Origin: an archaeon
Lineage (GTDB): Archaea; Iainarchaeota; Iainarchaeia; Iainarchaeales; Iainarchaeaceae
Direction: 5' to 3'
Assembly (NCBI GenBank): GCA_038046625.1
Contig: JBBSVV010000010.1
Span: 1-12,599 of the forward strand
Length of the DNA stretch: 12,599 nucleotides
Made by a program: the position numbers and the translations under genes
The notes under the pieces: generated by a model
The model's input: only the letters and a program-made list of their open reading frames with translations
Told to the model about the DNA's origin: nothing
The model's database searches: none
Shown here: positions 1 through 12,599 of the stretch, one piece after another
Numbering within the stretch: position 1 is the stretch's first letter
How the letters are laid out: each line of letters opens with the position of its first letter

Positions 1-1
1 A

Positions 2-2254
2 AAAGGAGCAAATATTTACATATGCAAGGACGGGAACAGCAGTTCGTGCACAACGTGGTGCACAGACTCGAATACCACTACAACCGCATTAGGGTGCACA
101 TACACAACCACCGTTTTAGATGTCGGCACGAAAGATTATAACGCGCTCATTTGCGACACAAACTCCGAGTGCTCTTCAGTAATTGCGCAGACTTTCACTG
201 TTGATTCTACGCCGCCCTCAACCAGCGTGAAGGATGTGAATGGCGACACCACCGCGCCTTACTGGGCAACCACAAGCTCGGCGGTAAAGCTCGTGATAAA
301 TGCTGGTGAGGCAGGCGCCGAATGCAAGTGGAATGACACGAACAGCGCTTCATACGCGTCATTCGGGACGCTCTGCACCACATCCGGCAACAATGCAACC
401 TGTGACTTGGGAACGAGAGGCCAGACAACGGGAACAACAATAACCACTTACTACAACTGCAAGGATTCAATAGGAAATGCAACGGGCGGAAAGGATGTTA
501 ACTTTGGAGTTGACTCCACAAAGCCTACTGCGAGCATTAACGGCACGGTTTCGGAAAATGGCGCCACTGTCATTTACTCGGGCGCTGATGCGCACAGCGG
601 CCTCCTGAAATACGAGGTTCGCGTCGACTCCGGCTCCTATATAGACAAGGGAACATCGGCAAGCCACGCGTTCAATGATTTGGCAAACGGCGACCACACT
701 TTCGAGGTTCGCGTCACCGACAATGCAGGAAACACTGATACGAACTCGGTTGTAAAGAACGTGAATTTCACTTCAACATCTATTCCATCAAAGCCCGCAA
801 TAAGGTCGGACACGCATGAGGAGGATGGCTGGACCGGCAGCAACAATCCCGAATTCAAGTGGGACTCGGATTCAAATGCAACGTCATACAGGTACGCGCT
901 GAACACGACGAGCGATTTTGCAATAAATTCAGGCAATGGCGAGTCAACAAGCGGCACATCAAAGAGCCACAGCGGCATTTCCGAGGGCGGAAAATGGTTC
1001 CACCTGGCTTCATGCAACGCCAACGGCTGCAGCTCAACAGACCATTATGGCATAAAGATTGACGAGAGCGGCCCACAGGCCATCACAAACATTTCAGGCA
1101 TGGGCCAGAGCGACGGAAGCATTTACATTTCCTGGGTAGCGCCCGAAGACAACCCGGGCAGCGATAACTCGGGAATCAAAGAGTACGTGGTTTACAGGAA
1201 CCTCAGGCAGCTTGTCGGCAACCGCGATTTCAGGCCTTCGGATTCCGGCGTAAAGGAGTTTGGCAACATTACGCGCACAAATTTTACCGATGATAACGGC
1301 CTCACAACAGGCATTTCATACTACTACATGGTTCAGGCGATTGACAATGCGGGCAACGAGGGCTCATTGAGCTCAATAAAGAGGTTCGTTGCCGGCGGCG
1401 AACCAAACCCGCAGAGCGGCTCGTGCGCAATCCAGATAACAATTAGCGTTCCGGAGAATGCGAAAGGCGGAAGCACAGGCATCAAGGTAACCGCTACAGG
1501 CGGAAAAATCGTGAACGCGGGCCTTAAAGTGAAGATGCCGGGAAAGAGCTTTGAAACGGTTCTCATCGGGCAGGCAGGAACATCATTCGGGTATGATTAC
1601 CTGATTCCGGAGAATTTGAGCGGAAGCGCGACAGTTTCTGTTGACGGCGAAGACGAGTCAGGCAACTCGTGCCAGAAGAACGAGGAGTTCACGGTTGATT
1701 CGGAAAAGCCGGAGATTTCCTCGGAGTCGCTGCAGGACGGTTCCATAGCCTCTGGAATCGTGCAGATAAAAATTGGCGCAAGCGACAATGGAACGGGAAT
1801 CCAGAGCGCCGAGGCATTTGTTGACGGGAAGAGCATCGGGCAATTGAGGCAAAGCGGCGGCCTCTATGTGCTTGACTGGAATTCTGCGGGAACCCCAAAC
1901 GGAACTCATAGTGTTGAAATAAGCGTGCAGGACAAGGCAGGCAACAAATCAGTGTCCAATGCAACTATCACCGTTAGCAATGAGGCCGTGCAGGAAGAGC
2001 CGGGCGGAAAAGAAAATGGAAAAGGCCCGCTTGATTCGCTTGGCCAGAAGGACATGCTTTTGATTATACTAGGCGTGATTATCCTAATAATACTTATTCT
2101 GGGTTTCCTTGTTTTGATTGGCGGCGGGGCTTTCCTTCTCCACAGGCACAGGAAGAAAGGCGGCGGTTTCGGCGGGTCAGGCAGCTTTGGAGGCCCGCTC
2201 AAGGGATATGAAAATTACGACAAGCCCGGAAGGTTCGGCTACAAGGGAAAATGA
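2..2254 (+). CDS. Large cell-surface protein with Ig-like/fibronectin-III-like repeats and a C-terminal transmembrane anchor; 5'-truncated by the window edge
   Basis: The frame of the listed 227..2254 ORF stays open back to base 2 (KGANIYICKDGNSSSCTTWC...), so the true start is outside the window. Repeated Ig-fold signatures (VDSTPP, VDSTKP, IDESGP, VDSEKP; DNAGN, DKAGN), Thr/Ser/Asn-rich, paired Cys. C-terminal hydrophobic helix LLIILGVIILIILILGFLVLIGGGAFLL is followed by basic HRHRKK. Confidence 0.85.
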   Translation, partial: KGANIYICKDGNSSSCTTWCTDSNTTTTALGCTYTTTVLDVGTKDYNALICDTNSECSSVIAQTFTVDSTPPSTSVKDVNGDTTAPYWATTSSAVKLVINAGEAGAECKWNDTNSASYASFGTLCTTSGNNATCDLGTRGQTTGTTITTYYNCKDSIGNATGGKDVNFGVDSTKPTASINGTVSENGATVIYSGADAHSGLLKYEVRVDSGSYIDKGTSASHAFNDLANGDHTFEVRVTDNAGNTDTNSVVKNVNFTSTSIPSKPAIRSDTHEEDGWTGSNNPEFKWDSDSNATSYRYALNTTSDFAINSGNGESTSGTSKSHSGISEGGKWFHLASCNANGCSSTDHYGIKIDESGPQAITNISGMGQSDGSIYISWVAPEDNPGSDNSGIKEYVVYRNLRQLVGNRDFRPSDSGVKEFGNITRTNFTDDNGLTTGISYYYMVQAIDNAGNEGSLSSIKRFVAGGEPNPQSGSCAIQITISVPENAKGGSTGIKVTATGGKIVNAGLKVKMPGKSFETVLIGQAGTSFGYDYLIPENLSGSATVSVDGEDESGNSCQKNEEFTVDSEKPEISSESLQDGSIASGIVQIKIGASDNGTGIQSAEAFVDGKSIGQLRQSGGLYVLDWNSAGTPNGTHSVEISVQDKAGNKSVSNATITVSNEAVQEEPGGKENGKGPLDSLGQKDMLLIILGVIILIILILGFLVLIGGGAFLLHRHRKKGGGFGGSGSFGGPLKGYENYDKPGRFGYKGK

Positions 2255-2259
2255 ACGGA

Positions 2260-2266
2260 TTTTTTT
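2260..2266 (+). terminator. Oligo-T archaeal-type terminator candidate
   Basis: T7 run 5 nt after the stop codon of the surface-protein gene. Confidence 0.35.
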
Positions 2267-2328
2267 CCTGTTTCAGTTTCCAAAAGGCATATTAAGCATT
2301 TGAGGCTCAATTTTTTAGAAGGTATTTT

Positions 2329-3477
2329 TTGGCTAACATGGTTACTGTTGCGGGTGCAGGCCCCACAGGAACGGCTGCGGCAAAAAGGCTGCAGGAAAAA
2401 GGGTGGGACACGATTATCCTTGAGGAGCATTCCCAGGTAGGAATTCCCGTGAACTGCACCGGCCTCATAAGCGCTTCAGGAGTTGAGGAGCTCAACCTTA
2501 GGAAGGAAGTGGAAGAAACCCTCATGAACAAGATCCGCGGCGCACAGATTTTTTCCCCGAACCATGAAATGGTTGAGGTTAAGAGGAGCGAGACCGTTGC
2601 GTATGTGATTAACCGCGGGAATTTCGACAGGGTTCTTGCCCGCGAAGCAACTGAAGCCGGGGCACAATTAAGGCTGAACACGAAGCTCATTGACGTGAGG
2701 AACGAAACCGTGTTCGTGGAGCACAAAGGCAGGGGCGAAATAGTGAAAACAAAGCTTGTTGTCGGCGCTGACGGCGTCAACTCAAAAACGAGGAACATCA
2801 TGGGAATCAAAACCGCGTTCAAGGACTTTGTTCACGCGTACCAGGTTGTTGCCACGGGAAAATTTGACCCGAAGTATGTGCAGGTTTTTTTCGGGGATTA
2901 CTCCAAAAACTTTTTCGCATGGATTGTTCCGGAGAGCGAGGAGCGCGCCCGTGTGGGGCTGGCCAGCACCTCTGGAAACGTGAGGAAGGACTTCAGCGTG
3001 TTCGTGAGCGAAAAAAACATTTCAGGCGAGCTCTGCGACAAGTGCAGTTCCTTGATTCCCATAGGAGAACCTTTGAAGGGAATTGTGAAGGACAACATGG
3101 CGCTTGTGGGTGATGCGGCTTTTCAAACAAAGGCAACGAGCGGGGGCGGAATACTTTTGGGCATCGAGGCGGCGCGCATCCTTGCGGACTCGATTGACAA
3201 TCATTTGCGCAACAATGCGCCGTTGAAGAATTACGAAAAGAATTGCTCAACGCTGAACAACGAGCTTAGGCTGCACTGGAAAATAAGGCAGTACATGAAC
3301 CAGAAGAACGAGGACCAGATGGACGCGCTTTTCAGGAAAATGAACAAGGCAAAGGTCGGGGAATTCCTGAGCCAGTTCGGCGACATGGACAAGCCCTCGC
3401 GCTTCGTGGGAAAAATAATGACGAAACCTTCAATGTGGCGCCTTTTCCCCGAGGCAGTGAAGTTCTTCAGGACATGA
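2329..3477 (+). CDS. Geranylgeranyl reductase family FAD-dependent oxidoreductase (DGGGPL reductase-like)
   Basis: Rossmann motif VAGAGPTG, GIPVNCTG motif, RGNFDRVLA, VGADG, FAWIVP, and VGDAA...SGGGI. Length 382 aa. Start is TTG 2329 or ATG 2338; TATTAAG near 2291. Confidence 0.88.
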   Translation: MANMVTVAGAGPTGTAAAKRLQEKGWDTIILEEHSQVGIPVNCTGLISASGVEELNLRKEVEETLMNKIRGAQIFSPNHEMVEVKRSETVAYVINRGNFDRVLAREATEAGAQLRLNTKLIDVRNETVFVEHKGRGEIVKTKLVVGADGVNSKTRNIMGIKTAFKDFVHAYQVVATGKFDPKYVQVFFGDYSKNFFAWIVPESEERARVGLASTSGNVRKDFSVFVSEKNISGELCDKCSSLIPIGEPLKGIVKDNMALVGDAAFQTKATSGGGILLGIEAARILADSIDNHLRNNAPLKNYEKNCSTLNNELRLHWKIRQYMNQKNEDQMDALFRKMNKAKVGEFLSQFGDMDKPSRFVGKIMTKPSMWRLFPEAVKFFRT

Positions 3478-3489
3478 AAATTTGCAGTT

Positions 3490-4569
3490 ATGAACAGGAC
3501 CATAATGCACATTGACCTTGATTACTTTTATGCGCAGCTCGAGGAGCTCCGCAAGCCTGAACTGAAGGGAAAGCCCGTTGTCGTGTGCATGTTCTCCGGA
3601 AGAACCCAGGATTCCGGCGCAGTTGCGACCGCGAATTACAAGGCCCGCGAATTCGGGGTTCATGCCGGAATGCCGATTGCATTTGCGAAGAGGAAAGCGC
3701 CGAACGCGGTTTTTTTGCCTGCCGACAGGGAGCATTACTCCGAGGTTTCCTCGCGCATAATGGATTTGCTCCGCGAATTCTCGGAAAAGTTCGAGCAGGT
3801 CGGCATTGACGAGGCGTATGTGGATGTTACCCGGCAAAGCGGCGGGAGCTTTCCGGAAGCCAGAAAAATTGCTGAAGGGGCGAAGAAAAAAATTCTCGAG
3901 GAGGAGAAGGTGACCTGCTCCGTCGGAATAGGGCCGAACAAATTGATTGCGAAAATGGCTTCTTCCGTGAAAAAACCGGATGGCCTGACGGTGATTGCGC
4001 CTGCACAAGTAACCGATTTTCTGCGCTCAAAAAGGATTTCTGACCTTCACGGGGTAGGAGAAAAAACAGCCGAACTGCTTAAGGAAAAGGGGATAAGCAA
4101 CATTCCGCAGCTGGCTCAGGCAAACGTTGCGGAACTGCAGGGGCTGTTCGGCGAGAACCGCGGCAGAATAATCCGTGAAAAGGCGCTTGGAATGGACAAT
4201 AGCGAGGTGGAGGAGCGTGAGAAGCAGCAGTATTCGCGCATCGCAACCCTCAAGGAAAATACCTCCGATTGTGAAAAAGTTTTTTCGGAATCAAAGGCGC
4301 TTGCCAGGGACCTCGCGGAAAAGGCCCTCAAGAACAGGGTTTCGTTCAAAACCGTTTCAATAATCCTGATTTCGGACAAATTGGAAACCGTGACGAGAAG
4401 CAAAACTCTCGAGGCCGCGACGCAGGAAGAGCACAAAATAATTGATATTGCGCGCGAATTGTTCACGGAATTTTTTGCGGCGCAAAAAGGGTTTGTTGCG
4501 CGCAGGTTCGGGCTTCGCATAAGCAATTTTGAGGAACCCAGAAAACAGAAGAGCCTTTTCGATTTTTGA
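3490..4569 (+). CDS. dinB: Y-family DNA polymerase IV (DinB/Dpo4)
   Basis: Motifs HIDLDYFYAQ, VATANYKAREFGVHAGMP, GIDEAYVD, SVGIGPNKLIAKMAS..KKPDG and HhH LHGVGEKT. C-terminal PCNA PIP-box QKSLFDF. Confidence 0.95.
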   Translation: MNRTIMHIDLDYFYAQLEELRKPELKGKPVVVCMFSGRTQDSGAVATANYKAREFGVHAGMPIAFAKRKAPNAVFLPADREHYSEVSSRIMDLLREFSEKFEQVGIDEAYVDVTRQSGGSFPEARKIAEGAKKKILEEEKVTCSVGIGPNKLIAKMASSVKKPDGLTVIAPAQVTDFLRSKRISDLHGVGEKTAELLKEKGISNIPQLAQANVAELQGLFGENRGRIIREKALGMDNSEVEEREKQQYSRIATLKENTSDCEKVFSESKALARDLAEKALKNRVSFKTVSIILISDKLETVTRSKTLEAATQEEHKIIDIARELFTEFFAAQKGFVARRFGLRISNFEEPRKQKSLFDF

Positions 4570-4614
4570 AAAAAAAGTTTTCGGCGGAGAAAAAAAATAT
4601 TTCCGCGCAAAAAT

Positions 4615-4950
4615 TCATGAATTCTTTTCCGCCATGTCGCCGATAATGGGCAACTTGTATTTTTCCTTGCTGTAGGCTTTGTACATCATTAATATCCAGA
4701 GCACAAGGGCTCCAAGGCCTACGAAAGGCAGGAGAATCCACCCTATTATGGTTATAGTGAGGATTATGTTCAGCACTATCACACCGATGAAAAGTATTGT
4801 GGACTGCATTGCGTGAAACCTGATGAACTTGTTGTCCTTCTCCATGAGAAGAAGTGCTATTCCCGTTATTGGGCCCAGCAGGTATGCCACCGCGCCCGCA
4901 ACGTTCTCCTCTAAGCCGATGGACGTTTTTGCTGTTGTTGCGTTAGCCAT
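4615..4950 (-). CDS. DUF4870-family small membrane protein
   Basis: Pattern GLEENVAGAVAYLLG...EKDNKFIRFHAMQS...MYKAY...YKLPIIG with three hydrophobic segments. SD AGGAGGT at 4958-4964 on the minus strand. Confidence 0.85.
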   Translation of the reverse strand: MANATTAKTSIGLEENVAGAVAYLLGPITGIALLLMEKDNKFIRFHAMQSTILFIGVIVLNIILTITIIGWILLPFVGLGALVLWILMMYKAYSKEKYKLPIIGDMAEKNS

Positions 4951-5055
4951 AAGTTTAACCTCCTTTCAAGTAGTTGTTGTATAAATCAGCGGTTTTGTGT
5001 TTTTATTTGTATGCGTTGGAGGTTTTGATACCAAAAACAATTTTTGAAGCCGCTT

Positions 5056-5073
5056 AATAGCCCGGCCCGGATT
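5056..5073 (-). repeat. Degenerate direct repeat of the tRNA-Gln 3' end (att-like site)
   Basis: aatagcccggcccggatt (5056-5073) versus aatagccccgcccggatt (6366-6383), 17/18 identical. It spans the T-loop end, T-stem 3' strand, acceptor 3' strand and discriminator. Confidence 0.75.
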
Positions 5074-5089
5074 TGTGGCAGGCACTAAT

Positions 5090-5311
5090 TCAAAGCAGTT
5101 TCAGGAATTCTTCCCTTGAAAGCCCGGTTTGTTTCAGGATGGAAAGCAAGGTACCTGGGACAATAACAATGTGGTTCGGGACAACCGCCCTCCTGAATGG
5201 CTCCTTACTTTCCCTTAGAATGAAATGCCCGCCGGTCTGATGGTCAACCTCGAACCCAGCTTTTTTCAAGGCCTTTATCACTTTGATGCCCGACAGAACC
5301 GGCAGTTTCAT
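5090..5311 (-). CDS. hicA: HicA-family toxin (mRNA interferase)
   Basis: MKLPVLSGIKVIKALKKAGFEVDHQTGGHFIL...VVPNH...GTLLSILKQTGLSREEFLKLL is the typical HicA pattern with the conserved His (GGH instead of GSH). Likely start is ATG 5311 (73 aa); the listed ORF starts at 5329. Confidence 0.9.
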   Translation of the reverse strand: MKLPVLSGIKVIKALKKAGFEVDHQTGGHFILRESKEPFRRAVVPNHIVIVPGTLLSILKQTGLSREEFLKLL

Positions 5312-5361
5312 CAAAACCACTAAATCCAAAAAAACTGAAAATAAAAGAAACCGGAATAATG

Positions 5362-5589
5362 TCAGGCTACCGAAACGGCATCGATTTCCACTTTTCTTTT
5401 GAACACTTTTTCTTCAGGATGTTTTTTTATGCTCTCCAAATAACCCTTGATTGCGTCTTTAATGTTCTTGAGAGCCTGAGCCCTTGTCTTGCCCTGGGAA
5501 ACGCATCCGGGCAGAGCCGGGATCTCGGCAACATACCAGCCTGTTTCTGCATCCTTGGCCAAAACAACTTTGTACTCCATATAAACCAT
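5362..5589 (-). CDS. hicB: HicB-family antitoxin (short form, no obvious DNA-binding domain)
   Basis: YKVVL..D.ETGWYVAEIPALPGCVSQGKTRAQALKNIKDAIKGYLE is the HicB core. It lies directly upstream of hicA on the same strand. Start is 5589 or 5580. Confidence 0.9.
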   Translation of the reverse strand: MVYMEYKVVLAKDAETGWYVAEIPALPGCVSQGKTRAQALKNIKDAIKGYLESIKKHPEEKVFKRKVEIDAVSVA

Positions 5590-5609
5590 AGAGATTAGCG
5601 CATCCGAAC

Positions 5610-5617
5610 TTTTTATA
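5610..5617 (-). promoter_or_regulatory. TATA-box candidate for hicBA
   Basis: Minus strand TATAAAAA about 20 nt upstream of ATG 5589. Confidence 0.45.
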
Positions 5618-5633
5618 GATTTGTTTTGGGAAT

Positions 5634-5644
5634 AAAAAAAGAAA
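5634..5644 (-). terminator. Oligo-T terminator candidate, probably the earlier tRNA-Gln terminator displaced by the cassette
   Basis: Minus strand TTTCTTTTTTT immediately follows the duplicated ATTCAGGCAGCC. Confidence 0.45.
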
Positions 5645-5705
5645 GGCTGCCTGAATAGCGGGTTATAGACAGCGTCATTTTTGGTTACTGTCCGTTGTAG
5701 AAGTT

Positions 5706-6248
5706 CTACTCTCGGTAACCTTTTACCGATACAATTTTTGCACCTTCCAATAAATAGTCATCCAAATATTGCCCTCCAAATGTCTCGTTTGTTTTGTACT
5801 GTGGTATTTTTGTTGTATTGCTAAGGTCAAATATGAATGAAAAATTTATACGCATTTTCTCTCCAATTGTTCCGTCTGAGGAAATGTTTTGCTTATAAGC
5901 ACTTAGTTCGGGAACCACTGGGTTGGAGCCACAATATAAGTAATTGATATTTTCACCTGTAGATTGACCCATATGGCATAGATAACTTCTAATATCATTT
6001 CCTTCAGTTGTGAATATCCACCCATTCTTGTTTTTGTGTGAAGGGAACACAAGGAATCTTCCTCCAGTTTGTCCTTCATGTATTTCATAGTTTTCTAAAC
6101 CATAGTATTGCAATGTTTCTTCATTAGAAGATGCTTGCTCAGGGGCAATTCCGGAATTAAGTTGTTGAGTACCATCTGGTTGATTTGGCTGGGTACTAAT
6201 GCATCCAAAAAATAAAAATAAAACTACTAAGTAAAATGCCGACTTCAT
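5706..6248 (-). CDS. Putative lipoprotein of unknown function (cassette passenger, 180 aa)
   Basis: The listed ORF 5706..6410 wrongly extends into the tRNA. Best start is ATG 6248, giving the signal peptide and lipobox MKSAFYLVVLFLFFGC followed by a Gln/Pro linker. A BRE/TATA-like CAAAAGCTTAAAG lies about 23 nt upstream. Confidence 0.75.
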   Translation of the reverse strand: MKSAFYLVVLFLFFGCISTQPNQPDGTQQLNSGIAPEQASSNEETLQYYGLENYEIHEGQTGGRFLVFPSHKNKNGWIFTTEGNDIRSYLCHMGQSTGENINYLYCGSNPVVPELSAYKQNISSDGTIGEKMRINFSFIFDLSNTTKIPQYKTNETFGGQYLDDYLLEGAKIVSVKGYRE

Positions 6249-6271
6249 TGTTGCATTATGCAAATATGCTA

Positions 6272-6284
6272 CTTTAAGCTTTTG
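6272..6284 (-). promoter_or_regulatory. BRE/TATA candidate for the cassette lipoprotein (leaderless)
   Basis: Minus strand CAAAAGCTTAAAG, 23 nt before ATG 6248. Confidence 0.45.
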
Positions 6285-6367
6285 CATTATTATACTCATC
6301 CAACGATTTAAGAAATTACGTAAAAGAATGCTCCAAATCCAACAATGTCTATAACCCGCTGCCTGAA

Positions 6368-6486
6368 TAGCCCCGCCCGGATTCGAACCGGGGTCTCGAC
6401 CTTGCTCCATTCTTCTTAATTTTTAAATCAAAAATCAACTTTAGAATCCCAGAGGGTCGAATCCTTGGCCACTAGACGACGGGGCT
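6368..6486 (-). tRNA. tRNA-Gln(CUG) with a 46-nt intron at position 37/38
   Basis: Minus strand AGCCCCG TC GTCTAGTGGCCAAGGAT T CGACC CT CTG G [intron] A GGTCG AGAC CCCGG TTCGAAT CCGGG CGGGGCT A. All stems pair, the A1-U72 pair is typical of archaeal tRNA-Gln, and CCA is not encoded. Exon 1 is 6449-6486; exon 2 is 6368-6402. Confidence 0.96.
6403..6448 (-). other. tRNA intron with a canonical bulge-helix-bulge motif
   Basis: Intron G-ATTCT-AAAGTTGATTTTTGATTTAAAAATTAAGA-AGAAT-GGAG-CA. Exon CUCU pairs with intron GGAG (4-bp central helix), 3-nt bulges are GG|G and CA|A, the outer helix is ATTCT/AGAAT, and there is an inner hairpin TTGATTTTT/AAAAATTAA. Confidence 0.92.
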
Positions 6487-7421
6487 ACTAAAACGTTCTT
6501 ATTAGCATCAGTTAACTTGGCTAATTTGACTGGATGCCTGAAATTAATCAATCTGGCAAACTTTAAAACACTATCCTTAGAGCGCAGTTCCACGGTATAT
6601 AAGGGAAGGAATTTCTCCGCTTTAAGCCATTGCCCGAACTTCGTTTCAATCCCAATAGAATTTAGCAACAATCTCACTTGGTCAATTATAACCTTGCTGG
6701 TACTAGCATACTTGACATAGCCTCTTTTAGTTATTGTTCCATCAGTGTCAAACAAGCCCTGCAAAAAAGCTTTTTTGACTTCAATAGCCGTTGAATCTAA
6801 TAGATTTTGAGGAACAAATATCCTGCTGCTCTTGAACCCATTGCAAACTCCAAAATAGCTTCTCAAAAACCAATGAAATACTTTGGAACAACACAATGAA
6901 ACATAACAATGCTCACTGGAAAGACGATGTATTTGGACTAAATCCAATTCCTTTCTAATTATACTGTCATAGAGTGCTCGATGCTCTAAATTATCAAAAA
7001 ACACTGCAACTCTCCAGTTACCTTTTTCATTTGAAATATTTCCTGCAAGAGAGCCATCACCAAGAATCACACCCACACAATAAGCCAAGTCAGGCGAAAT
7101 CTCTTTTGGAAACCTTAATTTATGCGGAGAATACTTGCAGCTTAGAAAAATTTCCTTTGAATCTATTCTTTGAACCATTTCCTTACGAAAATTCTCATTA
7201 CAAAGATTGAGAGTTTTATTTAAGTTCGCAAGAGAAATTGGCCTTCTGCCAAGTGTCCATTCCTTGGAAGCGTGATAACTTACCCCAATCAAACGTGACA
7301 CTTTTGGCGCTCCGCCTAACCTCAAAGCAATATCTTTTACTTCGGGAGCAATTCCATGCAACATTACATCGTTTTTTAGCCAATCAGACGGAGCATCAAA
7401 AATCGATAGTGAATTCTGCAT
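6441..7421 (-). CDS. Free-standing double-motif LAGLIDADG (DOD-type) homing endonuclease-like protein with an N-terminal HTH-like segment
   Basis: Two LAGLIDADG motifs, LAYCVGVILGDGSL and FLQGLFDTDGTI, and the DOD-type tail F..LINFRHPVK. HTH-like segment GGAPKVSRLIGVSYHASKEWTLGRRPIS. No intein splicing motifs. Start is ATG 7421 (TATA 22 nt upstream, 326 aa) or TTG 7481 (SD AGGTGG, 346 aa). Confidence 0.88.
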   Translation of the reverse strand: MQNSLSIFDAPSDWLKNDVMLHGIAPEVKDIALRLGGAPKVSRLIGVSYHASKEWTLGRRPISLANLNKTLNLCNENFRKEMVQRIDSKEIFLSCKYSPHKLRFPKEISPDLAYCVGVILGDGSLAGNISNEKGNWRVAVFFDNLEHRALYDSIIRKELDLVQIHRLSSEHCYVSLCCSKVFHWFLRSYFGVCNGFKSSRIFVPQNLLDSTAIEVKKAFLQGLFDTDGTITKRGYVKYASTSKVIIDQVRLLLNSIGIETKFGQWLKAEKFLPLYTVELRSKDSVLKFARLINFRHPVKLAKLTDANKNVLVAPSSSGQGFDPLGF

Positions 7422-7442
7422 GCAAGAATCACGCTTTGCGCG

Positions 7443-7457
7443 CTTTAAATAACTTTG
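7443..7457 (-). promoter_or_regulatory. BRE/TATA candidate for the LAGLIDADG gene (possibly also driving the tRNA)
   Basis: Minus strand CAAAGTTATTTAAAG; TTTAAA ends 22 nt before ATG 7421. Confidence 0.5.
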
Positions 7458-7477
7458 AGGGTTCATTGCCGGTGCGC

Positions 7478-7621
7478 TCAAACAACCACCTGAGCAAAAG
7501 TATAGCCGGCAAAAAATATTGCCGTATGAGAGCCGAAATCAATCAAACGCTCATCTGCTGTCAGCATATATAGCCCAAACGGAGCAACGCAAATCAAAGC
7601 CATGAAAAAGAAGGGAATCAT
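7478..7621 (-). CDS. 47-aa hydrophobic micro-protein (not in the ORF track)
   Basis: MIPFFFMALICVAPFGLYMLTADERLIDFGSHTAIFFAGYTFAQVVV*. The ATG overlaps the upstream stop (TAATG) and is preceded by SD-like GGAGGGG. Two hydrophobic stretches. Confidence 0.55.
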   Translation of the reverse strand: MIPFFFMALICVAPFGLYMLTADERLIDFGSHTAIFFAGYTFAQVVV

Positions 7622-7737
7622 TACAAATCCCCTCCAAACTGACTGAGAATCCAGATTTCCCTGTCAGAGAGAAACTCTGAATCTATTTCCTGGATTGCTT
7701 CCAGTTCTTCTATTGTTGGAATTTTGATTTGAACCAT
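7621..7737 (-). CDS. 38-aa acidic micro-protein (not in the ORF track)
   Basis: MVQIKIPTIEELEAIQEIDSEFLSDREIWILSQFGGDL*. Strong SD GGAGGTG (7745-7751) 7 nt upstream of the ATG. Confidence 0.6.
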   Translation of the reverse strand: MVQIKIPTIEELEAIQEIDSEFLSDREIWILSQFGGDL

Positions 7738-7744
7738 TCTTTGC

Positions 7745-7887
7745 CACCTCCGAAAAGAATGAATTTTTTCCGAAGACGGCTTGGGGCTTTCGCAGGCATT
7801 AAATCCTTTGCACCAAAAGCAAAGGTTCAGACGTGCGAAGGTTTAAGCCGAGAATGCCTAGACGTAGGAAAAAATTCGGCGGAGGTG
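7745..7887. ncRNA. Candidate structured RNA or structured leader, family unknown
   Basis: Complementary pairs: 7745-7752/7880-7887 (8 bp), 7761-7771/7867-7877 (11 bp), 7777-7782/7845-7850, 7789-7794/7834-7839, 7805-7811/7819-7825 (7 bp), plus a crossing pair 7794-7800/7853-7859 (7 bp). Confidence 0.55.
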
Positions 7888-7919
7888 TACTAGCTAGAAG
7901 TAAATCAAATTAGAAAAAA

Positions 7920-8147
7920 CTATATTTTTTGCCCTGGCATTTGCCATCGCATATTAGAGTTCAACTTTTGGCGTTCCAGTTCCCTTTCATCCATAAATTT
8001 ACCTAAAAAAGCAAACACACCTATGGAGAGTAAAATGCTTCCAGCTAGCATAGGAATTGAATCTGGTTGTGTGATGAGAAAACCGCCTATAATGGCAAAC
8101 GCTATTGAGGCAGCATATGGATTATCAATATTTTTTGGAAATTCCAT
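7920..8147 (-). CDS. Small two-helix membrane protein, unknown function
   Basis: 75 aa with two hydrophobic segments and a charged tail. AT-rich, with TTTAAAAA about 25 nt upstream of the ATG. Confidence 0.65.
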   Translation of the reverse strand: MEFPKNIDNPYAASIAFAIIGGFLITQPDSIPMLAGSILLSIGVFAFLGKFMDERELERQKLNSNMRWQMPGQKI

Positions 8148-8236
8148 AGTATTACACTATTCAAATAAAATTTTTAAATTCTACTTTTGGCGGCTTTGCT
8201 AAGCCTTATTAACCAAAAAAGCCCTTAGTTTTGCGT

Positions 8237-8479
8237 ATGGCCAAGCGCAACGAGAGCATCGAGGGGCTGAAGCAGATTGCCGCGAAAAACAAGCAGCACG
8301 AGCTCGAAAAAATTCTTGGAAACATGGTTGTGAAACTGCGCGAAATCGAGGAAATAAGGGCACAGATAGAAAAGGAGCAGTACAGCGGCGGCATCCCGAT
8401 TGAAAAGTCAAGGGAAATGCTTGAGGAAATAAAGGTGCCGAGCCTCGCAATGATAATGGAAGAAAAAAAGAAGCGCTGA
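8237..8479 (+). CDS. Small charged helical hypothetical protein
   Basis: MAKRNESIEGLKQ... (80 aa from ATG 8237). TTATTAA lies about 25 nt upstream, and the gene ends 6 nt before the DUF192 gene. Confidence 0.7.
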   Translation: MAKRNESIEGLKQIAAKNKQHELEKILGNMVVKLREIEEIRAQIEKEQYSGGIPIEKSREMLEEIKVPSLAMIMEEKKKR

Positions 8480-8485
8480 TTCAAA

Positions 8486-8839
8486 ATGCCACTAATTAAT
8501 TCAGCGAGCGGAAAAACCGTTTCTAAAAATGTTCATTTTGCAAAAACTTTTTTTCAAAAATTTAAGGGTTTAATGTTTGAGCGCGCAGATAATTTTGATT
8601 ACGCGCTCGTTTTTGAACTGCCCCGTGAAACGCGAATCGGCGCGAGCGTGCACATGTTCTTCGTTTTTTTTCCTATTGGAATAATTTTTTTGGATTCGGG
8701 GAAAAAAGTCGTTGATAAGGCTGTTTTGAAGCCGTGGATGCTGAATTATACTCCAAAGAAAGCCGCAAAGTATTTTGTCGAGCTACAGCCCGAAAAAATT
8801 TCAGAAATAAAATTAGGGGAAAAGCTTGAGTGGAAATAA
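8486..8839 (+). CDS. DUF192 (UPF0127) family protein
   Basis: Motifs AKTFFQKFKGLMF, VHMFFVFFPIGIIFLD, LKPW and AKYFVEL; 117 aa. Confidence 0.9.
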   Translation: MPLINSASGKTVSKNVHFAKTFFQKFKGLMFERADNFDYALVFELPRETRIGASVHMFFVFFPIGIIFLDSGKKVVDKAVLKPWMLNYTPKKAAKYFVELQPEKISEIKLGEKLEWK

Positions 8840-8857
8840 CAGGATAAATAAAAAAAG

Positions 8858-8880
8858 TTTCGGGAAAAATTTTCCCGAAA
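8858..8880. terminator. Perfect inverted repeat between convergent genes; bidirectional terminator candidate
   Basis: tttcgggaaaa-a-ttttcccgaaa, with an A7 tract at 8850-8856 (T7 on the minus strand). Confidence 0.5.
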
Positions 8881-8882
8881 AA

Positions 8883-9248
8883 TCATTGCGTCGTTCCGAG
8901 ATTGAATTCCTGGCGCGTTCCGTCGGGGCCTATCAGTACCATTGAGACGTTTTTGCCATCCTTGTCGAAGTAGTACTCTACAGTGGCCTGGCCGTCCTCG
9001 GTATTCATTTGGTAGTTTGCTTTGCACCTTCCATCAGCCTGCACGCCTTCAATTGTATAGTTCGCATTTCCCTGCGGACCCGCTGCGTTCCATTGCGCTC
9101 CGGGAGTGCACCAGCCTGAAGTAAGGCCTGTATTTGTTGTGACCGTTGTGCCATCCGGGCCGACATATGTGCTTGTCCCGGGAGCTGCGCAGCCGGCAAG
9201 TACAACTAAAAGGGATAAAGTAGCAATCGAAAATAATGTTGTGTTCAA
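8883..9248 (-). CDS. Putative lipoprotein, unknown function
   Basis: TTG start with SD GGAGGTGA. Signal peptide ends in the lipobox VLAGC, and two further Cys are present. TTATAAAG promoter candidate near 9293-9300. Confidence 0.8.
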   Translation of the reverse strand: MNTTLFSIATLSLLVVLAGCAAPGTSTYVGPDGTTVTTNTGLTSGWCTPGAQWNAAGPQGNANYTIEGVQADGRCKANYQMNTEDGQATVEYYFDKDGKNVSMVLIGPDGTRQEFNLGTTQ

Positions 9249-9371
9249 TTTTTCACCTCCAAAAAAGCAATATAGAGATTGACGCCCTGCAGCTTTATAA
9301 TTTTGACCATTTAGGAAGGATTAAAAAAAGTAACACCCATTATTCGTTGATTGACGAAGTGTGTGTTTGTG

Positions 9372-10832
9372 ATGCCTCGAAAAGCCATTTTTGATTCGGA
9401 AAGAACAGCCGAAATGCTCGGCTGGGCAATCTACAGGCCAAAAAACAAGGTAAAAACGGTTTCTGAAAACGAATTGAGGGAGATTGCAGAGCTTGAAAAC
9501 TCCGAAAGGCTCTACATTGTGAAGAGGCTGCCCGAACTGAGTTCAGCGGAGGCAGAACTCGCCGCTGAAATTACGCGCAGGTTCCTTGAATCAAAAGGAA
9601 AGAGGCGCGAAACAACACTGAAGCAGGAAATGGAGGAGCACTGCAGAAGCCTGAACATCATTCTTGACGAAAGGCAGCGGCAATACATGCCAATTCTTCT
9701 ACATAATTGTGTTGCGGCTGCGGGAATCCTTTCCGAATTGCTCCAAGATGAAAACCTCGAGGAAATAGCGGTTACCGGAACAGGAAAAGCAAAACCGATT
9801 TTTGTTTTCGATTCGAGCTTTGGGTGGCTCGCAACCAACATTTACTTCTCCAGCGCGGACAAGGTTAGGCAGGTCGCGAACGCAATGGCATCGCACACAG
9901 GAAGAAGGATTACAATGCAGAAGCCATCACTGAACGCCGTCCTGAATGACGGCTCAAGAATGAACGCGTGCATCGAGCCTGCCGCATTCACGGGACCGAC
10001 AATAACAATAAGGAAGTTCAGGAAGAGCAGGTTCACGCCCTCCAATCTTATTTCTTTGGGGAGCGTCGGGGCCGAAGAAATGGCTTTGCTCTGGATGGCG
10101 ATGCAGAGCGACTGCTCAATACTGGTTTGCGGCAACACCGGCTCTGGAAAAACCACCCTGCTGAATTCTCTCCTGAACTTCGTGCCAAAAAACGAGAGGA
10201 TTGTTTCCGTGGAGGAAACGCCCGAAATAGTTGTTCCGCATCCGCATTTCGTGAAGCTCAGCACGGTTGATGGAATCGAGATAGGCATGCAGGAACTCAT
10301 AGTGAATACGCTCAGAATGAGGCCGGACAGGGTAATTGTGGGAGAAGTCAGGGAAAAAGGCGAGGCAAAGGCATTCATGGACACAATACTCGCGGGCCAG
10401 GGAAAGGGCACTTACGCAACTTTTCATGCACAGTCCGCCCTTGAAGCGGTCGCAAGGTTGCGGGCATTAGGAATACTCGAAATTGATGCCGCATCCATAG
10501 ACCTCATAGTGACGCAGAAAAGATGGACGGAAAAACATGGCGCCAATTTTCTGGAGCGGAGGGCGCTTGTCGAAATATGCGAACCGCAAATCGTGAAAGG
10601 CGGGCTTTCGCTCAACAGGCTTTTTTCGGCGCACGGGTTCGGGAAAAAAGAAAAAGGAATTGTGCGCAAAAGTTCGCGCGTGAATGAAAAAATATGCAGG
10701 ACTTTCGGCCTCGCGCCTGACGGAATCCGGAAAGAGATATCAAAAAGGGCGGAGTTCCTGAACAAAATTTCCGGAAAAAACTGGGGAGAATACCTTGATG
10801 AAATCAATGGATACTGCAATTCGGAAACTTGA
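9372..10832 (+). CDS. Type II/IV secretion system / type IV pilus assembly ATPase (VirB11/CpaF/TadA/ArlI family)
   Basis: LLQDENLEEI, ITIRKF, Walker A GNTGSGKT, Asp box VSVEETPE, LRMRPDRVIVGEVR (Walker B) and His box TFHA. The start is uncertain (9351, 9372 or 9414). Confidence 0.92.
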   Translation: MPRKAIFDSERTAEMLGWAIYRPKNKVKTVSENELREIAELENSERLYIVKRLPELSSAEAELAAEITRRFLESKGKRRETTLKQEMEEHCRSLNIILDERQRQYMPILLHNCVAAAGILSELLQDENLEEIAVTGTGKAKPIFVFDSSFGWLATNIYFSSADKVRQVANAMASHTGRRITMQKPSLNAVLNDGSRMNACIEPAAFTGPTITIRKFRKSRFTPSNLISLGSVGAEEMALLWMAMQSDCSILVCGNTGSGKTTLLNSLLNFVPKNERIVSVEETPEIVVPHPHFVKLSTVDGIEIGMQELIVNTLRMRPDRVIVGEVREKGEAKAFMDTILAGQGKGTYATFHAQSALEAVARLRALGILEIDAASIDLIVTQKRWTEKHGANFLERRALVEICEPQIVKGGLSLNRLFSAHGFGKKEKGIVRKSSRVNEKICRTFGLAPDGIRKEISKRAEFLNKISGKNWGEYLDEINGYCNSET

Positions 10833-11601
10833 ACAGGATTTGCTCTCACTCGGGGAAAAAAAACCCGTAAAGGGATACCTTGCGGGCGCCGCAAAAATTT
10901 CTGTGCTCGCATTCATTCTCGCGTGGCTGTTGTGGAACCTGTTTTTTTCCGCGCCGGTTGAAGGGATTGCATTCTCCGCGCTCTGCGGCACGTGCGCATT
11001 CGTTTTTATTTTTGGCAGGCCCAAAGCGCGGCTTGAAAGGAAGGCAAGGTTGATTGAAAAGCACCTGCCTTTTGCACTGATGCAGCTGAGTGTGGAGCTC
11101 AACATCGGGATTCCGTTCGAAAAGGCGCTTTCCTCGATTGCCGAATCAGATTATGGCGTCCTTTCAATTGAACTCAAAAGGGCGCTTATAGAGTCAAGGT
11201 CCGGCGTTTCAGTGACGGAAGCCCTTGCCAGGATGTGCGAAAGGAACCGCTCGAGGCTCTTGTCAAGGAGCGTTGCGCAGCTCGCCTCCATTTATGAGAA
11301 GGGCGGAAAGAAGGAACCCGGAGAGGCCATAAGGAGCCTTGCAAAGGAACTGCTTTCCAGGCAAAAGGCGGAGGCAAAGGAATTCTACGGAAAAGCCGCG
11401 GTTTACTCGCTCGCATTCATCGTGGTTTCCGCCATTGTTCCTGCGCTGTTCCAGGCATTTGTAATGGTTGGAAGCAGCTTCATGGAAACGGGCTTTGAGC
11501 CGGAACAAGTGCTTCTGATTGTTGCATTATTATTCCCGCTGACGGACGCGCTTCTCCTTTTCTCCATAAAGGCGAGGATGCCGGAATCCATGAGGCAGTG
11601 A
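10807..11601 (+). CDS. Type II secretion system F domain (TadB/TadC-like) membrane platform protein
   Basis: IEKHLPFALMQLSVELNIGIPFEKAL...ELKRALIESRSGVSVTEAL pattern and four hydrophobic helices. Overlaps the ATPase 3' end; start is 10795-10807. Confidence 0.88.
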   Translation: MDTAIRKLEQDLLSLGEKKPVKGYLAGAAKISVLAFILAWLLWNLFFSAPVEGIAFSALCGTCAFVFIFGRPKARLERKARLIEKHLPFALMQLSVELNIGIPFEKALSSIAESDYGVLSIELKRALIESRSGVSVTEALARMCERNRSRLLSRSVAQLASIYEKGGKKEPGEAIRSLAKELLSRQKAEAKEFYGKAAVYSLAFIVVSAIVPALFQAFVMVGSSFMETGFEPEQVLLIVALLFPLTDALLLFSIKARMPESMRQ

Positions 11602-12491
11602 AAATGGGAAAAAAAGAGTTTGCGGAAATTCTTGGCGCAATAAACTACGGCGGCGGGCTTAGGGGTTTTCTGGGCTTATCGGTTTTTCTGGGGGCGGCAC
11701 TTTCTTTGGCCGTGCTTTACCTTGGATTGTTCGTGCTGAAAAGTGAAAAGGTAAGTGTGGCCTCGGTTCTGGCTTTTTTTGCGCCCCTTGTGCTGAACTA
11801 TTTTTACTGCCTGCATTTGTTCGAGCAGAGGAAAAAATCCATTGAGGATGCGGTTCCTGACATGTTGCTGCTCGCCTCCTCGATTCCGGAGGGAACGAGG
11901 CAGGACAAGACGCTGGGCTTCATGGCAACGCACTCGCCGAGCCCGCTGAGGGAAGAGTTTTCGGCGGCGGAAAGGGAAGTGGAAGCCGGAATGCCACTTG
12001 AACAGGCATTTGAAAAAATAAAGGCGCGGAACAAATCCGCTTCGCTTTCAAGGGCGATTGATTTGATAACGAATTCATTTATTTTGGGAGGAAAGATGCA
12101 GAGCATTTTCCGTGAAACCGCAGAGGACTTCATGGAAACCAACGCAATCATCAGGGAGAGAACAGCCAACGCGGCAATTGAGAAGTACACTCTTTTGTTT
12201 GCAGGGGGATTAGTGGTGCCACTCATACTCGGCCTTGTTTCGGGAATGGTTTCAGGCCTCGATTTTTTGGCCGCTTCCGGAATCGGCATCGGAGCAGGGG
12301 AAGAAGCGCGGAAAAAGCTTTTTGATTACGCGCTCCTCGGGAACGTCATTTACATCATTGAATACGCGGTGATTGCCTCGGCTTTCGTTGCCTTCACGGA
12401 GAACCAACAGCGGAAAGCTGTTGTGTACGCATTCTTCCTTGTTCCGTGCGGGCTGGTTGTGTATTTCCTCGGGAGCGGGTTTTCATTGTAA
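11598..12491 (+). CDS. Second type II secretion system F domain (TadC-like) membrane protein
   Basis: IEDAVPDMLLLASS...PLREEFSAAEREVEAGMPLEQAF pattern. GTGA start/stop overlap with the previous gene; multiple TM helices. Confidence 0.88.
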   Translation: MKMGKKEFAEILGAINYGGGLRGFLGLSVFLGAALSLAVLYLGLFVLKSEKVSVASVLAFFAPLVLNYFYCLHLFEQRKKSIEDAVPDMLLLASSIPEGTRQDKTLGFMATHSPSPLREEFSAAEREVEAGMPLEQAFEKIKARNKSASLSRAIDLITNSFILGGKMQSIFRETAEDFMETNAIIRERTANAAIEKYTLLFAGGLVVPLILGLVSGMVSGLDFLAASGIGIGAGEEARKKLFDYALLGNVIYIIEYAVIASAFVAFTENQQRKAVVYAFFLVPCGLVVYFLGSGFSL

Positions 12492-12493
12492 GC

Positions 12494-12599
12494 AACCCTT
12501 TCGCCGGTTCGCCCTGTCGGGTGCAAGGGGAGCGAGTACCATCTTCGCTTGGGCTCGATAGTAAGAACTGCACTGCCGGAGGCGTGCGCCCCCCCCGCC
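12494..12599 (-). ncRNA. GC-rich structured ncRNA resembling the HgcC family (Rfam RF00062); 5' end at or beyond the window edge
   Basis: Minus strand GGGGGCGCA..CCGG.CAGUGCA..CGAGCC..AGCGA..GUAC.UCGCU..UUGCACCC.GACAGGG..CCGG.CGAAAGGG. Stems: 12504-07/12576-79, 12521-25/12569-73, 12531-35/12545-49, and CCC-GACA-GGG. The family resemblance is from memory of HgcC motif order, not from a search. Confidence 0.55.

Follow-up and report, generated by a model that had tools for sequence, protein, structure and literature searches.

A probable natural miniature casposon carrying a single gene at a tRNA-Gln gene of a small-genome archaeon

In the DNA analysed here (the window, a stretch of 12,599 nucleotides), a 698-bp segment at positions 5660-6357 adjoins the 3' end of a tRNA gene and contains a single intact gene. 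What kind of element is this segment, and which type of enzyme could have placed it there? The host is a tiny groundwater archaeon with a small genome. Casposons are known as large self-replicating transposons, and it is from their Cas1 protein that the CRISPR spacer integrase is presumed to descend. From the comparisons reported below we consider the segment to be probably a natural, miniature and non-autonomous casposon of the family 2 type, with one passenger gene and with neither cas1 nor polB.

The insert, its target and its cargo

A sequence search of the window located a perfect 15-bp inverted repeat (5657-5671 and 6346-6360), with these two matches as the only ones in the window at up to three mismatches (0.12 expected from shuffled sequences). 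The segment is also flanked by a perfect 14-bp direct repeat, GCTGCCTGAATAGC, for which 0.06 matches at up to two mismatches are expected from shuffles (Table 1). A near-copy of the 14-mer with one mismatch is present on the minus strand at 8101-8114, and since neither a casposon-type end nor a T-loop adjoins it we regard it as a chance match. Both repeats had been listed in a preliminary description of the locus and are present as described there; its picture of an enzyme-less single-gene cassette lying precisely at a tRNA 3' end likewise holds, the only intact ORF being one without a Pfam match and the tRNA being found at the expected place. We take the functional units to be the 14-bp duplication and ends that start from GGG (5660 and 6357), rather than an 8-bp duplication with 15-bp arms, because conservation among related ends does not extend to the extra AGC/GCT. 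Over their first 30 nt the two ends of the insert are identical at 20 positions, and the end strands terminate in ...ACCC-3'. The G+C content is 35-38% in the insert as against about 50% in the flanks.

Table 1. Features of the insert and of its target, in window coordinates.
Feature	Position	Strand	Remark
Former tRNA trailer with oligo-T run CCTTTCTTTTTTT (minus-strand letters)	5633-5645	-	Just past the distal insert end
Distal copy of the 14-bp direct repeat	5646-5659	.	Perfect match to 6358-6371
Distal terminal inverted repeat GGGTTATAGACAGCGTCATTTTTGG	5660-5684	+	12 nt perfect against the other end, 19/25 overall
Cargo gene, 180 aa, secreted/lipoprotein-like	5706-6248	-	Only intact gene between the ends
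tRNA-proximal terminal inverted repeat GGGTTATAGACATTGTTGGATTTGG, read inward	6333-6357	-	Sequence comparison of the ends
tRNA-side copy of the 14-bp direct repeat	6358-6371	.	6368-6371 are the last 4 tRNA nt (GCU and discriminator A)
tRNA-Gln(CUG), intron of ~46 nt, intact after insertion	6368-6486	-	Rfam RF00005, 42.6 bits (gathering score 29)
T-loop motif TCGAATC	6380-6386	-	8 bp upstream of the duplicated segment, position read from the sequence

The Rfam match to the tRNA includes an insert of ~46-49 nt within the anticodon loop. ARAGORN missed the gene at default settings and called it Glu(CUC) when introns were allowed. We read it as tRNA-Gln(CUG) with an intron at the canonical 37/38 position, because the orthologue in a genome of the same genus (G001) has an uninterrupted CUCUGGA loop and an intron-less tRNA in another genome of the order (G135) has the same body and a UUG anticodon. 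From the position of the tRNA it follows that the right repeat copy contains the last three bases of the acceptor stem as well as the discriminator. The T-loop motif in this target is likely the one that a casposase would recognise, judging by the known systems discussed below. The oligo-T run beyond the distal end may act as a terminator; in G001 the same tract comes immediately after the single target copy.

An empty-site allele in relatives, which the preliminary description had envisaged, was found in G001, where the site is empty and a single copy of the 14-bp repeat is present. Window positions 5543-5659 align with positions 1749-1869 of the G001 locus (L005), this alignment ending exactly at 5659, and window positions 6360-6409 align with 1858-1903, so that the two alignments overlap in one 12-nt target copy. 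For the host population, the filled site was the only form in contigs of four public runs (Logan), with the filled junctions bridged, and without differences, by contigs of runs X6 and X9 from one study and X8 from another. Neither an excised form nor the empty-site molecules looked for on the basis of the preliminary description were found in these contigs, albeit the absence of a contig joining across the element says little, as Logan contigs drop rare variants.

The cargo protein starts with MKSAFYLVVLFLFFGC and has a hydrophobic N-terminus ending in FFGC and a conserved core, W..CHxGxxxGENINYxYCG..SDGTIG. It has no Pfam match, and a word-indexed search of 5.8 billion clustered proteins returned only the protein itself. 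A full HMMER scan of 1.84 billion representatives gave seven weak relatives. An alignment of six sequences has 10 invariant columns, and an AlphaFold2 model built from these six rows reached a mean pLDDT of 49. No close homologue was found in the 195 other genomes of the order, and no homologue in any of the casposon loci compared. TATA-like, AT-rich motifs were read by eye 30-46 nt upstream of the ATG. Since the cargo gene is co-oriented with the tRNA directly upstream, expression by read-through from the tRNA promoter and expression from a promoter of its own appear equally possible.

Casposon-type ends in the order

The insert, 698 bp with one ORF of 180 aa, encodes neither cas1 nor polB. 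When it was compared with all casposon loci of this study by blastn and tblastx, no trace of cas1, polB or another casposon gene was detected, and nothing matched beyond the end. The host assembly comprises 57 contigs and is 84.6% complete, and within it no casposase gene was found with the Pfam Cas1 profile or with a profile of three casposases. The 22 other genomes of the family likewise yielded no casposase; the only Cas1 among them (G022) is encoded together with Cas2 and Cas4.

Across the order, Cas1 is present in 14 of 196 genomes. Cas1-solo proteins of 393-410 aa, without adjoining Cas2 or Cas4, are encoded in three genomes (G179, G135 and G024), and in the first two of these the gene is enclosed by inverted ends of 44-59 nt. 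ORFs at all three loci, split in G024, contain the CDTDS polymerase motif, after which a group of casposon polymerases is named in PMC7544198. For the candidate ORFs of 855 aa and 868 aa the polymerase label comes from this motif alone, because their Pfam and NCBIfam matches are below the cutoffs; the 855-aa ORF also has no sequence match in the PDB. Each of the three casposons begins exactly 10 nt past a tRNA 3' end, with perfect 14-bp duplications in G179 and G135, and in G135 the target is tRNA-Gln(UUG).

The ends of the insert start with GGGTTATAGACA. This corresponds to GGGWTATA, the terminal sequence of Cas1-solo casposons found both in methanogens and elsewhere in the order. When the two ends were aligned with 13 further termini (the resulting set of 15 takes in 10 termini from Cas1-encoding elements), positions G1-G3, T5-A8 and A12 were invariant. 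Of 24 casposase loci, 10 yielded a single candidate each with an unbiased finder of inverted ends plus duplication. The 10 casposons delimited in this way all start with GGG and span about 9-11.3 kb; their ends agree at 24-30 of 30 nt, and the duplications match at 14/14 positions in nine loci and at 13/14 in one. The gap between the tRNA and the end is 10 nt in seven of the nine casposons checked.

A pattern consisting of T-loop, 22 nt and GGGWTATA was found in 15/196 genomes of the order and 16/215 of the phylum, with 0 matches for the reversed control. Two genomes of the same family (G012 and G015) have near-identical ends at orthologous tRNA-Gln genes, and the lone end in G012 is identical to the distal end of the insert at 23 of 25 positions. 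Lone casposon-type ends at a tRNA occur in 11 order genomes without Cas1, and no partner for them was found within the 0.7-19.9 kb available, five having less than 5 kb before the contig end. The other 14 pattern sites in order genomes (the additional phylum genome, G214, left out) contain no second complete miniature element. In viral contigs the pattern has 26 matches, none with a partner end and several being no more than the following tRNA gene in a tandem array, so the pattern alone is not specific outside the lineage.

Further copies were also sought with other probes. A degenerate end search of the host genome returned the two known ends only; 13 other 9-mer end matches are at chance level, and the one inspected, on contig C36, has neither a tRNA nor a partner. 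The 15-mer occurs in the host genome at up to two mismatches only as its own two copies. With one mismatch allowed it has five single matches in the 195 other genomes of the order, as against 10 for the reversed control. Exact matches occur in at least 118 metagenome stretches and 44 viral ones, and among the 162 metagenome and viral matches listed each stands alone, with no extension into the flanking sequence. The 15-mer is the wrong probe for relatives, since three of its bases are target-derived. The further repeat copies anticipated in genome, metagenomes and relatives have thus not appeared beyond such single, unextended matches, and the proposed undescribed archaeal cassette system comes down to one element so far, with no second copy of its ends or its cargo.

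Origin of the insert

The insertion very likely followed casposase-type chemistry, as judged from the footprint and the ends. The 14-bp footprint consists of the last 4 tRNA nt plus 10 nt, as in M. mazei casposons, which reside at tRNA-Leu and duplicate the last 4 nt of the tRNA and 10 nt (PMC6977970; 14-bp duplications are also reported in PMC4779613), and the ends are homologous to casposon ends of the same order. The A. boonei casposase depends on a TCAAATC on the upstream side, 8 bp from the duplicated segment, and of the end it needs only 5 terminal nucleotides (PMC6614799). Mobility of the segment is supported by the empty site in G001 and by its low G+C content relative to the flanks.

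On this reading the insert has retained no more of a casposon than integration requires, namely its termini. In the proposed course of events, a casposase from elsewhere would bind both ends of the insert in trans and would recognise the 3' region of tRNA-Gln through the T-loop TCGAATC, 8 bp upstream, and the border between tRNA and trailer. Each 3'-OH end would then be joined to one target strand, at positions 14 bp apart, and gap filling would duplicate GCTATTCAGGCAGC and thereby restore an intact tRNA 3' end. The cargo would come to lie between the tRNA and the old oligo-T tract, oriented as the tRNA is. As to the feasibility of such action in trans, artificial mini-casposons have been seen to translocate in cells of M. 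mazei (PMC10359463). The earlier suggestion of a trans-mobilised cassette agrees with our reading: for an element without cas1 and polB, an enzyme supplied in trans is the most plausible dependence. We also think it probable that the element moved as a miniature and did not shrink in place; that a casposase acted in trans on the present small form is likewise what we infer.

Several observations were counted against the miniature casposon. It is known from a single copy, with no casposase found in the 84.6%-complete assembly or in the 22 other family genomes and no close homologue of the cargo in the other order genomes or the large protein collections; the identity of its ends (20/30) is below that of all 10 full casposons; contigs of the four public runs show the filled site only; and the conserved 4-nt target motif of M. 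mazei, CGCA, is GCTA here.

The strongest alternative, which we consider rather unlikely, is that a full casposon, cas1 and polB included, entered this site by the usual casposase reaction and that one or two deletions then removed its interior, sparing both ends and one cargo gene, the small form never having moved. Such a collapse would leave the same footprint and the same end homology, and decay of casposons is common, as seen from the 11 order genomes without Cas1 that have a lone end at a tRNA and from the solo ends in print for M. mazei (PMC4779613). That the miniature is known from one copy and that the assembly yielded no helper enzyme also suit it. On the other hand, the duplication is 14/14 and the tips are perfect over 12 nt, yet the subterminal parts diverge (20/30 as against 24-30/30 in the full elements), a combination more in keeping with an older lineage of which only the tips have been conserved than with a recent wreck. 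No traces of casposon genes were found in the interior by the blastn and tblastx comparisons, and no casposon examined carries a relative of the cargo. To leave one intact gene between both ends, moreover, requires either a terminal gene or two deletions.

The remaining alternatives differ from the miniature casposon in the enzyme itself. The preliminary description had pointed to a lox/FRT-type layout. On this reading excision would yield a 15-8-15 junction, which a tyrosine recombinase would recombine with the tRNA end, a weak 4-8-4 site. The inverted symmetry does reach 3 bp into the direct repeat, and the genome has one Phage_integrase-family tyrosine recombinase gene (contig C41). The same tRNA end is moreover a hotspot of the integrase type, with a remnant at 5059-5076 that matches the 3' end of the tRNA at 17/18 positions and, in G001, a 323-aa ORF bracketed by a duplicate (55 bp) of the 3' part of the tRNA. 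However, the 15-8-15 symmetry is known from this one copy of the element. The outer 3 bp are target-derived, AGC/GCT is not conserved among the 13 related termini, and homology starts exactly at GGG, with the preceding bases differing; an extension by 3 bp is expected by chance once in 64 cases. The 14-bp repeat, the 4-nt overlap with the tRNA and the 10-nt gap recur at Cas1-encoding elements, and the recombinase gene is unlinked to the insert, with none detected in the window by Pfam. A tyrosine-recombinase cassette is therefore very improbable. Least probable of all is the other mechanism once suggested, a MITE or passenger derivative of, for example, an IS1595-like IS (a family whose target duplication is 8 bp): an 8-bp direct repeat and perfect 15-bp inverted repeats can be drawn here, but the direct repeat is 14 bp, so that 3 + 3 extra bases would have to match by chance, the ends (GGGTTATAG...) are of the family 2 casposon type, the 84.6%-complete assembly contains no IS1595-type or DDE_Tnp_1 transposase, and the 15-mer has neither another copy in the genome nor matches elsewhere in the order or among the listed metagenome and viral ones beyond those given above.

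Implications and comparison with known systems

The literature searched, as far as its text was available, describes full elements, lone ends and man-made minis, and no natural gene-carrying mini-casposon. If the reading as a miniature casposon is true, this natural example with its empty site in a congener would mean that casposases are able to mobilise foreign cargo in trans outside the laboratory. DPANN-type archaea, with their reduced genomes, would have one more route by which to gain genes, and the insert would be a ready biochemical substrate/target pair (698 bp; tRNA-Gln -30 to +14). The claim is limited to one copy, with no helper found in the 84.6%-complete assembly. More speculatively, and in our view doubtfully, natural mini-casposons may be a real class, with casposases of small-genome archaea acting in trans as site-specific cassette integrases that place one passenger gene at a tRNA end, much like the integrases of integrons; the minis and lone ends at tRNA genes of the order might then be living examples of the Cas1-less and repeat-flanked intermediates that have been proposed between casposons and CRISPR arrays.

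Among known systems, the insert is most readily compared with family 2 casposons, that is MetMaz1FA1A3-C2 and its relatives in Methanosarcina mazei and AciBoo-C1 in Aciduliprofundum boonei. In both cases the duplication is 14 bp and comprises 4 tRNA nt plus 10, the strands of the inverted repeats have C as their 3' base, the duplication is preceded at a distance of 8 bp by a T-loop motif, and one tRNA end is re-used, beside elements of the integrase type. In contrast to these casposons, the insert is without cas1, polB, HNH and HTH genes, and at 0.7 kb it is far below the about 9-11.3 kb of the delimited elements, its ends being perfect over 12 nt and imperfect over about 25. Its target is a tRNA-Gln with GCTA where M. 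mazei has CGCA, and its host is a small-genome archaeon of the order that contains Ca. Iainarchaeum and Ca. Forterrea.

Laboratory mini-casposons, in which a resistance marker is placed between casposon ends (Hickman and Dyda 2015, as cited in PMC6614799; Beguin 2016, PMC5137440; Gehlert 2023, PMC10359463), share with the insert the arrangement of two casposon ends round an unrelated cargo, and they are integrated by a casposase acting in trans with a duplication of 14-15 bp (PMC6614799, PMC10359463). The insert differs from these man-made elements in being natural, in carrying a gene for a host-type surface protein, and in residing in a genome in which no casposase was found. The solo ends of M. 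mazei (Krupovic 2016, PMC4779613) are Cas1-less casposon remnants and, like the insert, lie at a casposon target site, but each of them is a single end, with no cargo and no second duplication copy, whereas the insert has both ends, both copies and an intact gene. Finally, the insert resembles MITEs and other non-autonomous DDE elements in being short, in having only the ends of an autonomous transposon and in its probable dependence on an enzyme made elsewhere, but its ends and footprint are those of a Cas1-type integrase and, unlike classic MITEs, it carries a gene.

The insertion at the 3' end of tRNA-Gln

A segment of 698 bp (5660-6357) lies directly 3' of an intron-bearing tRNA gene and is bounded by a perfect 14-bp direct repeat (5646-5659 and 6358-6371; shuffle expectation 0.06 at up to 2 mismatches), with inverted ends that match perfectly over 15 bp (shuffle expectation 0.12 at up to 3 mismatches). 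Its G+C content is 35-38%, whereas that of 1-4350 and 9750-12450 is about 50%. In G001, a genome of the same genus, the hicB side (window 5543-5659) abuts the tRNA side (window 6360-6409) with one common 12-nt repeat copy (locus L005, 1858-1869), and the alignment between the window and G001 ends exactly at the repeat boundary. The 698 bp and one repeat copy are therefore present here and absent there. The segment is an insertion of mobile DNA, as the preliminary description had proposed for a cassette at the tRNA 3' end, and the empty site that it suggested looking for in relatives exists in G001. Assembled contigs from public runs, including two further studies, held only the filled site.

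A third copy of the repeat, with one mismatch, is found at 8101-8114 (minus strand) within a small ORF (7920-8147, minus strand); it has neither a casposon-type end nor a T-loop alongside and is probably due to chance.

Features of the window and of the three casposons found in the same order (loci with L-numbers belong to the compared genomes)
Feature	Location	Strand	Remarks
Intron-bearing tRNA	6368-6486	minus	Rfam 42.6 bits vs gathering score 29
Cargo gene	5706-6248	minus	180 aa, begins MKSAFYLVVLFLFFGC; sole intact gene between the ends
hicA	5090-5329	minus	
hicB	5362-5589	minus	
Casposon of G179	L203, 6895-17296		Cas1-solo, CDTDS-motif polymerase ORF; end begins GGGATATATACAGCT
Casposon of G135	L205, 3860-12882		Cas1-solo, CDTDS-motif polymerase ORF; end begins GGGATATATACAGCG
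Casposon of G024	L204, from 7893		Cas1-solo, CDTDS-motif polymerase ORF split in two; end begins GGGTTATAGCTA

The tRNA was missed by ARAGORN with default settings and, with introns allowed, was called Glu(CUC) with the intron placed within the anticodon. We read it as a probable tRNA-Gln(CUG) with a canonical 37/38 intron, because the G001 orthologue has an uninterrupted CUCUGGA anticodon loop and because a tRNA of almost identical body, with the anticodon UUG and no intron, occurs in G135, of the same order. The intron positions apparently differ between the two congeners, lying in the anticodon loop in the window and, in G001 (L005, about 1868-1985; 23.4 bits, below the Rfam threshold), between the D and anticodon arms; the anticodon stems differ as well. 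Directly upstream of the tRNA is a LAGLIDADG_3 ORF of 346 aa (6441-7481, minus strand), whose final 15 codons run through the tRNA 5' half and whose stop codon falls inside the intron. Similar sequence adjoins tRNA-Gln in G006, G007, G015, G012, G011, G004 and G021, and G001 lacks approximately 1.6 kb corresponding to window positions of about 6595-8200.

Seven weak matches to the cargo protein were found among 1.84 billion representatives. The cargo defines a sparse family of putatively secreted proteins of 150-260 aa, in which one Trp and two Cys are invariant and the core CHxGxxxGENINYxYCG is conserved; within the order, members occur in a small number of genomes from other families (26-35% identity).

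Casposon-type target and ends

Of the duplicated 14 bp, the first 4 nt are the 3'-terminal nucleotides of the tRNA (GCU and the discriminator A) and the other 10 nt belong to its trailer, and this geometry gave the decisive lead to the reading of the element as a casposon, a transposon moved by a Cas1-type integrase (casposase). A 14-bp duplication made up of the last 4 nt of a tRNA plus 10 nt was described for the Methanosarcina mazei casposon by Hickman et al. (PMC6977970). The casposase of A. boonei needs TCAAATC 8 bp upstream of the duplicated segment, and five terminal nucleotides of the end suffice for it (PMC6614799). In the window, the T-loop TCGAATC (6380-6386) is found at the same 8-bp spacing, and by this analogy the target would fit casposase recognition.

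Cas1 was found in 14 of the 196 genomes of the order, and in three of these (G179, G135 and G024) it is 393-410 aa long with neither Cas2 nor Cas4 beside it (Cas1-solo). Each of these loci includes an ORF bearing the CDTDS motif, after which the divergent group of polymerases to which that of the A. boonei casposon belongs is named (PMC7544198), and all three elements start exactly 10 nt past a tRNA 3' end. The Cas1 genes of G179 and G135 are enclosed by inverted ends of 44 nt (98% matching) and 59 nt (88% matching), and the duplications there are perfect over 14 bp. The target in G135 is tRNA-Gln(UUG), and its duplication likewise begins GCTA. The records of these casposons carry the names Ca. 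Iainarchaeum and Ca. Forterrea multitransposorum, for which a weak literature search found no published casposons.

A casposase search of genome contigs with the three proteins as queries yielded 80 loci, with full-length relatives (49-59% identity) in DPANN-type archaea and methanogens (Methanosarcinales, Methanolobus, Methanoculleus, Methanogenium). A motif-blind finder (10-nt inverted seeds, flanking identity of at least 11/14) was applied to the first 24 of these loci. In 10 loci it returned a single candidate each, in another locus six weak candidates rich in AT, and in the remaining 13 nothing. All 10 single candidates begin GGG; the duplication is 14/14 in nine of them and 13/14 in the tenth. 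When 15 termini were aligned, G1-G3, T5-A8 and A12 were invariant, and the gap between tRNA and end was exactly 10 nt in seven of nine casposons checked, the other two not being next to a tRNA. Judged by these alignments, the ends of the element (GGGTTATAGACATTG... on the tRNA side, GGGTTATAGACAGCG... on the distal side) are homologous to casposon ends.

Alternative explanations and the integrase hotspot

The element is best read as a natural, non-autonomous casposon of miniature size, with a single surface-protein gene as its cargo. Alternatively, a full casposon could have collapsed in place. This is a serious rival, since no casposase gene was found in the 84.6%-complete assembly or in 22 other genomes of the family, where the one Cas1 is accompanied by Cas2 and Cas4, since no further copy of the element was found, and since the cargo family is absent from all casposon loci compared. 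We nevertheless consider it the less likely of the two: the duplication and the outermost 12 nt of the ends match perfectly, yet the subterminal ends agree at only 20 of 30 positions, fewer than the 24-30 of 30 in 10 full casposons, and the interior holds no trace of casposon genes.

The two mechanisms of the preliminary description, DDE transposition of the IS1595 type and lox-like tyrosine recombination, both need 15-bp ends (AGCGGG...) and do not fit, as homology to related termini starts at GGG and the supposed 8-bp duplication measures 14 bp. The bases before GGG vary in those termini, and the AGC/GCT that completed the 15-bp arms is therefore target sequence with chance symmetry (once in 64). 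Neither an IS1595-type nor a DDE_Tnp_1 transposase could be found in the assembly, and its only tyrosine recombinase is on another contig, unlinked to the element.

The same tRNA end is also a hotspot for integrase-type insertions. A remnant of the tRNA-Gln 3' end (17/18, 5059-5076), in the same orientation and 1.3 kb from the real one, brackets the HicAB toxin-antitoxin pair. In G001 (L005, 123-177 and 1245-1285) the orthologous remnant occurs as well, and a 323-aa ORF without a Pfam match is flanked by another duplicate of the 3' part of the tRNA, perfect over 55 bp. Taken together, these features resemble a stack of integrase-type insertions at one tRNA end. In 2016 Krupovic et al. reported one tRNA that carries a casposon beside a tyrosine-integrase element (PMC4779613).

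Lone ends, miniature forms and known casposons

Of the 196 genomes of the order, 15 have the pattern of T-loop, 22 nt and GGGWTATA, as do 16 of the 215 genomes of the phylum; the reversed control pattern had zero matches. Only three of the 15 have a Cas1-solo gene. Elsewhere the pattern alone is unspecific, because several of its 26 matches in viral contigs are the next tRNA gene in a tandem array. In G012 and G015, of the same family, a casposon-type end lies at the orthologous tRNA-Gln with different 10-nt trailers, and that of G012 is identical to the distal end of the window element at 23 of 25 positions. Casposon-type ends exactly 10 nt past tRNA genes were found in 11 genomes of the order without Cas1, outnumbering the three full casposons, and an end at this distance occurs in one further genome of the phylum, G214 (loci L288-L296, L298, L299, L301 and L313). 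With no partner end or second duplication copy at the 11 sites (0.7-19.9 kb of sequence), we take these to be lone ends or elements cut short where the contig stops. The window element is the only complete miniature form among the pattern sites of the order, and the weight of the finding is limited by its single copy and missing helper.

Krupovic et al. described 14-bp duplications, tandem re-use of one target and lone ends (PMC4779613), and the tRNA-adjacent ends of the 11 Cas1-less genomes look like the lone ends of M. mazei. No natural non-autonomous or miniature casposon was found described in the papers examined, from which subscription papers and supplements may differ, and the available text of a thaumarchaeal survey does not mention such forms. 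In the available text of four papers that use it, 'mini-casposon' refers to laboratory constructs (PMC6614799, PMC10359463, PMC5137440, PMC4779613), and mobilisation of small constructs in trans is known from artificial mini-casposons in M. mazei (PMC10359463). On the best reading, a natural, gene-carrying miniature casposon would be new relative to these laboratory mini-casposons.

Follow-up and report, generated by a model that had tools for sequence, protein, structure and literature searches.

A LAGLIDADG endonuclease gene that runs into a tRNA-Gln(CUG) gene, and the recurrence of such genes at tRNA genes of DPANN archaea

In archaea, LAGLIDADG enzymes have been described from rRNA introns and inteins. 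The 12,599-nucleotide stretch of DNA analysed here (the window), which belongs to a tiny groundwater archaeon, carries a LAGLIDADG gene that is free-standing and that shares its end with a tRNA gene, and the question raised by this locus is whether the overlap is a chance event, a regulatory arrangement or the trace of a mobile element. The reading frame (6441..7481, reverse strand) runs uninterrupted from a TTG codon through 346 aa and terminates in NVLVAPSSSGQGFDPLGF before its stop. The ATG at 7421 is the likely start; the form proposed by the gene caller (P0002) has 326 aa, and the orthologue alignments begin at the P0002 start. The terminal 15 codons of the ORF coincide with the 5' exon of a tRNA-Gln(CUG) gene that contains an intron, and the stop codon TAA occupies bases 6-8 of this intron, on the same strand. 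Only the final 8 bases of the ORF, TAA among them, fall in this bulge-helix-bulge intron, and the main part of the ORF precedes the tRNA, which differs from the arrangement of an archaeal intron-encoded homing endonuclease, whose ORF is inside the intron. The coordinates of the ORF and those of the tRNA obtained with introns allowed therefore agree with the initial annotation, in which a free-standing LAGLIDADG gene with the tRNA 5' exon as its tail was described; the altered tail that it derived for the spliced RNA is also correct when read straight off the window sequence. One Logan contig spans 6369-9000 with zero differences from the window, but its origin may be the source sample, and it thus gives no independent support for the assembly.

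Table 1. Coordinates of the features of the endonuclease/tRNA locus in the window.
Feature	Position	Strand	Basis
LAGLIDADG endonuclease ORF, 326 aa + TAA	6441..7421	-	Pfam, alignment, structure model
N-terminal helical domain, P0001 residues 21-125	7107..7421	-	model helices, orthologue conservation
Two-motif LAGLIDADG core, P0001 residues 126-331	6489..7106	-	Pfam, alignment, model
tRNA-coded C-terminal tail VAPSSSGQGFDPLGF, residues 332-346	6444..6488	-	pLDDT < 50; orthologue frames vary
TTTTAAAG box in ORF (V-L-K codons of SVLKFA), putative tRNA promoter	6561..6568	-	remnant boundaries
TATA-like box TTATTTAAAG of endonuclease gene, ~26 nt before ATG	7443..7452	-	sequence, orthologue alignment
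CACCGGCA motif, ~15 nt upstream of nuclease-gene TATA box	7467..7474	-	orthologue alignment
Two small ORFs: 38 aa ending in DREIWILSQFGGDL, 47 aa hydrophobic	7478..7737	-	recurrence upstream of gene
tRNA-Gln(CUG) gene	6368..6486	-	5' exon 6449-6486, 3' exon 6368-6402; intron-aware ARAGORN, fold, intron-less orthologues
46-nt bulge-helix-bulge intron at 37/38, holds ORF TAA 6441-6443	6403..6448	-	ARAGORN, fold

The tRNA at 6368-6486 was missed by plain ARAGORN and by Rfam at gathering score, and its architecture explains how tRNAs of this kind become mis-annotated. When introns were allowed, ARAGORN reported a tRNA at c[6367,6487] with a 46-nt intron and typed it as Glu(CTC). This assignment was rejected for Gln(CUG) on the basis of the RNA fold and of the intron-less orthologues, which were typed Gln(CTG). 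The minimum-free-energy fold contains a canonical bulge-helix-bulge, with 3-nt bulges GGG and CAA around the 4-bp helix CUCU/GGAG (z = -2.9; 0/200 shuffles matched its stability), and this places the intron at 37/38 and the anticodon at CUG. The gene has a cloverleaf, the A1-U72 pair and, after bulge-helix-bulge splicing, the CUG anticodon. A separate tRNA-Glu(CTC) is present on contig C7, and the genome has genes for both RNase P RNA and the splicing endonuclease.

The protein was matched by Pfam LAGLIDADG_3 (PF14528) with an E-value of 1.4e-15. It contains two LAGLIDADG motifs, VILGDGSL and LQGLFDTDG, and residues G141, D142, G143, D245, D247 and G248, including the catalytic Asp of both motifs, are invariant across 22 aligned sequences. 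In the AlphaFold2 model (pLDDT 86.6, pTM 0.84) the alpha-beta-beta-alpha-beta-beta-alpha fold occurs twice, and the top Foldseek matches were PI-PfuI (E-value 1.3e-10), TliVMA and I-DmoI (2e-8), with TM-scores of 0.71-0.77 for the I-DmoI chains when normalised to I-DmoI length. With a catalytic acidic residue in each motif, the ORF is, as judged from alignment and model, a two-motif LAGLIDADG endonuclease, and its product is predicted to be an active nuclease. The N-terminal domain shows confident helices at 45-107 in the model, is conserved in orthologues, gave no Pfam family at E <= 1 and possibly binds DNA. The tail encoded by the tRNA is predicted to be disordered (pLDDT < 50).

A TTTAA-type box is found at the equivalent place in the aligned upstream regions of orthologues, so that the good TATA box noted before the endonuclease ATG is indeed a conserved feature, and the endonuclease mRNA would be leaderless. 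The CACCGGCA motif is also conserved in this alignment, and the exact 8-mer is located upstream of 6 of the 7 free-standing LAGLIDADG ORFs of the genome, although it is not specific to them (64 genome copies versus 25.6 expected). No Pfam family was detected for the two small upstream ORFs, which possibly travel with the element; the one of 38 aa is found again directly upstream of the gene in three orthologous loci (L009, L011 and L023).

The association with a tRNA was then evaluated in 18 orthologous loci (the window plus L009-L025), and in all 18 a same-strand tRNA-Gln(CUG) was located directly downstream. In 15 of them the stop codon falls within the tRNA, 2-46 nt past its start, and in the other three it precedes the tRNA by 1, 12 or 34 nt; the orthologues that enter the tRNA use three different reading frames; for these reasons neither the tail nor the position of the stop is a conserved feature, and the tail, disordered in the model and variable in frame, looks like a by-product. 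Of the 7 free-standing LAGLIDADG ORFs in this genome, 6 terminate close to the start of a tRNA, at offsets of -47..+9 nt. Among 850 open frames of at least 200 aa, 9 have their ends between -130 and +60 nt relative to the start of a tRNA on the same strand, comprising these 6 LAGLIDADG frames and 3 from the other 843, the latter leaving gaps of 29-52 nt. Paralogues from relatives were sampled as the first 40 listed matches with open frames of 230-470 aa without internal stops, and one that runs off its contig was left out (n = 39). A tRNA was adjoined by 35 of them: 28 end at a same-strand tRNA, identified by ARAGORN in 21 cases and by eye in 7 (Rfam lends some support to about 5 of the latter, mostly through matches to the tmRNA clan that fall short of the gathering score, and none to L114), and 7 adjoin an opposite-strand tRNA. 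Of the remaining paralogues, 1 is in a 16S rRNA gene and 3 have neither neighbour. The recurrence at tRNA genes that the initial annotation had proposed to look for among homologues was thus strongly positive. An ordinary gene that, in a compact genome, overlaps its neighbour by chance when no stop precedes it would fit a genome that is small and dense and in which three unrelated long frames end shortly before tRNAs; this explanation is contradicted by the recurrence in orthologues, genome paralogues and sampled relatives alike, and is considered extremely improbable. In the openly accessible articles searched, no description of LAGLIDADG genes docked on archaeal tRNA genes was found.

The distribution of the gene is patchy. 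Orthologues (E <= 1e-39) are present in 22 of the 151 genomes of the order, several of them broken. Among the 19 tRNA-Gln(CUG) loci of family f1, 5 are intact, 9 are remnants and 5 are empty, a presence/absence polymorphism at one homologous site, while gene or remnant was found in 0/16 tRNA-Gln(UUG) loci of the same family. The same-genus genome G104 lacks the window stretch 6588-8194 and retains 101 nt of the gene 3' end together with the tRNA, and nine family relatives have lost the gene and kept its last ~90 nt and the tRNA. In the G079 remnant, the CACCGGCA motif and a TATA-like box have been joined directly to the last 59 codons with the tRNA. The tRNA-Leu(GAG) remnant on contig C15 of this genome carries GCGCCGGCA, a near-match to the motif. 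The interior of the window tRNA is closer to that of genome G146 than to that of the same-genus G104. A comparison of four DNA runs with this locus showed only tRNA-Gln genes of other organisms, which diverge at 6487/6493, and no contig that joins across a gene-less form of it.

An orphan stump of the tRNA 5' end was observed upstream of the gene in 2/18 orthologous loci, with 23 nt in L025, located 4 nt before the CACCGG motif, and 20 nt in L018. These stumps end at about tRNA positions 20-23, which suggests that the element was inserted within the tRNA gene and brought a replacement 5' part, and not that it homes to the tRNA 5' boundary, as had been proposed initially. No stump was detected in the window, where the highest-scoring local alignment of the 5' exon to the sequence preceding the gene reached 18 (shuffle mean 16.9, maximum 24); a duplicated gene end across the ORF from the tRNA is thus found in L025 and L018 and not in the window.

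The remnants also bear on how the tRNA is transcribed. The TTTTAAAG box, at -82..-75 from the tRNA, is retained in 9/9 gene-less family remnants, and in at least 7/9 of them the similarity to the gene breaks off some 5-12 nt upstream of this box and the flanks differ; these remnants come from related genomes and may have shared deletions. Such boundaries point to a tRNA promoter inside the ORF, at the TTTTAAAG box, and weaken the model of the initial annotation, in which mRNA and pre-tRNA form one transcript from a promoter at ~7447 and tRNA maturation cuts off the stop codon and limits expression of the nuclease. A search for an internal TATA box as an A/T-rich 8-mer was passed by 16/18 orthologous loci and was non-discriminating, because the codons themselves make this region A/T-rich. 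In the paralogues of this genome, TATA-like boxes (read by eye) stand within the last codons, at -47..-23 relative to the tRNA, which also speaks against a single transcript. Neither a terminator nor a stop separates ORF and tRNA, the stop is inside the tRNA in 15/18 orthologues, upstream promoter elements persist in the G079 remnant and a near-match to the motif in the C15 remnant, and the two processing activities are encoded, all of which would suit a common transcript, and read-through from the upstream promoter is likely regardless. However, 7/9 remnants lack the upstream promoter and keep only ~90 nt from TTTTAAAG, with a tRNA that is presumably still expressed, three orthologues stop before the tRNA, and frame and stop position vary, so that there is no conserved switch. 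A single transcript that restricts the nuclease is therefore an unlikely explanation.

Protein identity within the family (50-57%) is the same as that of the neighbouring syntenic ATPase (47-55%), and therefore no sign of recent lateral transfer was found. Such long vertical persistence of an intact gene would fit a host function as well, and a domesticated LAGLIDADG protein, vertically inherited, no longer mobile and serving the host at the tRNA-Gln(CUG) locus, for example by an N-terminal helical domain that binds DNA or regulates, has to be weighed. Four genera share the synteny with the ATPase gene, the identity of the protein follows that of the ATPase, the 105-aa N-terminal domain is conserved, WhiA-type non-nuclease LAGLIDADG proteins are among the fold matches and the upstream motif could be an operator. 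Against these points, both catalytic Asp residues are invariant, 9/19 family loci are remnants and 5/19 are empty, orthologues are restricted to 22/151 genomes with broken copies among them, orphan stumps exist, and entire families of paralogues are linked to other tRNAs, which is the pattern of a selfish element. Domestication is consequently regarded as quite improbable.

The reading that we consider probable is that the gene belongs to a LAGLIDADG cassette of DPANN archaea that docks on tRNA genes, with this lineage tied to tRNA-Gln(CUG), entry probably within the tRNA and the overlap as a by-product. The cassette would consist of the CACCGGCA motif and its own TATA box, the nuclease gene and a 3' end that is used twice, its last ~35 codons doubling as the tRNA promoter (TTTTAAAG at the SVLKFA codons) and leader, past which the frame would continue into the tRNA until the first stop. 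Reading through the 5' exon and stopping in the intron would thus be by-products of compaction and not a designed switch. The element probably enters by a cut within the tRNA gene, at about positions 20-28, and would supply a replacement 5' part, leaving an orphan 5' stump that later decays; this insertion into the tRNA is suggested by 2/18 orthologous loci. After entry, the element would be inherited vertically and eroded by deletion down to the part needed by the tRNA.

The 37/38 intron, for which a collaborative-homing partnership had been proposed initially, is not required, since 8/18 orthologous loci are intron-less; an intron elsewhere, in the D-arm, is found together with the element. 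Its splice site follows GGCCA, within 2-3 nt of the stump ends, and in family f1 it is present in 3/5 intact, 7/9 remnant, 0/5 empty and 0/16 UUG loci. An intron-less GGCCAAGGAT D-loop was found in 0/18 loci with the gene and in 4/14 family loci without an intact gene. The first ~25 nt of the UUG isoacceptor are nearly identical to those of CUG, and yet it is occupied in 0/16 cases. From these hints, which all derive from related genomes and were in part read by eye, we tentatively suggest, as a possibility that is more doubtful than docking itself, that the recognition site might be the D-loop-to-anticodon-loop region of the tRNA-Gln(CUG) gene and that short introns and D-loop variants might be immunity alleles borne by the cassette. 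If so, tRNA-docking homing endonucleases would create and spread non-canonical archaeal tRNA introns, and would be the first concrete selective agent behind the idea that introns and splits shield tRNA genes against mobile DNA. With an intact tRNA at its right end, the cassette would restore a target that lies inside the tRNA; this is a point against entry by a cut within the tRNA, as the model offers no protection from self-cutting to loci with neither intron nor D-loop change. A giant intron, formed by pairing of CGGCA at the left end with TGCCG of the D-arm intron (by eye), was dropped because the variants in L010 and L025 are uncompensated and the conserved GCCG is already accounted for by the small intron's own fold.

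Several known systems resemble this arrangement in part. The fold and two-motif monomer are those of I-DmoI, I-Tsp061I and PI-PfuI, likewise from archaeal hosts with bulge-helix-bulge splicing. Unlike these enzymes, the window ORF lies outside any intron or intein, the 46-nt intron holding just its stop codon; it has an extra N-terminal domain of ~105 aa, and its putative target is a tRNA gene and not an rRNA or protein gene. Two phage enzymes, the GIY-YIG enzyme SegB and F-CphI, which has an Endo VII-type catalytic motif, provide further comparisons. The free-standing F-CphI gene reportedly takes part in 'collaborative homing' with an ORF-less intron of psbA, and here too the carrier allele may be shielded by an adjacent intron without an ORF, although the psbA intron is of group I and the present one is of the bulge-helix-bulge type. 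Neither SegB nor F-CphI is known to have an ORF that overlaps a tRNA, as the present ORF does. SegB of T4 is a free-standing homing endonuclease encoded in a phage tRNA gene cluster, and it resembles the present case in being a free-standing gene beside its target, which for SegB is the tRNA gene region (PMC2330249).

The closest parallel in gene ends is provided by the mORFs of fungal mitochondria, which carry a substitute gene end in Allomyces atp6 and in Glomus atp6, atp9, cox2 and nad3 (PMC3630166). They share with the present type of element the intron-free insertion of a LAGLIDADG ORF, a replacement gene end, probable in the present case, with the native end duplicated alongside and, sometimes, the lack of a stop of its own (PMC3630166). 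They differ in that the host gene here is a tRNA gene on an archaeal chromosome, and in that the replaced end would be the 5' end, with a promoter hidden in nuclease codons and no stump in the window. In CPR bacteria, insertion sequences bearing homing endonucleases occur in rRNA genes, another instance of LAGLIDADG-type elements crowding the stable-RNA genes of ultra-small uncultured prokaryotes (PMC11270868); those elements lie inside bacterial rRNA genes, whereas the present ones abut archaeal tRNA genes and share sequence with them.

The docked genes are a potential source of new long-site nucleases, of predicted activity, with natural targets in conserved tRNA genes, and offer testable material on the odd intron positions of archaeal tRNA genes and on the protection that introns may give from mobile elements. 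A docking gene would share its codons with the putative promoter, the leader and the 5' end of a tRNA and sometimes leave tRNA stumps behind; a large family of this kind would represent a new route into an essential gene that needs neither intron nor intein.

On the minus strand of the window, an ORF extends without interruption from 7481 down to a TAA at 6441-6443. ATG 7421 is the likely nuclease start: it is the first codon of the stored 326-aa gene call, and the alignment with 21 homologues sets in at this position. The protein matched Pfam LAGLIDADG_3 (E 1.4e-15) and contains two LAGLIDADG motifs, with the catalytic Asp of each invariant in an alignment of 22 sequences. An AlphaFold2 model built on this alignment was confident (pLDDT 86.6, pTM 0.84), except for residues 332-346 (VAPSSSGQGFDPLGF, pLDDT < 50), and the fold search retrieved PI-PfuI, the TliVMA intein nuclease and I-DmoI. 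No Pfam family was found for the extra helical domain.

No tRNA was detected at 6368-6486 by default ARAGORN or by Rfam at gathering score; once introns were allowed, ARAGORN placed a tRNA at 6367-6487, interrupted by an intron of 46 nt. When 6368-6486 was folded for minimum free energy, a canonical bulge-helix-bulge appeared, in which the bulges GGG and CAA flank the helix CUCU/GGAG, with AUUCU/AGAAU as outer helix. This puts the intron at 37/38 and makes the anticodon CUG (Gln); the ARAGORN anticodon CTC was rejected in favor of the CUG given by the fold. Orthologous genes without intron were typed as Gln(CTG) by ARAGORN, and the own genome has a separate tRNA-Glu(CTC) on contig C7 and has genes for RNase P RNA and for the splicing endonuclease. 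The initial annotation had located exactly the 5' exon (6449-6486) and the TAA inside the intron, and its predicted spliced tail, which follows directly from the window sequence, is correct. The tRNA interior (D-loop, anticodon arm CGACC/GGUCG and 37/38 intron) resembles that of locus L013 from genome G146, unlike the same-genus genome G104 (L089, D-arm intron and arm ACAGC), whereas the T-arm matches the own genus, which suggests gene conversion within this tRNA.

Features located in the window and in the predicted nuclease
Feature	Position	Strand	Remark
TATA-like box TTATTTAAAG	7443-7452	minus	about 26 nt before ATG
Conserved motif CACCGGCA	7467-7474	minus	alignment of orthologue upstream regions
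TTTTAAAG box, putative internal tRNA promoter	6561-6568	minus	-82 to -75 from tRNA
Extra helical domain	residues 21-125		structure model
234-aa frame	5706-6410	minus	opens inside tRNA intron, crosses 3' exon
HicA-like toxin-antitoxin ORF	5090-5329	minus	Pfam PF07927, E 3.9e-13

A scan of GTDB species genomes yielded 17 full-length orthologous loci (L009-L025, 39-57% identity), 18 with the window, and a same-strand tRNA-Gln(CUG) was found immediately downstream in all 18. In 15 of them the stop codon falls within the tRNA, at a depth of 2-46 nt (in L022 it overlaps the first 2 nt); it precedes the tRNA in L017 (1 nt), L024 (12 nt) and L011 (34 nt). Three reading frames of the tRNA are used, giving tails ..SPVV-stop (7 loci), ..APSSSGQ.. 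(5) and ..AP-stop (2), and the same tails were seen among the protein-database matches. Conservation therefore extends to the tRNA association but not to the tail peptide or the stop position. A short stretch GGGTTATAG(A/G)CAT just after the tRNA, conserved in only two loci (window 6330-6365 and L009), could encode a small hydrophobic peptide.

Orthologues at E <= 1e-39 were present in 22 of the 151 genomes of the order, with a scattered distribution among its families; several of these orthologues are broken up or interrupted by stops (genomes G086, G116, G008 and G035). The same-genus G104 has flanks 92-95% identical and lacks window 6588-8194, retaining 101 nt of the nuclease-gene 3' end and the tRNA. 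The tRNA-Gln genes of 21 family genomes were found by a 5'-end pattern and 30 further loci were read: the gene is intact at five CUG loci, nine keep a 3'-end remnant (those of G023 and G129 being degenerate and judged by eye from the alignment) and five, in four genomes, have nothing, while none of the 16 UUG loci carries gene or remnant despite nearly the same first ~25 nt. A host function of the gene is possible. The neighboring ATPase gene, which speaks against a purely selfish reading, is syntenic in four genera and 47-55% identical, with 50-57% for the nuclease; descent of the nuclease gene within the family looks vertical.

The block from GATAGTGTTTTAAAGTTTGCC (SVLKFA codons) to the tRNA is common to all 14 gene-bearing or remnant loci, and in at least seven remnants the homology gives way to unrelated flanks at 5-12 nt upstream of TTTTAAAG, a pattern that would be expected from deletion pressure stopped by BRE/TATA. 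The shared block and these boundaries argue that tRNA expression is probably independent of the nuclease promoter, and the box position predicts a tRNA leader of ~50 nt. The regulatory model of the initial annotation, a single transcript in which tRNA maturation limits the nuclease, is thus weakened, as all nine remnants keep the putative internal promoter; read-through from the nuclease promoter into the tRNA is likely. Own-genome paralogues show, by eye, TATA-like boxes inside the last ~15 codons, and gene-less tRNA-Gln genes of other organisms from the same DNA runs show boxes of the TTTAAAAG type near -30 to -23.

In the G079 remnant, both the upstream CACCGGCA motif and a TATA-like box survive. 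Another cassette remnant, directly before tRNA-Leu(GAG) in the own genome (C15, about 13270-13373), has GCGCCGGCAATG fused to the ~20 final codons of a LAGLIDADG gene of the Arg type (..SLEQRRQILKGLLSPSSFYS and stop) and keeps a near-match to CACCGGCA, GCGCCGGCA. This motif is 2.5-fold over-represented in the own genome (64 copies vs 25.6 expected), occurs upstream of six of the seven free-standing LAGLIDADG ORFs, including the tRNA-less one on C5, and may serve more generally as an operator or promoter element.

Orphan tRNA ends were found beside two cassettes. In L025, a 23-nt stretch of the tRNA-Gln 5' end, with 2-3 differences from the working copy, stands 4 nt ahead of the CACCGG motif that is found at the cassette's left edge, and L018 has a 20-nt 5' stump and a 3' stump pairing with it; the stumps end at about tRNA positions 20-23. 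A search upstream of the gene in the window revealed no stump. These stumps mirror the fungal mitochondrial mORFs, which supply a substitute gene end (PMC3630166). Among the 18 gene-bearing loci, a homologous D-arm intron is present in seven and a 37/38 intron in seven (both in four), and eight are free of introns. Folding of the D-arm intron gave a bulge-helix-bulge that is cut after GGCCA, a splice site no more than 2-3 nt away from the stump ends. Within the family this intron was found in 3/5 intact, 7/9 remnant, 0/5 empty and 0/16 UUG loci, and the D-loop GGCCAAGGAT without any intron in 0/18 gene-bearing loci vs 4/14 family loci lacking an intact gene, counts that are hints and not tests because the genomes are related. 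The homing and intron ideas of the initial annotation are thus supported in part; the D-arm intron does co-occur with the element, and 8/18 gene-bearing loci are intron-less.

The low-GC stretch 4500-9500 forms a variable island around the tRNA. G104 lacks window 5660-6359, and its locus L089 on contig C41 has, at L089 positions 860-2007, an extra 1.1 kb relative to window 5017-5047, between two tRNA-Gln 3'-end copies that match window 6358-6394 at 100% and 87.5%. The 234-aa frame has no Pfam family, is absent from G104 and probably starts at a later ATG before MKSAFYLVVLFLFFGC, lipoprotein-like in appearance. The 79-aa ORF at 5359-5598, divergent from the HicA-like ORF, matched no family. Many own-genome tRNA genes have a short hairpin repeat (CTTTTCTTTT..loop..AAAAGAAAAG type) just upstream or downstream (for example at C3 5782-5854, C7 20707-20914 and C21 6825-6994). 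This repeat also occurs inside some 37/38 introns and at L018, L019, L025, L138 and L157, and duplicated tRNA ends often flank it.

The own genome (about 1 Mb, 57 contigs), whose homologues bear the names Iainarchaeum/Diapherotrites, contains seven free-standing LAGLIDADG frames. Six of them end between -47 and +9 nt relative to where a same-strand tRNA begins (Gln, Leu-UAG, Gly-UCC, Gly-CCC, Arg-UCG and Ala-type); the seventh, on C5, does not. Only 9 of the 850 open frames of at least 200 aa end -130 to +60 nt from such a start, and the three non-LAGLIDADG frames among these nine leave gaps of 29-52 nt. Chance is not the cause of this arrangement. The recurrent tRNA adjacency that the initial annotation had proposed to look for was found in both the orthologues and these frames. 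About ten further intein-type LAGLIDADG domains lie in frames of 650-1300 aa, an unusually high load for 1 Mb.

The order-wide search covered 151 genomes, 98 with any match, and the sample comprised the first 40 listed non-orthologous matches whose open frames span 230-470 aa and lack internal stops; one runs off its contig, leaving 39. Among these first-listed paralogues, 28/39 end at a same-strand tRNA, recognized by ARAGORN within ±60 nt (17) or with deeper overlap (4) and by eye in seven. Rfam lends some support to about five of these seven, chiefly through tmRNA-clan matches that fall short of the gathering score, and none to L114. In another seven (L095, L117, L120, L124, L125, L126 and L130) the 3' end abuts or overlaps an opposite-strand tRNA, six with Rfam support, a second architecture of free-standing LAGLIDADG ORFs; one lies within a 16S rRNA gene and three have no RNA gene nearby. 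The tRNA-docked LAGLIDADG pattern appears to be undescribed, a literature search having given no match, and the arrangement in the window is part of this wide pattern.

Follow-up and report, generated by a model that had tools for sequence, protein, structure and literature searches.

The window, that is the whole stretch of 12,599 nucleotides analysed here, lies on contig C10 of an archaeal genome of 986 kb, which is about 85% complete. Its probable lineage is Iainarchaeota (DPANN), a label borne by several of the closest ArdC relatives of its kin. On its plus strand, a fold-back rod occupies positions 7745-7887. This strand is both the better folder and the template of an operon read on the minus strand. 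Downstream of the rod, the order is a 38-aa ORF, a 47-aa ORF, a 346-aa LAGLIDADG ORF and a tRNA-Gln(CUG) gene. The 38-aa acidic leader (7621-7737, minus strand) starts with the ATG at 7737 and carries in its final codons the Shine-Dalgarno (SD) sequence of the next ORF; it gave no Pfam match above the cut-off and no NCBIfam match. The 47-aa ORF (7478-7621, minus strand) is hydrophobic, overlaps the leader stop with its start and has no Pfam match. The 346-aa ORF (6441-7481, minus strand) encodes a free-standing two-motif LAGLIDADG endonuclease (PF14528, E 1.4e-15), with the motifs VILGDGSL and GLFDTDGTI. The second SD and start codon, where the leader ORF ends, lie under a hairpin of 10 pairs with a U-tract (7610-7635, minus strand), which could enforce translational coupling or attenuation. 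A conserved APAMNP-like peptide motif opens many of the endonuclease ORFs (here 7464-7481, minus strand), even where the preceding frame differs.

The endonuclease ORF enters the tRNA-Gln(CUG) gene (6368-6486, minus strand; Rfam tRNA, 42.6 bits), and its stop codon is located inside the 46-nt tRNA intron. The CUG anticodon was read by hand and agrees with the same-genus allele; ARAGORN, run with a relaxed score, called the gene Glu. The intron is at the canonical position 37/38 here (6368-6486) and in the D-arm region in the same-genus allele (L396:961-1078). This tRNA gene is presumed to be the homing target of the endonuclease. The same-genus genome lacks a segment that extends from about 6590 to 8195 and comprises the hairpin and most of the endonuclease gene. 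What it retains directly upstream of tRNA-Gln is a stretch of about 100 bp from the 3' end of this gene (6487-6590 versus L396:1080-1190). A TATA-like TTAA in the remnant precedes the tRNA by about 30 nt, so that the endonuclease gene probably contains the tRNA-Gln promoter.

The 3' end of tRNA-Gln also carries a 700-bp insertion (5646-6371) with a lipoprotein-like ORF and no transposase. It has perfect terminal inverted repeats of 12 bp, and its boundaries are marked by a direct repeat of 14 bp (5646-5659 / 6358-6371) that shares the last 4 bases of the tRNA; the same-genus genome shows the empty site. In target choice and repeat length, the insertion presumably resembles casposons. The window further contains a HicA-HicB toxin-antitoxin pair (5090-5589) and, at 9351-12491, genes for a type IV pilus/T2SSE ATPase and two platform-like membrane proteins.

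A conserved fold-back rod with a TATA-like core

The first-pass annotation had described six complementary segment pairs in the element, which were all found again. The outermost one joins CACCTCCG (7745-7752) to CGGAGGTG (7880-7887), followed inward by an 11-bp pair (7761-7771 / 7867-7877). As had been proposed, the outer stem pairs with an SD sequence, which precedes the ATG at 7737 and occupies 7751-7745 of the minus strand. Folding is far stronger than in shuffled controls: z is -5.14 (plus) and -5.27 (minus) as RNA, and -5.04 (plus) and -3.56 (minus) as DNA, in each case better than 200/200 shuffles.

The topology first assigned to these segments has to be revised. The long stem 7777-7794/7834-7850 and the 7-bp hairpin do occur in the RNA minimum-energy fold of this copy, but they are not conserved: across 34 aligned copies, this fold is paired at 62.6%, compared to 61.7% after column shuffling. 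The crossing pair AGGCATT (7794-7800) / AATGCCT (7853-7859), taken as a sign of a pseudoknot, reaches 59.2% versus 60.2% in shuffles of the 34 copies, 487/500 of which were as high. A multi-stem, pseudoknotted, ribozyme-like topology was rejected, since neither the crossing helix nor the long stem is conserved in homologues. The motif AGACG is indeed present three times (7774, 7829 and 7860); judged by eye, the triple does not recur in the aligned homologues. An Rfam scan, covering ribozyme, riboswitch and sRNA families, returned 0 matches in 7745-7887 at E up to 5.

The covariation that had been called for is present, for a different fold. This is an unbranched rod in which GGC-A-TTAAA-T-CCTTTGCAC (7795-7813) pairs with GTGCGAAGG-TTTAA-GCC (7833-7849); for this copy, the DNA minimum-energy fold is the same. 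A 34-copy MAFFT alignment is paired at 95.7% (0/500 shuffles as high). By BLAST, the region is present in 25/61 genomes. A covariance model finds four strong copies in this genome and matches in 56/151 genomes of the order and 61/151 of the phylum, with up to 16 model matches per genome, some of which are the reverse strand of the same copy. Out of 100 loci searched with this model, 98 matched at E 1e-9. In these 98 distinct sequences, aligned to the model, 96.3% of 2829 cells are paired (95.7% in the plain MAFFT alignment of 34 copies, which was not fitted to the model), and double-sided changes occur at 22/29 pairs; none of 500 shuffles reached this pairing, and all slid controls were far lower. 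Owing to a poor alignment of its 3' side, the SD stem P1 is missing from the model; folds of single copies show it. The element is one of a conserved hairpin family of about 150 bases in DPANN archaea.

Reading inward from the base of the rod, P1 and P2 are followed by a large loop with unequal sides. Next come a stem of variable, covarying sequence and a small loop rich in purines. GGC/GCC then leads, past a bulged A, to TTAAA/TTTAA; beyond another bulged base, the rod finishes with a short stem and an apex that varies. The 5' arm of P1 (7745-7752) is the complement of the SD GGAGGTG on the minus strand and pairs with 7880-7887. The 5' arm of P2 (7761-7771) is a T-run whose partner is an A-run (7867-7877); together they form the duplex predicted just past the start site. 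The 3' arm (7867-7887) is a copy of the leader and SD sequence with no gene after it. The asymmetric internal loop (7771-7783; unpaired columns 47-60 of the family alignment) lies, by hand mapping, at a distance of 20-32 nt from the TATA-like box, counting from its first T. It would cover the region where melting and the start of transcription are predicted (about 7776-7771, minus strand). The apical loop (7814-7832) is variable; in relatives, but not in this copy, C-GNA-G triloops often cap small hairpins there.

The core of the rod is TATA-like. A box, TTTAAT (7798-7803, minus strand), faces the operon and is near-invariant in the 93 anchored copies. On the plus strand it reads ATTAAA, with an invariant bulged A at 7798 and a bulged base at 7804. 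In a rebuilt TATA duplex, the non-template strand would come from its partner arm TTTAA (7842-7846, plus strand). No variation is seen at the A-T-T-A and T-T-A-A positions in the 93 anchored copies, where they doubled as anchors; in the model-based alignment, the five pairs are kept in 97-98 of 98, and the adjoining pairs covary. TTTAA is the TATA-like word of this genome, with a peak 28-30 nt before the start codons of 917 ORFs and a TATA-to-ATG spacing of 27-32 nt. Using a scoring matrix made from 221 TATA-like sites among 1216 ORFs, the flanks of the operon-facing arm score 2.6 in this copy and 1.5 on average in the family, compared to 1.3 for genome promoters and -0.4 for background. The outward arm (7842-7846 side) has a family mean of -2.4, below background. 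The melting region is only 40% A+T in the family, versus 71% in genome promoters. The core is not of the sigma-70 type. An SD followed by an ORF of at least 25 aa is found after 109/114 copies. The 3' arm contains an SD-like motif in 93/114 copies, and an ORF of at least 60 aa follows it in only 6/114.

The wobble pairs favour the plus strand, as the first-pass annotation had noted. The template strand is the better folder in 90/98 sequences as DNA and in 86/98 as RNA. In arm-to-arm alignments of 93 copies, scored blind to wobble, the isolated mismatches on the template strand are 46 G.T versus 16 A.C. After clustering, they are 39 versus 12 at 85% identity and 12 versus 5 at 75% identity, the latter not significant (p 0.14). 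A structure selected on the mRNA strand is not borne out: outside P1 the template counts are 39 G.T versus 8 A.C, and within P1 they are neutral (7 versus 8). In 90 distinct apical regions, C-GNA-G triloops occur on the template strand in 20/90 and on the other strand in 1/90 (shuffles, 4.6 +/- 2.1). The strand and triloop counts overstate the bias because related copies are not independent. With a 3-bp stem, these triloops number 12/93 versus 0, alongside 8 GNRA loops and 4 cUNCGg loops on the coding strand. Some GNA triloops are cUNCGg tetraloops on the opposite strand (8/93, with 2-bp stems). GNRA tetraloops are present in 12/93 copies; the copy studied here has neither a GNA triloop nor a GNRA loop. 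According to one report, the stability of GNA mini-hairpins is far greater in DNA than in RNA, and they are found in ssiA and in the phage N4 promoter (PMC13037366).

Genes downstream of the hairpin and transfer modules

LAGLIDADG-like ORFs follow 83/114 copies according to a profile built from the 52 Pfam-positive ORFs (52/113 by Pfam), its weakest matches possibly arising through helix-turn-helix parts. ArdC follows 7/114 copies. A restriction methylase operon, PemK, PIN and NUMOD3 proteins follow one copy each, and in the remaining 20 or so of the 114 the downstream ORF is incomplete or without class. At least two unrelated leader-peptide families are found after the same hairpin in the 114 loci, by pattern PxxEEI...DRELWIL (54) and KVSxRGNPF (25), and in several copies the SD opens directly onto a long ORF. 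At 42/114 loci, the ORF end and a tRNA gene on either strand are no more than about 110 nt apart; this is a hand count with relaxed ARAGORN, and many loci are too short. At G000:C49 (L023) and L006, the hairpin and endonuclease adjoin an N-terminal LonB-like ORF instead of a tRNA. On contigs C3, C4, C7, C21 and C32 of G000, T-rich hairpin repeats stand immediately upstream of several tRNA genes. With a crude ORF caller, the upstream gene points inward at 63 and outward at 46 of 109 classifiable loci; here it points inward.

The association with ArdC was also searched in reverse. Among 215 genomes, 13 ArdC genes were found, ten of which have the hairpin upstream in template orientation. Of the 13, six were not first found through the hairpin: three have it, one lies at a contig end and two are without it. 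Since the idea of a single-stranded-DNA (ssDNA) promoter predated this finding, the ArdC association serves as a test of it.

Modules with VirB4 and PrgI are present within 20 kb in 4/14 extended loci, two of which also contain a pilin gene (Pfam). Integrases and restriction cargo are common in the extended loci, and tyrosine integrases are near most ArdC loci. Integrated elements (L139-L152, L246-L253) carry a VirB2-like pilin, PrgI, VirB4, a tyrosine integrase and restriction cargo; no relaxase or coupling protein was recognised in their scanned ORFs. At L147:7738-12776, in a PrgI and VirB4 element, the hairpin stands ahead of two DNA methylases, with an Alw26I-like restriction enzyme on the opposite strand. 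This gene order fits entry, as methylation would have to come before cutting.

VirB4-like ATPases were detected in 35/215 genomes, including the same-genus genome, and in 11/22 genomes of the family of this archaeon; VirB4 and DprA were not found in the present, 85%-complete genome. In another family (f21), the hairpin is present in 16/16 genomes and VirB4 in 1/23. ComEC was found in 0/215 genomes. Near the ArdC loci, no relaxase was found in the scanned ORFs, and no oriT. PF13814 (Replic_Relax) exceeded its cut-off in 1/215 genomes; the other relaxase families were sought in the scanned locus ORFs only.

Candidate functions of the rod

The first-pass annotation took the element for a real, undescribed structured part of a mobile element, and this part of it stands; the TATA-like core and the downstream endonuclease operon had been overlooked. 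In its list of functions, an ssDNA structure is now the best supported, although not with a multi-stem or pseudoknotted shape. For the features observed directly, namely the covarying rod, the template-strand preference, the TATA-like core and the downstream gene classes, the best explanation is that the template strand folds back as DNA into an Frpo-like ssDNA promoter for the archaeal TATA machinery, a reading that stands about evenly between right and wrong. The cassette would reach the recipient in single-stranded form, probably via the type IV secretion elements of these archaea. The strand would then fold, rebuilding the BRE/TATA duplex with -10 to +2 open as the internal loop, and the arm copying the leader and SD would provide duplex past the start site. 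TBP, TFB and RNA polymerase would run down the 5' arm and exit at the hairpin base into the leader ORF, and the endonuclease would be expressed by translational coupling (ArdC, methylase or RadC in other elements). After second-strand synthesis, the G+C-rich melting region would hold the promoter weak. For a homing endonuclease, the outcome would be a pulse of cutting while the recipient target is still empty. Some activity from duplex DNA is possible, given that the operon-facing arm scores 1.5 versus 1.3 for promoters and the prospective non-template arm -2.4. In its widest form, the proposal is of a first ssDNA promoter for TBP/TFB, originating from DPANN conjugative elements and captured by a large family of homing endonucleases of tRNA and intein sites, which would cut only on arrival; this we advance tentatively, with somewhat less than even confidence.

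The control might instead reside in the mRNA, as for T4-type endonucleases. A duplex promoter at TTTAAT (7803-7798) would produce a short-leader mRNA, and read-through mRNA would fold the rod, hide the SD and block endonuclease translation. This is unlikely overall, yet the same layout is described for I-TevI, segB and mobE (PMC2988022). The inner arm scores like an ordinary promoter, P1 lies over the SD without template bias (7 G.T versus 8 A.C), and the minus strand folds well as RNA (z -5.27). It is less easily reconciled with a rod core that favours the template strand, and read-through is not expected at 46/109 loci because the upstream gene, according to the crude ORF caller, faces away. 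Moreover, hiding an SD needs no 60-bp rod, invariant TATA partner or fixed bulges. T4-type control is compatible with the ssDNA promoter and could run alongside it, the latter acting together with an SD lock on stray read-through RNA.

The strand and triloop evidence applies equally to a template-strand DNA structure with another role: a second-strand priming signal, an attC-like recombinase site, or a cruciform that switches a duplex promoter with supercoiling or with single-strandedness during homing repair. Such a role, which we judge improbable, agrees with the tyrosine integrases near most ArdC loci and with the fixed extrahelical bases that attC sites share with this rod. Frpo, too, is reported to have a priming role (PMC12672017). 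A constant promoter-like orientation and spacing before an SD and ORF (109/114) is nevertheless not what these roles call for. Boxes of the attC consensus (RYYYAAC/GTTRRRY) are not at the rod base, and the rod is internal, not terminal, in the segment that the same-genus allele lacks. For a cruciform, a bias to one strand is unexpected, as both strands would have to fold. Slightly more doubtful still is a plus-strand ncRNA directed against the operon, as an antisense repressor or a decoy for TBP or another protein. The plus-strand bias for G.U and purine-purine, the GNRA loops (12/93) and the plus-strand RNA fold (z -5.14) would suit it. However, the sole portion complementary to the predicted mRNA is tied up in P1/P2, G.U cells make up about 2% of pairs (57/2829), which seems low for a functional RNA, GNA triloops are commoner than GNRA loops, and by eye no conserved plus-strand promoter was seen in the leader ORF region. 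A divergent duplex promoter pair or a palindromic operator, with covariation resulting from arm-to-arm conversion, is very improbable. TTTAA does face outward on both strands, each time followed by GAAAAAA and an SD-like motif. The outward SD, though, leads to an ORF of at least 60 aa in 6/114 copies only, the outward promoter score is under background, and neither arrangement predicts strand-biased wobbles or fixed bulges. The divergent pair was rejected because most copies have no outward gene.

The ssDNA promoter reading can be compared with known systems, as described in the reports cited. Frpo/ssi ssDNA promoters belong to the leading regions of F, ColIb-P9 and pESBL (PMC9849209, PMC12672017, PMC11541004, PMC13478746), and Frpo-type promoters in bacteria precede anti-defence, methylase and toxin-antitoxin genes (PMC11541004). 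The rod resembles them as a long imperfect template-strand hairpin with putative promoter elements in its stem, repeated before anti-restriction, methylase and toxin-antitoxin genes. It differs in its archaeal host, in a TATA-type core instead of -35/-10 boxes and in that most copies are on chromosomal homing-endonuclease cassettes, not plasmids. Frpo/ssi lie on the transferred strand in the leading region near oriT; of the extended archaeal loci, 4/14 have type IV secretion modules, and no relaxase or oriT was found. On account of its TATA-type core, the element is classed as Frpo-like in its presumed working and not as a member of Frpo.

The T4-type hairpins (I-TevI/II/III, segB, Aeh1 mobE) likewise stand over the SD of a homing endonuclease with a promoter inside, but they are short RNA hairpins of the coding strand, while the rod, about 150 nt long, has its bias towards the template strand and is found before ArdC and methylases as well (PMC2988022). 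EGeRS1 of the pLS20-family plasmids is, like the rod, a repeated structured sequence before ardC and other establishment genes, and it blocks read-through (PMC8708921). Unlike the rod, it is 400-750 bp long and branched, with no promoter found inside. An ssDNA promoter was rejected by the authors on the ground that transfer involves the non-template strand; as this case illustrates, structured leaders before ardC need not be ssDNA promoters (PMC8708921). The phage N4 vRNAP promoters and RSF1010 ssiA share with the rod the GNA-triloop DNA mini-hairpins in single-stranded signals, but there the triloop hairpin is the signal, whereas the apex of the rod is variable and its TATA-like stem conserved (PMC13037366).

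A search of the literature (indexed records, with subscription journals partly covered) returned no archaeal ssDNA promoter and no account of this hairpin family, and the string 'archae' is absent from the leading-region papers PMC13478746 and PMC11541004. Promoters firing on newly arrived single-stranded DNA were found in print for bacterial plasmids only. If the ssDNA promoter reading is true, an initiation machinery of eukaryote-like type is able to begin transcription on single-stranded DNA that has folded. To our knowledge, ssDNA promoters have been shown only for the bacterial sigma-factor polymerase and for phage N4. DPANN chromosomal DNA would then also travel between cells single-stranded, by a route without a recognised relaxase or ComEC, and the hairpin would mark the genes moving as single strands in an uncultured lineage. 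It would also suggest how homing endonucleases, toxic as they are, can be kept silent in a resident genome and become active in a recipient. Should T4-type control be true instead, the hairpins would still be a family of regulatory elements not described before, with as many as 16 model matches in one genome.

Hairpins of similar layout outside the family

Five records with the labels Nanoarchaeota, Woesearchaeota or Methanosarcinales also have a hairpin of like layout before ArdC, and metagenome contigs have one before RadC, ArdC or an endonuclease-like ORF. A pattern scan of metagenomes gave 118 stretches, nine of which have the full layout; the other 109 were dropped as chance since the full layout is missing. 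The exact core pattern had 0 matches in viral contigs, and model R1 found nothing better than E 0.2 on 14 further ArdC loci.

The Nanoarchaeota-type hairpins have a 3' arm AAG-NN-TTAAG and a T.T mismatch in the template arm, and they show covariation. The invariance of TCTCTTAT and TTAAG in their 12-row alignment is not evidence, because the search pattern fixed both in 8/12 rows. A model made from these hairpins (R2) does not match the present element and so gives no support to a homology of the two types. It does match in 5/151 genomes of the other phylum, four of them new. Of the two new ones inspected, one stands before ArdC and one is apparently decayed; the genome of the former has a second R2 match, with the core and no clear gene.
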